From the NCBI GenBank assembly GCA_963770835.1, contig CAVYRH010000004.1:96001-160000 (forward strand): 64,000 nucleotides of DNA. The letters are read 5' to 3'. The stretch's first letter is position 1. Every line of letters starts with the position of its first letter. Below, piece after piece: positions 1-64,000 of this stretch. Source of the stretch: an uncultured Pseudomonadota bacterium (GTDB taxonomy: Bacteria; Oederibacteriota; Muellerivitia; Muellerivitales; Muellerivitaceae). The position numbers were made by a program, and so were the translations under genes. Under the pieces are notes generated by a model. It was not told the DNA's origin and did not search any database. It saw only the letters and a list, made by a program, of their open reading frames with translations.

Positions 1-210
1 AAGATCATCGCCCGCACCTCCCCCCAGGACATGGGCATGATGCTCAGCTACATGATCCCCGGCATGAACGGCGCCGAACGGCTGGCCTTTTTATCCTATC
101 TGAAGGCCGCGGCCCCCCCGGAAGTCTTCGGCAAGGTGAAGGGCCTGGCCCAAGAGGTCCTGGCGCCCAAGGACTGGGAAAAACTCTCCACCCAATTGGA
201 AACGGTATGA
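1..210 (+). CDS. C-terminal fragment of a protein, likely hemerythrin-domain family (partial at window edge)
   Basis: Frame 1 is open to TGA at 208-210: ...MLSYMIPGMNGAERLAFLSYLKAAAPPEVFGKVKGLAQEVLAPKDWEKL..., resembling the C-terminus of hemerythrin-domain proteins. Confidence 0.5.
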   Translation, partial: KIIARTSPQDMGMMLSYMIPGMNGAERLAFLSYLKAAAPPEVFGKVKGLAQEVLAPKDWEKLSTQLETV

Positions 211-235
211 CTCACCCCAAGGTCAGGAGCTGACC

Positions 236-643
236 ATGGCGAAAAAAACGGCGCCCGCGAAAAAGACGGCCCCGGTGTTCGGGGAAATGGTGGGGTTCGT
301 GCCCAGCCATGACCTGGAACGGTCCAAGGTTTTTTACACCCAGGTCTTGGGTTTCCGTACCCAAGGGAAAGACCCTTTCGCCCTGGTCCTGGATGCCCAT
401 GGAAATACCATCCGGGTGGTCGGACTCCAGGGTTTCAAGCCCGCGACATATACCGTCCTGGGCTGGGAAGTCACCCGCATCGGCAAGGTGGTGGCGGACC
501 TCCGGAAAAAAGGCGTGGTCTTCCAAAGGTACAATGGAATGAAGCAGGACGCCCACGGCATCTGGAAGGCCCCGGGCGGGGCCCGGGTTGCCTGGTTCAG
601 GGACCCGGACGGCAACGTGCTTTCGATAACGCAATCGGCCTGA
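236..643 (+). CDS. VOC/glyoxalase family protein
   Basis: Motifs DLERSKVFYTQVLG and VAWFRDPDGNVLSI; AGGAG RBS upstream. Confidence 0.9.
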   Translation: MAKKTAPAKKTAPVFGEMVGFVPSHDLERSKVFYTQVLGFRTQGKDPFALVLDAHGNTIRVVGLQGFKPATYTVLGWEVTRIGKVVADLRKKGVVFQRYNGMKQDAHGIWKAPGGARVAWFRDPDGNVLSITQSA

Positions 644-1347
644 TGAAAAATCCCAACTACGCCCAGGCGAAAAAAGCACTACGCCGCCACGCGAACCCCC
701 AAAAAGCCAAAACCTACAGGGGGTTTTTCAAGAACGCCGAAAAGGACGTCTTTCTCGGCGTCACCGCGCCTTTGATGCGGCAAGTGGCCAAGGATTTTTG
801 GGAAATGCCCTTGCCCGACCTGCGCCGCCTGATGGCCTCCCGAGTGCACGACGAAAGGTCCCTGGCCAATTCGGTATTGGTGCTGAAATACCGCAAGGGC
901 GACGAGAAAACCAAGAACCAGATCTTTGATTTTTACCGGAAAAACCGCCGGTTCATCCAAAACTGGGACGGGGTCGATGACAGCGCGCCCTATATCGTGG
1001 GGCCTCACTTGTTGGACAAGGACCGAAAGGTTCTTTTCCAATTGGCGGGCTCGAAGAGCCTTTGGGACCGGCGCATCGCCATGGTTTCCACCTGGTGGTT
1101 CATCCGGCAGGGCGACACGGTGGATAGCTTCAAGCTGGCGGAAAGGTTCGTCAAGGATGAGGAAGACCTGATGCACAAGGCCGTGGGCTGGATGCTCCGG
1201 GAGGCGGGAAAGCGGGACCTGGGGGGATTGAAGAAATTCCTCAAGCGGCACCACCGGACCATGCCGCGCACCATGCTGCGTTACGCCATCGAGAGGTTCC
1301 CGGAACCCGAGCGCCGGAAATACCTGATTAAAAAGGCGTCCAAGTGA
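643..1347 (+). CDS. DNA alkylation repair protein (AlkD-like HEAT-repeat glycosylase family)
   Basis: Motifs FLGVTAP, NWDGVD, LWDRRIAMV, HKAVGWMLREAGK, MPRTMLRYAIE; start overlaps upstream stop. Confidence 0.9.
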   Translation: MKNPNYAQAKKALRRHANPQKAKTYRGFFKNAEKDVFLGVTAPLMRQVAKDFWEMPLPDLRRLMASRVHDERSLANSVLVLKYRKGDEKTKNQIFDFYRKNRRFIQNWDGVDDSAPYIVGPHLLDKDRKVLFQLAGSKSLWDRRIAMVSTWWFIRQGDTVDSFKLAERFVKDEEDLMHKAVGWMLREAGKRDLGGLKKFLKRHHRTMPRTMLRYAIERFPEPERRKYLIKKASK

Positions 1348-1431
1348 TTACCCGGCGGTAATTACTTGAAGAAAGTGACCAAAGGTCCGACCTTCAGCCG
1401 GAAGATTCCAATGCGTTAAAGGAGGCGGGCC

Positions 1432-2151
1432 ATGTTGAAAACCAGGTTATCGCAGGACCGGGGCCACGCGGACCACGGCTGGCTGGAAAGCTATCACACC
1501 TTCTCTTTCGCGGGTTATTACGACCCCGAGTACCACGGCTTCCGGTCACTCCGAGTCATCAACGAGGACCGGGTTCAACCCGGCCAGGGCTTCGGCCGCC
1601 ACCCCCACGACAACATGGAAATTCTCAGCTACGTGCTGGAGGGCAATTTGGAGCACAAGGACAGCATGGGTACGGGCTCGGTCATCAAGCCGGGGGATGT
1701 GCAGGTCATGAGCGCGGGCACCGGCATCACTCATAGCGAGTTCAATCCTTCCCCTAAGGAGAAGGTTCATTTCCTCCAGATCTGGATGTTCCCGGACAAA
1801 CAGGGGCTCAAGCCCCGCTACGACCAGAAGCACTTCTCGGAGGAGGACAAGAAGGACAAGCTTCTCTTGATCGGATCAAAGCAAGGCCGGGACGGTTCGG
1901 TGGTGATCCACCAGGACATCGACCTTTTCGCCTCGCGCCTGGGCCCGGGGAAGAATCTTCAATATCAAATCCGGCCTGGCTCAGGCTTTTGGCTGCAAGT
2001 GATTGAGGGCGGGTTGGAGGTCAACGGGACAAAACTAAAGGCGGGCGACGCGGTTTACGGGAAAGAGGAAAAGGCCCTCGAGGTCAAAGCCAATAAGGAA
2101 TCCGAATTCCTCCTGTTCGATGTCGGGAAAGACGACTGGCGGAAGAATTAA
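1432..2151 (+). CDS. Pirin family protein (YhhW-like)
   Basis: RGHADHGWL, HTFSF, GFGRHPHDNMEI, MSAGTGITHSE, FLQIW; AGGAGG RBS. Confidence 0.95.
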   Translation: MLKTRLSQDRGHADHGWLESYHTFSFAGYYDPEYHGFRSLRVINEDRVQPGQGFGRHPHDNMEILSYVLEGNLEHKDSMGTGSVIKPGDVQVMSAGTGITHSEFNPSPKEKVHFLQIWMFPDKQGLKPRYDQKHFSEEDKKDKLLLIGSKQGRDGSVVIHQDIDLFASRLGPGKNLQYQIRPGSGFWLQVIEGGLEVNGTKLKAGDAVYGKEEKALEVKANKESEFLLFDVGKDDWRKN

Positions 2152-3140
2152 AAAACGATGACCTGCTTTTCCTTGGCGGCCTTGGCCGCAATTTTCTCAT
2201 AGGCGGCCGGGGCTTGCTCCAGGGAAAGGGTCTCCAAGCGGAGAGGCGCGACCTTGCCCGACTCGACCAAGGGCACGAGTTCCCGCAAGATGGTTCCGCT
2301 TTCGGCGAAAGACCGTTTTAAGGAATCCACCCCGATCAGGGAAAGTTCCTTGTGGTAAAAATCCACCAGGTTCAGGCCGACCCGGGGGTCCCCGGGGCTC
2401 GTGATGGCCACCTGCCGGCCCCTCAAGGCCAGGCTCTTCAAGCCTTCCTCAAAAAGAGGCCCGCCCACGGTGTCAAAAACCAGGGCGGCGCCTTTCCCGG
2501 CCGTCAGGTCCATGACCGCCTCCGGTAGCTTTTTCTCGTCCAGCGCGATCCATTCGTCCACCGGAAGGTGCTTCACCCTTTCGCGGCCGGAGGCCTTGGA
2601 AAGGGTGCCCAGGACCCTGGCGCCCCGGGCTTTGGCGATTTGGGAGGCGGTGGAGCCTACGGATCCGCCGGCGCCGATGATAAGGAGGGTCTCGCCGGGT
2701 TGGAGCCGGCCCGCGTTCACCACGGCCTGCCAGGCGGTCAAGAAGGCCACCCCCGACGCGGCGGCCTGGGCGTAGGACCAAGCGGAAGGTTTCAAGGACA
2801 GCGCTTCTTCGGGGACGCACAGCATCTCGGCGTGGCTTCCATCGCGGCCGAAACCCAGGTTGCCGCCGGTGCCGAAGACTTCCCGGCCCACGATGGAGGA
2901 GGAACCTTTCAGGACGACCCCGGAAAAATCCCGGCCCGGGACGCGGGGAAGGGTGGTGAAAGGGAACCTCCCCAAGACATTCCCGATGTCGCTGGGATTG
3001 ATGGCGGCGGCCTTGACCTGCACCAGGGCTTCGCCGTCCTTGGGGACGGGCAGGGGAAGGTCCCGCACTTGGAGGTTGGAAAGGGCGCCGGTTTTCTCGA
3101 AGTAGAGGGCCCTCATTTTCCGCTCAACGCTTTGACCCAA
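2148..3140 (-). CDS. Quinone oxidoreductase-like MDR/zinc-binding alcohol dehydrogenase family protein
   Basis: AAAINPSD, PRVPGRDFSG, GAGGSVG nucleotide-binding motif, DTVGG. Confidence 0.9.
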   Translation of the reverse strand: MGQSVERKMRALYFEKTGALSNLQVRDLPLPVPKDGEALVQVKAAAINPSDIGNVLGRFPFTTLPRVPGRDFSGVVLKGSSSIVGREVFGTGGNLGFGRDGSHAEMLCVPEEALSLKPSAWSYAQAAASGVAFLTAWQAVVNAGRLQPGETLLIIGAGGSVGSTASQIAKARGARVLGTLSKASGRERVKHLPVDEWIALDEKKLPEAVMDLTAGKGAALVFDTVGGPLFEEGLKSLALRGRQVAITSPGDPRVGLNLVDFYHKELSLIGVDSLKRSFAESGTILRELVPLVESGKVAPLRLETLSLEQAPAAYEKIAAKAAKEKQVIVF

Positions 3141-3178
3141 GGACTTCCTCCAAAAATAATTAAGAAAAGAATCGTTGA

Positions 3179-3280
3179 ACCACCAAGGTCACCAAGCTCA
3201 CTAAGAACGGCGAAAACAATAAATTCTTAAAACGAATCTTAGCTTTTATCTTTCTTGGTGGTCTTGGTGACCTTAGTGGT
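3179..3280. repeat. Inverted-repeat element with 9-bp-periodic arms (CACCAAG variant)
   Basis: accaccaag-gtcaccaag-ctcactaag-aa (3179-3207) and its near reverse complement (3252-3280) around an AT-rich spacer. Confidence 0.8.
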
Positions 3281-3290
3281 AAAAATGTTT

Positions 3291-3471
3291 CGGAACTATG
3301 GCTTTGACGTCACCCATTTAAGCGAGGCCATTTGCCGTTGCTTTCCCCTTCTCCCTTGAGGGGAGAAGGCCGGGATGAGGGTGGATTTGACGGCTAAGTC
3401 ACCCCTCACCCTACCCTCTCCCCCAAGGGGCGAGGGTTTTTGACTTAAAGTACGCCAAGTGCATAGTTCCG
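3291..3471. mobile_element. MITE, 181 bp, with terminal inverted repeats and 8-bp target-site duplication (IS1595-family-like by inference)
   Basis: Ends CGGAACTATG.../...CATAGTTCCG; flanking direct repeat AAATGTTT at 3283-3290 and 3472-3479; internal CCCCTCACCCTACCCTCTCCC-type palindromes. Confidence 0.8.
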
Positions 3472-3495
3472 AAATGTTTTACCGTGTTTGGGGAT

Positions 3496-3885
3496 TTAAA
3501 TATCCTTGAGGCTGAAGTGCAGCCCTTTCAAGGAAGCCACGACCATCCAAACGCCCAAACCGATGACGAAGACCCCAAAGGCCATTTTCAGCCAGGCGTC
3601 CCCCAGCTTGTGGGCCAGCAAGGAACCCAGCCAGGCGCCCCCGAACATCGTTAGCGCGATCAACAGGGCGGCTTTCAGGTTGACGTTGCCTTGGCGGTAG
3701 TATTCGAAGACAGCCGCCAAGCCCACCGGCGGCAGGAGCACCGCCAGGCTGGTGCCGACCGCTTGTTCCTGGGTGAATCCGCACAAAAAAGCGAGGGCGG
3801 GAACGATCAGGACCCCTCCCCCGATGCCCAAAAGGCCGGAGGCGATTCCGGCGACCAAACCGATGACCAAGAAAGCGATAACCAT
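3496..3885 (-). CDS. Sulfite exporter TauE/SafE family membrane protein (half-size)
   Basis: GLLGIGGGVLIVPAL, QAVGTSL; about 4 TM helices; start chosen at ATG 3885 after an AAGGGGG RBS. Confidence 0.9.
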   Translation of the reverse strand: MVIAFLVIGLVAGIASGLLGIGGGVLIVPALAFLCGFTQEQAVGTSLAVLLPPVGLAAVFEYYRQGNVNLKAALLIALTMFGGAWLGSLLAHKLGDAWLKMAFGVFVIGLGVWMVVASLKGLHFSLKDI

Positions 3886-3938
3886 AGATCCCCCTTTCAA
3901 ACCTTATTCACCCTTCGTCCTTTTGGATCTGGCTTTTA

Positions 3939-4175
3939 TTATAAAAACCTTTTCTTCAAAAATGCCTTACCAGAACCAGATTTGAAATACCGTTCCAGTT
4001 TTCTAGCGTGGGATTCTGTTTCAACCGCCACATATGACTTTAGCTTTATTGGACGGAAAGATTCGGTGGAAATAACTTCGCCGGTTTGATGAGAACGGAA
4101 ACGCCTTTTGAGATCGTCGGTAGACCCGACGTAGGTGTCTTTGTTGTTGAGTTCCAAGAAATAGACATACCACAT
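3939..4175 (-). CDS. Small GIY-YIG nuclease family protein
   Basis: WYVYFL...YVGSTDDLKRRFRSH...ARKLERYFKSGSG. Confidence 0.9.
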   Translation of the reverse strand: MWYVYFLELNNKDTYVGSTDDLKRRFRSHQTGEVISTESFRPIKLKSYVAVETESHARKLERYFKSGSGKAFLKKRFL

Positions 4176-4209
4176 CAGTTACAACCTTTACATTTACCGC
4201 AGAAAAAAA

Positions 4210-4387
<178 letters not shown>

Positions 4388-4401
<14 letters not shown>

Positions 4402-4564
4402 GGGTCAAAACACTAACTAAGTTGTGGGTTCTTTAGTCCTATTGGCCTCAACGAATGCGTCTTCAGCCGCATGGACGAAAGAAACATTTAATTTCAATTC
4501 CGGATGGAAACTTTCGTCGCGCCCCTTCGGGGCGACCGCCCATCTGCCATCTCTCCGGGTCAAA
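4388..4564. repeat. 22-bp direct repeat duplicating the tRNA 5' end and 8 nt of leader
   Basis: tctgccatctctccgggtcaaa at 4388-4409 and 4543-4564. Confidence 0.85.
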
Positions 4565-4584
4565 TAAGTGTTTAGGTTGGTAGT

Positions 4585-4615
4585 AAAAAAAGGCGCACCG
4601 GAAAACCGGTGCGCC
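4585..4615 (-). terminator. Terminator-like hairpin with U-tract upstream of the tRNA
   Basis: Minus strand reads ggcgcaccgg-tttt-ccggtgcgcc-ttttttt. Confidence 0.55.
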
Positions 4616-4734
4616 AATAAGCAAAAACCTATTGTAGTGGAAAATAAGGCCGCATTGTAAAGGGATTGACCTGCACCCGCCGGCCTCAGGATGTTATGAT
4701 ATTATAACTTTCACCCTGGAAAACGCCGATCCCC

Positions 4735-5382
4735 ATGAAAAAGACATCCATCGCCCACCTGCGCCGTGAGTACCGCAATCGCGGGCTCACCGAGAAAGAA
4801 GCCCCCGCCAATCCGCTCCCCCTTTTTGAGAAGTGGTTCAAGGAAGCCCTGAAAGCACGGGTCCTGGACGCCAACGCCATGGCGCTCACCACCGTTTCCC
4901 CCCAAGGCCGCCCTTCGGCGCGGATGGTCCTCTTAAAAGGTTATGACCCCAAGGGGTTCGTCTTTTACACCAATTACCAAAGCCATAAGGGACGGGACTT
5001 GAGCCATAAACCGGCAGCCAGCCTGCTGTTTTTTTGGCCGCAATTGAGCCGCCAGGTCCGCATTGACGGGCCGGTGAAGAAGGTGCCGGATTGGGAATCG
5101 GACGAGTATTTCGCCACCCGCCCCCGGGGAAGCCAGCTCTCGGCTTGGGCCTCGGACCAAAGCCAGGTGATTTTCCACCGGGAGGCGCTGGAAAGGCGCA
5201 TGAGAGAACTGGAAAAGAAGTACGAAGGCGGGTTGATCCCCCGGCCCCCCCATTGGGGCGGCTACCGCCTTTCGCCCGAAACTATCGAGTTTTGGAAAGG
5301 GCGCCCCAACCGGCTGCACGACCGGCTGGTGTACCGCCGCAAGGCGGGGAGTGGATGGAAAAGGGAACGACTTGCGCCCTAA
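4735..5382 (+). CDS. pdxH: Pyridoxamine 5'-phosphate oxidase
   Basis: LRREY, PSARMVLLK, GFVFYTNYQSHKG, RPPHWGG, EFWKGRPNRLHDR, ERLAP. Confidence 0.97.
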   Translation: MKKTSIAHLRREYRNRGLTEKEAPANPLPLFEKWFKEALKARVLDANAMALTTVSPQGRPSARMVLLKGYDPKGFVFYTNYQSHKGRDLSHKPAASLLFFWPQLSRQVRIDGPVKKVPDWESDEYFATRPRGSQLSAWASDQSQVIFHREALERRMRELEKKYEGGLIPRPPHWGGYRLSPETIEFWKGRPNRLHDRLVYRRKAGSGWKRERLAP

Positions 5383-5392
5383 AAGGCTGTTA

Positions 5393-5521
5393 ACCACAGA
5401 GTTCACGGAGTACACAGAGTAAGGCATAAATATTTTGGATTTTTGTCTAAATAAATAAGAAAGCCAAATTTGTTAAGTCTTAATCTTTGTTTTACTCTGT
5501 GAACTCTGTGTCCTCTGTGGT
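5393..5521. repeat. Inverted-repeat element with 9-bp-periodic CACAGAG arms
   Basis: accacagag-ttcacggag-tacacagag-taa (5393-5422) pairs with ttactctgtgaactctgtgtcctctgtggt (5492-5521); AT-rich spacer. Confidence 0.85.
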
Positions 5522-5536
5522 GAGAAAGAGATTTTG

Positions 5537-8113
5537 ATGGAACAGGCTAAAAAAACCGAAACCCGCGGCAAAGTCATCCAAACCGCCAGCATTATGGCGG
5601 TGTTGGTGCTTTTCTACGCGGCCCTCTGGGTTTTAAGGCGGGAAGTAAGGGCCAGCCATTACGAGGACGTCCTTCGTTATTTAAGGGAAATCCCGCCCCA
5701 TAACTTCTTCCTGGCCCTCTTGGCGGCCCTCGGCAGTTATTTCGCACTCACCTTTTATGACGTCCTGGGCTTGCGGCACATCAACAACCCCCTTTTCTAC
5801 CCCAAAACCGCCCTGACGTCCTTCATCGCTTATACCTTCAGCCACAACATTGGGGCGGCACCCCTGACCGGGGGCGGTATCCGGTACCGGCTTTATTCCG
5901 CCTGGGGCCTGACGGCGGGTGAATCGGCCAATGTTCTGGTCACCTGCGGGGTGACCTTTTGGGTGGGTTTTCTCACCATGGGCGCCGTCTTTTTCTTCCT
6001 ACAGCCTCCCGAACTGCCCCCTTCCGTGCACCTGCCCTTCAACTCCGTCATCTCAGCGGGCGTTTTCTGCGTGCTGGCCGTCACGGCCTACCTTTTAAGC
6101 GCCATCCTCATCAAGAAAACCATCATGATCTTCCGTTGGAAGTTTCCCACTCCCACGCTGAGCCTTGCCGTAAGCCAAATGGTGGTGGGTTCGGTGGATT
6201 GGACCTGTTCGGGCACCGCGCTTTACCTCCTCTTGCCGCCCAACTCCCTTTCCTTCCCCTCTTTCCTGGCCATCTACCTGCTGTCCCAGATTATCGGCTT
6301 CGCCAGCCAGGTGCCGGGAGGATTGGGTGTTTTGGAAACCGTGGTGGTCCTGCTTCTTTCGCCTTTCTTACCCGCCTCGGACGTGCTGGGCGCCATGCTG
6401 GCTTTCCGGCTGGTTTATTACCTCATTCCTTTCGTGCTGGGATTGACGTCCTTCACCCTTTACGAAATCAACCGCAATAAGGAAGGTTTCAAACGGGCCC
6501 TCCAAATCCTGGACCGCTTCGCGCCGGATTTCGTGCCGCAAGCTTTCGCCTTCCTCATCTTCCTCGGCGGCTCGCTGCTTTTTTTCTCCAACGCCACCCC
6601 CGAGGAGTCCCACCGCATCACCCGCCTCGGCGAGCTGATGCCGCTTTGGGTTTTGGAAGGCTCCCACTTGCTCACCGGAGTCACGGGCGCCGTGCTTTTG
6701 GTTTTAGCGCGCGGGGTGCAGCAAAGGCTCCAGTCGGCTTATGTCCTGGGCCTCGTTTTCTTGGGGGCCGGCACGCTGGGTTGCCTTTTCAAGGGCTTCG
6801 ATTTCAAGGAAGCCCTGACCCTGCTCGTTGTTTTCGGGGCGCTCTTGCCCTGTGGGCGTTATTTTTCCCGGCGCACTTCCGTTTTCCAGCAGCGTTATTC
6901 CCCCATCTGGGTGACGGCCATCCTCTTCGTCTTGTTGGGGTCCATCTGGACCGGCGTTTTCAACTACCGCTACGAGGACTACTCGGCGGACCTTTGGACG
7001 ACCTTTGATATCGTGGAGGATTCGGCGCGGTTCTTGAGGTCCACCCTGGGCGCTACGGTGACGCTTTTGGTTTTCTCCATCGTGTCACTTCTTTCCCCCA
7101 TCCAGCCCGAGACCGAATTTCCCGGCCCCGTCGAACTGGACCGGGCCCAGGAGGCGGCCAAGAAATCCCGCCGGGCCTCGGCGGCCCTGGCCCTCATGGG
7201 CGACAAAGCCCTCTACTTTAATAAGAAAAACGACGCCTTTTTGATGTACGCCATCGAGGGCCGAATCTGGATCGTGCTGGGGGACCCGGTAGGGGAAGAG
7301 AAGGAAAGGGAGGAACTGGCGGCCAAGTTCAAGGACCTCTGCCACCGCAAGAAAATGTGGGTTCTTTTTTTACTGGTGGATCCCCAACATTTCCAGTTCT
7401 ACCTGGATATGGGGCTCACCGTGGTCAAGGTCGGTGAAGAAGCACGGGTGCCCCTGAAGACCTTCAGGCTGGACACCCTCGCCTCCGCGGATTTGAAAAG
7501 CTCCCACCAGCGGTTCAAGGAAAAAGAGGAATATACCTTCGAGGTCCTGCCGGAAGGCGCGAAACCGGATCTCTTACCCGAGCTTAAGAAAGTTTCCGAA
7601 GAATGGCTGAGCAAGAACAAGACCCGCGAAATGGGGTTTTCCGCGGGGTTTTTCCAGGACGCCTACCTGCAGCGGTTTCCCCTGGCGGTCGTGCGGCGGG
7701 AAGGTAAGGTGGAAGCCTTCGCCAACCTGCTGGAAAGCGGCGTCAAGGAGGAAATCCTGGCCGACTTGCTGCGTTCCTCCCACGAGGCCCCGGCGGTCTT
7801 GGAGGATTACCTTCTTTTGGAAACCATGCATTGGGCCAAGGAAAAAGGCTTCAAGTGGTTCAACCTGGGCGCGGCCCCGCTTTTGGACGTGGAAGAAAGC
7901 CCCTTGGCCCCCTTCAAGGACAAGATCGCCCAAATCCTCTCGCCCTACGCCCATGTGCTGAAGCTGCCGGACATCCGCAAGGAAAAAGAAAGGTTCAACC
8001 CGGAATGGTCGCCCCAATACCTGGCGGCCTCCGCCAACCTGCCGCTGGCCGTGGCCTTCGCCAACAGCCGGGCCTTGATCGCCAAGGGCAGCCGGGTGAA
8101 CGTCAAAAAATGA
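5537..8113 (+). CDS. mprF: Bifunctional aminoacyl-phosphatidylglycerol flippase/synthetase
   Basis: Many TM helices with GGGIRYRLY, VPGGLGVLE and FRLVYYLIPF; C-terminal DUF2156-like domain (LGDPVG, VGEEARV, WSPQYLA). Confidence 0.92.
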   Translation: MEQAKKTETRGKVIQTASIMAVLVLFYAALWVLRREVRASHYEDVLRYLREIPPHNFFLALLAALGSYFALTFYDVLGLRHINNPLFYPKTALTSFIAYTFSHNIGAAPLTGGGIRYRLYSAWGLTAGESANVLVTCGVTFWVGFLTMGAVFFFLQPPELPPSVHLPFNSVISAGVFCVLAVTAYLLSAILIKKTIMIFRWKFPTPTLSLAVSQMVVGSVDWTCSGTALYLLLPPNSLSFPSFLAIYLLSQIIGFASQVPGGLGVLETVVVLLLSPFLPASDVLGAMLAFRLVYYLIPFVLGLTSFTLYEINRNKEGFKRALQILDRFAPDFVPQAFAFLIFLGGSLLFFSNATPEESHRITRLGELMPLWVLEGSHLLTGVTGAVLLVLARGVQQRLQSAYVLGLVFLGAGTLGCLFKGFDFKEALTLLVVFGALLPCGRYFSRRTSVFQQRYSPIWVTAILFVLLGSIWTGVFNYRYEDYSADLWTTFDIVEDSARFLRSTLGATVTLLVFSIVSLLSPIQPETEFPGPVELDRAQEAAKKSRRASAALALMGDKALYFNKKNDAFLMYAIEGRIWIVLGDPVGEEKEREELAAKFKDLCHRKKMWVLFLLVDPQHFQFYLDMGLTVVKVGEEARVPLKTFRLDTLASADLKSSHQRFKEKEEYTFEVLPEGAKPDLLPELKKVSEEWLSKNKTREMGFSAGFFQDAYLQRFPLAVVRREGKVEAFANLLESGVKEEILADLLRSSHEAPAVLEDYLLLETMHWAKEKGFKWFNLGAAPLLDVEESPLAPFKDKIAQILSPYAHVLKLPDIRKEKERFNPEWSPQYLAASANLPLAVAFANSRALIAKGSRVNVKK

Positions 8114-8814
8114 AGAAGTCAGTCCACAGTTCACAGTCGACAGTCGGCAGCAACAACTTGAACACCAGTCAACCGCGGGGGTTTTTAAAGGTTTTGCCGT
8201 GGACTGTCGACCGTCGGCTGTCAACTTTCGCCGGAATCCTTCTAACTTTCTGCTTTCTAGCGGGTTGCGCGCCGGTGGGGTATGAAATCCGCAATACCGG
8301 CGTTCAGGCCACTCCCGATGAGGCCATCCATAACGCCGAAACTTTCCTGAAGACCCGTCCCAATTGGAAAATCGACTGCTCCCATTTTGTCCTGGCGTGC
8401 TACCACTCGCCGGAAATGGACCGCTTCTTCGCCAAGTACAACTATCTCAACCACAACCTCACCAAGGACTTAAGGATCTACCTGGAGCAGAACGGGAAAA
8501 GGCGCGCGCACGCCGTGGACATCCAACCGGGGGACATCCTTATCTTCAACAAGACCTACGATAAGAACGGGGACGGCCATATCGACGACAAGGATACCGA
8601 CACCCACTGCGCCCTTGTTGAAAGCTTCCAGGACATGGTGGTCACCTACATCGACGCCTCGGAAAGCCGGAAGCCTCCGCGAATCCACCGCCGCAAATTC
8701 GGGTTTTACGGGGAAAAATACAATGAAACAGTGGCCCATGACCCGGCCACGGGGCGCAAGATCCACGCGCGGGAAACTTTTTCCGCCGCCTTCAGCCCGC
8801 CGTCCCCGCCCTGA
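8110..8814 (+). CDS. NlpC/P60-like (papain-fold) lipoprotein, probable cell-wall peptidase/amidase
   Basis: ATG overlaps the mprF stop (ATGA); lipobox LAGC; motifs DCSHFV, PGDILIF and TH. Confidence 0.75.
   Translation: MKKSVHSSQSTVGSNNLNTSQPRGFLKVLPWTVDRRLSTFAGILLTFCFLAGCAPVGYEIRNTGVQATPDEAIHNAETFLKTRPNWKIDCSHFVLACYHSPEMDRFFAKYNYLNHNLTKDLRIYLEQNGKRRAHAVDIQPGDILIFNKTYDKNGDGHIDDKDTDTHCALVESFQDMVVTYIDASESRKPPRIHRRKFGFYGEKYNETVAHDPATGRKIHARETFSAAFSPPSPP
8121..8226. repeat. Heptamer-repeat (AGTCNAC) inverted element inside a signal-peptide coding region
   Basis: agtccac-agttcac-agtcgac-agtcggc (8121-8148) and reverse arm gccgtggactgtcgaccgtcggctgtcaact (8196-8226). Confidence 0.85.
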
Positions 8815-9136
8815 AAAAATCGCTGAACGATAAAATTGAGGAAGAAAATGTTTTCCGGAAAATTTTTTTACGGTCCGCTTTCAAAAATTTTTTAAAAAAA
8901 TAAAAATTACTTCCCATCGTTTACCGTCGAAACGTTATCCGAAAAAACAACTTTTACTTTTAATTAACCCCGGGTTTATTTTTATTTTCGGAATTTTTCC
9001 AAAATGAGGCCAGGAAAAATTTCCGGGGCCATGGACCGCTCCTGCGGATAAGGGGCCAAGGACTGCAGACCTTTTCGCCCCCCTTTCATCGGGCCCCCGG
9101 AAATTTTCCGCTGTTATGTTTGGAAGGGAGTCGAGC

Positions 9137-10552
9137 ATGAAAACAAACCGAAAAGGAAGTTACCTGGCGCTGCTGGCCTTGTTGGCTTTGGCCTTGGCAA
9201 GGCCCGTGGAAGCGGCCAGGCTCCACGACATCAAGCACATCCTCATTATTTACCAGGAGAACCGGAGCTTTGACCATTACTACGGCCATTTCCCCGGCGC
9301 CAACGGCATCGATGACGCCGACCCGTCCCATGTGATCCAGAAGGACGTGAACAGCGTGCCTTATGCCGCCTTGACCCTGATCCAGGCTCCCACGGGCAGC
9401 CAGGGACAGGCCGACCACTTGTTCCCGACCACCTTCCCGAATACCCCCTGGGATATCAGCCTCTTCGCGGGGCCGGACCTGACGACACGGGACGTCATCC
9501 ACCGCTTCTACCACAGCTTCCACCAGATCGACGGGGGCTTGAATGACGAGTACGTCACCTGGTCCAACGGAGGCGCCATGTGCATGGGGCACTATGACGC
9601 CAACGACTTCCCCGAGGGAAAATTGGCGCAGGAATTTACGCTCTGCGACAACTATTTCCAGGGCGTGTTCGGCGGGTCGATCATGAATTACATTTATTTC
9701 GTGTCCTGCCAGGAAGCCAGCTATCCGGGCGCGCCGGCCTCGCTGCTTTCGATGGACTCGAACAACCCGGCCACGCTCAACGACAACTACCTGTCGCCGG
9801 ATTTCTTCGTGGTCAACAACATCGCTTCCTTCGTGTTTTCCTTCGGTCCCGGCCAGCCCCAATTGCCGGCCCAAAACCTGGACAACATCGGAAATGAGCT
9901 TTCCGCCCAGGGAGTCCCCTGGAAGTCCTACACGGAGGGCCTGACGGCCGCGGAAACCGACCCCACCAGCCCGGCCGCCGAGGCCTCGGACGGTTCGCCC
10001 TTCCTGTGGTTCAACGGCTACGGCCCCACCCAGCCCGGCTTCGCCCATATCCAGGACCTGTCCCAGTTCCAGCAGGACATCGACAACGGCACCCTGCCCG
10101 CCGTCATGTGGATCAAGAACGACGACATGCACGACGAACATCCCTTCACCAGCTCGGTTTTGACCGGGCAGGAGAGGGTGTTGGAGCAGGTGAACGCCAT
10201 CCGCAACAGCAAGTACTGGAAGGACACCTTGATCGTCATCACGCCGGACGAGTTCGGTGGCTGGTGGGACCACGTTTCGCCGCCCCATATCGGTGACGGC
10301 CACACCAAGCCCAACCAGGCCGACCGTTTCGGCCCCGGTCCCCGCACGCCCTTCGTCATCGTTGGGCCCTTCGCGTGGAACCATTATGTGGCCCACCAGC
10401 AGTTCGAGCCGGGTTCCCTGCTCAAGCTCATCCAGGCCCGCTACCACCTGAAGCCCTTGTCGGCGCGCAACGCGGCGGCCAACAACCTGGCCCAGGCCTT
10501 GAAACTGGACGACGACGATTGGGACCAATACCTGGATTGGGATGGGCATTAA
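9137..10552 (+). CDS. Secreted phosphoesterase (AcpA acid phosphatase/phospholipase C family), copy 1
   Basis: Signal peptide; IYQENRSFDHYYG, FTLCDNYF, GGS, DEHP, DEFGGWWDHV, GPGPRTP. Confidence 0.9.
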   Translation: MKTNRKGSYLALLALLALALARPVEAARLHDIKHILIIYQENRSFDHYYGHFPGANGIDDADPSHVIQKDVNSVPYAALTLIQAPTGSQGQADHLFPTTFPNTPWDISLFAGPDLTTRDVIHRFYHSFHQIDGGLNDEYVTWSNGGAMCMGHYDANDFPEGKLAQEFTLCDNYFQGVFGGSIMNYIYFVSCQEASYPGAPASLLSMDSNNPATLNDNYLSPDFFVVNNIASFVFSFGPGQPQLPAQNLDNIGNELSAQGVPWKSYTEGLTAAETDPTSPAAEASDGSPFLWFNGYGPTQPGFAHIQDLSQFQQDIDNGTLPAVMWIKNDDMHDEHPFTSSVLTGQERVLEQVNAIRNSKYWKDTLIVITPDEFGGWWDHVSPPHIGDGHTKPNQADRFGPGPRTPFVIVGPFAWNHYVAHQQFEPGSLLKLIQARYHLKPLSARNAAANNLAQALKLDDDDWDQYLDWDGH

Positions 10553-10613
10553 GCGCAATCCCGCGTAGGAAAGGCAACCCTCGTTTCGGGCGCCCATTTA
10601 ATTGAGTGGCGCA

Positions 10614-10647
10614 AGGCCGCCGGATTTTTCCGGCGGCCTATTTTTTT
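10614..10647 (+). terminator. Rho-independent terminator
   Basis: aggccgccgga-tttt-tccggcggcct followed by a T-tract. Confidence 0.8.
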
Positions 10648-10896
10648 GAGATGGAGTTTTCAACCGCCGTAAGTTTATCCTTCAACTCCGGAAAATTTTT
10701 AATGTTGAAAATTTTTCTTTCGGACGTTTTCCGTGAAATCGATATTCGCGCCCGCGATGTTTAACGGATGGTTAACCCGCTAGTGATTCCTGCGTTCTAA
10801 AAAATTCCAGAATGGGACTTGGAAATTTTGGAACGAACAAAAAGACTGCAGCTTTTTGCCCCAAGATTCCGATTCCATGAAAGACAAGGAGCGAAA

Positions 10897-12306
10897 ATGA
10901 AAAAACCGTTTTTGAAATCCGCCTTCGCGGTTGCGGCGGCCTGCCTGCTTTTTTCGGGCAAGCCTGCGGTCGCGGACGGGCTTGAGGGGATCAAGCACAT
11001 CGTCATCATTTACCAGGAGAACCGGAGCTTCGACAACCTTTACGGCACCTTTCCCGGCGCCAACGGGGTCGCCCAGGCCAGCGCGGTTTCCAAAACCCAG
11101 GTGGACTTGAACGGGCATCCTTACGCCAGCCTGGCCAATGTGCCCGGCGGTTTCGCCTCCGATGCCTTGTTCCCGGCCACGGTACCCAACGGCCCCTGGG
11201 ACATCGGCCTCTACGCGCCGCCCAACATGGCCACCCGCGATATCTCCCACAATTTTTACCACGAGATAAAGCAGGCCAACGGCGGGTTGATGAACGAGTT
11301 TTCCACCTGGTCCGACGACCCGGCCCTCTGCATGGGCCATTACGATTACCAGACACTGCCCGAGGCGGCCCTGGCCCAGGAATTCACCCTTTGCGACAAT
11401 TATTTCCAGGGCACCTTCGGGGCCTCGATGCTGAACCACCTCTTCATGATCGGCGCCAGGGACCCGGGATCCTTCCCTCAATTCCAGGCGGTAAGCCAGG
11501 TTTCGGTCATCACCAACGACCCGAATACGCTGCAGGACAACGCGGTGTCGCCCGCGCCGTTCTTCTTCCTGGTCAACAGCGACGACCCCTTCAACCCCCC
11601 TCATGGCGTGCCGGCGCCGGACGGCATCTATGTGCCGGTCCTGACCTATGACACCATCGGGGACCGCCTGAACGACAAGGGCATCAGCTGGAAATGGTAC
11701 GCGCAGAACTGGGACGCCACGATCGCGGACCCGAACGGCGCCATCGCCGGGAACTTCGATTTCGACCACCAGCCCTTCGACTTTTTCGCCAACTACGCGC
11801 CAGGCACTCCTGGACGCGCCGCGCACCTGCAGGACGTGAACAATTTCTTCAGCGACGTCCAGAACCACAGCCTGCCTTCCGTGGTTTGGATCAAGCCCTA
11901 CGCCACTGATAACGAGCACCCGGCCGACGGCATCCTTTTGGACGGCCAGAACTACGCCATGTCGCTGGTAAACACGATCCGCAACAGCGACTATTGGAAG
12001 GACACCCTGGTCATCATCACCTACGACGAATCGGGCGGCTGGTGGGACCACGTGGCTCCCCCGCATGTGGGCGACGGCCATACCCTGCCGGGCCAAAGCG
12101 ACCAATTCGGCCCCGGGGCGAGGCTTCCGCTCCTCCTGGCCGGGCCCTTCGCCAAACAGCACTTTGTCAGCCACACGCAGTTCGACACGGCCTCGATCCT
12201 GAAGCTGATTGAAACCCGCTGGCACTTGAGGCCCTTGGCCGTCCGCGACGCGGCAGCCAACAACTTGGCCCAGGCCCTGGATGTGGATGACGACGACCGG
12301 CCCTGA
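10897..12306 (+). CDS. Secreted phosphoesterase (AcpA acid phosphatase/phospholipase C family), copy 2
   Basis: AAGGAG RBS; signal peptide; IYQENRSFDNLYG, GASMLNH, NEHP, YDESGGWWDHV. Confidence 0.9.
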   Translation: MKKPFLKSAFAVAAACLLFSGKPAVADGLEGIKHIVIIYQENRSFDNLYGTFPGANGVAQASAVSKTQVDLNGHPYASLANVPGGFASDALFPATVPNGPWDIGLYAPPNMATRDISHNFYHEIKQANGGLMNEFSTWSDDPALCMGHYDYQTLPEAALAQEFTLCDNYFQGTFGASMLNHLFMIGARDPGSFPQFQAVSQVSVITNDPNTLQDNAVSPAPFFFLVNSDDPFNPPHGVPAPDGIYVPVLTYDTIGDRLNDKGISWKWYAQNWDATIADPNGAIAGNFDFDHQPFDFFANYAPGTPGRAAHLQDVNNFFSDVQNHSLPSVVWIKPYATDNEHPADGILLDGQNYAMSLVNTIRNSDYWKDTLVIITYDESGGWWDHVAPPHVGDGHTLPGQSDQFGPGARLPLLLAGPFAKQHFVSHTQFDTASILKLIETRWHLRPLAVRDAAANNLAQALDVDDDDRP

Positions 12307-12324
12307 GGGGACGGTGGATTTCGA

Positions 12325-12356
12325 AGGCCGCTGCCCACCGGCAGCGGCCTTTTTTT
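12325..12356 (+). terminator. Rho-independent terminator
   Basis: aggccgctgcc-cacc-ggcagcggcc followed by a T-tract. Confidence 0.85.
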
Positions 12357-12464
12357 ATTTCCGGCCCTTGGAATCCTCCCCTTGGCGGTCTTCCTAACCC
12401 CTCCCGCGAGATTTCCTTGGAGACGGGTCCGGTCCTCCGATAAACTCACGGCGGAGGGAAAGAT

Positions 12465-12932
12465 ATGTTCCACGTTGTCCTCATCGAACCTGAGATACCC
12501 TGGAACACCGGCAACATCGGGCGCACATGCCTGGGCGCAGGCGCGAATCTCCACCTGGTGGGCCGGTTGGGTTTCCACCTAGACAACAAGCAAGTGCAGC
12601 GCGCGGGGCTGGATTACTGGGAAAAAGTGAAACTGTACCGGCACGACACCTGGGAAGGATTCCTCGAAAGCCTCCCGGCCAAATCCGAACTTTTCTTCTT
12701 TTCCACCAAAGGAAAGCAAGCTTATTGGGATATTGAATATCCAAAGGGTTCCTACCTGGTTTTCGGCAAGGAAACGGCGGGCTTTCCCAAAAAGTTTTAC
12801 GAGGTCTATAAAGAAAAGCTGTATCGTATCCCCCAACAGGGTGAGGACATCCGGAGTTTGAATCTTTCCACGGCGGTGGGGATCGTGTTGTTTGAGGCCC
12901 TCCGGCAGGCAGGTTCACACAGGAAACAATAG
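12465..12932 (+). CDS. trmL: tRNA (cytidine/uridine(34)-2'-O)-methyltransferase (SPOUT family)
   Basis: EPEIPWNTGNIGRTC, RAGLDYW, FGKETAG, RSLNLS. Confidence 0.95.
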   Translation: MFHVVLIEPEIPWNTGNIGRTCLGAGANLHLVGRLGFHLDNKQVQRAGLDYWEKVKLYRHDTWEGFLESLPAKSELFFFSTKGKQAYWDIEYPKGSYLVFGKETAGFPKKFYEVYKEKLYRIPQQGEDIRSLNLSTAVGIVLFEALRQAGSHRKQ

Positions 12933-12968
12933 GTCATTCGTATTCATTGTTCATTTCAAGGAGGGGTT

Positions 12969-13337
12969 ATGTATTGCCGGAACTGTAAAAAGAAGGTGGC
13001 TGACCTGGCGGTTGTGTGCGTTCACTGCGGTTTTCCCCCCAAAAGCGGCAAAAGTTTCTGCCAGAATTGCGGCGCCAAAACCGATCCCAACGCGGTCATC
13101 TGCGTCAAATGCGGGGTGCGGTTGGCCCAAGTCGGCAAGGATTGGCTGGTCACCCTCCTCCTTTGCATTTTCCTGGGAGGACTGGGAATCCACCGTTTTT
13201 ATACCGGAAGCATCGGCATCGGTATCGCCCAATTGGTGACCCTGGGCGGCTGCGGAATCTGGACTTTGGTCGACCTGATCCTGATCGTCACGGGTTCCTA
13301 CAGGGATTCCGACGGGTACGTTCTTGTCCGGTACTGA
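12969..13337 (+). CDS. TM2-domain protein with N-terminal double zinc ribbon
   Basis: Four CxxC pairs; LGGLGIHRFYTG...LGGCGIWTLVD. Confidence 0.9.
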   Translation: MYCRNCKKKVADLAVVCVHCGFPPKSGKSFCQNCGAKTDPNAVICVKCGVRLAQVGKDWLVTLLLCIFLGGLGIHRFYTGSIGIGIAQLVTLGGCGIWTLVDLILIVTGSYRDSDGYVLVRY

Positions 13338-13692
13338 CGGTTCGGCCAGGCCAGGGCTCAGGAACGGTTTCTTTTTCCTTGCGCTTATTTCCATTCCGGT
13401 CGCCCTTGCGGTTTTACCGGTTTCCTTCTTTGAGGCGATGCCATCCCTTTGCCTGGTCCGAAACCTATTTCACGTGCCTTGCCCGGGTTGCGGAATGACA
13501 AGGGCCCTGTGTTGCGTGTTCCACGGGAGGCTCGTGGAGGCCTACCATTACAACCCCCTCGTTATCCTTGTTTTTCCACTCTTGTCTTTTACCTGGTTCA
13601 AAACGGTTCTTCGATTATGGAAGGAAATTAGGGATGAAAAACCCCGGACTTGGCACGACAAGCCGGTAAAGAATTATTTCCAACAAAGCTGA
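13324..13692 (+). CDS. DUF2752-family membrane protein
   Basis: C...PCPGCGMTRA...A..YNPL; typically lies next to TM2 genes. Confidence 0.85.
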   Translation: MSGTDGSARPGLRNGFFFLALISIPVALAVLPVSFFEAMPSLCLVRNLFHVPCPGCGMTRALCCVFHGRLVEAYHYNPLVILVFPLLSFTWFKTVLRLWKEIRDEKPRTWHDKPVKNYFQQS

Positions 13693-13743
13693 GAACCCCC
13701 ACTTCCGAACCGGAGGAAGCTCGGCTCCCTGATTAACGGTCCT

Positions 13744-14490
13744 CTAGGGTTCTAAAGGAGGGCGGGGGCCCTTGGGTTTCTTGGGGCTTTCACCCTTGCT
13801 TCCTTTTTGATACCTCCAAATTCCGTAAAAACCGGACCCCAATAAGGCGAGGATAATGACCACCTGTTCCAGCAAGGATAATTTGTGGGCGGTTTGATCA
13901 TCCGGGGCCGATCCCGCGGGAACCAGCACCGAAAGGGCGAGGGAACAAACGATCGCCAGCAACAGGGGCCAGAAACTTTCGACCACCAGGGTCGTTTCAT
14001 CCTCACCCTTCAGGCTTTCGGGAACCTGGGGCTTTTCCCCCTTAAACCGCATCATCAACTGGATTAACCGCGCCATTTGGCCGCTAACCTCGGCGCGGGA
14101 AGGGTCCTCGCCGGAAATTTTTTGGTACTCGGACAATAGGGAGTCCAGCTTCCCGAAACAAAAATAGAGGTCGATCCGGCTTTGATGGCCCGCCGGCCAA
14201 TCCCAATGGTTATCCAAGATCCCAGTGATTTGCAGGTCGGCTTTTTCGAACAGAAGGGGGTCTTTCCGCTCGCGGGCCATGGAGCACAGATAGGAAGCCC
14301 TTCTGCGGGCCACCCCCAAATCGGCCGGTTCCAGGGCGAGGTAACGCCCGTAATAATTTACGGCCAGTTCCTGCTTGCCCTCCGTCCAATAAAGGTCGGC
14401 GGCCTTCAGGACAGCTTCTTTTTCCCCTAGGCCGCAGCTGGGGCAGGTAGCGGCATCCATTTTTTCGATGCGGCAGTAAGGGCAGATCAA
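13744..14490 (-). CDS. Hypothetical protein: zinc ribbon, TPR-like helices and two C-terminal TM segments
   Basis: CPYC...CPSC at the N-terminus; TPR-like YYGRYLALEP; hydrophobic C-terminus. Confidence 0.65.
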   Translation of the reverse strand: MICPYCRIEKMDAATCPSCGLGEKEAVLKAADLYWTEGKQELAVNYYGRYLALEPADLGVARRRASYLCSMARERKDPLLFEKADLQITGILDNHWDWPAGHQSRIDLYFCFGKLDSLLSEYQKISGEDPSRAEVSGQMARLIQLMMRFKGEKPQVPESLKGEDETTLVVESFWPLLLAIVCSLALSVLVPAGSAPDDQTAHKLSLLEQVVIILALLGSGFYGIWRYQKGSKGESPKKPKGPRPPLEP

Positions 14491-14613
14491 GGCGGTTCCT
14501 TTGGGATCATTCCAGTGAGGTGAATATTCTCAGCGTTCTTTCGCGGCTTGGCAAAACAATTTCGGGGCCGCCGGGGTTGATTATGGCCCTTCTTTCCGGC
14601 ACTCTGGGGCCTC

Positions 14614-16761
14614 ATGAAGCTCAAAGTCGCCCTTCTTTTTCTTTTCCTGCTTCTCATCTTCGGCATGGGGTGGTGGATGGATACCCAAAATACTCCTTCT
14701 TCCTATAAATACACTAATCGGCTTATCCATGAAAAGAGCCCCTACCTGTTGCAGCACGCCCACAACCCGGTGGACTGGTATCCCTGGGGCGAAGAGGCCT
14801 TCGAGAAGGCGAAAAAAGAGGACAAACCCATCTTCCTTTCCATCGGTTACTCCACCTGCCACTGGTGCCATGTGATGGAGCATGAAAGCTTTGAGAACGA
14901 GGCCACGGCCAAACTTATGAACGAAAATTTCGTGTGCATCAAGGTGGACCGCGAGGAGCGGCCCGACGTGGACCAGATTTACATGAACGCCGTCATGGCC
15001 TTGACCGGCCAGGGCGGCTGGCCCTTGAACCTGTTCCTGACGCCGGACTTGAAACCCTTCTACGGCGGCACTTATTTCCCCCCCGACGGCCGCTATGGAA
15101 GGCCCGGGTTCCCCTCCGTGCTCCAGGATATCGAACGGGTTTGGAAGACCCAGAGGGACCAGGTAGAAAAAGCCGGGGGGCAGTTGGCCGGGATTGTCGC
15201 CAGCCCCAACAAAGACACCTCCGGCGGACCCTTGACCGAGCGGGTTTTGAACCAGGCCCGCAACGAACTGGAAAAGGGTTTCGATGAAAAGGAGGGAGGG
15301 TTCCGTGGCGCGCCCAAGTTTCCGCCCTCCATGGCGATCCAATTCCTGCTGCGCATTTACCAAAAGACGGGGGATCCCAAAATCCTGCCCCAGGTGGAAT
15401 TGACCCTGGACAAGATGTCCCAGGGCGGCATTTACGACCAGGTGGGCGGTGGCTTCGCCCGCTATTCGACCGACGACCAATGGCTGGTGCCCCACTTCGA
15501 GAAGATGCTTTACGACAACGCCCTCTTGGCGCGAGCCTACCTGGAAGCGTACCAAGTCACGGGGAAGCCGGAATACGCGCGCGTGGCACGGGAAATCTTC
15601 GCTTATGTCTTGCGGGACATGACGGACAAGGACGGCGGCTTTTACAGCGCCGAGGACGCCGACAGCGAGGGGGAAGAAGGGAAGTTTTACGTTTGGACCC
15701 CCGCCGAGTTAAAGGCCATCCTGGGCGAGAAGGACGGCGCCGATTTCGCCAAGCTCTACGGCGCCACGGAAGCGGGGAACTTCGAAAGCAGCAACATCCT
15801 CCATTTGAAAACGGACTTGCCTGAATCCCTGAAGGCCCTGGGGAAGGACGAAAAATGGTGGGAAGGGGCAAGGGCGAAGGTGCTCCAAGCCCGATCCCAG
15901 CGCGTGAGGCCCCACTTGGACGACAAGATTCTGACCGCCTGGAACAGCCTCATGATTTCTGCCCTGGCTTGCGGATACCAGGTTTTGGGCGACCCGGAGT
16001 ACCTCCAGGCGGCCCAGAAGGCTTCGGACTTCATCAACCGTAACCTGTTTAAAGAGGAGAGGCTCCTGGCTTCTTATCGGCAGGGCCCCTCGAACATCCA
16101 AGGCTACATCGACGATTACGCTTTTTACCAGGAAGCCCAACTGGACCTTTACGAAAGCACCTTCGATACCACCTATTTAAAGAGAGCTCTCGATCTGGAA
16201 AAAGAAATGTCGCGGCTTTTCTGGGACGACAAGAACGGCGGCTATTACTTCACGGGCATCGACCAAAAGGACGCCGGCCGGCTTTTGACCCGCACTAAGG
16301 ATGCCTATGACGGCGTCATCCCCTCGGGTAACTCGGTGGCGGCCCTGAATGATTACCGGCTGGCGGAATTCACCGGCCAAAAGGACTACCGCGACCGGGC
16401 TGACGCCATCCTGCGGGCCTTCTCAGGGCTCTTGGAACGGGGGGCGTCCAACTTTCCCAAGATGCTCCAGGCCTTCCAGTTTGATTTCTATGGGTCGGCC
16501 GAAATATTTGTCGTGGGGCCGAAGGCCGATTCAGAAGGGACGCTCCGGGTATTATGGAAAACTTTTCTTCCCAACAAGGTCCTGGTTTTCGCCGAGGATA
16601 GCGGGGGGCGGGCCCTTACCTCACTCGTCCCTTGGGCCGAGGGACGCCCGAGCCAAAAGGGCAAACCGACAATTTACGTCTGCAGGAATTTCCAATGCCA
16701 ATTGCCCACCACGGATGAAAAAAAGGTTTTGGAACTTCTTTCTAACTCCGGCGGGCAATGA
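14614..16761 (+). CDS. Thioredoxin-domain protein, YyaL/SPATA20 family, with N-terminal membrane anchor
   Basis: [48 protein letters not shown]. Confidence 0.95.
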
Positions 16762-17126
16762 TTGACCCCCTTTTCAACAAGGTCATCCAGCAAGTTTTGG
16801 GAGAGCTGCCGCCGGACCTGAAGGCTGCCCTGGGCACGGTGGAGATCGATGTCCGCGACGTTCCCAGTCCCGAACAGATACATCGAAGCGGGCTCAAACC
16901 CGACAATGACCTTTTCGGCCTTTTCGAGGGGCTGAGCCTCAAGGATTGGCCCATCGGCCGGGAGCGGTATTTCCCAGACCGCATCACCCTTTTCGAGGAG
17001 TCCCTCAAGCGGCATTACCCCCAAAAGCAGGAATTGGCCCTCCAGATTCGCACCACCTTGATCCATGAATTGGGACATTATTTTGGGTTTTCTGAAAGGG
17101 AATTGAAGGACCGGGGTTTCGGCTAA
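16758..17126 (+). CDS. Zincin-like metallopeptidase family protein (DUF1025-like)
   Basis: [22 protein letters not shown]. Confidence 0.9.
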
Positions 17127-17163
17127 GAGGTCTCAGGCATTATTTCTTTCTAAGGAGCAGGCT

Positions 17164-17586
17164 ATGGGAATGCTGAAGGAATTCAGGGAGTTCGCGGTCA
17201 AGGGAAACATGGTGGACTTGGCGGTTGGAATTATCATTGGGGGGGCCTTTGGGAAAGTTGTTTCCTCCATCGTGGCGGATGTCCTCATGCCGCCCTTGGG
17301 ATTATTGATCGGCGGACTTAATTTCACCGATATCAAAATCAAATTGAAGGAGGCGGTCCTGGACGCGACGGGGAAACCCACCCATGACCCGGTGACGCTG
17401 AACATCGGCAATTTTATCCAATCGCTGGTCGATTTCGCCATCGTGGCCTTCGCGGTTTTCCTCCTGGTGAAAGCCATTAACAGCCTGCATCGGAAGGCCG
17501 AGGAAGCTCCCGCGCCGCCAGCCCCACCCACGAAACAAGAGGAACTCCTTACGGAAATCAGGGATTTGTTGAAAAAAAACCGATGA
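17164..17586 (+). CDS. mscL: Large-conductance mechanosensitive channel
   Basis: [28 protein letters not shown]...LLTEIRDLL. Confidence 0.98.
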
Positions 17587-17826
17587 AAAAAATCGGAACC
17601 CTTCCAATCAAGGAATACCGGGGTTTCGGATACATCCAGATAAAGGCCCATTTTGGGTTTGTTTACCGCCTGTTTTAACGGAAGGTTAAAAATGATTTTG
17701 CCTGGATTTTTAAATATCTTTTTAATAGCCTGCATCCAATTGGATTGAAGAAACGTCTAATAACCAGCCGGCAACTGTTTAATCCAATTATGCCGGAAGC
17801 AGTAAACTTTATTAGGGGAGGAATGC

Positions 17827-18132
17827 ATGAAGAACCATTTGCGTAAATTGATTTTGGGCATGGGAGTATTGGGTTTAATGGCCCTGCCCATGGCAGTGAA
17901 AGCCGACGGTTTAAACCTGAGCGTCAATATTGGCCAGGACGACCAGGCCCATTTTGATTTCAAGGGCGGGGCAGGGCATCACCATCCGATGATTTGGAAG
18001 GCCGCCATGCAGTTGCGCAATGCCAAGCATACCCTTTGGCAGGCCGCTGATGACTTCCACGGGCATAAGGCGGATGCGATCCAAGCCATTAACGCGGCTT
18101 TGGACCAGCTCAAGAATTGTGAAATGCAGTAA
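17827..18132 (+). CDS. Small secreted hypothetical protein
   Basis: GGAGG RBS; signal peptide ending VKA; helical His-containing domain (HP...FHGHKADAI). Confidence 0.75.
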   Translation: MKNHLRKLILGMGVLGLMALPMAVKADGLNLSVNIGQDDQAHFDFKGGAGHHHPMIWKAAMQLRNAKHTLWQAADDFHGHKADAIQAINAALDQLKNCEMQ

Positions 18133-18144
18133 ACAACCGCTATC

Positions 18145-18177
18145 AAAAAGCCACCGGAATTTCCGGTGGCTTTTTTT
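18145..18177 (+). terminator. Rho-independent terminator (possibly bidirectional)
   Basis: aaaaagccaccgga-att-tccggtggcttttttt. Confidence 0.85.
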
Positions 18178-18233
18178 ATTTTAGGGATTCCGTTTATTCG
18201 CTGTCATCACGATATAGAGTAAAAACATATTCC

Positions 18234-19094
18234 TTGGAATATGAAAAAGATGGAGTTGTTTTGCGGACCACCGATTTTTGCATCGAAAGCCGGGATGGGC
18301 GCGAGATTTGGGGAACCCTGGATCTGCCCGGGGAAGCCTCGCATCCCGCGATTGTCATGGCCCACGGGGCCCTGGGATTCAAGGATTGGGCTTTCTTTCC
18401 CTGGCTTGCCCATTTTTTCGCCGGTGAAGGTTTTCCGGTCGTTCGGCTCAACTTCTCTGGCTCGGGCATGGACTCCCAAAAAGACGGGCCTTTCGTGAAC
18501 CTGGAAGCTTTTCAAAACGACACGATTTCCCGGCAAGTGGAGGAATTTCGCTCTGTCATCCATGGCGCGACCCATGGCCAATTGGCGCCGGACCTGCCCG
18601 CGCAAAAAAACATTTATCTTTGGGGGCATTCCCGTGGCGGGGCGGTATGCCTTTTGGCGGCGGGTGGAACACCGGCCGTGAAAGCGGTGACCACTTGGGC
18701 CACCATTGCCCGGGTCAACCGCTACCTTTATGAAGTGAAGCAAGCCTGGCGGAAACAGGGCTTTTCCGCCCAGGAAAGCTCGCGGACGGGCCAACTCCTG
18801 AAGTATTCCACCGGTTTCCTGGACGACGTGGAGAAATGGGGAAAGGAAGGGGACGTGCCGACCTACCTTCATAACCTCAACCTTCCCGTCCTCTTGGTCC
18901 ACGGTTCGGAGGATACCAGTGTCCCGCCGGAGGAATCGGAAAGCCTGGCGGCGGTGAATCCCCTGGCCCGGTTGGTCCTCCTAGCCGGGGCCAACCACAA
19001 GTTCAACGCCTCCCATCCCTTCACCGAAGCATCCGCGGCCTTGACGGAGGCGACCCAGCGAACCGTTGGGTTTTATCGGAGCATTCCAACGTGA
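18234..19094 (+). CDS. Alpha/beta hydrolase (true start possibly TTG at 18261)
   Basis: HG..GFKDW, GHSRGG nucleophile elbow, HGSEDTSV, ANHKF. Confidence 0.9.
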   Translation: MEYEKDGVVLRTTDFCIESRDGREIWGTLDLPGEASHPAIVMAHGALGFKDWAFFPWLAHFFAGEGFPVVRLNFSGSGMDSQKDGPFVNLEAFQNDTISRQVEEFRSVIHGATHGQLAPDLPAQKNIYLWGHSRGGAVCLLAAGGTPAVKAVTTWATIARVNRYLYEVKQAWRKQGFSAQESSRTGQLLKYSTGFLDDVEKWGKEGDVPTYLHNLNLPVLLVHGSEDTSVPPEESESLAAVNPLARLVLLAGANHKFNASHPFTEASAALTEATQRTVGFYRSIPT

Positions 19095-19113
19095 GGTCCG
19101 GGTACAATCCTCC

Positions 19114-19794
19114 ATGAAAAAAAACGGCCGCCACTCCGCGCCCCAAAAACACCTTCACCTCCGTTTCCACCTCAAGGATTTCCCGGGGTTTTCCGCCAGG
19201 GACCTGAAGGACCTGGAGCGGTATTACCGCTCCCAATTGGAAGGCCACGAGGCGCCCGAAAAAAGGGTTGGATGGAACACGGCCCAGAGCCAAAGGGTGC
19301 GGTTTGAGGCCTTGGCTTCCGTGGGCCCCCTGAAGGGCGCAAAGGTACTGGATGTGGGATGCGGGTTGGGGGCTTTTTGGGGCTATTTAAAGGAAAAAGG
19401 GGCCGGGGTGGATTACACCGGCGTGGATCTTTTTCCTAACGTCATCCGAGAAGCCCGGAAGCTTTATCCGGACGCGAAGTTCCAGGCCCGCCGTATTCTC
19501 TCCAGGCCTTTCCCGGCCGGAAGTTTCGATTACTCTTTTTTGTCCGGCGTCTTCAATGTGAAGGTGAAGGACAATTGGCGCTATATGAAAGCCGTTCTTG
19601 CCTCTGCTCTCCGCCAAAGCCGCAAGGCGGTGGCTTTCAACGCACTGAACGCTGAGGCGGGAATCAAGGAAAAAGACCGCTTCACCGTAAGCCCCCAGGA
19701 ACTGTCGGACTTCGGCCGGAGCCTGGGCGTTTCCCGCGCGCATTTGATAGACCACTACCATCATTTGGATCTGACGCTCTTCCTTTACAAATAG
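19114..19794 (+). CDS. Class I SAM-dependent methyltransferase
   Basis: VGW..SQRVRF, VLDVGCGLG, YTGVD, FDY..LSGVFN. Confidence 0.9.
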   Translation: MKKNGRHSAPQKHLHLRFHLKDFPGFSARDLKDLERYYRSQLEGHEAPEKRVGWNTAQSQRVRFEALASVGPLKGAKVLDVGCGLGAFWGYLKEKGAGVDYTGVDLFPNVIREARKLYPDAKFQARRILSRPFPAGSFDYSFLSGVFNVKVKDNWRYMKAVLASALRQSRKAVAFNALNAEAGIKEKDRFTVSPQELSDFGRSLGVSRAHLIDHYHHLDLTLFLYK

Positions 19795-19861
19795 AGAAGC
19801 GACAAAGGGGAATCCTAGAAAAGGGTGGAAAAGCGGCAATCCTTTCCCCTACACTCGCTCC

Positions 19862-20686
19862 ATGGTTTTTATTCCGCCCAAGCGCATCGCCTCCTTTTCC
19901 TACGCCACCACCGAAATCCTTTCCTACCTCGGTTTTACCGATGAGGTGACCACCCTCAAGGAATATTGCGAGGCGGAACCGCCGGCCAGCGACCGCAACA
20001 AGCCCGAATACTGGTTTTCCATGGCGGAAGGCCGGGTGCACAGCCTCAAAGCCGAGCTGTCACTGACCTTCTCTGTGGGCCAGCAGGACCTTTATAAGCG
20101 GCTGAAGGAAAAAGGTTTCAACGTCCTGCACTTAGACCCCCGTTCCCTCCGTGAAGTGGAGGATGCCTTTTTACAGGTGGGGAAGGCCACGGGCACGATG
20201 GACCGCGCCAAACTGCTGACGCAGGATTTCGCGGGGGGCCTGCTGGCCCTGAAGGAAAAAATTCCTTTCAACGCCTACCGGCCCAAGCTTTACGTGGAGC
20301 AATGGAACAAGCCCCCCTCGGCGGCGGGCGGGTGGTACTCGGAGCTCATGGCGGAATCGGGAGCCCATTATTTCCCCATGCTTTCCCGGGAATTGAGCCG
20401 GCCCGTCAAGATCGAGGAAATGATCAAGTTCGACCCGGAAGTCCTCGTTTTTTCGGTGTATGGCGCGGGCCTAACCTTCGACCCTGCCGAGGCCCTGAAA
20501 CGGATCGGGTGGGAAAAACTCAACGCCGTGCGCAAAAGAAGGATCTTCAGCGTGGAAGAATCCCTTTTAAACCGCCCCGGCCCCCGGCTCCTCGACGGCG
20601 CCAAGGTCATTCAGTGGATATTAGGGGAGGCTTTTTGGGGCTGGCCCCTGGTGCAGACCGCTTTTGCCAGGCGGGTGGTGGATTAA
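19862..20686 (+). CDS. Helical-backbone (BtuF/cobalamin/Fe-siderophore-type) substrate-binding protein, no signal peptide
   Basis: PKRIAS...TEIL, DPEVLV, AVRKRRIF, LNRPGPRLLDG. Confidence 0.8.
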   Translation: MVFIPPKRIASFSYATTEILSYLGFTDEVTTLKEYCEAEPPASDRNKPEYWFSMAEGRVHSLKAELSLTFSVGQQDLYKRLKEKGFNVLHLDPRSLREVEDAFLQVGKATGTMDRAKLLTQDFAGGLLALKEKIPFNAYRPKLYVEQWNKPPSAAGGWYSELMAESGAHYFPMLSRELSRPVKIEEMIKFDPEVLVFSVYGAGLTFDPAEALKRIGWEKLNAVRKRRIFSVEESLLNRPGPRLLDGAKVIQWILGEAFWGWPLVQTAFARRVVD

Positions 20687-20740
20687 AAAGTCCCCGGGTG
20701 GCAGTACAACCACTTACTGTTGTTATTGTTAGAAGGAACC

Positions 20741-21244
20741 ATGGAAAACAACCCTTTAGACCCTAACGGGGATTCCCACCCTATTCGCATCCCTACTAAT
20801 GACGAACTTTATGATTTTTTCAACGCCTTCATCTATAAGTGGTTGAAACTTCCCTCACAAAAAGTGGTTTCGGTGGAGAACGACATCCAGGCCCTTCCCA
20901 ATGAGGAAGGACTCATGTTTTCCGAACCCGCCCCCGGCATCCTTGTCTTGCGAACTTCGAAGGAATTCGCAACAGGCCTGGCCAAATTGGCCAATCTCCA
21001 GGAAGCCCCCCACGACTTATTCCTGGAGATGATCGTCCTTTTTTGGCACCGCTTCGTGGCGAACTTTTGGAAACTGGACAGCCGCCAGCTTCCACCGATC
21101 CTGTTCAAGAAATCCGCCCCGAAGCATTGGCCGGACCGCAAACCCGACTCCCACTTGGTGGTATTCATCCTGCAACAGCCGGTGGAAATCCGCCTTTGGC
21201 TCCATTTATCCGAAGCGGAAAAGGAGCGGTGGAAAATCCGTTGA
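20741..21244 (+). CDS. Hypothetical protein, weakly CheX/CheC-like
   Basis: AAGGA RBS; GILVLRTSKEFA...DLFLEM pattern resembles the CheX fold. Confidence 0.55.
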   Translation: MENNPLDPNGDSHPIRIPTNDELYDFFNAFIYKWLKLPSQKVVSVENDIQALPNEEGLMFSEPAPGILVLRTSKEFATGLAKLANLQEAPHDLFLEMIVLFWHRFVANFWKLDSRQLPPILFKKSAPKHWPDRKPDSHLVVFILQQPVEIRLWLHLSEAEKERWKIR

Positions 21245-21430
21245 ACAACTTCCCCGGAAAAGAAAGCCGGAAAGACGTTAAAATAGCCTTTTATTGTCAG
21301 CCTTTTTCCGGGAAATTTTGTGGCCGAGGCCACTCCCCATCCCTTGATCCCTTTTGACCTCCATCTGATAAAATAAACGACCTACCCCTTTTACAAGGGG
21401 TTCCATTTCCGCGGTTCCCTTGAAGGCGAT

Positions 21431-24400
21431 ATGTCCTCCGAAACCAACACCGACTTACTTCATTCTTTCTTCGAACTATCCTCCGAATTGATGGCGGTCC
21501 TTTCGGAAGACGGCTGTTTTGAGGATGCCAATCCGGCCTGGCAAAAAAACCTCGGATGGAATTCCCGTGACCTGAAGGGCCTCCCCTTCTTTGACCTTTT
21601 GCACCCGGAAGACCTTTCCAAAACCCAACTCGAGATCCAAAAACTCCACCAGGGAATTCCTAAGTCGGATTTCGCCAGCCGTTGCCGCGCCAAGAACCAG
21701 GAACACCGTTGGATCCGTTGGACCTGCTATTTCATGAAAGAAGAAAAGCAGTTCTACCTCACCGGCCAGGATATCACTGGTTTAAAAGACGCTGAGAAGG
21801 CGCTGGAAGAGAACAAGGCCAAGTTCCAACGCCTGAGCGAATCCTCCACGGAGGGGATCGCCATCCACGAGAATGGCGTCATCCTGGAAGCCAACCATGC
21901 CCTGGCCCGAATATTCGGCTTTGACCGCGCCGAGGAGATGGCCGGGAAGAACGGATTGGAACTCACGGCCCCCGAATACCGCCAGTTGATTTCGAACAAC
22001 ATCCAGGCGGACTATGAGGAACCTTACGAAGTCGTGGGCTTAAGGAAGGATGGAAGCCGGTTTAACTGCCTGGTTTCCGGAAAGCCGATCCTATACCAGG
22101 GGCGTAAAATCCGCGTTTCCACCTTCTTGGACGTCACCAAGATGAAGAAAAGGGAACAGGAACTTTTCGAGAGCCAGGACCTTTCCCGCAAGCTCACCGA
22201 AGCCTCCCGGGACGGCGTCGCCGTCAGCGAGAAAGGCGTGGTCCTCATGGCCAACCCGGCCCTGGCCCGGATGTTCAAGTGTGAAGTTTCCGAAATGATC
22301 GGCCATAACGCCCTGGAATTCACCGCTCCCGAGTTCCGGGAGACCCTCCTCAAGAAAGTGATGGACGAAGTCGAAACCACCTACGAGGTCATGGGCCTGC
22401 GGAAGGATGGCACCCGCTTCCCCGTGGAAATCAGCCCCCGCATGACCACCTACCAGGGCCGGCGCGTCCGGGTGGCCTTTTTCCACGACATCACCCAGCG
22501 CAAAAAGATCGAGGAAGAAGTCATCCGTCAGAAGGAATTTTCCCAGAATCTCATCAACAGCAGCATCGACGGACTCATGGCCTTTGACCGGGATTGCCGC
22601 TATACGCTTTGGAACCCGGCCATGGAGCGCCTGACCGGCCACTCCCGGGAGGAAGTCCTGGGCCAATGCGCCTTCGACGTCTTCCCATTTTTAAAACAGA
22701 TCGGACAGGACCGTCATTTTTACGAGGCCCTGGAAGGGAAGACCGCGGTCACCCGGGACCGGCCCTTCCGCACCCCCGCTGGCCGGCAGGGTTTTTTCGA
22801 GGCGGCTTATTCCCCTCTGAAGAACGTCCGGGGGGAAATCATCGGGGGACTGGGCATCATCCACGAAACCACCGAGCGCAAGAAGATGGAGGAAGCACTC
22901 GAGGAATCCGAAACCAACCTCCGCGCGGTCTTCCACAACACCTTCCAAAACATCATCCTGATGGACCGCGAATGCCGCATCAAGGCCTTCAACCCCAACG
23001 CGGCGGCCTTCACCCTGGATGATAGCGGTAAGAAACTGGAAGTGGGCCGCGATTTCGCCGAGTACCTGCACCCCGAGAACGTCGAGTTCTTCCGGAAAAG
23101 CGTCCAGCAGGTGCTGGAGGGGGAGGCGGTCCAGGTGGAACAGTCCCTTCCCGCGGAGGAAGGCGAAGTCCACTGGTTCGAGGTCAATTACCACCCGGTT
23201 TTCGGAGCCTCGGGCGAGATCGAGGGAGTCTGCCTGACCTCGTTGGACATTGACGAGCGCAAACGCGTCCAGCAGGCCCTGGAAAATTCCGAGGCGGACC
23301 TTCGCGCGGTGTTCAACAGCAGTTCGCGGGGCTTCATCCTGGTGGGACGCAACGGAAAGATCCAGGACTTCAACCACCTGGCCGTTGAGAGTGTGCGAAG
23401 GAACAGGGACCAGGAACTGGAAGTGGGCCTTCCATTGGCAGATTACGTCGAGCCGGAACACACCAAGGCCTTTAAGGAAAGATTCAAGAAAGTGCTCCAG
23501 GGTGAGACGGTCCACCTGGAGAGGGTGGTGAAGTCTCCTTCAGGGCTGGAGGAATGGTTTGAATTCACCTATAACCCCGTCTGCGACCCCCAGGGCAAAG
23601 TGATCGGCGTCTGCGCGGCCATCGGCTCCATCCAAGCGCGCAAGGACGCCGAGGAAGCCATCCGGAAATCCGAATCGAACCTGAGGGCCATCTTCAACAG
23701 CAGCACCCAAGGCATCACCGTGGTGGACCGGGACGGAATCATCCAATATTTCAACCAGGCGGCCGCCGCCTTCACGATGGAGTTCATGGGGAAGGCGCTT
23801 CAAATCGGTAAGTCCCTAACCGACGACTTGGCGCCGGCGGCCCGTGAATCCTTCCGGGAAAAGGTGGGGAAAACCCTCCAGGGTGAGGTCGTGCGGGGGG
23901 AAAACCAATTTCGTTTCCGCGACGGTTCGCTGCGCTGGTTCGAGTACACCTACCACCCCGTGCTGGACGAGACGGGTGCCGTGGCTGGCGTCTGCCTGAC
24001 TTCCCTGGATATCGACGGGCGCAAGAAGGCGGCGGAGGCGCTCCAGGAAAGCGAGGAAAAATTCCGGCGTATTTTCGAGGATGCCTCCACGGCGATGGCC
24101 ATGGTGAATGATTTCAAATTCATCAAGGTGAACCGGGCATTCCAGGAGTTGTTGGGCTATGCGCCGGGTGAAATCATCGGCAAATCCCTTTTTGAAATCA
24201 CCCACCCGGAGGACTTGGCCGAGACCGAAAAGGTGGCCCACTTGGTCCATCAAAACGAAAAAGACCGCTTTCGGGTGGAAAAGAGATACCTCAAGAAAAA
24301 CGGCGAAAGCCTTTGGGTGCAGCTTTCAGCCACGGTGATCCGGGACGGGCAAGGGAACAAACTTTATTCCCTGATCATGGTGGAAAACATCACCGAACGG

Positions 24401-26965
24401 AAATTGGCCCAGGAGGCCCTCCAGAAATCCGAGGCGGACCTCAAGGCGGTCTTTAACAGTGGCTCCCAAGTGGTGGTCCTGATCGGACCGGATGGAAACA
24501 TCCAGAACTTCAACCAGACCGCGGAAGTCATGGCCCAACGGGTACTCGGGGGTCCCCTCCAAAAAGGCACGCCTTTTATCCAAACCCTTCCGCCCGGGGC
24601 GGACCCGAAGGTGTTCGAGGCCAGTTTCCTGGCCGCGCTCCAGGGCCGGGAAATCCAGGGAGAAAGGTCCGTCCGCTCGGCCGAGGGGAGAGAGCGATGG
24701 GTGGAAGTGAAATACCAACCGGTCCTCAACGAACAAAAGGCCATCCAGGGCGTCTGTTTCTCCCTGGCCTTCATCGACGAGCGGAAGAGGGCCGAGGAAG
24801 CCCTGAGGGAAAGCCAGGAACGGCTTCAGAGGTTCACCGAACTCACCCGGGAAGGGATTTTGATCCACGAACACGGCTTGGTGGTGGACGCAAACCCGGC
24901 CCTGGCGGCCATGATGGGCTACGCGGCGGAGGAAATGACCGGGAAAAACGGGTTGGACTTCCTGGCCCCCGAAAGCCGTGAAGAAGCCCACCGGCGCATG
25001 GTGGAGGGTTCCGTCGCCCCTTATGAGGTCCTGGCCTTGCGCAAGGATGGAAGCACATTCCCCGTGGAACTGCAGGGCCGCAACTTCAAGGAAAAGGGCC
25101 GGGACCTGAGGGTTTTGAGCGTCCGGGACCTTACCTGGCAAAAGGCCACGGAAAGGATTTTGACGGAAAGTGAGGAACGCTACCGGAAACTGGTCGAACT
25201 TTCCCCCGAAGCCCTGTTGGTGCACGCGGGGGGGAAGGTGCTTTACATGAACCCCTCGGGATTGAAAATGTTCGGGGCTTCAACGGAACAGATGGAGGGA
25301 AGCCCGGTGAGCGACCTCCTGACTCCGGGAAGCCGCTCGAAAGCCCTGGACCGCACGCAATTCATCGTGGAAACCGGCCAAGCCACCGAATGGGCCGAGA
25401 TGAAGCTGGCCCGGCGGGACGGCCGGGTTTTCGAGGCCGAAACCAAGGGGACGCCCATCCTTTACCGGGGCATTCCCGGCGTCCTGACCATCGTGCGCGA
25501 CATCACCGAGCGCAAGGAAGCGGAAGATACGTTGAGGGAAAGCGAGGAGCGCTACCGCAAGCTGGTGGAGCTTTCCCCCGAAGCCGTCGTGGTCCACGCG
25601 CAGGGGAAGATCCTTTACGTCAATTCGGCCGGCATCAGGATGTTCGGGGCCACTCCCGACAAGGTGGACGGAAGTTCCGTCGCGGATTTCCTCCATCCCG
25701 ACCACCGCGGAGAAACGCTGGAGCGGGTGCGCCGCATCGTTGAAACGGGCCAATCCAACGAATGGACCGAGCTGAAGCTTCTGCGCCTCGACGGCCAGGT
25801 TTTCGAGGCTGAAACCAAGGGAACACCCTTCCTTTACAATGGAATCCCAGGCGTCTTGACCATCGTGCGGGACATCACCGAACGAAAGAAAGTGGAGATG
25901 GCCCTCCGGGACAGCGAGAACGACTACCGGCGGCTGGTGGCGGAAATCCCCCTGGCCTTGGTCGTCATGCGGGAGGGGGGAGTTATCGTTTCCGCCAATT
26001 CGGAATCGGCCCGGTTGCTGGGCGCCGGCCGATCGGAGGATCTCATCGGGAAATCGGCGTTAGATTTCATACTCCCGGAAAACAAGGATATCGTCCTGAG
26101 CCGGATCACCCGGACCCTTGAGGAGGGGCTCGACGCGGAAAACCGGGAAACGGAGCTGGTGACCCTGACCGGCCAGCGCATCCAGGTGGAAGTCCGGGGC
26201 ATACCCATCACCTTCCAAGGGAAAAGGTTGGCCTTGTCCATTTTGCGCGACGTCACCGAGAGCAAGAGGATCAATGAAATGCTCCTTCGGTATGAGCGGC
26301 TGGCCGCGGTGGGAAAGGTTATCGCCGCCATCGCCCACGAGGTCCGGAATCCCCTCACCGTGGTCTCGGGCATGAGCCAGATCCTCAAGGCCAAGTTGGA
26401 GAACAGGTCCGAATTCCACCAGGAATTGGAAACCATCCTGGCCCAAGCCAGCCGGCTGAAATATTTCATGAACGACATCCTGGATTATTCCAAGAACCTG
26501 GAAATCCGACGGGCTCCGGTGAACCCGCGCACCCTCCTGGAAGAATCGCTGATTTTGGCCCAGGCCCAGCTGGGTGTGGCTCACGCCGGCTCCTTCGTGG
26601 AATGGAAGATGGAGGCCAGCCTGCCAAGCTTCTTGGCCGACGCCGACCGCCTGCAACAGGTAGTGGTCAACCTGGTCATGAACGCTTATCAGGCCCTGGA
26701 AGGGGCGGGGACGATGACCCTTTCGGCCCGGGTCCAGGACGGTTGGATGATATTGGGCGTGGGGGATGACGGCCCCGGGATACCGGAAGCGGACATGGCG
26801 AAGCTTTTCGAACCCTTTTACACCACGAAGAAAGGAGGGTCGGGCCTGGGGCTTCCCATCAGCCAGAAAATCGCCGAGGCCCACGGGGGGAGGATCGGCG
26901 TCAAGCGCCTTTCGCCCCACGGCACCCTTTTTACCCTTCAGCTGCCGCTGGAGAAGGCCGACTAA
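21431..26965 (+). CDS. Cytoplasmic sensor histidine kinase with 13 tandem PAS/PAC domains
   Basis: 13 repeats ending in D(I/V)TxRK-like motifs; HisKA IAHEVRNPL; N box NLVMNA; G boxes DDGPGI and GSGLGL; no TM segment. Confidence 0.95.
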   Translation: MSSETNTDLLHSFFELSSELMAVLSEDGCFEDANPAWQKNLGWNSRDLKGLPFFDLLHPEDLSKTQLEIQKLHQGIPKSDFASRCRAKNQEHRWIRWTCYFMKEEKQFYLTGQDITGLKDAEKALEENKAKFQRLSESSTEGIAIHENGVILEANHALARIFGFDRAEEMAGKNGLELTAPEYRQLISNNIQADYEEPYEVVGLRKDGSRFNCLVSGKPILYQGRKIRVSTFLDVTKMKKREQELFESQDLSRKLTEASRDGVAVSEKGVVLMANPALARMFKCEVSEMIGHNALEFTAPEFRETLLKKVMDEVETTYEVMGLRKDGTRFPVEISPRMTTYQGRRVRVAFFHDITQRKKIEEEVIRQKEFSQNLINSSIDGLMAFDRDCRYTLWNPAMERLTGHSREEVLGQCAFDVFPFLKQIGQDRHFYEALEGKTAVTRDRPFRTPAGRQGFFEAAYSPLKNVRGEIIGGLGIIHETTERKKMEEALEESETNLRAVFHNTFQNIILMDRECRIKAFNPNAAAFTLDDSGKKLEVGRDFAEYLHPENVEFFRKSVQQVLEGEAVQVEQSLPAEEGEVHWFEVNYHPVFGASGEIEGVCLTSLDIDERKRVQQALENSEADLRAVFNSSSRGFILVGRNGKIQDFNHLAVESVRRNRDQELEVGLPLADYVEPEHTKAFKERFKKVLQGETVHLERVVKSPSGLEEWFEFTYNPVCDPQGKVIGVCAAIGSIQARKDAEEAIRKSESNLRAIFNSSTQGITVVDRDGIIQYFNQAAAAFTMEFMGKALQIGKSLTDDLAPAARESFREKVGKTLQGEVVRGENQFRFRDGSLRWFEYTYHPVLDETGAVAGVCLTSLDIDGRKKAAEALQESEEKFRRIFEDASTAMAMVNDFKFIKVNRAFQELLGYAPGEIIGKSLFEITHPEDLAETEKVAHLVHQNEKDRFRVEKRYLKKNGESLWVQLSATVIRDGQGNKLYSLIMVENITERKLAQEALQKSEADLKAVFNSGSQVVVLIGPDGNIQNFNQTAEVMAQRVLGGPLQKGTPFIQTLPPGADPKVFEASFLAALQGREIQGERSVRSAEGRERWVEVKYQPVLNEQKAIQGVCFSLAFIDERKRAEEALRESQERLQRFTELTREGILIHEHGLVVDANPALAAMMGYAAEEMTGKNGLDFLAPESREEAHRRMVEGSVAPYEVLALRKDGSTFPVELQGRNFKEKGRDLRVLSVRDLTWQKATERILTESEERYRKLVELSPEALLVHAGGKVLYMNPSGLKMFGASTEQMEGSPVSDLLTPGSRSKALDRTQFIVETGQATEWAEMKLARRDGRVFEAETKGTPILYRGIPGVLTIVRDITERKEAEDTLRESEERYRKLVELSPEAVVVHAQGKILYVNSAGIRMFGATPDKVDGSSVADFLHPDHRGETLERVRRIVETGQSNEWTELKLLRLDGQVFEAETKGTPFLYNGIPGVLTIVRDITERKKVEMALRDSENDYRRLVAEIPLALVVMREGGVIVSANSESARLLGAGRSEDLIGKSALDFILPENKDIVLSRITRTLEEGLDAENRETELVTLTGQRIQVEVRGIPITFQGKRLALSILRDVTESKRINEMLLRYERLAAVGKVIAAIAHEVRNPLTVVSGMSQILKAKLENRSEFHQELETILAQASRLKYFMNDILDYSKNLEIRRAPVNPRTLLEESLILAQAQLGVAHAGSFVEWKMEASLPSFLADADRLQQVVVNLVMNAYQALEGAGTMTLSARVQDGWMILGVGDDGPGIPEADMAKLFEPFYTTKKGGSGLGLPISQKIAEAHGGRIGVKRLSPHGTLFTLQLPLEKAD

Positions 26966-26976
26966 GACCCCGTTTC

Positions 26977-27050
26977 ACCACAGAGGGCACAGAGTAAGCC
27001 ATTCATAATTTTAAGAAGATTCTTTTGTCTTACTCCGTGTACTCTGTGGT
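26977..27050. repeat. Inverted-repeat element with 9-bp-periodic CACAGAG arms
   Basis: accacagagggcacagagtaag (26977-26998) and cttactccgtgtactctgtggt (27029-27050). Confidence 0.85.
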
Positions 27051-27075
27051 TCAAATCCATCTTTAGGATGAAACC

Positions 27076-28248
27076 TTGCATTCCCTTTGGCATCTCTCCT
27101 ATTTCCTCACCTTCACCTGCCTGATCCTATTCCTCCTCCATTACTACATTTGGGCCCGGCTCATCCGGGACACGGGGCTGACAAGCCCCTGGCGGCTTGG
27201 GTTGACCCTGCTGGTGGCCCTCTTAGGGCTCATGATTCCCTTTGGGCTTTTCCTCAGCCGTTTCGCGCCCCGGCCGGTGGCGGGCCCCGTCATGTGGGCC
27301 ATCTATACCTGGCTGGGCACGGCTTTTTTCCTCAACGTCCTGCTGTTGACGTCCGACCTGGCCCGGTTGCTGGCGGTGACCCTGCCGATGAAAATGATGG
27401 AAAAGCCGCTCGACCCCGACCGGCGCCGGTTCCTGGCCCTGCTTTCAGGAGGAATCGTGCTTTTAGCCGACTTCGGGATATCGGCGGTGGGTCTCTTTGG
27501 CGCGACGGCGGCGGCGCTCCAGGTGAAAAGAATCCGCGTGGGCCTCGCCAAACTGCCCAAGGCCCTGGAGGGTTACCGTATCGTCCAAATCTCGGACGTA
27601 CACGTGGGGCCCACCCTGGGCCAGGATTTCGTGGAGGAAGTCGTGCGGCGGGTCAACGCACTTCAACCGGACCTGGTGGCCATTACGGGGGACCTGGTGG
27701 ACGGCACCGTAGCCCAACTCAAGGACCAGACCGAGCCCCTGAAGGACCTCCGGGCGAGGGACGGGGTCTTTTTCGTAACGGGAAACCACGAGTATTACAC
27801 GGGCGACGTGGACGAGTGGCTCGCCTGGCTCTCGGCCAACGGCATCCGGCCCCTGCGCAACGAAAGGATTCCCATCCGGGACGGGTTTGAACTGGCGGGG
27901 ACGGACGATTATTCGGCCAGGGGCCCGGGCCACGGCCAGGACATTCCCAAGGCCCTTGAGGGGCGCGATGAGAAGAGGCCCGTGATTTTAATGGCGCACC
28001 AGCCACGGTCCTTCTTTGAGGCGGCGGACCTGGGCGTGGACCTCCAGCTTTCAGGCCATACCCACGGCGGGCAGATTTACCCTTTCACCTATATCGTCGC
28101 CCTGTTCCAACCCTATATCGCGGGCCTCTACCAAAAGGGGCCGTCGCAGATCTACGTCAGCCGCGGCACGGGAACCTGGGGCCCGCCCATGCGCCTGGGC
28201 GCCCCGGCGGAGATCACGGAGATTGAGTTGGGGGCATCACCTTCTTGA
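27076..28248 (+). CDS. Membrane-anchored metallophosphoesterase (YkuE-like)
   Basis: SDVHVG, TGDLVD, GNHE, AHQP, SGHTHGGQ, GTWGPPMR; N-terminal TM helices. Confidence 0.95.
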   Translation: MHSLWHLSYFLTFTCLILFLLHYYIWARLIRDTGLTSPWRLGLTLLVALLGLMIPFGLFLSRFAPRPVAGPVMWAIYTWLGTAFFLNVLLLTSDLARLLAVTLPMKMMEKPLDPDRRRFLALLSGGIVLLADFGISAVGLFGATAAALQVKRIRVGLAKLPKALEGYRIVQISDVHVGPTLGQDFVEEVVRRVNALQPDLVAITGDLVDGTVAQLKDQTEPLKDLRARDGVFFVTGNHEYYTGDVDEWLAWLSANGIRPLRNERIPIRDGFELAGTDDYSARGPGHGQDIPKALEGRDEKRPVILMAHQPRSFFEAADLGVDLQLSGHTHGGQIYPFTYIVALFQPYIAGLYQKGPSQIYVSRGTGTWGPPMRLGAPAEITEIELGASPS

Positions 28249-28334
28249 AAAAAATACCCATTTGAACGGATAGAAAATTCCTAAGAGAAAAGATCATCTA
28301 TATTGATTAAACAAATGAATGACTTGGAGGAGAA

Positions 28335-28850
28335 ATGAAAAGATTTTTGTTGAGCTGTGTGTTTATACTTTTTCTTGTGGTTCCAATGCATGTTTATGCA
28401 TTTCAGGAAGATATAATTCCGGTATTTTTGGCTGAATATATTGATGGCAAACCCACAGGTAATTTGATGCAATTTCAATTCCATGTTATGGAAGCTAAGA
28501 ACAAAAACCGTTGGGTTTTATCTGAGATAACTATAACGCCTGATAATTATGATCAAACCGTATATCTTCAACCTTTTGAATACACCTCTGATGAACTAAC
28601 CGATTTTCCTCCAATTCAAAATTTAAAATGGGAGTATGGAAAAAAGATTGAATTTGATTTTTATCCAGATGGAGTTCAAAAAGTAATATTTACTGCAACA
28701 AAAATTCCAGAGTCCCAATTTGGTTGGATTATAAGGTGCGTTGGTACGATAAACGGGGCGGTTACTAAAGGTGAAACAAAACCAAGAGAATGGAAGGCTT
28801 CCAAAACTATTGATCTTTTATACAAAAAGGTGAAATTCGTAAATTTATAA
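28335..28850 (+). CDS. Hypothetical secreted protein, low GC
   Basis: GGAGGAG RBS; signal peptide ending VYA; markedly AT-rich relative to flanks. Confidence 0.75.
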   Translation: MKRFLLSCVFILFLVVPMHVYAFQEDIIPVFLAEYIDGKPTGNLMQFQFHVMEAKNKNRWVLSEITITPDNYDQTVYLQPFEYTSDELTDFPPIQNLKWEYGKKIEFDFYPDGVQKVIFTATKIPESQFGWIIRCVGTINGAVTKGETKPREWKASKTIDLLYKKVKFVNL

Positions 28851-28885
28851 AATAATCAATAAATTCTAAAGTTCGAGGTGTTGGG

Positions 28886-29150
28886 ATGAAGAGTAAAGTT
28901 TTGGTTTTGGTTGCGGTTCACGGTGTGGCTTTTGCAGCACCCCAGCCCACCCCCCGTGTCGGGTAGGCTCGTTCCCAAGACCCCCGTGGACAAGCTGACC
29001 ATCCGCCTTCGTCAGCAGAATATCCAAATCAGCCGAGATTTGAAGGCGGGCAAATTGACTGCCGCCCAAGCCAAAACTCTCACCGATGCCCAAATAGCCG
29101 ACTTGAACCAGCAGTTAAACACCCTCTCCAAGTCGATTCCGATTAAATAA
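28886..29150 (+). pseudogene. Frameshifted small secreted-protein gene
   Basis: GAGGTG RBS, then MKSKVLVLVAVHGVAFAAPQPTP stops early; the +1 frame continues (..RLRQQNIQISRDLKAGKLTAAQAK..) across a C6 run at 28950-28955. Confidence 0.55.
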
Positions 29151-29162
29151 CCGCTTTTATTT

Positions 29163-30110
29163 TTAAGGGAGAAGCCTTTCTAATTCTTTTAACTCAGTTG
29201 GGCTCAACCGGAATTCCAGAGCCGGGGCCAATTCCTCCGCTTGCTGTGCGTTTCGGACCCCCACAATGGCTCCCGTGACCTCACTGCGCCGCAAAACCCA
29301 GGCAATCGCCGCAACCCCGGCGGGATGCCCGTGACGCTCGGCGATCTTGCGGAAAGCTTCTTGCAGGGCCAGGTTCCTGGAAAGCTTTGGCTCCTTGAAA
29401 TTTTCGTTATTGCGGCGCCAGTCGCCCTCGGCCATGTTCTGAAGCCTTTCCTTCGACATCCGCCCGCTTAGGAGACCCGCCTGCATGGGGGAATAGGGGA
29501 TTACGCCGATATTCTCCTTGGCGCAAAAAGGAAGGATTTCGGCCTCAACTTCCCGGCGGATGGCCGAGTAGGGCGGCTGAAGGGAAGCGATGGGGGCGAT
29601 GGCCTGGGCGCGCTTCATTTGGGAAACGTTGAAGTTCGAAACCCCAATCCAGCGCAGCTTACCGGCTTTCTTCAACTTCGCCATTTCGGTCCAGCCTTCC
29701 TCAATATCCTCATCCGGGTTGGGCCAGTGGATTTGCCACAGATCCAAGGCTTCCACCTGGAGGCGCCTCAAGCTGTCCTCGCACTCCTTGCGGATCGAAT
29801 CGGCCTTGAGGCGGTTGGTGATCACGCGATCCTTGCCCCAGATCAGAGAGTTCTTGGTGAAAACATAGGGTTTGTGGGAGAGGCCTTGCAGGGCCTTCCC
29901 GACCATTTCCTCCGAGTGACCCTTACCATAAGCAGCAGCCGTGTCGATCCAATTCATTCCCAGGTCCAGGGCTTTGTGGATGGCGGCGATGGAATCGGCG
30001 TCGTCCTGGGGACCCCAGTTGTAATTGCCTTCCGGGCCGCCGATAGCCCAGGTGCCAACGCCGACAGGCGTGATCTTCATATCCGTACAGCCGAGTAAAC
30101 GGGTTTGCAT
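29163..30110 (-). CDS. Aldo/keto reductase
   Basis: GTWAIGG, IDTAAAYG.GHSE, DLWQIHWP, IGVSNF, YSPM. Confidence 0.95.
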   Translation of the reverse strand: MQTRLLGCTDMKITPVGVGTWAIGGPEGNYNWGPQDDADSIAAIHKALDLGMNWIDTAAAYGKGHSEEMVGKALQGLSHKPYVFTKNSLIWGKDRVITNRLKADSIRKECEDSLRRLQVEALDLWQIHWPNPDEDIEEGWTEMAKLKKAGKLRWIGVSNFNVSQMKRAQAIAPIASLQPPYSAIRREVEAEILPFCAKENIGVIPYSPMQAGLLSGRMSKERLQNMAEGDWRRNNENFKEPKLSRNLALQEAFRKIAERHGHPAGVAAIAWVLRRSEVTGAIVGVRNAQQAEELAPALEFRLSPTELKELERLLP

Positions 30111-30162
30111 GAAGGACTCCCTAAAAGATTGGATGAAGTTTTTGAAGCCGGGTTATTCTAAG

Positions 30163-30978
30163 TTAGTTTCCGGCGCTTTGCTTGAGAAGGTCGAGCAAGC
30201 CCAACATTTTATATCCACCGGGCAGTTGGAACTTCTCGGCCCCGAAGTCTTTGCCCTGGATGCTGAGGACCGTTAACTTCATGGAAGGCTTGCCTTTGAC
30301 GTAAAGCACTTCTGAAACAGGCAGGTCGGTTCCGGAAAAATTCTGCTCGAAAGCGCCCGTGTCCGCGCCCCACTGGGCCAGGAGGGGACTGGAAAGGTCC
30401 ACGGCCAGGTGGGCCAGGCTGCGGAAGGTGTTGTAGTCCTCCGGATCCATGCCCGCGCCTTGGGGGGACGTCACCCAGACCTCCCGCATTTTGCCGCCCG
30501 TGGCATCATGGGTCACGTAGGTGTCGCCGGAAAAACTCCCCACTGGGCCGTCCTTCTTTTCCAATTCAGGCACGCCGTTGAAGAAAGAAACCGCGTTTTT
30601 CGCGGCCAGGTCCAGATTGTGGCGGGTTTCGGCGTCGGTGCTGTCGGCCTTCTGTTTTAGCTGGCCGGCGAAAAGGGCGAGCACCACCTTCAGGGTGGTT
30701 TGGTCCGCGGCCGGAAGCATGAAGATGGATTTGTGGAAGGGGTCCATCAGGGAAATCTGGGAGGTTTCCCGGTCGTATAAAAGGGAACCCTTGGTCCGGG
30801 GGCCCTTCCAGGTCAGCCGCACTTGGCCCTGGTCGATCTGGACCTTGGTATCCACCCAATCGGACGGGCCGGAGAGGCTTCGCAGGACGGCCTTTACTTC
30901 CGTCCCCGCCTGGAGGAAAGCGGCAAAGCCCAGCCAGAAAAGGGGGAAATAAAGAAGGAAGGTCCGTGGTGTTTTCAT
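30163..30978 (-). CDS. Hypothetical secreted protein (DUF4412-like)
   Basis: Signal peptide ending LQA; C-terminal F.LP.GYK pattern. Confidence 0.65.
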   Translation of the reverse strand: MKTPRTFLLYFPLFWLGFAAFLQAGTEVKAVLRSLSGPSDWVDTKVQIDQGQVRLTWKGPRTKGSLLYDRETSQISLMDPFHKSIFMLPAADQTTLKVVLALFAGQLKQKADSTDAETRHNLDLAAKNAVSFFNGVPELEKKDGPVGSFSGDTYVTHDATGGKMREVWVTSPQGAGMDPEDYNTFRSLAHLAVDLSSPLLAQWGADTGAFEQNFSGTDLPVSEVLYVKGKPSMKLTVLSIQGKDFGAEKFQLPGGYKMLGLLDLLKQSAGN

Positions 30979-31031
30979 GGGCCTATCCTAACCCGAATGA
31001 ACCGGAACTAAACAGGGTTGGTGGCCAAATT

Positions 31032-31967
31032 TTATGGGTTCATGGCGTCGGAGGGGACACCGCCGAGGTAATCGCTGGCCTTGAAGTGATTATGGCACCG
31101 GACGCAGGAATTCAAATGACCGTCCCCCGGAAGCCAGGTCACCGGCATTTGGATATTTTCAGGATTTCCCGGGACCGGCTTGTCCCACCGTAAGGCGTAT
31201 TGCCAACCTCCCGTTTCGGGGGAGTCCGAAACCTTACCTTTATGCATGACATAAAGAGGCCCGGGGGTTTCGGAGGCTTTGCCACCCCTATCCTCGAAGG
31301 ATTCCTTCACCACCCAAGCCCCTTCCGGTATGTCATCGGAATTCTTGTAAGCCGTTACGGCTTCCTTGGAGACGTAGGTATTAACCCATCGGTGGCCGTG
31401 GGTGCGGCTGTTCCACGGCCGGGCGTTCATCTTCGCCATGGTTTGGCGGTAGTCCTGGATGAGAGAAAACAAGTCCCCGGGTGCGGTGGAAGCCGCGGAA
31501 ACCGAAGTGGCTTCCTCGTCCGGCCCGTAAACCATCTCGCCCCCTTCGTGGCCCGTGACGCCGAAAAGCACCGCTACAGCCAAGCCCAAAACCAATTGCA
31601 AGGCAGTAGGCCAGGACTTGCCCTTCACTTGTTGAAGGGCACCCACAAGGGTTGCGATGGAAAAGATAGTGGCTAGGCTTCCCAGGATCGCGTGAAAACG
31701 GAGCTGGCCCTTCATGGCCTGGGGCGGCGGAAGAATCGACCAATCCAAAGTCATCCCCAGGTGATGGGCGAAAAGATGACCCAGGAGGACACTCGCGATA
31801 GCGCTCAAGAAGGTGAGCACCCACAGAGCCCCGGCGGATTTCAAAAGCCAGGGGGCTTTCTTCCAGGAGCCCAACCCGAAGGCCAGGACCGCCAGGATCG
31901 AGCACACGATAGGAAAGTGCGTCATCGGCGGATGCAGGGGTCCGAGCCAATGGGCCAAGGTTTCCAT
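31032..31967 (-). CDS. DUF2231 membrane domain fused to a cytochrome P460-family c-type heme domain
   Basis: PLHPPMTHFPI...GH.GGEMVY (DUF2231); GAWVVKES and C-terminal CVRCH (P460/c'-beta). Confidence 0.8.
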   Translation of the reverse strand: METLAHWLGPLHPPMTHFPIVCSILAVLAFGLGSWKKAPWLLKSAGALWVLTFLSAIASVLLGHLFAHHLGMTLDWSILPPPQAMKGQLRFHAILGSLATIFSIATLVGALQQVKGKSWPTALQLVLGLAVAVLFGVTGHEGGEMVYGPDEEATSVSAASTAPGDLFSLIQDYRQTMAKMNARPWNSRTHGHRWVNTYVSKEAVTAYKNSDDIPEGAWVVKESFEDRGGKASETPGPLYVMHKGKVSDSPETGGWQYALRWDKPVPGNPENIQMPVTWLPGDGHLNSCVRCHNHFKASDYLGGVPSDAMNP

Positions 31968-32188
31968 GGAGACGACTCCTTCAGTGAAAGATCGGCTTAA
32001 TTAAGATACCGGAACAGTCCGCCAATGGCGGAACTGTTCTAAAAAATTCAACGTAACCCCCAAATTCTGGCGGAATTTTAGGGGTCGGCAGGCTGCGTTG
32101 TAGCTCTTTTTTTAATTTTTCAGCAGCCTGCCAAGAATAACACGGCGCTTATAATGAATGAACCAACATCCTCGTCAAAGGCGGATCC

Positions 32189-34369
32189 TTGAGGAAAAAT
32201 TCCTCGTCATTGGTTTTTCCAACAAAGATTCTTTGGTTTTTGTTCGGCTGGTTTACCCTTGTGAACGGCCTTTTGGCCTTTTCCCCCTTTTTACTTGCCT
32301 GGAAAGCGGTGTTGGCAGTGTCCGGGTTGGTTCTTCCAATAGCCTTCGTTTTAAGGCAGGCCCGCCTAAAGTCCCGGCCTCCCAAGCCTTTCTGGGATGA
32401 GGAACTTTTACCCCCTGCGCCGGGCTGGTTTATTCCCCTAGTAATACTTGCTGCGGCTTATTTTCGTTTCATCCATTTGACCACCCTCTCCCTTTGGCCC
32501 TTGACCGATGAAGCCAAAAGCGGCTATTTCGCGATGCAATTGGCTGTCCATGGGTTAGGATCGGCCCAGCTTTTGTACGATTTCAGCCAATTACCGCCTC
32601 TTTACATTTGGTTGGAAGGGATGTTCTTCAAACTGTTTGGCACCTCGCTTTTTTCCCTCTGGTGTTTTCCCGCAATCCTCTCCCTGCTGACGGTTCCTGT
32701 TTTCTACCTTGCCGCCCGGATTCACTTCTCAAAGAATTTCGCCTTACTTCTTTTGGGCCTCATGGCCTTCAGCTTTTGGCCCCTCTATACGGGAAGGTTT
32801 TCTCACCAGGGATCCCTGCTTTTGTTGTGGGAGTGTTTGACCTTTTGGATGGCGGGGATTTTGGAAAAGCAAGTTCGCAGTCCTCAGTCCGCAGTTCGAA
32901 GTAAAAGATTGATCAGCCAATCGCCACCTGTTGAGCTCAACCCGCTGAAGTATGGTTTTTACCTGGGTCTTTTGACGGGCGCGGGGTTTTATACCTTCAC
33001 TTCCTGGCCCAGTGTGGCCTTGGTATTGGCCCTTTGGATTTTTTGGTTTCACCGCAGGATCTTCGTTTTCTTCCTGGGCGGCATGATATTGGTCTACCTG
33101 CCGTTGGGAGCCGCCTGGCTTTATAACAGTTATGGCGGATATATCCAGCACGTCTGGGCGCTCAACCCGGGCGAAGCCTGGTGGCCCCAAGTCCTGCGGG
33201 GCTTCTGGGACCTTTCCGCTTTTTTCTGGAAGTCGCTCGTTCCACCGAACCTATTCGCCTATAAGCCTTTTTGGTGCGGTTATCTCAATCCATTTTTGGG
33301 AGCCTGCTTTTTCCTGGGAGTGCTCGTTTTTTTCCGGCAAGGTTCCGCTTCCGGAGTTAAGTTTTGGTCCTTGGCTTTCATCCTTTTTTACCTTCCCGGG
33401 TTTCTCACCGGCGGTGTTGAGATGTTCCGTGTTCTCCCCATCCTGCCCCTTCTTTTATTGGGTGCGGCTTTGGGGTTCTCGGCGCTTTTGGCCTCCGTGA
33501 GGTTTTCCTGGAGGTGGCCGGCCCTCGGATTGTTCTTCCTGCTTTCCTTGGGAATGGATAGCTACCATCTTTTCGGGGCCTACCAAGGCCTTTGGACCCA
33601 TCCCACCGACAATTGGTTCGCTAGCAAGTCTGTGGACCGGCTAAGGGCCTACACCCTCTTGGACGATCTGCAAAGGAAATCAGGCCCCGGCCTCATCCTG
33701 TCCGATTTAGTGCCGGATCTTTACGACCAAAGCCTTTCCCTTGCCACCTTTGAGTTCAACGCGACGGATAACCCCCGCCTCGACCCCTCGAAGGCCCGGT
33801 GGGCCGCCCTCCTGACCAACATCCATTACGAGGGCTGCCTTGAGAAGCAATTCCCAGGAATCCAATGGATCTGGCTGGCTCCCGACATGGGTTGGCCCGA
33901 TGGAGGGCTCCTGCTGGCGGTTATCCCCATGCCCTGTGCCCATCCGGAAGCCTTCGCCCGGCTTGTTCAGGCGGACCAGGCCATGCGGGAATTGGTGCCG
34001 CTGGTTTACGACAATCGCGACTACAAATCCCGCCAACCCGTGGTGGAAAAGCTCTTTTCCCTCTACCCACTTTTCAAAGGGGGACCCTTTTTGGAGTCCT
34101 GCTTTTGGGAGAAAATAGCGGACAACGCCTATGGCGACCGGAATTACGAGGCCCAAGTGAAAGCCTTGCAAGAGGCCATTGAAAAAGGGTACCCTGCGGC
34201 ACATCTTTACAATGACCTGGGGGCCCTTTACTTCAGGCGGGGCCATTGGAAGGAAGCCCGCGATGCCTTTGAGAAGGCCCTTCATTGCCCGATCAACCAC
34301 ACTTCCGCGGCGGCGGGTCTTCGGATGTTAGAGGAAGCCGAAAAAACCGGGCAACTTCCCAAAGACTGA
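32189..34369 (+). CDS. GT-C glycosyltransferase (family 39/ArnT-like) with C-terminal TPR
   Basis: FRF..L..LSLWPLTDEA, LPPLY, YTS motifs; many TM helices; C-terminal YNDLGALYF TPR. Confidence 0.8.
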   Translation: MRKNSSSLVFPTKILWFLFGWFTLVNGLLAFSPFLLAWKAVLAVSGLVLPIAFVLRQARLKSRPPKPFWDEELLPPAPGWFIPLVILAAAYFRFIHLTTLSLWPLTDEAKSGYFAMQLAVHGLGSAQLLYDFSQLPPLYIWLEGMFFKLFGTSLFSLWCFPAILSLLTVPVFYLAARIHFSKNFALLLLGLMAFSFWPLYTGRFSHQGSLLLLWECLTFWMAGILEKQVRSPQSAVRSKRLISQSPPVELNPLKYGFYLGLLTGAGFYTFTSWPSVALVLALWIFWFHRRIFVFFLGGMILVYLPLGAAWLYNSYGGYIQHVWALNPGEAWWPQVLRGFWDLSAFFWKSLVPPNLFAYKPFWCGYLNPFLGACFFLGVLVFFRQGSASGVKFWSLAFILFYLPGFLTGGVEMFRVLPILPLLLLGAALGFSALLASVRFSWRWPALGLFFLLSLGMDSYHLFGAYQGLWTHPTDNWFASKSVDRLRAYTLLDDLQRKSGPGLILSDLVPDLYDQSLSLATFEFNATDNPRLDPSKARWAALLTNIHYEGCLEKQFPGIQWIWLAPDMGWPDGGLLLAVIPMPCAHPEAFARLVQADQAMRELVPLVYDNRDYKSRQPVVEKLFSLYPLFKGGPFLESCFWEKIADNAYGDRNYEAQVKALQEAIEKGYPAAHLYNDLGALYFRRGHWKEARDAFEKALHCPINHTSAAAGLRMLEEAEKTGQLPKD

Positions 34370-34391
34370 AGTTAATAGAAAAGGAGATTTT

Positions 34392-35849
34392 TTGAGTTCA
34401 CCGTCATTCCAGCGTCCACCCGAGGTTCCGCCGGAAATCACCTTTATTTCCCTGCCGAAGGCCATGGCCCAGTTTCATCACCTGCCCATCCACGTGCCGG
34501 TGTGGATACACCGCCAAGAGAAGATCCAGAAAAAAGGTTACGACTTCAACGAGGGAGCCCGGGTCATGGAGGAGCTTTTGGCGACGGCGCCCGGAGTCCC
34601 CGGGGCTTATCTTTACCAATTGTTCGTCAAAAAGTGGCCTCACTTGATGGAGGTTGCCCCTTACTTCGAATCGGGACGCGTCGTGGAGGCCATCCCGAAG
34701 CTGGTGGAAGTGCTCGATATCGACCCCGAGTGCCCGCTGACATGTTTCCAGCTGGGTTATTGTTTCCGGGCCACGGGAGAACTGGAAAAATCCGAATCCT
34801 TCTATAAAAAAGCCCTGAGGATGGCCCCCGAGGCAGGATGGATTTACAGCAACCTGGGGCGCACCTACCAGGCCATGGACGATAAGGCAAAGGCCGCAGA
34901 GGCCTTTTGGAAAGCCTTGGAGCTTTTGCCGGGGGACCATTTTGTATTGGAACAATTGATCGGTCTGGGCGAGATATTCGTCATACCGGGGGAAGCGGGC
35001 AAAGGGGACATCTCGGCGGCTTTTGTGAAGCGGGCGGATTACGAGAAAAAGATGAGGGAGGCCGTTGAGAAGGAAACGAAACCGGAAACACTGGCGCAGT
35101 TTGGATGGCGGTTGCTGAAGGACCGGCTGGTGGACCTGGCCTGTTACTGTTTCGAAAAAGCCCATAACTTGAAGAAGGATTTTAAAGAAGCCCTTCTGGG
35201 GCTGGGAACGGCCCACTTGGAGGCAAGCCGGGTCCGGGAAGCCGAGCGGTTTCTGTTGGAATACTTGGATGAAAATCCGGATTCCGCCACGGCCCACTTG
35301 AACCTCTTCAAAGCTTACCTGGCGGGCGGGGAGATGGACCTGGCGTGGGATGAAATCCAAACCGCCGTGCGCCTGGACCCGGCCCGGCCTGAGTCGTTAA
35401 AACAGTTTTACTACCTCTTTCTCCAAACCGGCCGCAAGGAGGATGGCCTCGAAATGCTGGGCCAGTTGGCCCTTCAACACCCGTCCATCTCCACGCCCCT
35501 TCTCGTGAAGGCCTGGGCGCTGACGGAGGACCAGCAATGGCCGGAAGCCCGGCAAGCCCTGGACGAAGCCTTGAAGCGGTCTCCTCATGACGAGGAAATC
35601 CTGCTTTTTCTTACTTCGGAGCTGGGTAAAAGAGGACAGCGGGAGGAATTGATCCGCCTCCTTCAGATGGAAGACATACCCTTGCCCCTCTCGCTGACCA
35701 TTAACTTAGCCCTCGCCTACAGCCAAACCGGCCGGTTGGAAGAAGGCCAAAAGATATTGAAAGCTTTCCTGGAGAGGCCCGGACTGGAACCCATGGACCG
35801 GGAAAGGGGAAAAGCAATATTGAAGGAATTTGAGAAAGACAGCCAGTAA
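34392..35849 (+). CDS. Tetratricopeptide repeat protein
   Basis: Multiple TPR units (YKKALRMAPE..IYSNLG, AHLNL..AY). Confidence 0.85.
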   Translation: MSSPSFQRPPEVPPEITFISLPKAMAQFHHLPIHVPVWIHRQEKIQKKGYDFNEGARVMEELLATAPGVPGAYLYQLFVKKWPHLMEVAPYFESGRVVEAIPKLVEVLDIDPECPLTCFQLGYCFRATGELEKSESFYKKALRMAPEAGWIYSNLGRTYQAMDDKAKAAEAFWKALELLPGDHFVLEQLIGLGEIFVIPGEAGKGDISAAFVKRADYEKKMREAVEKETKPETLAQFGWRLLKDRLVDLACYCFEKAHNLKKDFKEALLGLGTAHLEASRVREAERFLLEYLDENPDSATAHLNLFKAYLAGGEMDLAWDEIQTAVRLDPARPESLKQFYYLFLQTGRKEDGLEMLGQLALQHPSISTPLLVKAWALTEDQQWPEARQALDEALKRSPHDEEILLFLTSELGKRGQREELIRLLQMEDIPLPLSLTINLALAYSQTGRLEEGQKILKAFLERPGLEPMDRERGKAILKEFEKDSQ

Positions 35850-35853
35850 TCCT

Positions 35854-35931
35854 TAGTTATTGGCAATTAGCCAAAAGGGAAAGATGTAATGTAACCGGTG
35901 GAATAATGGTTTTGCTAATTGCTAACAGCTG
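35854..35931. repeat. Heptamer-type inverted repeat between convergent genes
   Basis: tagttattggcaattagc (35854-35871) and gctaattgctaacagctg (35914-35931). Confidence 0.6.
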
Positions 35932-35934
35932 CCG

Positions 35935-36474
35935 TTAATCGTCGAGGGAGATGGTACGGGTGGCCGGAGCGGAAGAATTCACTTCCCCAATCTTCCGGTG
36001 GAGCATGGGGCGGATGACGAGGCTTTCCCCTTGGTACAACTTTTGGGCCCGCTCCATATCGGCTTTCTGGGTGTCCGACAGGTAACGGCAATGGTTCAAA
36101 TGATCCTCCACCAGGCAAAGGCCCGTGCCCGGTTTCTTCCAAAGCTCCAGGAGATTGTCCAGGACTATGACCGGGCTGTTCATTTCCTTAATTTTTTCCT
36201 GGTCCACGGCGTGAAGGCCGTCGTAGTACACGAACAAGTAATCCGGATGGAACTTGAATTTGATCTTGCGGGCCGCATCGACGAAAAAAACACCAGCATC
36301 GGAAACCACCAATTGGGTGAAGCGGTCGTTGTTGGTTTGCTTCCGGAAGGCGAGAAAGCGGACCGGATCCACGGAGACGCCTGCGTAACCCAGGTTGCGG
36401 AATTCATCGTAAATTTGCTTGTTCATGCGCCCGAGCGCGTCCACCTGCTCAGGCCTCATCGGTTCCAAAGACAT
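35935..36474 (-). CDS. Hypothetical cytoplasmic protein
   Basis: Open frame with genome-typical codon usage; no recognised motif. Confidence 0.7.
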   Translation of the reverse strand: MSLEPMRPEQVDALGRMNKQIYDEFRNLGYAGVSVDPVRFLAFRKQTNNDRFTQLVVSDAGVFFVDAARKIKFKFHPDYLFVYYDGLHAVDQEKIKEMNSPVIVLDNLLELWKKPGTGLCLVEDHLNHCRYLSDTQKADMERAQKLYQGESLVIRPMLHRKIGEVNSSAPATRTISLDD

Positions 36475-36637
36475 ACAAACCTTCAATCGTTTTAACAAAT
36501 TTGTGTTGTATTACAGTAAGTCCCAATTTCAATGGATATTTTAACATTTTTCCGGGGAGAGGGAGGCGGATTGGACGGAAAATGTGAGTTTTTAGGCTTC
36601 ACGATCAAACTGAATGTTGAAACGCTTAAGAAGGGAG

Positions 36638-37183
36638 TTAAGAGTCCTGGGGACGGTCCAAGGCATAGTAGGTCCGGGGGGTCTTAAGCAGGATGAAACC
36701 CATCGCGAAGAACAAAAGGTCCCGAAGGACAGTCAGCCAACTCATTTTTTCGCCTTTGCCAAAACAACCGCAGTCACAATCAATGCTATTGAGGACATCC
36801 CAGGTGATAGCCAAGGTATAGACGGCCATCAGGCCACAGAAAATAAGCGCCGCTCCCCGCCACCGGAAACCAAAGATCAAGCAAAGTCCGGTAAAGAATT
36901 CAAGCCAAGGAACAACCACCGCAGTTAAAGCCTGCAGGGAATCGGGAATGAAGAAGTAACATTGCTTGATCAATCCCAAGAAATTCACCGCATCCCCAAT
37001 TTTGTCCAAGCTGGCGCCGAATAAAAGCCAGCCGCAGGCTTGGCGTAATAGGGTCGCGGCCAGGGTTTCCCCCTCTACCCGGGGAAGGGAATAAAGACGG
37101 AATTTCGCCCCGGCCCAAACCAGGAGAAAGAGCAGGCTTAAGCCTGACAAGGTCAAGTCGTTGAGGATGGCGTCGATTTTCAT
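36638..37183 (-). CDS. MauE/DoxX family redox-associated membrane protein
   Basis: VPWLEF..GL.LI.G and IDCDCGCFG; start overlaps the rhodanese stop. Confidence 0.88.
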   Translation of the reverse strand: MKIDAILNDLTLSGLSLLFLLVWAGAKFRLYSLPRVEGETLAATLLRQACGWLLFGASLDKIGDAVNFLGLIKQCYFFIPDSLQALTAVVVPWLEFFTGLCLIFGFRWRGAALIFCGLMAVYTLAITWDVLNSIDCDCGCFGKGEKMSWLTVLRDLLFFAMGFILLKTPRTYYALDRPQDS

Positions 37184-37818
37184 GGTTGCGCACCCTGGGT
37201 GACGGGATAACCCGCTTTTTTCCAATCCGGCCAACCGCCAGTGAATATTTCGACACGAGTATAGCCTGCATCCCGCAAAGCCTTGGCCACCTGAAGGGAT
37301 AAATCGCAGTCTCCACCGTGGCAATAGGTAATGATTTCCTTGGTTTTATCCAGCAATTGGGGCATGACAACGGGAGCGAATTTCTCTGGTTCATTGCCGT
37401 AAAAATTCAAAGCGCCGGGAATATGTCCTTCCTCGTATTCCTCGGGCTTCCGGGCGTCGAGGAAGACACAGGCCTTCTTATCAAAGCGCTGTTTGACACC
37501 CATCAAACTCAGTCGGGGAAAGGAGAGCTCGCCGGGCAAAAGAGTGGGAGCCTTTGAAGAAGATGTTTGGGAAGAAGACGGGGGGAGAGACGGAAAGCCG
37601 ATATAGGTCACTGGGGTGGAATTTACAACAAACTGTTTATAAATCTTGGGTTTGAATTTCAAATCAATTCCATCGACGTAAAAGGCGTTGAAGAGGACCG
37701 CGAAAAAGGACGAGAAAACGAATAAATTCCAGGCTTGCCGGAGGACGGCTATTGCGGGAAATGAAATAAGAGAATCAGAAGGATTCTGGGAGAGTTTTGA
37801 GAGCTGTTTATGTCGCAT
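37180..37818 (-). CDS. Membrane-anchored rhodanese-like domain protein
   Basis: FLDAR..EYEEGHIPGA, YCHGGDCDLS, FTGGWPDW. Confidence 0.9.
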   Translation of the reverse strand: MRHKQLSKLSQNPSDSLISFPAIAVLRQAWNLFVFSSFFAVLFNAFYVDGIDLKFKPKIYKQFVVNSTPVTYIGFPSLPPSSSQTSSSKAPTLLPGELSFPRLSLMGVKQRFDKKACVFLDARKPEEYEEGHIPGALNFYGNEPEKFAPVVMPQLLDKTKEIITYCHGGDCDLSLQVAKALRDAGYTRVEIFTGGWPDWKKAGYPVTQGAQP

Positions 37819-38125
37819 AGGAGCTTCTATTGTCAAGGGACAGCTCTCCCTTTTCAACCTTCATCACTATCGAATCAAAACCAGAAGAGGATATTTTCTC
37901 CTTTGAGTACTTGGACCGAGCTGCCACCTGGCCGTGTCACGTGCTGCGCACGCGGCCAGGTACACGGCTAGGTCCACGGGCATAGCCCGCAGGACCTGGG
38001 CAGCCGATAAAGCCGAAAAACCCGCCAAGGAAGGGATGTAGATGGGAAGGTGCTCCCGGCTAAATTCTTGGGTTTTGCCGGGACTTCTTGGGTAGAATAG
38101 GCCCGCCTTTCAAGGAGGCCTTTGC

Positions 38126-39235
38126 TTGGCCGCACAGATCAAAATTTCCCGCCAGAACATCTTCGTTATCGCCTTTTTCGTCCTCCTGATCGGCCTTTTT
38201 AGCCTCCTCTATTCGCTTTTAGAGCCTTTCTTGCGCGCCTTTGTTTGGGCCACCATTCTCGTCATGGTGTTTTATCCCCTTTATTCCCGGCTGCTTAAGG
38301 CGACGGGCAAGCACGCTTCCTTATCGGCCCTTATTTCCACCCTTGTGGTCCTTACCTTCCTCGCCCTCCCCGGCTTTTTCCTGGTGGTCAACCTGGGACG
38401 GGAATTACCCAAAGCCTATGCGTTCCTTTCGGGCGCCCAATGGGACGTGAAAAGCCAATGGGTGATGGATAAGTTGAAATCATTCAACATGGGGCCCTGG
38501 CTCCAATCCTGGGGAATAGATTCGAGCCAGTATGAGGCGGTCATTCAAAAACAAATTTCCACCGCCTTGGAAGGTTTTGCCCAGCTGGTTTTGCAAAAGA
38601 TGTCCTATGCCTTTGAAAATATCGCCTCTTTCGCCCTGGAAATAGCCCTGGTTAGCATAGCGCTTTTCTTTTTTTTCCGGGATGGCTCTCGGCTGGCCCT
38701 GAGGGCCACCGAACTTATTCCCTTGGAAGAGAAACACCGGATAAAGGTTGTCCATACTTTCTCCATCACCGTGACAGCTGTAGTCCGGGCCATTTTCCTG
38801 ACGGCCGTGATCCAAGGATTCATGTCGGCCTTGGGTTTCGTGGTGGCCGGGGTGCCGGTTCCAATCCTGCTTGGATTGGTGGCCTTTATTAATTCCTTTA
38901 TCCCATTCCTGGGGGCGGCCTCGGTTTGGATTCCGGTAACCATTTGGCTGATGGTGCAAGGGAATACGCTTGCGGCTGTCGGGTTGGCGCTTTGGGGATT
39001 GGTCATTACCGCAGTGGACTACGTCATCAAGCCCTGGATCATTGGAAACGAAGCCAAGCTCCCCCTCTTCTGGCTTTTCTTCACGACGATCGGGGGACTG
39101 AAGGTCTACGGCCTTTTGGGGGTTTTCTTGGGGCCCATCATCCTTTCCTTGGGAATGGCCTTCCTGGCTATTTACCGGGAAGTCTACTTGAATTGGCATA
39201 AGCCAGCTTCTTCCCCGCGAAATTCAAGCCGTTAA
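38126..39235 (+). CDS. AI-2E family transporter
   Basis: FFFFRDG, AVIQG, IPFLG, DYVIKP, GGL..YG.LG.FLGP. Confidence 0.93.
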   Translation: MAAQIKISRQNIFVIAFFVLLIGLFSLLYSLLEPFLRAFVWATILVMVFYPLYSRLLKATGKHASLSALISTLVVLTFLALPGFFLVVNLGRELPKAYAFLSGAQWDVKSQWVMDKLKSFNMGPWLQSWGIDSSQYEAVIQKQISTALEGFAQLVLQKMSYAFENIASFALEIALVSIALFFFFRDGSRLALRATELIPLEEKHRIKVVHTFSITVTAVVRAIFLTAVIQGFMSALGFVVAGVPVPILLGLVAFINSFIPFLGAASVWIPVTIWLMVQGNTLAAVGLALWGLVITAVDYVIKPWIIGNEAKLPLFWLFFTTIGGLKVYGLLGVFLGPIILSLGMAFLAIYREVYLNWHKPASSPRNSSR

Positions 39236-39349
39236 TCCTTTCGGTCTCAACCGCGCCAAGAGGCGCCCTTTGTGGCTGAGATAGTTGCTTTCTTTAAAGG
39301 AACCACCAAGAATAATCCGGTATCTATCTTTGGGTTTTGGGGAGGAATT

Positions 39350-40498
39350 ATGCGGTACCGTTGGCTGGGGAACACGGGGCTTCGGATCAGCGAAATCGGC
39401 TTTGGCGCTTGGGCGATCGGCGGAGCCTGGTGGGGCCCCCAAGATGACACGGACTCGCGCTTGGCGTTGCACCAGGCCCTCGATATGGGTTGCAATTTCA
39501 TCGATACCGCCTGGGTTTACGGCGACGGCCACAGTGAAAAGCTGATCGGCTCGGTCTTGAAGGAACGCGGCGAGCGGCCCGTAATCGCCACCAAGGTGCC
39601 ACCCAAGAACTGGCAATGGGACAACGAACCCGGCACCCCCCTCTCCGAGACCTTTCCGTCCGAATGGATAATCGCCAAAACCGAGGAATCCCTCCGGAAC
39701 CTGGGGCTCGATTGCGTGGACGTTCTCCAGCTCCATACTTGGTTGAAAGATTGGAACGCCCAGGCGGACCCGGTTTTGGAAACAGTCGCGCGGTTGAAGC
39801 GAGAGGGTAAAATCCGAGCCTTCGGCATTTCCCTGAGGGACAAGGGGCCGGAGGAGGCCAACGACCTCATCCGGTGGAGGCAGGTGGACAGCCTTCAGAT
39901 TTTCTTCAACCTTCTTTACCAGGACCCGCTCTGGAAAGTTTTCTCCCTTGCTAAAGAATACGGCGTGGGCATTATCGCCCGTGTTCCCATGGCTTTCGGC
40001 GCTTTGAGCGGCAAGTTCACCTCCAAGACCCGGTTTTACGGCGACGACCACCGCCGGAACCTTTACGTGGGGGAAGGTTTGACGACGACCCTGAAGAAAG
40101 TGGAAAAGTTAAAATTTCTAGCTTCCCGTGCTATGCCTTTGGCCGAGGCCGCCATCAAATGGACATTGGCCTACCCGGAGGTCTCCACCTCCATTCCCGG
40201 CATTCGCAATCCCCATCAGGCTCTCCTTAACTGCGCGGCGGGTGACGGTGCGCCGCTGGCACACGCGGCCGTTCAAAAGGCCGAAAAACTTTACAGGGCC
40301 AATTTCGGACTGCCGGTCAAGACCGTTGTAACCGAAGAGGGGGTACCCGCGGTATTAATGTCTGGGATCAAATTGGCGGCCAGGTTGCCCAGGAAGCCAG
40401 CCAAAACTCCCAAGAAAAAATCCCTCATCCGGAAAACTAAAACCGTGAAAAAGGTGGAGAAAAGGAAAAAGTCCACCCCTAAGAATAAACGCAAATGA
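39350..40498 (+). CDS. Aldo/keto reductase with Lys-rich C-terminal tail
   Basis: GGAGG RBS; LGNTGLRISEIGFGAW, FIDTAWVYGDGHSE, LQLH; tail RKPAKTPKKK...KNKRK. Confidence 0.93.
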   Translation: MRYRWLGNTGLRISEIGFGAWAIGGAWWGPQDDTDSRLALHQALDMGCNFIDTAWVYGDGHSEKLIGSVLKERGERPVIATKVPPKNWQWDNEPGTPLSETFPSEWIIAKTEESLRNLGLDCVDVLQLHTWLKDWNAQADPVLETVARLKREGKIRAFGISLRDKGPEEANDLIRWRQVDSLQIFFNLLYQDPLWKVFSLAKEYGVGIIARVPMAFGALSGKFTSKTRFYGDDHRRNLYVGEGLTTTLKKVEKLKFLASRAMPLAEAAIKWTLAYPEVSTSIPGIRNPHQALLNCAAGDGAPLAHAAVQKAEKLYRANFGLPVKTVVTEEGVPAVLMSGIKLAARLPRKPAKTPKKKSLIRKTKTVKKVEKRKKSTPKNKRK

Positions 40499-41070
40499 TC
40501 CAACCTTGGAAGAACAACAAAAATTGGATCGATTATGACTGCGGTTTTTTCCAGGTCCACGCGCACCAAAGCGAGTCTCCCACGACCGGAAAGGAACATC
40601 CCTTTTTCGTTCTTTCCACGAGGGATTGGATCAACGTGGTGGCCCTGACGAAGGACCGGAAAGTTGTTATGGTTTCCCAATACCGGCACGGTTCGGGAGA
40701 GGTGAGCCTGGAGATTCCCGGCGGGGCGGTGGATACGGGCGAACCGGCGGAGGAAGCGGCAAAACGGGAATTGCGCGAAGAAACAGGTTATGAGTCCTCC
40801 CAATGGCATTTTTTGGGGAGCGTCAGGCCCAATCCCGCGATTCTCAGTAATACTTGCTATCTTTATTTGGCTTTAGACGCCGAACGAACGTCGGAGTTGG
40901 ATTTGGATGAAGCGGAAGAACTGGAAGTGAGCTTACATGAACTGAAGGATGTTCCCGCAATGATCCGTGACGGCCGAATCCGGCATTCCCTCGTCGTGAC
41001 GGCCTTTTATTTTTACCAACTTTTTGAAAGGGAAGGGTCCCCCGCGAGGGGAGAAGGTAAAACCTTTTAA
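40495..41070 (+). CDS. NUDIX hydrolase (ADP-ribose pyrophosphatase-like)
   Basis: QYRH and Nudix box EIPGG...EEAAKRELREETG. Confidence 0.95.
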   Translation: MIQPWKNNKNWIDYDCGFFQVHAHQSESPTTGKEHPFFVLSTRDWINVVALTKDRKVVMVSQYRHGSGEVSLEIPGGAVDTGEPAEEAAKRELREETGYESSQWHFLGSVRPNPAILSNTCYLYLALDAERTSELDLDEAEELEVSLHELKDVPAMIRDGRIRHSLVVTAFYFYQLFEREGSPARGEGKTF

Positions 41071-41212
41071 GGATTTTTGCCTAATCTGTTACACTTTTAT
41101 GCGAAAGCAATTGGGGAAATGAAAAACACTCTTGCGATTCTGAAGTTTAGTGGCGTAGGATTAACCATAGGTTAAATTTAACATATCAGCCCTGATATGA
41201 AAGAGGTGTAAC

Positions 41213-41797
41213 ATGTCCCGTATTTGTGTTTTCATCGACGGAAGTAATCTCTACTTCGCCCTGAAGCGGAATAACAAGATGACCCGGGTGGATTATTATC
41301 AATTTTCCCTGGCCTTGGCCGGCGAGCGCCGGAAATTGGTCCGCACCTACTACTATAACGCTGTGTTCGACGCGACCCATTTCTCCGACAAGGCCAAGAG
41401 CCAACAATCCTTCTTCGACTCACTTGATCGGACGCCTTACCTGGAATTGCGGCTGGGGCGCATCATCCAAAACCGGGAAGGCCACCGGATGGAAAAGGGA
41501 GTGGACGTCCGCATGGCCGCCGACATGGTCTATTACGCCGCACGAGATTCCTACGACACGGCCATCGTGGTCACCGAGGACCAGGACTTTTCCCCCGCTA
41601 TGGCGTTGGTAAAAGAATTGGGGAAGCACGTTGAATTGGCGGTGTTCCCCGACGCCCAGAGCCGGGAAATGATTCGGGTGGCGGACAAGATCCTCAACCT
41701 TGAGGAAATCGTGAACGCCCATGCGGCCCATATCTTCCCGCCGACCCAAAACTCCGAGGAACGGGCACCTGACGCGGAAATGGCTTTTGGCGTTTAA
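41213..41797 (+). CDS. NYN-domain (LabA/DUF88, PIN-like) protein
   Basis: FIDGSNLY, EKGVDV..AADM, TEDQDF. Confidence 0.92.
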   Translation: MSRICVFIDGSNLYFALKRNNKMTRVDYYQFSLALAGERRKLVRTYYYNAVFDATHFSDKAKSQQSFFDSLDRTPYLELRLGRIIQNREGHRMEKGVDVRMAADMVYYAARDSYDTAIVVTEDQDFSPAMALVKELGKHVELAVFPDAQSREMIRVADKILNLEEIVNAHAAHIFPPTQNSEERAPDAEMAFGV

Positions 41798-41813
41798 CCG
41801 ATAAACCTTAGTA

Positions 41814-41854
41814 AAAAATAAAAACCCCCGGGAATTCCTGAGGGTTTTTATTTT
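41814..41854. terminator. Bidirectional terminator
   Basis: aaaataaaaaccc..ggaattcc..gggtttttatttt between convergent genes. Confidence 0.75.
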
Positions 41855-41970
41855 AGGGCCCATGTTCTTCAATTCCCCAGACCCGGCCACACGCATCCCG
41901 TCTTTGACCTATTTTTTGTCATTAAATGCTAAATGCAGTTTGGTCTTATTTGGTTCAAAAACTGCCGTTT

Positions 41971-42930
41971 TTAAAAAAGATCCAGTTGTTTATCCGAGAA
42001 AATGGCCTTCCAACGGTTTTGGTAACCCCACTTTTCCCGGAAATGTTTCACCTTCCGGTAAAGCGCTTCGGTGTAACTTTCCGGCGGGTAAGGGCGGGGG
42101 CCGTAAAGTTTTTTCGTCTGCTCGAAGGCGGTGCGGTTGAACTTTTGGAGGACGTAGTAATAGTAGCCCTTCACCACCTGCCCCCGGAGCCTTAGCACGT
42201 TATAGACAAAATAATCCACACCGATCTCCGAGGCCGCGCGGACCATTCCTTCGATGGCATCTTCCGTATCCGTGATGAAAGGAATAATCGGCATCAAATG
42301 GATGCCGCAAGGAATTCCGTGGGCTTTCAACCGACGGAGCGCCTCGAGCCGCCTTTCGATGGGGACCGCATGGGGCTCCAAAAATTTCTGCAAGCGGGGA
42401 TCCAGGGTCGTCAGGGTCATGGCGACGCCCCCGTTGGCCTTTTCCACCAATTCCTTTAACACATCCAAGTCCCTCAAGACGAGGTCCGACTTGGTCGAAA
42501 AGACCGCCGGCCAGCCATACTTGGCCAGGAGCTTAAAGGCCCCCCGGGCCAAACCGTATTTTTTTTCGGCGGGTTGGTAAGGATCAGTGGCTGCACCCAA
42601 GGTAACCCAGTCCCTTTTTCGGCGCGGGTTTGAGAGTTCCTCCTCCAGCACCTCCAAAAGATTCACCTTGACCTGAATCTTTCGTTGGAAATCGAAAGAG
42701 TTTTGGAAGCCCAGGAACCAATGGGTGTAACGCGCAAAACAGAAAGGGCAGCCGTGGCGGCTGCCCCGGTAGAGGTTGAGGGAGTAGTAAAAAGGCTTGG
42801 GGCTGTATGGAAGCCGCGTGTGGTGAAGGGCGGATTTCACCTTGATCTCGATGTACTCCACTTCGCGCGGGTCGTCGTCGACCTCGGCATAGGTGGGTGA
42901 ATAGGAAGTGGAGAGAAAGGGCTCTTTCAA
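41971..42930 (-). CDS. Radical SAM protein, SplB/Rv2578c-like DNA-repair-associated family (first motif Cys replaced by Ser)
   Basis: NLYRGSRHGCPFCFARYTH, TDPYQPAE, TKSDLVLRDLD, LEPHA...RRL, PIIPFITD; TTG start at 42930 after a GGGGG RBS. Confidence 0.88.
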   Translation of the reverse strand: MKEPFLSTSYSPTYAEVDDDPREVEYIEIKVKSALHHTRLPYSPKPFYYSLNLYRGSRHGCPFCFARYTHWFLGFQNSFDFQRKIQVKVNLLEVLEEELSNPRRKRDWVTLGAATDPYQPAEKKYGLARGAFKLLAKYGWPAVFSTKSDLVLRDLDVLKELVEKANGGVAMTLTTLDPRLQKFLEPHAVPIERRLEALRRLKAHGIPCGIHLMPIIPFITDTEDAIEGMVRAASEIGVDYFVYNVLRLRGQVVKGYYYYVLQKFNRTAFEQTKKLYGPRPYPPESYTEALYRKVKHFREKWGYQNRWKAIFSDKQLDLF

Positions 42931-42947
42931 CGGATCCCCCGCGTGTT

Positions 42948-43436
42948 TTACGCGTTGAAACGGGGGTTTTGATAGAGAAAGAAGAGGCTGGGAGAAAAAT
43001 AGCCGGACCCGGCCTCTCCGCGTCGGATGGAATCGGCCACTTCGAGGAAGGACCGGGTGGATTCCAAGAGCTTTTCCGGCGGCACCAACTTGATCGATAG
43101 AGGTTCGTCCTCCCAAAGGTCCTTGTAATCTTTTCCAACGGGAGCGGATTTTTCCTTGAGGAACCTCAGGAATTCCGCCAGCGAAGGTGTTTTTTTCAGG
43201 GAGACCCGCGCACGAAGTCCCTCGGGCCAAATCAAGAAATCCAATAGCTCGTAATCGCCCACCATTTCGCCTTGAAGCAAAGCCTGGACTAGTCGGTGGG
43301 CATTGGGGAGGTCCTTCAACCAAGAAGAAGCCGCTCGAATTGAAACTTCATAAACTACGTTTCTTCGGGAGAAAGGAGAATAGGAGGAGGGAGATTCCCG
43401 AACTAAAGGAAATGAAGGGGATGAAAGGTAAGTCAT
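42948..43436 (-). CDS. Inactive-looking Y1 (HUH) transposase/RAYT-fold protein
   Basis: Strong AAGGAGGTG RBS; blocks YEVS, YELLDFLIWPEGLR, SLAEFLRFLK..SA and LWE align by eye to RAYT YFVT, F.L.AFVIMPDHLH, LS..M..LK..SA and LWQ, but the HUH His residues and catalytic Tyr are absent. Confidence 0.7.
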   Translation of the reverse strand: MTYLSSPSFPLVRESPSSYSPFSRRNVVYEVSIRAASSWLKDLPNAHRLVQALLQGEMVGDYELLDFLIWPEGLRARVSLKKTPSLAEFLRFLKEKSAPVGKDYKDLWEDEPLSIKLVPPEKLLESTRSFLEVADSIRRGEAGSGYFSPSLFFLYQNPRFNA

Positions 43437-43453
43437 TAAGCACCTCCTTGAAA

Positions 43454-43533
43454 AGCAGATGTCAGTTGCCAGCCTTTAGGAGTGGGCCTCCCAAAGCCAG
43501 TTAATCTATCGCTGATAACTGACGGCCGATAGC
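43454..43533. repeat. Heptamer-type imperfect inverted repeat downstream of lexA
   Basis: agcagatgtcagttgccagc (43454-43473) and gctgataactgacggccgatagc (43511-43533). Confidence 0.55.
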
Positions 43534-43538
43534 GGTTG

Positions 43539-44156
43539 TTAACGCGGGCTGAAAACGCCGACGACCTTGCCGATGATCCGGAAATCCTGGGTTTCGTTCA
43601 CCACGATGGGCTGGTATTTCGGATTGGCGGGTTCCAAGACCACCTTGGAACTGGTTTTGCGGAAGGTTTTCACCGTTGCCTCGCCCTCGATTAGGGCTAC
43701 CACGATCTCCCCCGGAGAAGCGTGGCTGGTTTGCTGGACGATCACCTTGTCGCCCGGAAGGATATGGGCGTTTATCATCGAATCCCCTTTGACGGTCAGG
43801 GCGAACAAGCTTCTTCCGCCGCGGGCCATCGAAGGGTCGACCACCATCGTGCTCTCGCGGTTTTCTTCCGCCAAAAGGGGAAGACCGGCGGCGACCTTGC
43901 CCAGCACGGGGATGGAAAGGCCAACGGTGGAGTCATCCACTAATTTCAAACCACGTGCCGTATGGTCCTCTCGTTCCAAATAACCTTTTTCCTCAAGAGC
44001 CAGCAGATGTTTGCGCGCGCTTTGGGGGGAGTTCCATTTGAAATGCCGCATGACTTCCCGAACGGTGGGCGGGCGGTGCGTCTCGGTCAGGTGGCTTTGG
44101 ACGTACTTCAACACTTCACGCTGGATGTCGGTCAGGCTTTCTTCGTTTGAGGCCAT
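43539..44156 (-). CDS. lexA: SOS transcriptional repressor LexA
   Basis: LT..Q..VL, PPTVRE wHTH, cleavage site VAAG, catalytic GDSM Ser and ATVK Lys; GGAGGA RBS. Confidence 0.97.
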   Translation of the reverse strand: MASNEESLTDIQREVLKYVQSHLTETHRPPTVREVMRHFKWNSPQSARKHLLALEEKGYLEREDHTARGLKLVDDSTVGLSIPVLGKVAAGLPLLAEENRESTMVVDPSMARGGRSLFALTVKGDSMINAHILPGDKVIVQQTSHASPGEIVVALIEGEATVKTFRKTSSKVVLEPANPKYQPIVVNETQDFRIIGKVVGVFSPR

Positions 44157-44176
44157 GGAGTCCTCCAAAAAATTTC

Positions 44177-44226
44177 TTGAAATGGAATACGGTTGTATAC
44201 TAGTATACGAGCGTATTCTTCGTCAA
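44177..44226. promoter_or_regulatory. Symmetric bidirectional promoter with two tandem candidate LexA boxes
   Basis: TTGAAA-18-TAGTAT on + and TTGACG-18-TAGTAT on -; boxes GAATAC-GGTT-GTATAC (44185-44200) and GTATAC-GAGC-GTATTC (44203-44218). Confidence 0.75.
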
Positions 44227-44247
44227 GGGAAAAGTGGAGGTGGCGGC

Positions 44248-44976
44248 ATGGTGGAAATGGATGTCCAAAACACGATCGGCGTGGAAATAGCCCGGGAAAA
44301 GAGGCCGGATTACCTGGGCCACCGCAAGCGCCTCCGGGAAAAATACGGCGCCGAAGGGGCTTCGGCGCTCCAGGATTACGAACTGCTGGAACTGCTTCTC
44401 TCCTTTTCCATTCCCCATCGGGACACCAAGCCTTACGCGAAGAGGCTGCTGGCGGTCTTCACGAACGTGCGGCGGATCCTGGAGGCGGATGTGACGGCCC
44501 TCCAAACCCTCGGGGAACTGCCGCCCCAAAGCGCCCTGCATTTCAGGGCCATGGGCGACCTCTTCCGCCTGGCCCACCAGGAGGAATTCAAGCGGGGCCG
44601 CTCCGTCGGCGGACCGGAGGACGTGGCGGCTTTCTTGAGGGAGCAAATCGGTAGCCGTCCCCGGGAAGTTTTCACCGCGCTGTTCATGGACCACCGCAAC
44701 CACCTTTTGGCCTTCGAGCACCTGCAGGAAGGCACGGTGGACCACACCGCCGTTTATCCCCGGGAAATTTTAAGACGCGCCCTAGACCTCCACGCCACGG
44801 GGATCATCCTGGCCCACAACCATCCCGCGGGAAGCCTGGAGCCCTCCGAAGGAGATAAGCAATTGACCCGGCAGGTCCTGACCGCAGCCCGCGCCATGGG
44901 CATCACGGTGCACGACCATTTGATCCTCGCTACCGAGGGGTATTTCTCGTTCCGGCAAGCGGGGTTATTGGTATGA
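44248..44976 (+). CDS. radC: RadC (JAB/MPN domain) family protein
   Basis: GHRKRLR, DYELLELLL, GTVDHTAVYPRE, AHNHPAG, HDHLI; GGAGG RBS. Confidence 0.95.
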   Translation: MVEMDVQNTIGVEIAREKRPDYLGHRKRLREKYGAEGASALQDYELLELLLSFSIPHRDTKPYAKRLLAVFTNVRRILEADVTALQTLGELPPQSALHFRAMGDLFRLAHQEEFKRGRSVGGPEDVAAFLREQIGSRPREVFTALFMDHRNHLLAFEHLQEGTVDHTAVYPREILRRALDLHATGIILAHNHPAGSLEPSEGDKQLTRQVLTAARAMGITVHDHLILATEGYFSFRQAGLLV

Positions 44977-45317
44977 GTGAAGCACTAAACGGTTTAGAGG
45001 ATTTTCCCAATGAACTACATGTGCTGATGAAATTCCATATGCAAATAGGCAGGTGGCCCCAAGATTCAGGGGAACTTTGCGCTTACGAAGAATGCGAAGG
45101 GATTCCCTTAAACATCACCAATTATCCCATGGTGTTTTCTGGGGATCCTTTTTCAAGCAAATTGAAAATCCAACTGCTCAAAATCGATGAAAAACTAGAA
45201 AAAAGCGTTCCATTTGGCGAGCTCGAATTTGGAGTCTCGATCCAAAAGGGGCAGTTGGTTGAAGAGGCGGTCAACGCGAAGTTTAAAAGTTATTTTTGCG
45301 CGTATCGAAAGTACTGA
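44973..45317 (+). CDS. Hypothetical protein (lower GC), coupled to radC
   Basis: ATGA overlap with the radC stop; 114-aa open frame. Confidence 0.55.
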   Translation: MSEALNGLEDFPNELHVLMKFHMQIGRWPQDSGELCAYEECEGIPLNITNYPMVFSGDPFSSKLKIQLLKIDEKLEKSVPFGELEFGVSIQKGQLVEEAVNAKFKSYFCAYRKY

Positions 45318-45329
45318 TAGGAGGAAGTC

Positions 45330-45716
45330 ATGAAAGAAATTAAGTCGTCGCTGGAGAAAATCCTGAAGGTCACCAGCATCTTCCGGCTGGAAAAAAGGAA
45401 ATGGCCCCTTCACGCCGCCGAGCTCCAATCCTTCGCGCTGGAACTGGGGAAGTCATTGGATTTCTCCAAGTTCCACCGCTGCCGCTTTGTCATCAAGTCC
45501 AACCAGGAAATGGTCCTGGATTTTTGCCTCTCGCCGTCGGGAGACGGCTGGGCGCCGCGGGGGGCCATGGAAGTGAGGGTTCCGGGACTGGAAAAAGAGG
45601 ACACACTTCCCATGCAGGTGGAAATAAAAGACCTGGCGCCCCAGAAGGTGGAGGCCAGGTCTTATTGTTCTGTCCCGAATTATTATGAGGAGGAGGCGCG
45701 AAAGATCTCAGCCTAA
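45330..45716 (+). CDS. Hypothetical protein
   Basis: AGGAGG RBS; 128-aa open frame. Confidence 0.65.
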   Translation: MKEIKSSLEKILKVTSIFRLEKRKWPLHAAELQSFALELGKSLDFSKFHRCRFVIKSNQEMVLDFCLSPSGDGWAPRGAMEVRVPGLEKEDTLPMQVEIKDLAPQKVEARSYCSVPNYYEEEARKISA

Positions 45717-45733
45717 CGGTTGGAAAACTTTAA

Positions 45734-45873
45734 CAGGATGATGAAAAAGTCCAAACGGCGGACTTTTTCGTATCCGTGTCGCGAATCATCCCTTGAAAAA
45801 CAAGGGATTTAAGGCGATTCGCTCCTAGCCCGTGGCTGTAGACAGGGTGGAAAAAGACTTTTTCAGCACCCTG
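45734..45873. mobile_element. MITE, 140 bp, flanked by TTAA
   Basis: Terminal repeats CAGGATGATGAAAAAGTC / GACTTTTTCAGCACCCTG (2 mismatches); TTAA on both sides (45730-45733 and 45874-45877). Confidence 0.75.
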
Positions 45874-45906
45874 TTAAACCTTGGCGGCCGGGAATCCTTC
45901 AACACT

Positions 45907-46719
45907 TCAAGCTTGGGCCGCCGGTGCGCCTTCTTCTTTCTTATCTTCCAAATGCATGCCCACGATGTTGGCGCCGGCATCCACATAGATGATCTCACCG
46001 GTAACGCCCGAGGACCAGGAGGAAGCCAAATAGGTGGCGGTGGAGCCTACCTCGTCCTGGCTGACATTGCGTTTCAGGGGCGTCATTTCCCCCGCGGCTT
46101 TCATCATGGTCTTGATTCCGCCGACGGCTGAGGCGGCCAGGGTCTTGATGGGGCCGGCCGAAATGGCGTTGACGCGGATATTCTTGGGGCCCAGGTCGTA
46201 GGCCAGGTAGCGCACATTGGCTTCCAAGGCGGCTTTCGCCACCCCCATGATGTTGTAGTTGGGGATGACCTTGACGGCGCCGTAATAGGTCAGGGCGATG
46301 ATACTGGCGCCATCGTTCAGCAAGGGAACGGCGGGACGGGTGATGGCGATCAGGCTATAGGCCGAGATATCCATGGCCAGGTGGAAGCCGGCGCGGCTGG
46401 TATTCGTAAAGGTCCCCGAAAGGTCCTCTTTATTGGCGAAGGCGATGCAATGGATCAGGATGTCGAACTTGCCCCAGGCCTTTTCCACTTCTTTATAGAG
46501 GGCTTCGATCTGGTCATCCTTGGAAACGTCGCAGGGAAGGATCAGCTTGGCGCCGACCGATTCGGCCAGGGGACGGACGCGCTTTTCCAGGGCCTCCCCC
46601 AGGAAATTAAAGCCGAGTTCGGCTCCCTCCGCGTGGAAGGCCTTGGCGATGCCCCATGCGATGGAACGGTCGTTGGCCACCCCGAAGATGAAAGCTTTTT
46701 TCCCCGACAGTAATCCCAT
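45907..46719 (-). CDS. fabI: Enoyl-ACP reductase
   Basis: GVANDRSIAWGIA, DISAYSL, YNIMGVAKAALE, NAISAGPIKTLA. Confidence 0.97.
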   Translation of the reverse strand: MGLLSGKKAFIFGVANDRSIAWGIAKAFHAEGAELGFNFLGEALEKRVRPLAESVGAKLILPCDVSKDDQIEALYKEVEKAWGKFDILIHCIAFANKEDLSGTFTNTSRAGFHLAMDISAYSLIAITRPAVPLLNDGASIIALTYYGAVKVIPNYNIMGVAKAALEANVRYLAYDLGPKNIRVNAISAGPIKTLAASAVGGIKTMMKAAGEMTPLKRNVSQDEVGSTATYLASSWSSGVTGEIIYVDAGANIVGMHLEDKKEEGAPAAQA

Positions 46720-46900
46720 GTCCCTTCCTCCCTAAAATTAACCGGTTGTGAACTTAGCGGTAATGATGCCGCCCCCCGCGTAACGGGCCCCATAACTTAA
46801 CGGTTTTTACTGGGAGTTTAAAGCCAAAAAGAGGGTGCTTTTTCATGATTTGTTGAAGAATAATAGCCTCTGTTTTTCAAAACCTCCGGAGGAAAAAGGA

Positions 46901-47203
46901 ATGATTAAGCATGTTGTCCTTTGGAAATTGAAAGAGAACGTTGAGGGGAAGTCCAAAGTAGAAATGGCGCGGGAACTCAAGGCGGCGCTGGAGGGGTTAA
47001 AGGGAAAAGTAATGGAAATCCAATCCCTGGAAGTAGGCCTCAACTTCAACCCGGCGGACACGGCCTGCGACCTTTCCCTTTATACCGAATTCAAGAGCCG
47101 GGAGGATTTGGACAAGTACCAGAAGCATCCGGAACATTTGAAGGTGGCGGAACTGGTAAAAAAGATGACGGTGGAACGCCGGGTGTCGGATTATGAAATT
47201 TAG
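46901..47203 (+). CDS. Dabb family (stress-responsive A/B barrel) protein
   Basis: MIKHVVLWKLK...YQKHPEH...DYE. Confidence 0.92.
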   Translation: MIKHVVLWKLKENVEGKSKVEMARELKAALEGLKGKVMEIQSLEVGLNFNPADTACDLSLYTEFKSREDLDKYQKHPEHLKVAELVKKMTVERRVSDYEI

Positions 47204-47220
47204 AAGATAAGGAGCCTTTT

Positions 47221-48078
47221 ATGCCGAAGACAACAAAACCCAAGGCCAAGTCCGCCTCCCCGAAACCGGCCAAAGCTAAAGCCGCCTCGGGAACCTCCTC
47301 CAAAAACCTCAAAATCGCCACCTTCAACGCCAATTCCATCCGGATGCGGATGCCCATCCTCCTGAACTGGCTCAAGAAAGAAAAACCGGACGTCTTGGCG
47401 GTCCAGGAAACCAAGGTGCAGGACTCGGAATTCCCCAAGGAGCCCATCGTGCAGGCGGGTTGGAACGTGGTTTTCCACGGGCAGAAGGGCTACAACGGGG
47501 TGGCTTTCATTTCCCAAAAGCCCATGGAAAAAGTGGACATGGGTTTCTACAAACAACCAGAGGAGCAGGCGCGCTTTATTACCGGCGAATACGCGGGTGT
47601 CCGGTTGTTCAACACTTATATCCCGCAAGGGTTTGATATCACCTCCGAGAAGTACCAGTACAAGCTCAAGTACCTGGCTGACCTGAAGAAATACTTCGAT
47701 AAGAAAGTGCCCAACAGCCTGCCGGCCCTTTGGATGGGGGATTTGAACGTGGCCCGAACCGAGATCGACCTGAACAACCCCAAGGGCAACAAGGAACATC
47801 CCTGCTTCCATATCGACGCCCGCAACGCCTTAGAGGAAGTCCTGAAAGGAAAATGGACGGACCTGTTCCGCGAAAAAGTGAAAGAGGGTGGCCACTACAC
47901 CTTTTGGGACATGCGCTTTCCCGGGGCTTTCGAGCGGAACGCCGGTTGGAGGATCGACCTCATCCTGGGGACGCCCCCCATGGTGGAGCGCCTGAAAAAA
48001 GTCTGGATCGATACCAAGCCCCGCGGCCTGGAAAAGCCCTCGGACCACACCTTTTTATTGGCGGAATTTTCCCGATAA
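47221..48078 (+). CDS. xth: Exodeoxyribonuclease III with Lys/Ala/Pro-rich N-terminal extension
   Basis: KIATFNANSIR, QETK, YNGVA, GDLNV, GWRIDL, PSDH. Confidence 0.96.
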   Translation: MPKTTKPKAKSASPKPAKAKAASGTSSKNLKIATFNANSIRMRMPILLNWLKKEKPDVLAVQETKVQDSEFPKEPIVQAGWNVVFHGQKGYNGVAFISQKPMEKVDMGFYKQPEEQARFITGEYAGVRLFNTYIPQGFDITSEKYQYKLKYLADLKKYFDKKVPNSLPALWMGDLNVARTEIDLNNPKGNKEHPCFHIDARNALEEVLKGKWTDLFREKVKEGGHYTFWDMRFPGAFERNAGWRIDLILGTPPMVERLKKVWIDTKPRGLEKPSDHTFLLAEFSR

Positions 48079-48135
48079 GTTCGGGGGCGTTTAGAACCGG
48101 CTTATTGGCGAGACCCCCAGGGCAAAACTTGCCCG

Positions 48136-48990
48136 TCATTTTTCCTGGAGGATGTTGTTCCAACCGAACTTCCCGCTTTTATCCAGGAAGGGCTGTTCCA
48201 ACAGCATGTTCACCGGCAGATACTTCTCATCGTGGAAAACGTCCAGGCCGATCTTCATTTTCTCGTGGCCTTCCTTGGGCTGCGCCCGGTAGGTTCCCAG
48301 CAACCGGTCCCAAATTGACAAGTTAAAACCAAAATTGCTGTTCGTCTCCAAGGGGATCACGGAATGATGCACCCGGTGCATGTCCGGTGTCACAATCAAC
48401 GAACGCAGGATCTTGTCCAGCCAAGCGGGCATCCGGACATTGGAGTGGGTGAAGAGGGAGGAGACGTTCAAGATCAGCTCGAAAAGAAAAACGCCGAAGG
48501 CCGGCGCTCCCAGGAGAAGGACGAAGAAGGATTTGATCAGCATGGAAAGGATCATTTCACCGGTGTGAAAACGAACGCCGGTGGTGACGTCCACTTCCAA
48601 ATCCGTGTGATGGGTGCGGTGGAACTTCCAAAATAATGGAATGGCGTGGAAGGCCCGGTGCTGGTAATAAACCATCCAATCCATCGCCACGAGGGTGAAA
48701 ACCACCGAGAAGGCCCATGGAACCTCAACCCATTGAAATAACCCGAAATTCTGGCTTTTCGCCAAATAAGCGGCGCCGATGACGGCGCTGGGAAAAAGGA
48801 GGCGAGTGATGACCGCATTCAGGATGGTCAAAGCCAGGTTGTGGGGCCAGCGTTCCATGCGGGGTATCTTTTCTTTCCGGCGGGAAGCCTGAAACTCCCA
48901 CAAAACCATCAGGGCGAATGTCCCCAGAAACCAATAAAACCGGATATTTCTTTCATGACCTAATACAGCCAATTGAGCGTTCCAGTCCAT
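48136..48990 (-). CDS. Sterol desaturase/fatty-acid hydroxylase family protein
   Basis: His boxes YYQHRAFH, HRTHH, FTHSN and HRVHHS; AGGAGG RBS. Confidence 0.93.
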   Translation of the reverse strand: MDWNAQLAVLGHERNIRFYWFLGTFALMVLWEFQASRRKEKIPRMERWPHNLALTILNAVITRLLFPSAVIGAAYLAKSQNFGLFQWVEVPWAFSVVFTLVAMDWMVYYQHRAFHAIPLFWKFHRTHHTDLEVDVTTGVRFHTGEMILSMLIKSFFVLLLGAPAFGVFLFELILNVSSLFTHSNVRMPAWLDKILRSLIVTPDMHRVHHSVIPLETNSNFGFNLSIWDRLLGTYRAQPKEGHEKMKIGLDVFHDEKYLPVNMLLEQPFLDKSGKFGWNNILQEK

Positions 48991-49405
48991 TCCACGCCTC
49001 CTTAACCCTAACCCGGACGAGCCGGGACCAAACAAGGGCATGTTCTCAATTATTTCGGGTGAAACCAAGGGTTAAAGCGCCCGGTTCCTTAGCCCGATAA
49101 ATTTTCATCATTTTTCGTAAATTTTTGCGGGTAAGGAACTAGGGCAAGTATATCTCATTCGGTCCTATCCCGCCCGTATTGGAAACAAACCCCTTCCGCC
49201 TTAGATCCTGTGCTTTAGGTTTTACCCGCCAGTCCACTGCGAGGGGATCGGTTCGGCCTGGGATCGCCTTTTTACCCTCTTAGTTGACTAATAAAAACCT
49301 TGGGGGGATAATGAGTTTAGCGATAAGCTATTGTGATTGAATTTGGAGTTGCCGCTCCCGACTTTTCGATCCCTTCCTAAATGATGACTACAACAACAAT
49401 TTAAA

Positions 49406-50977
49406 ATGAAAACCATCGGAGCGGCATCAATGGGTTTACCTCGCAAGAAATCCCTTCTTTTCAAGTTTCGTGAAGCCTTTTGGCGTTTCTTTGCCATGCC
49501 GGCAGGGAATACCCCAAAACATTCCCGCCTCACGGCTATCCAAAACCCGAGGGGTTCCGCGCTCATCATGGCCATCATGTTCATGATCGTGGGGGCCCTT
49601 TTGGTGACGGTTGGAACCCAACTGGTCACCACCGCCCGCAAGAATGCCAACCAACAGGCCTATGCGGTGGCCATGGCGCAAAACGCCGCCCAAGCGGGCC
49701 TGGAGGATGCCATCGGCTGGTTCAAGCGCCAGAGCACCCAGCCGATCGCGGCCCAACCCGCGTCCAACTACGGGTCCCTTCCCAACTATCCCACGCCCGT
49801 CTATCCCGTGACCATCTCGACCAACGTCGGGACAATGGCGGTAAGCTACGCCGACGAAGCTTTCTTTCCGGTTTACAACACCGCCAGCCCCGTGTCCACC
49901 GACACCATTGACCCCTACGCCGGCACGGTAACGGGCATCGGACTGGTCAACGAATTTTCCCCGGACGGGGCCGGCAGCGTTTCGCAGGCCGCCACCGACG
50001 GCTCCCAGCCCCGGTGGGAAAGGTACGAGGTTTACCGGCAGCAATACGGGGCGAACCCCAATCCCCCTCCCCCCACCCCCGTCCCCGTCCACGACGTGAC
50101 CGGGGAAAGGATGTACGGCAAGTTGGACGGACAGGGCTATGTTTGGTCCCTCCGATCGACCGGTTATTATTACATCCGGAGGGATTTCACCAAGAGCGTT
50201 TCGGCCCCCTATTACTGGGCCAAGGATTACAAAACGCCCCCCAACACGCTCCTGGCGACGGCCCGGATGGCCACCGAGATCCGCAAAATATCCACCACCA
50301 TGCCCTGGGGGGTCAACTCCGCCGTCTATATGCCCAACGTCAGCGCATTAAACACGGGAATTGAAACCTACGTCTCGAACGCGGGCCAAAGCGGAGCCTA
50401 CTCCTGGGCCCAAGTCAACGGGGGCAAACCCGTGACGGCGGGGCCCAAAGAGGTGGTGGGAAGCGGCGTCACCGAATCAAGCACCGCGGGCCTCAAGGAC
50501 GCCAACGTTTTCGGAATGCTGATCGGCGAGTTCGCCAATTTGGATTCGGTGGTCAAGCCCACGACGACCACGAATTTCGCGGGCATCCCCGCGAACAGCA
50601 TTATTTATTACAATGGAAACCTGACCATCGACCCGGCCGGGGGCAACTCCAATTGGTACGTCATCGGGAACAACGGAAGCCAAACGGGCCTCCTGATCGT
50701 CAACGGGAATTTCACGATGAATTCCTCGGCGACCCAGCAGAACGCTTATTACGGGCTGGTTTACGTGACGGGGTCGGTGAACCTGTCAGGGAGCCTTATC
50801 GAAGGCGCCCTTATCCTGGGCAGCGCCGGCACCGGGGTGACCCTGACCTCCAACAACGGGAATCCCGCCGCCATCTACTACAACGCCACCATGCTTCAAA
50901 GAATGCAAACGGTTGTTTCCGGATACTTGGAAGATATTTCCGCCCGGAAGATATTCCTGGCGATACCGAGCGAATAA
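49406..50977 (+). CDS. PilX/GspK-like minor pilin with large C-terminal beta-rich domain
   Basis: NPRG|SALIMAIMFMIVGALL (no Glu5); A..AAQAGLEDA; C-terminal Y.NGNLTI, GLLIVNGNF and GLVYVTG repeats. Confidence 0.8.
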   Translation: MKTIGAASMGLPRKKSLLFKFREAFWRFFAMPAGNTPKHSRLTAIQNPRGSALIMAIMFMIVGALLVTVGTQLVTTARKNANQQAYAVAMAQNAAQAGLEDAIGWFKRQSTQPIAAQPASNYGSLPNYPTPVYPVTISTNVGTMAVSYADEAFFPVYNTASPVSTDTIDPYAGTVTGIGLVNEFSPDGAGSVSQAATDGSQPRWERYEVYRQQYGANPNPPPPTPVPVHDVTGERMYGKLDGQGYVWSLRSTGYYYIRRDFTKSVSAPYYWAKDYKTPPNTLLATARMATEIRKISTTMPWGVNSAVYMPNVSALNTGIETYVSNAGQSGAYSWAQVNGGKPVTAGPKEVVGSGVTESSTAGLKDANVFGMLIGEFANLDSVVKPTTTTNFAGIPANSIIYYNGNLTIDPAGGNSNWYVIGNNGSQTGLLIVNGNFTMNSSATQQNAYYGLVYVTGSVNLSGSLIEGALILGSAGTGVTLTSNNGNPAAIYYNATMLQRMQTVVSGYLEDISARKIFLAIPSE

Positions 50978-51007
50978 GGGCCCGGGCAAGGGAGAAGGAA
51001 GGTAATT

Positions 51008-54000
51008 ATGGCCATCAAAAGGTTGAATTCGCGGGGCATGACGATCATCGAAATGCTGATCGCCGTGGGCATCATGGCCTTCATGGCCTCGGCCGTGGTC
51101 CTGGCCCGCCAATACATGGCCAAACAAACCCAAAAGACATCGGACAAGGTCTTCGCCACCCAAAAAGCCATCCAGATGTTCGAGGAAATGCGGGCCCTCG
51201 CCGCCCAGGGCGGATCGACGGGCTTCGCGACGCTGGACAATTACAACGACGGGAGCAACTACGAGGATATCCTGACCACGGACAAAAGCGTGTCCGCGCC
51301 CGCGGACCCCTTGAGCGCCAACAAGAACATCGGATACTGGAAATTCTGGCGCCAGGTTTCCGTCGTCCACGTCGTCCAGGACCCGTTCGCCCGCATCGTC
51401 AACGTCCGCGTCTACGGCGGCCAAAAAGGCAACACGGCGGACCCGGGGAACCTCCTGGCGGAAGTGGGGGGCATCCTGCGGATCACCTACACCCCGGTCC
51501 CCCCCACCCAAGAATATGACGTTTACGCGCTGGCCCTTTCCAACGAACTGGGATGGTTCACAAATGTTCCCAATATGTTGAACGCCTTCGAGTCGGCGGT
51601 CAACGCGGTGACCGTCATCAACCCCGGGCTTATCATCCGGCAACACGAGATCACCCAGACGGCCTTCGGGCGTGACTTTTTTTACAACCCCTACATCAAC
51701 CAGGCCCAGGACACGGCCACGGCCGTCATGCCCTGGATCTACTTTTACACGGGCAACACCCCCGAGACGTCGGGCACCACCCCGGGCACGGACACCATGT
51801 TCTTCAGTCCCGTCCAATTGCAGGGGCTGGGGGGCATCAACCTCGACGGCACCATCGAGCCAGCCAACGGTTATTCCATGTGCGACATGTATAACGCGGC
51901 CATGCGGTACCCGGATGAGCTGGCGGCCTACCAGGCCGTTTCACAGTCCGTTGCCGCCCAGGGTACCACCTATCAGATGACCCTTCGGATGCTGTTGGAA
52001 AAGATGAACAGCCAGCCCGCGTCCATCATGAACCCCCTGGTCATTTCCATGCACGGGGAAGTCCTGCCCCTGGTCAATATGCATAATTACTCGGACGCGG
52101 CCAAGGACCCCACGAACGCCACCACCTGCGCGGGCCCCAATATGCGGGTCGTGACCCACCCCGACCTCATCCATTACCCCTCCACCAGTTCGGGCAGGGC
52201 CGTTTCGTTGAGGGTTTACGCCTATTACGACGGTCTCCTCACCCCCGGCAACTTGAACGCCACCTATCCCCCCGGCAGCGTCGCCAGCACCATCACGGTT
52301 TATTTCCCCTCCCTCAAGTTCATCGCCAGCGACCTTAATGTGACCGCGATCTCCGGCGGGATCAATCCCGTCGGTGGGACGGCTTACCGGTACTACGCCA
52401 CGAATATCAACCAGGGAAGCGGGAACGCCACCATGGGAATGTCCTGGAGCATGAGCAACCCGGGCCTCAATACCAACGACACGGCCATCACCCTTTACAA
52501 TACCCCCTTAAGATGCGAGGCCGTCACCACCGCCGGCGTCACCACGGGGCTTTTGCCCGCCAACCTGCTCTATAACACCGAATACATTCCCTGCGACGCC
52601 GTTTCCACCAGCCCGGTTTCCACTAATGGTTTTGCCGCCAATCTCACCACGACAAACACCACCGAGCCCGTGAATACGGCCCGTTGGATTATTTCGTTCA
52701 AGACCGCCAATAGCGTCACCATTTCGGACGGGCAATATGCCGTGGAAACGCGCTTTGGAACAAACTTGACAACCGGTAATTATCCCCCCACGAACAACAA
52801 CCTCATGTCCAACCTGTCCCGGACCTATGTTTGGATCGGCACGGGAACCAATGCCGGCTCCCCCTGGGGCGGGTCCGGCGTGACGCCCTTCACCGAACGC
52901 TACCAGTACAACGGCGACCCCCGGCATTGCCCCTACCTGGATTGCAAATACGGAACCGTCGCCATGAGAACCACCGACATTGAGGCAGGAGGCACCACCG
53001 TCGACGCGGCCAGTTACAACTGGTATTGGAGGTCCATTGGAACCGACAACCCCAACGGCAACCAAGGGGACGGCTACACAGGTTTCACCAAGACCACCGC
53101 GGGTTTCGACGGCCAGCCCACCGGCGCCAATCCCAACGGCGACATGCGGGACATGCCCCGCTATTACTATACCTACCGCCAGGGCATCATGAATACCACC
53201 GGGATCTTTACCAACCTCAACGGATGGACCTGCTGGCACGCCAGCGAGGGCGGGGAGATCGGCGGCACCTACGATCCTTTCGCCAGTTCCCTGCAATTTA
53301 TCGACACGCCCTGGGACCCGGCCGATAGCGCGGTCGAAAACATCGACGAAGAACAAAAATCCAACGATTGGGACCCGGCCGCGATTCCTGTGTCCGCCAC
53401 CCAATCCACGGCGCGGGTCGTCATCTACAACAATTCCAAATCCCTGAATCCCACCACGACCTGGTATGAAAAATCGTGGCTGGGGGAGTTGTACCCGGAT
53501 TTGGGGGCGGTGGCGGGGGTTACTTACGCGGTCACTTGGATCAATAACGGAAACCTTCCGACCGTCCAGTTCTGGCGGGTGCCTTTTGAGGCCGTCTCGG
53601 TGGCCGGCGGCGGCACGACCAACGGTTTCGACACCAAACGGCACTCCCAATGGGGGGTCGGCTCGAGGGGGCCCGCGGCCTTCATGAATGGGGCGGTAGG
53701 CACCTCCGGCGCCGCCATCAACTGGGGCCTGGCGGCCGACGGCGGCGGGGGCACGGGCAACGTATCGGATATCACCAACCTGGGCATCAACCTCTACAAC
53801 ACCACCAACTTCGTCATGGGAAGCCCGGTGAGCGCGGCCAACACGCGCCCCTGGAACTGTTATTTCAATTTAAGCGCCGACTCCTCGAAAGAACCCCCCA
53901 ACTGGGGGGATTCTTATTACCAGGGCTTAAGGACGACCCTTTCCATTCCCAGCGTCCCGTCCGCCATTAATGCCAACGCCTATTCCCGGATCATTTACAC

Positions 54001-54739
54001 CTCGGAAGACACCACCGAAACCGGCGACCTTAATAATTCCGGGACCCCGCAGTGGAACACCCTGGGAACCATTGAGATGGATTACACGCCCCCCGGTGGA
54101 ACCCAGCAAACCGGCTATTTCAACCTTTCCGGCCTGGCTCCCTCGGGCGCCTCGGGCGTCCTGGTCCTGGCCCAAACGGGCCTCAACACCATGCTGCGGG
54201 CCTACTTGGACGCGGGAATCCTCCATCCCAGCGGGTCGCCGGGGCATATCCCCCAGCTTCCCCTATTCCAGGTGAGTACGGGCAACCCCGCCAACCAATT
54301 CTCCAGCCCTTCGGCCGTTACGCTGACCTGGGCCTCACCAGTTTCAAACTGCTCCCTCTGGACCCGTTGGGCGGGTATCGACGGCGCGGCCAACTGGTAC
54401 ACCGAGGAATATCCCGCTTATGCCGCGGGATTGACCATCACCTCCAGCACCTACAGCGAGCCCACAACGGGCACACAGCCGGTCTCGCTGTTCTACGTTC
54501 CCATGTGGTCCGCCAACGGAACCAATTGGATTTCCTGCGTCGACAACGCCACCACCCTGACCCAGGGCAACTATTGGACCCCGGCTTCCCTGGCCACGAC
54601 CCAAATGGCGGTCACCTGGAACACCCCCGCCGGCACGTTCCCCCAGGGCACCTACTCGGTCCAGGTGGACGGTTTCCGGCAGGGCTACCCCCTCCACTAC
54701 AGCTATCACGAGGTGGATGACATCTCCATCACACGGTGA
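51008..54739 (+). CDS. Giant (1243-aa) prepilin-type N-methylation-domain protein, PilV/GspI-like head fused to a long Thr/Asn/Gly-rich domain
   Basis: NSRG|MTIIEMLIAVGI; ATQKAIQMFEEMR; FWRQVSV...RIVNVRVY; AGGAAGGT RBS. Confidence 0.85.
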   Translation: MAIKRLNSRGMTIIEMLIAVGIMAFMASAVVLARQYMAKQTQKTSDKVFATQKAIQMFEEMRALAAQGGSTGFATLDNYNDGSNYEDILTTDKSVSAPADPLSANKNIGYWKFWRQVSVVHVVQDPFARIVNVRVYGGQKGNTADPGNLLAEVGGILRITYTPVPPTQEYDVYALALSNELGWFTNVPNMLNAFESAVNAVTVINPGLIIRQHEITQTAFGRDFFYNPYINQAQDTATAVMPWIYFYTGNTPETSGTTPGTDTMFFSPVQLQGLGGINLDGTIEPANGYSMCDMYNAAMRYPDELAAYQAVSQSVAAQGTTYQMTLRMLLEKMNSQPASIMNPLVISMHGEVLPLVNMHNYSDAAKDPTNATTCAGPNMRVVTHPDLIHYPSTSSGRAVSLRVYAYYDGLLTPGNLNATYPPGSVASTITVYFPSLKFIASDLNVTAISGGINPVGGTAYRYYATNINQGSGNATMGMSWSMSNPGLNTNDTAITLYNTPLRCEAVTTAGVTTGLLPANLLYNTEYIPCDAVSTSPVSTNGFAANLTTTNTTEPVNTARWIISFKTANSVTISDGQYAVETRFGTNLTTGNYPPTNNNLMSNLSRTYVWIGTGTNAGSPWGGSGVTPFTERYQYNGDPRHCPYLDCKYGTVAMRTTDIEAGGTTVDAASYNWYWRSIGTDNPNGNQGDGYTGFTKTTAGFDGQPTGANPNGDMRDMPRYYYTYRQGIMNTTGIFTNLNGWTCWHASEGGEIGGTYDPFASSLQFIDTPWDPADSAVENIDEEQKSNDWDPAAIPVSATQSTARVVIYNNSKSLNPTTTWYEKSWLGELYPDLGAVAGVTYAVTWINNGNLPTVQFWRVPFEAVSVAGGGTTNGFDTKRHSQWGVGSRGPAAFMNGAVGTSGAAINWGLAADGGGGTGNVSDITNLGINLYNTTNFVMGSPVSAANTRPWNCYFNLSADSSKEPPNWGDSYYQGLRTTLSIPSVPSAINANAYSRIIYTSEDTTETGDLNNSGTPQWNTLGTIEMDYTPPGGTQQTGYFNLSGLAPSGASGVLVLAQTGLNTMLRAYLDAGILHPSGSPGHIPQLPLFQVSTGNPANQFSSPSAVTLTWASPVSNCSLWTRWAGIDGAANWYTEEYPAYAAGLTITSSTYSEPTTGTQPVSLFYVPMWSANGTNWISCVDNATTLTQGNYWTPASLATTQMAVTWNTPAGTFPQGTYSVQVDGFRQGYPLHYSYHEVDDISITR

Positions 54740-54742
54740 AAC

Positions 54743-56017
54743 ATGGACAGGAAAAATAAAATTTTAAATTTTAAATTCTCAATTTTGAATTGCCGAAGGT
54801 TTTTCAACCGGCGGTTGAAAAACTTCCGTAACTTCGAACTTCGAACTTCGGATTTAAAACTCGCCGAAAGCCGCCTGCGGGTTTCGGCGGGCGGATGGAC
54901 CTTGATCGAACTGATGCTGGTGATGGCCATGATCGCCATCATCACGCCCGCCATCACCTATCTCTTCATGAAAGTCAGCCAAGGCATGGCCTCGGACGAA
55001 ATGCACACCGAGCTCCAGCAGGGCAACCAGGCCATGCTCAACCGCCTCCAAGTCCACCTCGCCGCGAACCGCCACTGCTTCTTCAACGATAACACGTCGG
55101 GGGGGGTTTCCTTTTTGACCCGCCTGAACCTTACCACGGCGCCCGCCAAGGTGGCAGGGGGGGTGACCCTTTGCGAACCCCAGCCCCAGCCCCAAACCAC
55201 TCCAACCTTTATCTCGGGCTCCTTAAGCCCCAATGCGACTGGGTTCCTGAGCGCCAACGTGGGCAACGCCCTCCTCTTCGCGGCCTATGACGCCCCCCAG
55301 ACGCTCCTTTACCCCACGGGCCCGCCTAAAATATCCACCGCGGTGCCGATCACGGTCACCGGCGCCTCGATAGTCGACTCCAACGGAGTCAAGCAAACGG
55401 CCATCATCGACCTTTACCGCTTTTACTTTTACTATCTCTCCTCCGCCATCACCAAACAGCTTTTCGACGCCACCGATTACAGCCTCATCGAGTGGCAAAG
55501 CATCCAATACCCCGATTACACGGAGATCGCCAACTACAGCCAGGACCCGGTGCTGGAGGGGAATGTCCTGGCCGGAATCAAGGCCGCCGGCATGACGGTG
55601 GCTTGGGATTTCACCCAAAGCGACCCCAACCAGGCCTTCGTCGCATTCGGAACGGCCGCCTACGGGACGAATTCCACTTCGGTGACGGCCCTGAGCGCCG
55701 GCTATACCATCGCCATGGATACGTACAACAACGTGACCGTGACCCGGTCGGGCATTTTGACCTCGGGTTTCCGCTATGGCATCAGCCCCAACACGAACAA
55801 CTGGAAATCCTGCCCGGTCCAGATTCCCCTTTACGCGGCGGTGGCCGCGCCCGGCACGGCTTTTCCCAACGGTTTTGAGGTGGCCGCCAGTTCCAACCCA
55901 ACGGGGCGCCAAATCATGATCCGGAGCGTCTGGGTGGCCGAGGGGGCCAACGGTTCCCGCGTCCGGGCGGTTTATAACGACCTCAATATGGTGGATGAAA
56001 TCTCGGACAACTGGTAG
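54743..56017 (+). CDS. Prepilin-type N-methylation-domain protein (PilW/GspJ-like)
   Basis: SAGG|WTLIELMLVMAMIAII; long leader containing heptamer repeats. Confidence 0.85.
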   Translation: MDRKNKILNFKFSILNCRRFFNRRLKNFRNFELRTSDLKLAESRLRVSAGGWTLIELMLVMAMIAIITPAITYLFMKVSQGMASDEMHTELQQGNQAMLNRLQVHLAANRHCFFNDNTSGGVSFLTRLNLTTAPAKVAGGVTLCEPQPQPQTTPTFISGSLSPNATGFLSANVGNALLFAAYDAPQTLLYPTGPPKISTAVPITVTGASIVDSNGVKQTAIIDLYRFYFYYLSSAITKQLFDATDYSLIEWQSIQYPDYTEIANYSQDPVLEGNVLAGIKAAGMTVAWDFTQSDPNQAFVAFGTAAYGTNSTSVTALSAGYTIAMDTYNNVTVTRSGILTSGFRYGISPNTNNWKSCPVQIPLYAAVAAPGTAFPNGFEVAASSNPTGRQIMIRSVWVAEGANGSRVRAVYNDLNMVDEISDNW

Positions 56018-56230
56018 GCCTCTAAATCCGGCCGGGCTGAAAACCGGCGAAATTCGCGGAAAAGGCCTTTTTTAAGGTAAAATTAACCCCGAATCGTGCT
56101 CTCGCGCTTAGATATCAGCGCTCATCCGCGCGTGCGAAGCATGCCGATGTTAAACGCGGTATATGGGATAAACAGGGTAAGAGGTGGACTTTTCAATGCC
56201 GGTATTTAAACCAAACAACGGGCCCATGTG

Positions 56231-59200
56231 ATGGAAGAAATCGCATCGGCCCCACAACAACGGCCGGCCGGGTTTCATTTTACCCGCCGCGCCCTTCTCC
56301 CGGCCCTGGCGCTCTTAGCCGCCGGTTGGGGAGCCTCCCCCGCTGCCGCGCAGGCCACCCATTTCGCCTTCATCATCCCGCCTTCCTCGCCGGCGGGCTT
56401 GTACAGCACAACGGTGGGCAGCAACACCGTTACCTTCGAAGTCCAGGCCCAAAACGCCTCCAACGCCGTCGTGACGGGTTTCAACGACGACGTGGTGGCC
56501 GGCCTTTACAGCACCGCCACCAGCCAGGTTTCGGACCCCGAGGCCGTCTACACGAGCGGCGGGATCACTTATATCGGATCCCTCACCCTTTCCTTCGTCA
56601 ACGGCACCGCCAACTTCGGCGTCACGCTTGAGGCGGGGTCCGATTCGGAGCAGCTTGTCCTGCAGGATTTAAGCTCGAACCCGGTCATCGTAGGCACCAA
56701 CTATCCCGGAAGCCTAGGGGTGACCACCGGGGCCGCCATAACCGTTAGGGGTTTCTCAAGCCAGCCCCTTTTCCCCCGGGACATCAATTTCAATGGGACC
56801 AGCGAGAACCCTCCCACCGACGACACCCCCGTCACCTATATTGTCGGTGGGGCCACCGACCCCCTCGCCATAAACGACAACCGGGTTACTTTTTTCGGCC
56901 CCGGGGATTATGGGGACATCGTGCCCCAGGCCCTGGGAACGGCGGGCAGCTCCGGCATCGACACCAATGCGGCTTGTTACCTGATCCAGAACTTCAACGG
57001 AGGTTACGCCGCGGGCGGGGCGGGGGTATCGGTGCGGCTGTGGTTTTCCGCGTCCGCCGGCACCGCCCCCGTGAGCTACCAGGTGATCCTGGATTACGAC
57101 GGGAGCCTGGCGGACTACAACAACCCCAATTCCGCCAAGGACACCGTCCTCCAAGGGGCGGTGACCGCGGGGGTGGGATACGGCTTTTACACTGCGGCGC
57201 CGACGACCCTAGCCGGTTACCAGCCCTACCAGCCCTTCATGCAGGGCAACGGCCAGGTGATCTTCCGGGTCTGGACCGTACCCGGCGATACCGTCACCCT
57301 CAAATACGCCAATGCCAACGTGGGCCCCCCCTACGACGACAACACTATTTCCTTCATCAAGGTGCCCTACTCCTCCCAAAATACCCTGCCCTTGCTCTCC
57401 ACCGTCACCGCGCCCAGCTACACCGGAACCCCCCCCACCCCGCCCTATGTTTTGGCCGGCGCCTCGGCGATAACCCTCATCGACACTTTCAAAAACCAGT
57501 ACTCCAGCCCCCTGACCCAGATTGTTTTCCAGATTCCCGCCGATCCCCTGGGGGTTACCAATTGGGCCATCAGCTCCGTCCCCGCGCCCACCGGCCGCAA
57601 TCCCGGGTGTTCCACGGCTTTTTCACAGCCTTCCGGCACCACGGCCGGCGTCGTGACCCTGACCAGCGCGTCCAATCCCGTCACGACCAACGAAATCCTT
57701 CCCGTCACCATCATCGCCCAGGCCCCCGCCACCAATTATTCCTGGCCCTTGAGCATCATCAGCGCCCTCACCGATACGGGGTCCACCGCGCCCTTTGATT
57801 CCGCATCCGTGGTCGTCAATACCCTGGAGGCTCCCGACACGCCCGGCTCCTTCGCGGCCGTCCCGGCTAATTACGCCGGCACGGGAGGGCAGATTTCGCT
57901 TTCCTGGAACCAGTCGGTCAGCCAGAGCCCCCTGGGTTATGTGATCACCCGAAGCCCCGGCGGCGGCCCTTTTGGAACGGTCACCCTTCCCAGCGGGTTG
58001 GTGGTCAGCAATGCCATTACCATCACTCCCGCCTCCACGGCCGTGACGGTGGACACCAACGTAACCAATCTAACCGGCTACACCTATACCATCCAAGCCT
58101 TCAACACCGTCACCCAATCGGCCGCCGCGAACGCGGGCCCGGTGACGGCCTATGCCGATCCCGGCGCACCGGGCAACGTGGTTGCCCTGACTGGGGGGAA
58201 CACCGTCCAGTTGAGTTGGGCCGCGCCGGCTTCCGTGACGGCCGGTTCCTACGCCGTGACGGCGTACCAAGTCTACCGGGGCACCTCCTCCGGCGGGGAA
58301 AGCGCCACTCCCATCGCGGCAGTGACCACGTCCCTCTCACCGGTGACTTACGTGGACACGCCTCCCGTGTCGCCTGGAACCACTTACTACTATTACCTTT
58401 CCAGCATCGACACCCAATACAGCGGCGGCCCAACCTTCGGCCCCCACGATAGCGGCCCTTCGGCCGAAGTTTCGGGCTTTCCGCCCGGCAACCCGCCCAA
58501 CAACGCGGCCGTCACCCTTGAAGTCATCGGCCCGCCCGCCACCCTGATGGTCAGCTGGACCGCGCCGGTAAGCGACTTGAACTCCATCACGAAGTACTAC
58601 ATTTGGAAGGAAACGGATAGCGGAGGGTTTGGGGCTTCGGCTTTCGCCACCGTGGGAGCGGCCTCCGTTTCCGTCCTGGACGGAGTGGTGACCACGGGCC
58701 ATACGTACAGTTATTTCGTGCAGGCGGTGGATTCCCTTAACAATATCTCGAACGATTCGGCCACCGTCACGGGCCAGGTCGGGCCTTCGCCCCCCACGGG
58801 CCTTACGGCCCCGGGCTACGCGAACAGCGTGACCTTGACCTGGAATTCCAACCCGGCCAACCAAAGTGTTACGGCCTACATCATCGAGAGCAACGGAAGT
58901 TTCTTGCCCCCCCTAGTGCCGGCTCCCGGCGGGGGCGGCCCGGTGACGGATTTTGACACCACTCCGGTCCAGGGAACCAATTACGGCTACCAGGTGGCGG
59001 GGATCAACAATACGGGCGTCACGGGAACCTTCTGCGCGGCGGTCACTTCGGCGCTGCTGCCTCTCGTGCCGAACAGTTTCACTGCGTCAGTCTCGCAGAC
59101 GGGAGTATCTTTCATCATGGACTTGAACTGGACCGCGCCAAATTCCGGCGGAAACGTCACCGCCTATAATGCCCGGTACAACACGACGAACACCTTTGGC

Positions 59201-62200
59201 ACTTCCACTTTCATGGGCTCCTTTCCTCTTGCCTCCCAACCGGTCACCCTGGACGAAACCGTTGCCTCGGCGGGAACAACGTATTTTTTCTGGATCCGTG
59301 GCGTGGATCCCGGGGGAGCGGGCGCCATCACGGAGGTGGGCCTCCAACTGCCGCCCAACCCGCCCACGGGCCTGGGAGCTTCTTCCACGGCCGCTACGAT
59401 CACACTCAATTGGAACGCCGTGTCGGGCGAGGGGGTCACTTCCTACACCGTCTACCGAAGCACCAACCCCACCAGCGGTTACGCCACTATTGGCGCGTCC
59501 CCCACGGCTAGTTACAACGACACAACGGCGGCGGTTGGAACGGACTATTACTACGAGATTTCCGCCACCAATGCCGGGGACGGAGTGACGATTCCCGGCG
59601 GGGAAAGCCTGCTTTCCACCTCCGTTGAATCCGCCCTGGCTCCTGCCGTGCCAGTGGGGTTGACCGCTACCCTTAATGCCGCCTCGGACAACGTGACCTT
59701 GGGTTGGACTTCCCAGTCGGGAAGCGACCCTCTCTTGGTCAGCTATACTTTGTACCGCACCATCAACAGCGGGGCGCCCGCCACACTCCAGACCGCGGCC
59801 GATACGGTTGTCACTTACACCGATACGGGTATTACTTCGGCCAACGCGGGCCAGACCATACTTTATTACCTTTTTGCCACCAACAACGCCGGGGCCAACA
59901 GCACGGCCGAGGGTCCGGTGGGCCTGCAGGTGCCGCCCAACCCGCCCGCAATTTTACCCGCTTCGCCTTCTTCCAACGCCGTTACCGTTAATTGGACTGC
60001 CAACTCGGCCGGGCAGAATGTCTCCCAGTACACCATTTACCGAAGCCAACTGCCCTCGGGCAGCCCCGCGGCCATCGGTACGGCCACGCCCACACCGGGC
60101 CCAACCAACAGCTTCCCCGACCTGGGCCCCCTGACCGAAGGAGTTTCTTACGTTTATTACCTGACCGCTACCAACCCCGGCGGCGGGCTAGGAGTTCCTG
60201 GTGGAACAAGCGCAGCTTCCAATTCGGTTACTTCAGGGCTTGGTGCCCCGGTTCCGACCGGCCTTGCGGTTTCGGGCATCGACACTTCCAACGACATCGG
60301 CGTGACCTGGAACGCGGTCACCCTCGTCAACGCAACGGCGGTCAGCGTTTTCAGCGGCACCACCAACAATATCGCCTCGGCCACCCCCACCAACCTGGCC
60401 ACCTCGGCGGTCTCTATTAATTACGCCGCCCAAACGCCCGACACTACTTATTATTACTGGCTCGAGGTCCTCAATACCTTCGGCCCCAGCTCGCCCGAAG
60501 GGCCCGTTTCCCAGCTCACCTACCCGGCGGCGGTCACCATCGTTACCGCGGTTTTGGACGCCGACGGCGTCTCCCGGGACCTCACATGGGACACGGTGGG
60601 CGGGGGTGACGTGAACTCCTACAACATCTACCGGGAACAAATCGGGGGCTCGGGTTTCGTCTCCGTGGGCTCCGTGCCCGCCGCCGGTCTGGCCTTCCCC
60701 GTCAAGCGCAGCAGCGAGGTATTGCCGGGCAAACTTTACTCCTACGAGATCACCGCCGTGAACGCCACGGGCGAGGGCAGCGGCTACAACGCCGTGACCG
60801 TGGGCGTGCCGCCTTCCGACCCTTCGCCGGTCACCACGGCGACGGGCTTGAGCGCCACCGTGCAGGTCGGCCTTTCCTGGCCCGCGAACGTGGCTTCCGA
60901 GGGCGTCACCAGCTATACGGTTTACCGGGGAACGACCCCGGCTTTTTCGTCGGCTTCAGCGGTCGCCACCGGCGATGCGGTGACCAATTACCTGGACAGC
61001 TCCGGCAGCCTTGTTGGGGGAACCACTTATTATTACTGGGTGGAGGCCGACGCCAACGACGGTGTGGAAAGCCTGCCAACAACGGCAACCAGTTCGGTCA
61101 CCGTGACGGCGGCCGCCCAGCCTAATCCGCCTACTGCCCTCACGGAAACCGACGGAAACGCCTCGGCCAGCCTGACATGGACCGCCGCCATTTCCACCAC
61201 CTTCCCCATCACGGGTTACAACCTTTACGACGCCGCCAGCGGGGGCGCCACCGTCAAGGCCAACGCCACGCCCGTGCCGGCTTCGCCTTTCACGGTGCCG
61301 GGCCTCTCCAACGGAGCCACCTATTCCCTTTGGGCGCAGGCGGTGGACAGCCACGGCAATTTAAGCGCCTTGACCGCCCCAGTAGCGGGCCTTCCCGACG
61401 CGCCGCCCGGAGTGCCCGGGAACGTTTCGGCCTCCAACGGGAACGAAGCCGCGCAGGTTACCTGGAAAGCCGCCGTGCCCGGAACCTTGCCCATCGGCAA
61501 TTACGTGATTTATCGCTATCCCTTGCCCAGCGGCCCAGCCAATTACATCACCGTGGGGGGCAATTTGACGGGTTACGTCGATACGGGCCTGGTGAACGGT
61601 TCCTCCTACGTTTACGAAGTGGAAGCGCTGGATTCCAGCGGCGTGGCGACGGGCATCCACGCCAGCGGCTTTTCGTTGCCGGTAACGGCTGTCCCCAGCA
61701 TCAACGTGAACCCGCCCAGCAACGCGCTGGCGGCCGGGGGGGTTGGGCAAGTGGTGTTGAATTGGACCGATTCCTTTACGGGCGTGGGGGAGGCCGTCAC
61801 GGGATATACCATTTACGGCGCGCAGGGTTCGGGCTCCTATAGCCCGGTGGGAACCATAGCCGTGGGCCAGCAGGCTATCACGGAGACCGGCCTCACCAAC
61901 GGCACCGGCTATTCCTATTACCTGGTGGCTTCCAGCGGCACCACGGTCAGCGCCGACAGCGCCACCGTCTTCGCCACACCCGCCAATCCCCCGAACGCCC
62001 CCGTGAGTTTCCTAAACGTGGACGGAAACAATTCGGTCAGCCTGTCCTGGTCCTCGGCGGGAGTTGAGGTGAACAACGTCCCCGTTAACAAGTACGTGGT
62101 CCTGGTGGGGGGAGTCCCGGTGACCGCTGTGAACGGCTCCACCCTGTCCGTGGTAGATTCCGGCCTGACCAACGGGAACAGCTATGTCTTCACGGTGGAG

Positions 62201-63472
62201 GCAGTGAACTCCAACGGCACTACGGGCGCTCTTTCGGCTTCCCTCACGGGCTACCCCTATGCGCCCTTCGGCCCCACCGGCTTTTCCACGACGGCCACCG
62301 CCGCCAATGTCACAGCCTCCTGGACCGCTCCTGGCGGGACGACCTGGCCGGTGGCGAGCTATGACCTTATCCGCGCGCCCTTGGGCGGAGGGACCCCCGT
62401 AACCCTCCCAGCCGCCGGTTCGCCCTTGGCCGACACGACGGCCACCTTTGACCAGCTTTACACCTACACGCTGGTTGCCATCGACAGCAAAGGCCATCCC
62501 AGCACCCCGGCGGGACCCGTGACCGACGGCCCCTGCAACCCGCCCGCGGCCCCCACGACCGTGGTCGCCACCGCCGGAAACCAGCAGGTGCTTTTCGATT
62601 GGCCCGCCTCCGCGCCCGTTTCGGGAAGCTTCCCGGTTTCCTTCTACCTGGTATCCATCAACGGCGGGGCACCTGTCACTTTGCCGGGGACCCAGACCTG
62701 GTACCTGGACAACAACAACGGGTTGGGGTTGGTCAATCCAGCCACAGTGAACGTAACCGTGCAGGCGTTGGACGCCACCGGCAACCCCGTCGGCAACCAT
62801 TTGAGCACCACCGCCACGGGGGGGCCCGTTGTAACCGGCGCCGCCGACCTCAACCCGCCCACGGCCCTGTCCGCCTCTGTCACCGGGACCAATTCGGTCA
62901 AGCTCACCTGGGCCAGGCCCAACGACGAGGGTAATATCGTGACCGGTTACAACATCTACAAGACCGGCAGTTTTACTACGGTCCTGGGGACTCCTATCGC
63001 CACCCTGGCCAACCCGCCGCTGGCCCCGGTGACCGTTTATAATGACTCCAATGTGAGCCCGAACTCGACTTACTTCTATGTCATCACGGCGATTTACCAG
63101 CAGGGCGCCTCACAGGTCGCGAGCCCGCCGTCCAACCACGCTTCCGTGACCACCCCCGCCCCCGTGGCCGGAGTGCCTCCGGTCACCGTGGGCCAGATGG
63201 CCTTTGACGCCAACCTGGTGAAGCCCATGACGGGCCAGGTGCTGGGAATTTATTTCGTGGCCCCCAACAGCGGGCCCGCGCAGATCAACGTTTATAATAT
63301 CTCGGGCAACCCCATCCGGGCCCTCTACGCCACCTCCACGGCGGGCATACAGGAAAACCTGACCTGGGACATCAAGGATAGGAACGGCAACACAGTGGCC
63401 TCCGGGCTTTACTTGATCGAGATCAAGGCGCCGGGCCTGCACCAAATCAAGAAAGTGCTCGTGGTCAAATGA
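56231..63472 (+). CDS. Giant secreted fibronectin type III repeat protein (about 18 FN3) with C-terminal FlgD-Ig/T9SS-type sorting domain
   Basis: Signal peptide ending AAA-Q; 18 'V.LSW...Y..YR...Y.Y...A' units; C-terminus INVYNISG.PIR...WD.KDRNG..VASGLY...KKVLVVK. Confidence 0.9.
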   Translation: MEEIASAPQQRPAGFHFTRRALLPALALLAAGWGASPAAAQATHFAFIIPPSSPAGLYSTTVGSNTVTFEVQAQNASNAVVTGFNDDVVAGLYSTATSQVSDPEAVYTSGGITYIGSLTLSFVNGTANFGVTLEAGSDSEQLVLQDLSSNPVIVGTNYPGSLGVTTGAAITVRGFSSQPLFPRDINFNGTSENPPTDDTPVTYIVGGATDPLAINDNRVTFFGPGDYGDIVPQALGTAGSSGIDTNAACYLIQNFNGGYAAGGAGVSVRLWFSASAGTAPVSYQVILDYDGSLADYNNPNSAKDTVLQGAVTAGVGYGFYTAAPTTLAGYQPYQPFMQGNGQVIFRVWTVPGDTVTLKYANANVGPPYDDNTISFIKVPYSSQNTLPLLSTVTAPSYTGTPPTPPYVLAGASAITLIDTFKNQYSSPLTQIVFQIPADPLGVTNWAISSVPAPTGRNPGCSTAFSQPSGTTAGVVTLTSASNPVTTNEILPVTIIAQAPATNYSWPLSIISALTDTGSTAPFDSASVVVNTLEAPDTPGSFAAVPANYAGTGGQISLSWNQSVSQSPLGYVITRSPGGGPFGTVTLPSGLVVSNAITITPASTAVTVDTNVTNLTGYTYTIQAFNTVTQSAAANAGPVTAYADPGAPGNVVALTGGNTVQLSWAAPASVTAGSYAVTAYQVYRGTSSGGESATPIAAVTTSLSPVTYVDTPPVSPGTTYYYYLSSIDTQYSGGPTFGPHDSGPSAEVSGFPPGNPPNNAAVTLEVIGPPATLMVSWTAPVSDLNSITKYYIWKETDSGGFGASAFATVGAASVSVLDGVVTTGHTYSYFVQAVDSLNNISNDSATVTGQVGPSPPTGLTAPGYANSVTLTWNSNPANQSVTAYIIESNGSFLPPLVPAPGGGGPVTDFDTTPVQGTNYGYQVAGINNTGVTGTFCAAVTSALLPLVPNSFTASVSQTGVSFIMDLNWTAPNSGGNVTAYNARYNTTNTFGTSTFMGSFPLASQPVTLDETVASAGTTYFFWIRGVDPGGAGAITEVGLQLPPNPPTGLGASSTAATITLNWNAVSGEGVTSYTVYRSTNPTSGYATIGASPTASYNDTTAAVGTDYYYEISATNAGDGVTIPGGESLLSTSVESALAPAVPVGLTATLNAASDNVTLGWTSQSGSDPLLVSYTLYRTINSGAPATLQTAADTVVTYTDTGITSANAGQTILYYLFATNNAGANSTAEGPVGLQVPPNPPAILPASPSSNAVTVNWTANSAGQNVSQYTIYRSQLPSGSPAAIGTATPTPGPTNSFPDLGPLTEGVSYVYYLTATNPGGGLGVPGGTSAASNSVTSGLGAPVPTGLAVSGIDTSNDIGVTWNAVTLVNATAVSVFSGTTNNIASATPTNLATSAVSINYAAQTPDTTYYYWLEVLNTFGPSSPEGPVSQLTYPAAVTIVTAVLDADGVSRDLTWDTVGGGDVNSYNIYREQIGGSGFVSVGSVPAAGLAFPVKRSSEVLPGKLYSYEITAVNATGEGSGYNAVTVGVPPSDPSPVTTATGLSATVQVGLSWPANVASEGVTSYTVYRGTTPAFSSASAVATGDAVTNYLDSSGSLVGGTTYYYWVEADANDGVESLPTTATSSVTVTAAAQPNPPTALTETDGNASASLTWTAAISTTFPITGYNLYDAASGGATVKANATPVPASPFTVPGLSNGATYSLWAQAVDSHGNLSALTAPVAGLPDAPPGVPGNVSASNGNEAAQVTWKAAVPGTLPIGNYVIYRYPLPSGPANYITVGGNLTGYVDTGLVNGSSYVYEVEALDSSGVATGIHASGFSLPVTAVPSINVNPPSNALAAGGVGQVVLNWTDSFTGVGEAVTGYTIYGAQGSGSYSPVGTIAVGQQAITETGLTNGTGYSYYLVASSGTTVSADSATVFATPANPPNAPVSFLNVDGNNSVSLSWSSAGVEVNNVPVNKYVVLVGGVPVTAVNGSTLSVVDSGLTNGNSYVFTVEAVNSNGTTGALSASLTGYPYAPFGPTGFSTTATAANVTASWTAPGGTTWPVASYDLIRAPLGGGTPVTLPAAGSPLADTTATFDQLYTYTLVAIDSKGHPSTPAGPVTDGPCNPPAAPTTVVATAGNQQVLFDWPASAPVSGSFPVSFYLVSINGGAPVTLPGTQTWYLDNNNGLGLVNPATVNVTVQALDATGNPVGNHLSTTATGGPVVTGAADLNPPTALSASVTGTNSVKLTWARPNDEGNIVTGYNIYKTGSFTTVLGTPIATLANPPLAPVTVYNDSNVSPNSTYFYVITAIYQQGASQVASPPSNHASVTTPAPVAGVPPVTVGQMAFDANLVKPMTGQVLGIYFVAPNSGPAQINVYNISGNPIRALYATSTAGIQENLTWDIKDRNGNTVASGLYLIEIKAPGLHQIKKVLVVK

Positions 63473-64000
63473 TGAAAAACAGTCCACAGTCAACAGTCGG
63501 CAGTCGGCAGGAGAAAAGAACCATGATGAGTTGGTTGTTAAAAGCTGTCGACCGTCGACTGTCGACTACTTTTCTCCCTGTTTTTCTTCTCATGTCCCTC
63601 ACCCCTTGTTTTGGGCAACAACTGACGAGTGGAGCTGACTTTTTAAAGATCGACAGCGGCGCCCGCAGCGAGGCCATGGGCGAGGCCTTTACGGGGGTGG
63701 CCGATGACGTGGACGCCCTGACCTTCAACCCGGCGGGGCTGGCCCTCCTCGACAAGCCCCAAGTGGCCTATCTGCGCATGCTTTACCTGGCGGACATCGC
63801 CTATAACTTCGGCGGGGTGGCCCTGCCGGTCCCCGACGGACAGGACACCTGGGGTTTCGGCGCCGGGGTCATCAACCTGGGCACCGCACCCTTCGACAGC
63901 ACCCTGGGGCTGGCCCCGGCGGTTTCGGCGGGCAACAACGCCATCCTGGCCTCGGCGGCCTTGCGGATCAAAAGCGTCGTGGCTTTCGGCGTGACGGGCA
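63469..64000 (+). CDS. PorV/PorQ (UPF0164)-family outer-membrane protein, partial at window edge
   Basis: GADFLKIDSGARSEAMGEAFTGVADDVDALTFNPAGL; start overlaps the FN3 gene stop. Confidence 0.88.
   Translation, partial: MMKNSPQSTVGSRQEKRTMMSWLLKAVDRRLSTTFLPVFLLMSLTPCFGQQLTSGADFLKIDSGARSEAMGEAFTGVADDVDALTFNPAGLALLDKPQVAYLRMLYLADIAYNFGGVALPVPDGQDTWGFGAGVINLGTAPFDSTLGLAPAVSAGNNAILASAALRIKSVVAFGVTG
63481..63567. repeat. Heptamer-repeat (AGTCNAC) inverted element inside the PorV signal-peptide coding region
   Basis: agtccac-agtcaac-agtcggc-agtcggc (63481-63508) and gctgtcgaccgtcgactgtcgact (63544-63567). Confidence 0.85.

Follow-up and report, generated by a model that had tools for sequence, protein, structure and literature searches.

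Among described proteins, the closest to the one reported here are the REP-associated tyrosine transposases (RAYT, or TnpA-REP), which are class 2 of the HuH-Y1 proteins in PMC6006769 and are represented by the structure 4er8 and the model NF047646. In the accessible text of that paper, two histidines, a tyrosine and a downstream Asn/Gln constitute the catalytic core, members lacking them are set aside as non-functional, and neither lexA nor SOS is mentioned. The domesticated RAYTs so far described are active. A second group is formed by the TnpA transposases of the IS200/IS605 elements (IS608, ISDra2; PF01797). The TnpA of IS608 has been reported to interact with DnaN, to localise to blocked forks and to bind fork-like DNA and four-way junctions (PMC5027513, accessible text). 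With regard to the SOS response, SplB/COG1533 radical SAM proteins occur in SOS regulons, and both splB and radC are listed as members, in the available portion of PMC8565304. Here, a gene for a 162-aa protein located behind lexA is described; that it is conserved, resembles a dead transposase and belongs to a LexA operon is well supported. No published description of a RAYT-like gene behind lexA was found in the literature covered, that is, main texts outside subscription journals. ImuB, DinI, RecX, and DdrR of Acinetobacter are non-catalytic accessory proteins of the SOS response, either small or devoid of enzymatic activity, which exert their effect by binding other proteins; their folds are unrelated to that of the 162-aa protein, and the analogy with them is functional only.

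The window (the whole stretch of DNA analysed, 64,000 nucleotides) carries lexA, the 162-aa gene and a radical SAM gene in the same orientation, all on the minus strand, as a previous sequence-only reading had stated; the strong ribosome binding site of the middle gene and the 17-nt gap between its stop and the radical SAM start (42931–42947) were also confirmed at their positions (Table 1). In most relatives, a purine-rich site is found upstream of the start as well (16 nt before 22 starts). The shorter form of the protein given in the database (P0001, 105 aa) was not adopted, since homology and the ribosome binding site reach the upstream ATG. The inverted repeat between lexA and the 162-aa gene does not recur in the genome, and the spacer that contains it is not conserved. 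At the other end, the hairpin flanked by A/T tracts is likely a bidirectional terminator ending the operon.

Table 1. Features of the lexA locus, in coordinates of the window.
Feature	Position	Strand	Description
Hairpin flanked by A/T tracts	41815–41854		20-nt arms, 90% complementary; between the radical SAM gene and a convergent NYN gene
Radical SAM gene	41971–42930	-	SplB/Rv2578c/PA0069-like, 319 aa, TTG start, PF04055, C-terminal QLDLF
Radical SAM codon 57	42760–42762	-	Ser at first Cys of CxxxCxxC (window reads SxxxCxxC)
162-aa gene	42948–43436	-	Fold predicted as that of a RAYT/Y1 transposase; HUH and catalytic Tyr missing (G73-L74-R75, F130)
Shine-Dalgarno of 162-aa gene, AAGGAGGTG	43441–43449	-	4 nt upstream of ATG
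Imperfect inverted repeat	43461–43523		Inside the 102-bp spacer between lexA and the 162-aa gene
lexA	43539–44156	-	205 aa; TIGR00498, 207 bits vs cut-off 111
Predicted sigma70-like promoter serving radC	44177–44206	+	Divergent
Putative LexA box 1	44185–44200		GWATAC-N4-GTATWC
Predicted sigma70-like promoter of lexA, 162-aa gene and radical SAM gene	44197–44226	-	TTGACG-N18-TAGTAT, overlapped by both boxes
Putative LexA box 2	44203–44218		2 bp from box 1
radC	44248–44976	+	Divergent from lexA across the two putative LexA boxes

The regulatory link of this operon is suggested by the motif GWATAC-N4-GTATWC, of which the genome holds 18 perfect copies for 0.31 expected, while other spacer lengths of the same dyad occur 0–2 times. 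The motif is present in 31/31 family genomes (3–65 copies each; control pattern, 0–1), and 19 of 22 loci have one or more perfect boxes no further than 140 bp from lexA. In the lexA–radC spacer of the window, a tandem pair of boxes covers both predicted promoters. Other boxes of this genome precede recA, dinB, two umuD-like genes, a gene with a LigD phosphoesterase domain and four IS1595 copies, and one is located 197 bp before dnaB; the six remaining boxes precede genes for which no link to repair was found. Judged by this motif, the operon promoter carries an operator common to lexA, recA and error-prone polymerase genes, and we infer that GWATAC-N4-GTATWC is the LexA operator. This operator was not found in print, in a comparison that covered at most part of the 17 published LexA motifs mentioned in PMC8565304. 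The promoter scan is weak on its own, because two promoters were found for 1.3 expected by chance; TTGAC and the boxes do recur in relatives. The spacer between lexA and the 162-aa gene measures 36–338 bp (median 74.5, 22 loci), and a crude scan detected a weak terminator-like hairpin in one of the 22, that of the window itself. In one genome (G019), in which the spacer reaches 242 bp, the 162-aa gene has its own box with one mismatch. The gene is likely co-transcribed with lexA and therefore likely induced by DNA damage, and its control by LexA through read-through from the boxed promoter is considered highly probable. The recruitment into an SOS operon proposed previously is, to this extent, supported by the place of the gene behind a promoter with putative LexA boxes. 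Co-folding of the 162-aa protein with a LexA dimer gave a score of 0.00 and the controls did not fold either, so that this experiment is evidence neither way.

The 162-aa open reading frame proved to be a real gene, which belongs to a single family of uncultured soil bacteria within FCPU426. When 5.8 billion proteins were searched, 87 candidates yielded 30 matches (the window protein and 29 relatives, with 50–68% identity), none of them with a Pfam domain. No longer or fused member appeared among 18 representative matches; the word-index searches reached near lengths only. A 31-row profile detected the gene in 22 of the family's 30 other genomes and in none of 68 genomes from elsewhere in the phylum. 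Each of the 23 carrier genomes has one copy, always placed directly behind lexA, and this fixed position differs from the variable sites and terminal hairpins of a mobile element. This single-copy, non-mobile behaviour is shared with RAYT genes; unlike the genes of IS200/IS605 TnpA, the 162-aa gene is not mobile, is present in one copy, has no repeated ends and encodes no catalytic residues. Eight genomes of the family gave no match: in one of them lexA is not assembled, in six lexA is followed directly by the radical SAM gene (one of them with a short 5' remnant of the 162-aa gene that contains a stop), and one has neither gene; a profile search of 30 lexA loci taken from genomes that lack the gene revealed no diverged copy. 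Of the 30 assembled lexA loci of the family, then, 7 are without it, and a further copy (G027) is frameshifted at two homopolymer runs, being either a pseudogene or an assembly error. The gene is dispensable.

Where present, it is a conserved single-copy host gene under purifying selection. Codon models fitted to 22 intact orthologues (the frameshifted copy being left out) gave an omega of 0.12–0.23, and fixing omega at 1 lowered lnL from -9567.8 to -9933.7, a cost of 366 that rejects neutrality. This omega is 3.5–4.5 times that of lexA (0.035–0.059) and about twice that of the radical SAM gene (0.059–0.096). The sequence-only reading had proposed synteny and dN/dS in related genomes as a check, with a ratio near 1 as the mark of a chance transposase remnant; the ratio found is far below 1. 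A decaying remnant, or an accidental place behind lexA, would agree with the several losses and with an evolution faster than that of the neighbour genes, but the frame is open in 22 of 23 genomes despite saturated synonymous divergence (median pS 0.68), omega is far below 1 and one genome has provided the gene with its own box, all of which makes this explanation very improbable.

The third gene of the operon had been read as SplB/Rv2578c-like. The broad part of this assignment holds, as the protein matches PF04055 and falls within the SplB/COG1533 group, but it scores below the NCBIfam cut-offs of both the Rv2578c model (208 vs 430) and the PA0069 model (203 vs 360). More relevant is its connection with the 162-aa gene, since a partnership of the two proteins had been suggested. 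Among 31 family genomes, searched throughout for the radical SAM gene, 15 contain both genes, 8 only the 162-aa gene (7 of them intact, five of which belong to genomes that are 93–97% complete), 6 only the radical SAM gene and 2 neither; because the genomes are related, no statistic is attached to these counts. Neither gene needs the other, and a module with the radical SAM enzyme is not supported because the two genes have been lost independently. That the 162-aa protein serves the radical SAM repair enzyme as its dedicated partner could be read from the 17-nt spacing in the window and from the adjacency of the genes in 15 of the 31 genomes; against the eight genomes with the 162-aa gene and no radical SAM match, and the six with the converse (one keeping the 5' remnant), it is hardly credible.

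With respect to origin, the fold predicted for the 162-aa protein is that of a REP-associated tyrosine transposase. Its AlphaFold model (pLDDT 83.8) finds its best match among 48,161 chains in TnpA-REP 4er8 (Z 10.7, rmsd 3.4, 128 aligned residues), followed by the TnpA of IS608 (Z 9.3) and of Sulfolobus (Z 8.9), the first unrelated fold being Thg1 (Z 8.0). A second model, of a family member with 33% identity, returned the same order (Z 11.3, 10.3 and 8.4, then a Thg1-like protein at 8.1), with 4er8 again the best (rmsd 3.2, 134 aligned); the two models share most of their alignment rows and are not fully independent. In Foldseek, Y1 transposases alone are present down to rank 24 among the matches listed for the window protein (best E 1.8e-3), and the best match of the second model is the TnpA of IS608 (E 4.3e-4). 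The comparison with Y1 and TnpA-REP structures that the sequence-only reading had proposed places, in consequence, the HUH-Y1 core of RAYT type at the top rank for both predicted models. The predicted match to 4er8 covers nearly the whole chain and extends through the RAYT-type C-terminus; that to IS200/IS605 TnpA, with which the core fold is shared (Z 8.4–10.3, Foldseek E 4e-4 to 1e-2), stops before the catalytic helix.

At the sequence level, homology of the family to RAYT is weak. A profile of 36 RAYT domains aligned with the family at a score of 24.7 and a pairwise E of 0.0027, where the best of 59 shuffles reached 15.4, placing W-P-x-G-L on M-P-N-H-V-H, and the other three of the four profile–profile comparisons were not significant (IS200 TnpA, E 0.24; a 120-protein RAYT set, E 0.24; a 9-sequence RAYT subset, E 0.78). 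The 162-aa protein has no significant match in Pfam, NCBIfam or PDB sequences, with no Pfam or NCBIfam family at E≤10; unlike RAYTs, it matches neither PF01797, which is matched by 0/30 family members, nor NF047646. No intermediate was detected in 1.84 billion representatives (17 family matches and one repeat artefact) or with a wider profile (39 matches). On the other hand, the distances H59-W94-Y115 of E. coli RayT (35+21) are almost those of G73-W108-F130 in the family (35+22), and the Trp, the helix-3 lysine and the Ser-aromatic C-terminal segment are common to both. The 'block for block' likeness to Y1 transposases claimed previously is, therefore, borne by predicted structure and motif spacing and not by sequence searches. 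In an alternative without descent from a transposase, the protein would be of the ferredoxin-like alpha/beta kind and would resemble Y1 enzymes only through a shared common fold. Thg1-like proteins at Z 8.0–8.1, the missing HMM match and a second Atlas query without a usable match would suit it. However, for both models Y1 transposases rank first to third in VIA and fill every listed Foldseek row down to rank 22–24, the 4er8 match includes the RAYT-type C-terminus, motif spacing and the invariant Trp fit RAYT, and PF01797 clusters come out at 0.88 from Atlas features, which is no more than a lead; this alternative is considered improbable. By contrast, there is a strong probability that the gene descends from a RAYT inserted behind lexA in the family ancestor.

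The family would have lost the chemistry of these enzymes. WPEGLR (residues 70–75) had been read at the position of the HUH motif and FLEVAD (residues 130–135) at that of the catalytic YxxxNP, and both strings of residues are correct. Among 59 distinct family sequences, G73 is conserved in 58 and no His is found at 73 or 75, F130 is present in 56 and Tyr in none, and positions 134–135, at the catalytic Y---NP, are mostly A and D/E. The Asn ligand of RAYT is also lacking. The register (G73 for His, F130 for Tyr) comes from the profile alignment and the spacing; provided that it is right, cutting by the HUH mechanism is excluded, because His and Tyr are absent at the aligned positions.

The surface of the protein also differs from that of RAYT. 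The net charge of 22 orthologues goes from -6 to +5 (median -1, pI 6.2), whereas 36 RAYT domains have a median of +9 and a pI of 9.7. Where E. coli RayT has W-Q-P-R, of which the W-Q motif contacts the guide bases of REP (PMC8266576, accessible text), the family has W-D/E-D-E. New near-invariant residues include E30 (58/59), R77 (59/59), E14 (57/59), R48 and E111, next to the retained W108 (59/59), and they point to a re-used surface. Seven basic positions (34, 48, 77, 94, 96, 116 and 156) are conserved as well, and these fit DNA binding just as well as protein binding. The palindromic repeats that the protein had been supposed to bind do exist, as the genome has repeated hairpins (32 copies of the commonest), but none of them flanks the gene: 14-mers from the two spacers beside it are present at most twice each in the genome, these spacers are not conserved, and no REP/BIME repeats like those of RAYT genes are adjacent. 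Hairpin or ssDNA binding is weakened by the neutral-to-acidic charge, the acidic W-D-D-E and the lack of flanking repeats.

The same evidence bears on the choice between two functions. With the same origin and regulation, the protein might be a non-cutting binder of structured ssDNA (hairpins, forks, junctions) that protects or marks such DNA in the SOS response, a view close to the main proposal of the sequence-only reading. An acidic overall charge is known from some ssDNA-binding proteins. Furthermore, K94 (K/R in 59/59) and K96 (K/R in 54/59) are placed on the helix where RayT has K82, a residue in contact with the REP bulge (PMC8266576, accessible text), R34, R116 and R156 are retained too, and the fork and junction binding of IS608 TnpA (PMC5027513, in part) offers a model. 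Set against the change in charge from +9 to -1, the conversion of the guide-contact motif and the missing flanking hairpins, this function is less likely than not. A protein-binding helper is narrowly favoured as somewhat likelier, because the basic charge has been lost and no repeats flank the gene. A RAYT would have inserted behind lexA in the family ancestor and later lost its cutting residues; the gene would be transcribed by read-through from the LexA-boxed promoter upon DNA damage; and the former active-site face (E30, G73, F/L75, R77, F130 and W108-D-D-E), together with a flexible N-terminal E14/Y19 motif, may have been remodelled for protein binding. Candidate partners at damaged or stalled forks are the RecA filament, the beta clamp and a translesion polymerase. 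IS608 TnpA, which binds DnaN as well as fork-like DNA (PMC5027513), is a precedent for such a contact. The binding of a damage-response protein by the remodelled surface is the weakest step, and the protein might tune rather than drive the response, because its gene is dispensable. The whole chain, a domesticated, non-cutting RAYT-fold protein acting as a protein-binding helper of the SOS machinery, is put forward tentatively, with a little under an even chance of being right.

Resident transposases could be another target, in which case the protein would be a dominant-negative brake on IS200/IS605 or RAYT enzymes, made when damage exposes ssDNA. According to PMC3597680 (accessible text), the active sites of the TnpA dimer are hybrid, and the genome of the window contains 11 PF01797 matches, but the protein is very distant from those transposases and six genomes keep the gene intact without any PF01797 match, among them G006 (5 contigs, 99% complete) and G021 (99%), which makes the brake distinctly unlikely. 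The number of Y1 copies shows no pattern with the presence of the gene, a copy number that depends on assembly quality.

If a Y1 transposase devoid of chemistry is indeed retained under LexA control, it would represent a second route of domestication in bacteria, where the domesticated transposases described so far retain their chemistry. A broader proposal, frankly speculative and with perhaps one chance in four, is that catalytically dead Y1 transposases form a class of SOS proteins not yet described, which arose by more than one independent recruitment (here from a RAYT) and kept the ability to find stalled forks in order to bring or tune repair proteins. The finding concerns one family, a dispensable gene and a predicted function; it provides a small protein and a putative LexA operator for in vitro tests, and suggests that motif-less Y1 proteins, discarded by surveys as non-functional, deserve a second look.

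Two minor observations concern the radical SAM protein. Its C-terminal QLDLF is a clamp-type motif (consensus QL[SD]LF, quoted in the accessible text of PMC6006769). The Ser at codon 57 in the window is probably an assembly error, because Cys is found at this codon in 20/20 relatives (14/14 and 6/6 more) and the single contig covering position 42762 in four runs, at depth 4, has the Cys base.

The sequence GWATAC-N4-GTATWC, which stands in two tandem copies between lexA and radC, recurs throughout the genome of the window (G000) and among the 31 family genomes, and we infer that it is the family-wide LexA operator; a weak literature search found no published description of it in this role. No perfect copy (box) was present at the 23 lexA-type loci examined from other families, among them that of G031, a genome of the same order.

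In G000, three boxed genes have no assigned role: two encode proteins of 100 and 133 aa, neither with a Pfam match, and the third a stand-alone LigD 3'-phosphoesterase domain. A second umuD-like gene is split in a way that would reflect either a frameshift or an assembly error. Downstream of radC, the 128-aa protein has matches of 24–30% at two adjacent places in the relative G020; the 114-aa and 128-aa ORFs may therefore be paralogues of each other, controlled from the same boxes as radC. Four IS1595-family copies of G000 each carry a perfect box, and two relatives, G014 and G030, hold 65 and 16 boxes, respectively, with identical sites recurring in both. Together, these repeated sites and the boxed IS1595 copies suggest that mobile elements are under LexA control in the three genomes.

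Positions of the features discussed (C, contigs of G000)
Feature	Position	Strand	Remark
lexA	window 43539-44156	-	
Tandem boxes	window 44185-44218		inferred LexA operator
114-aa ORF	window 44973-45317	+	no family match; overlaps radC stop
128-aa ORF	window 45330-45716	+	no family match; after radC and 114-aa ORF
IS1595-family copies	C4:85251, C4:643116, C19:97411, C26:330807		perfect box 22 bp before transposase
Boxed genes (100-aa, 133-aa or LigD-domain product)	C2:115440-115739, C4:79493-79891, C7:100637-101170		
Second umuD-like gene	C6:2083-2551		split over two frames

In G000, lexA shares 95.6% identity with its counterpart from a different genus (locus L018, genome G008), versus 88–89% within its own genus, while the 162-aa ORF and the radical SAM gene track the genus. 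This discordance would reflect an exchange of lexA only, or a binning artefact. At eight loci from elsewhere in the phylum, outside this family (L076–L078, L081–L084, and L091), a gene of about 82 aa comes after lexA, and at most of them a dinB-like gene comes next; at L079, L086, and L087, lexA precedes an ImuA-like gene. These names were assigned by eye.

Long hairpins made of short repeats, differing between loci, are frequent in the spacers of the lexA–ORF–radical SAM operon (around the ORF position at L002, L003, L014, L016, L019, L068, and L072), as if these spacers were repeated insertion sites of miniature palindromic elements. Across the G000 genome, the commonest repeated hairpin has the stem CTCTCCC/GGGAGAG, with 32 identical copies plus variants.
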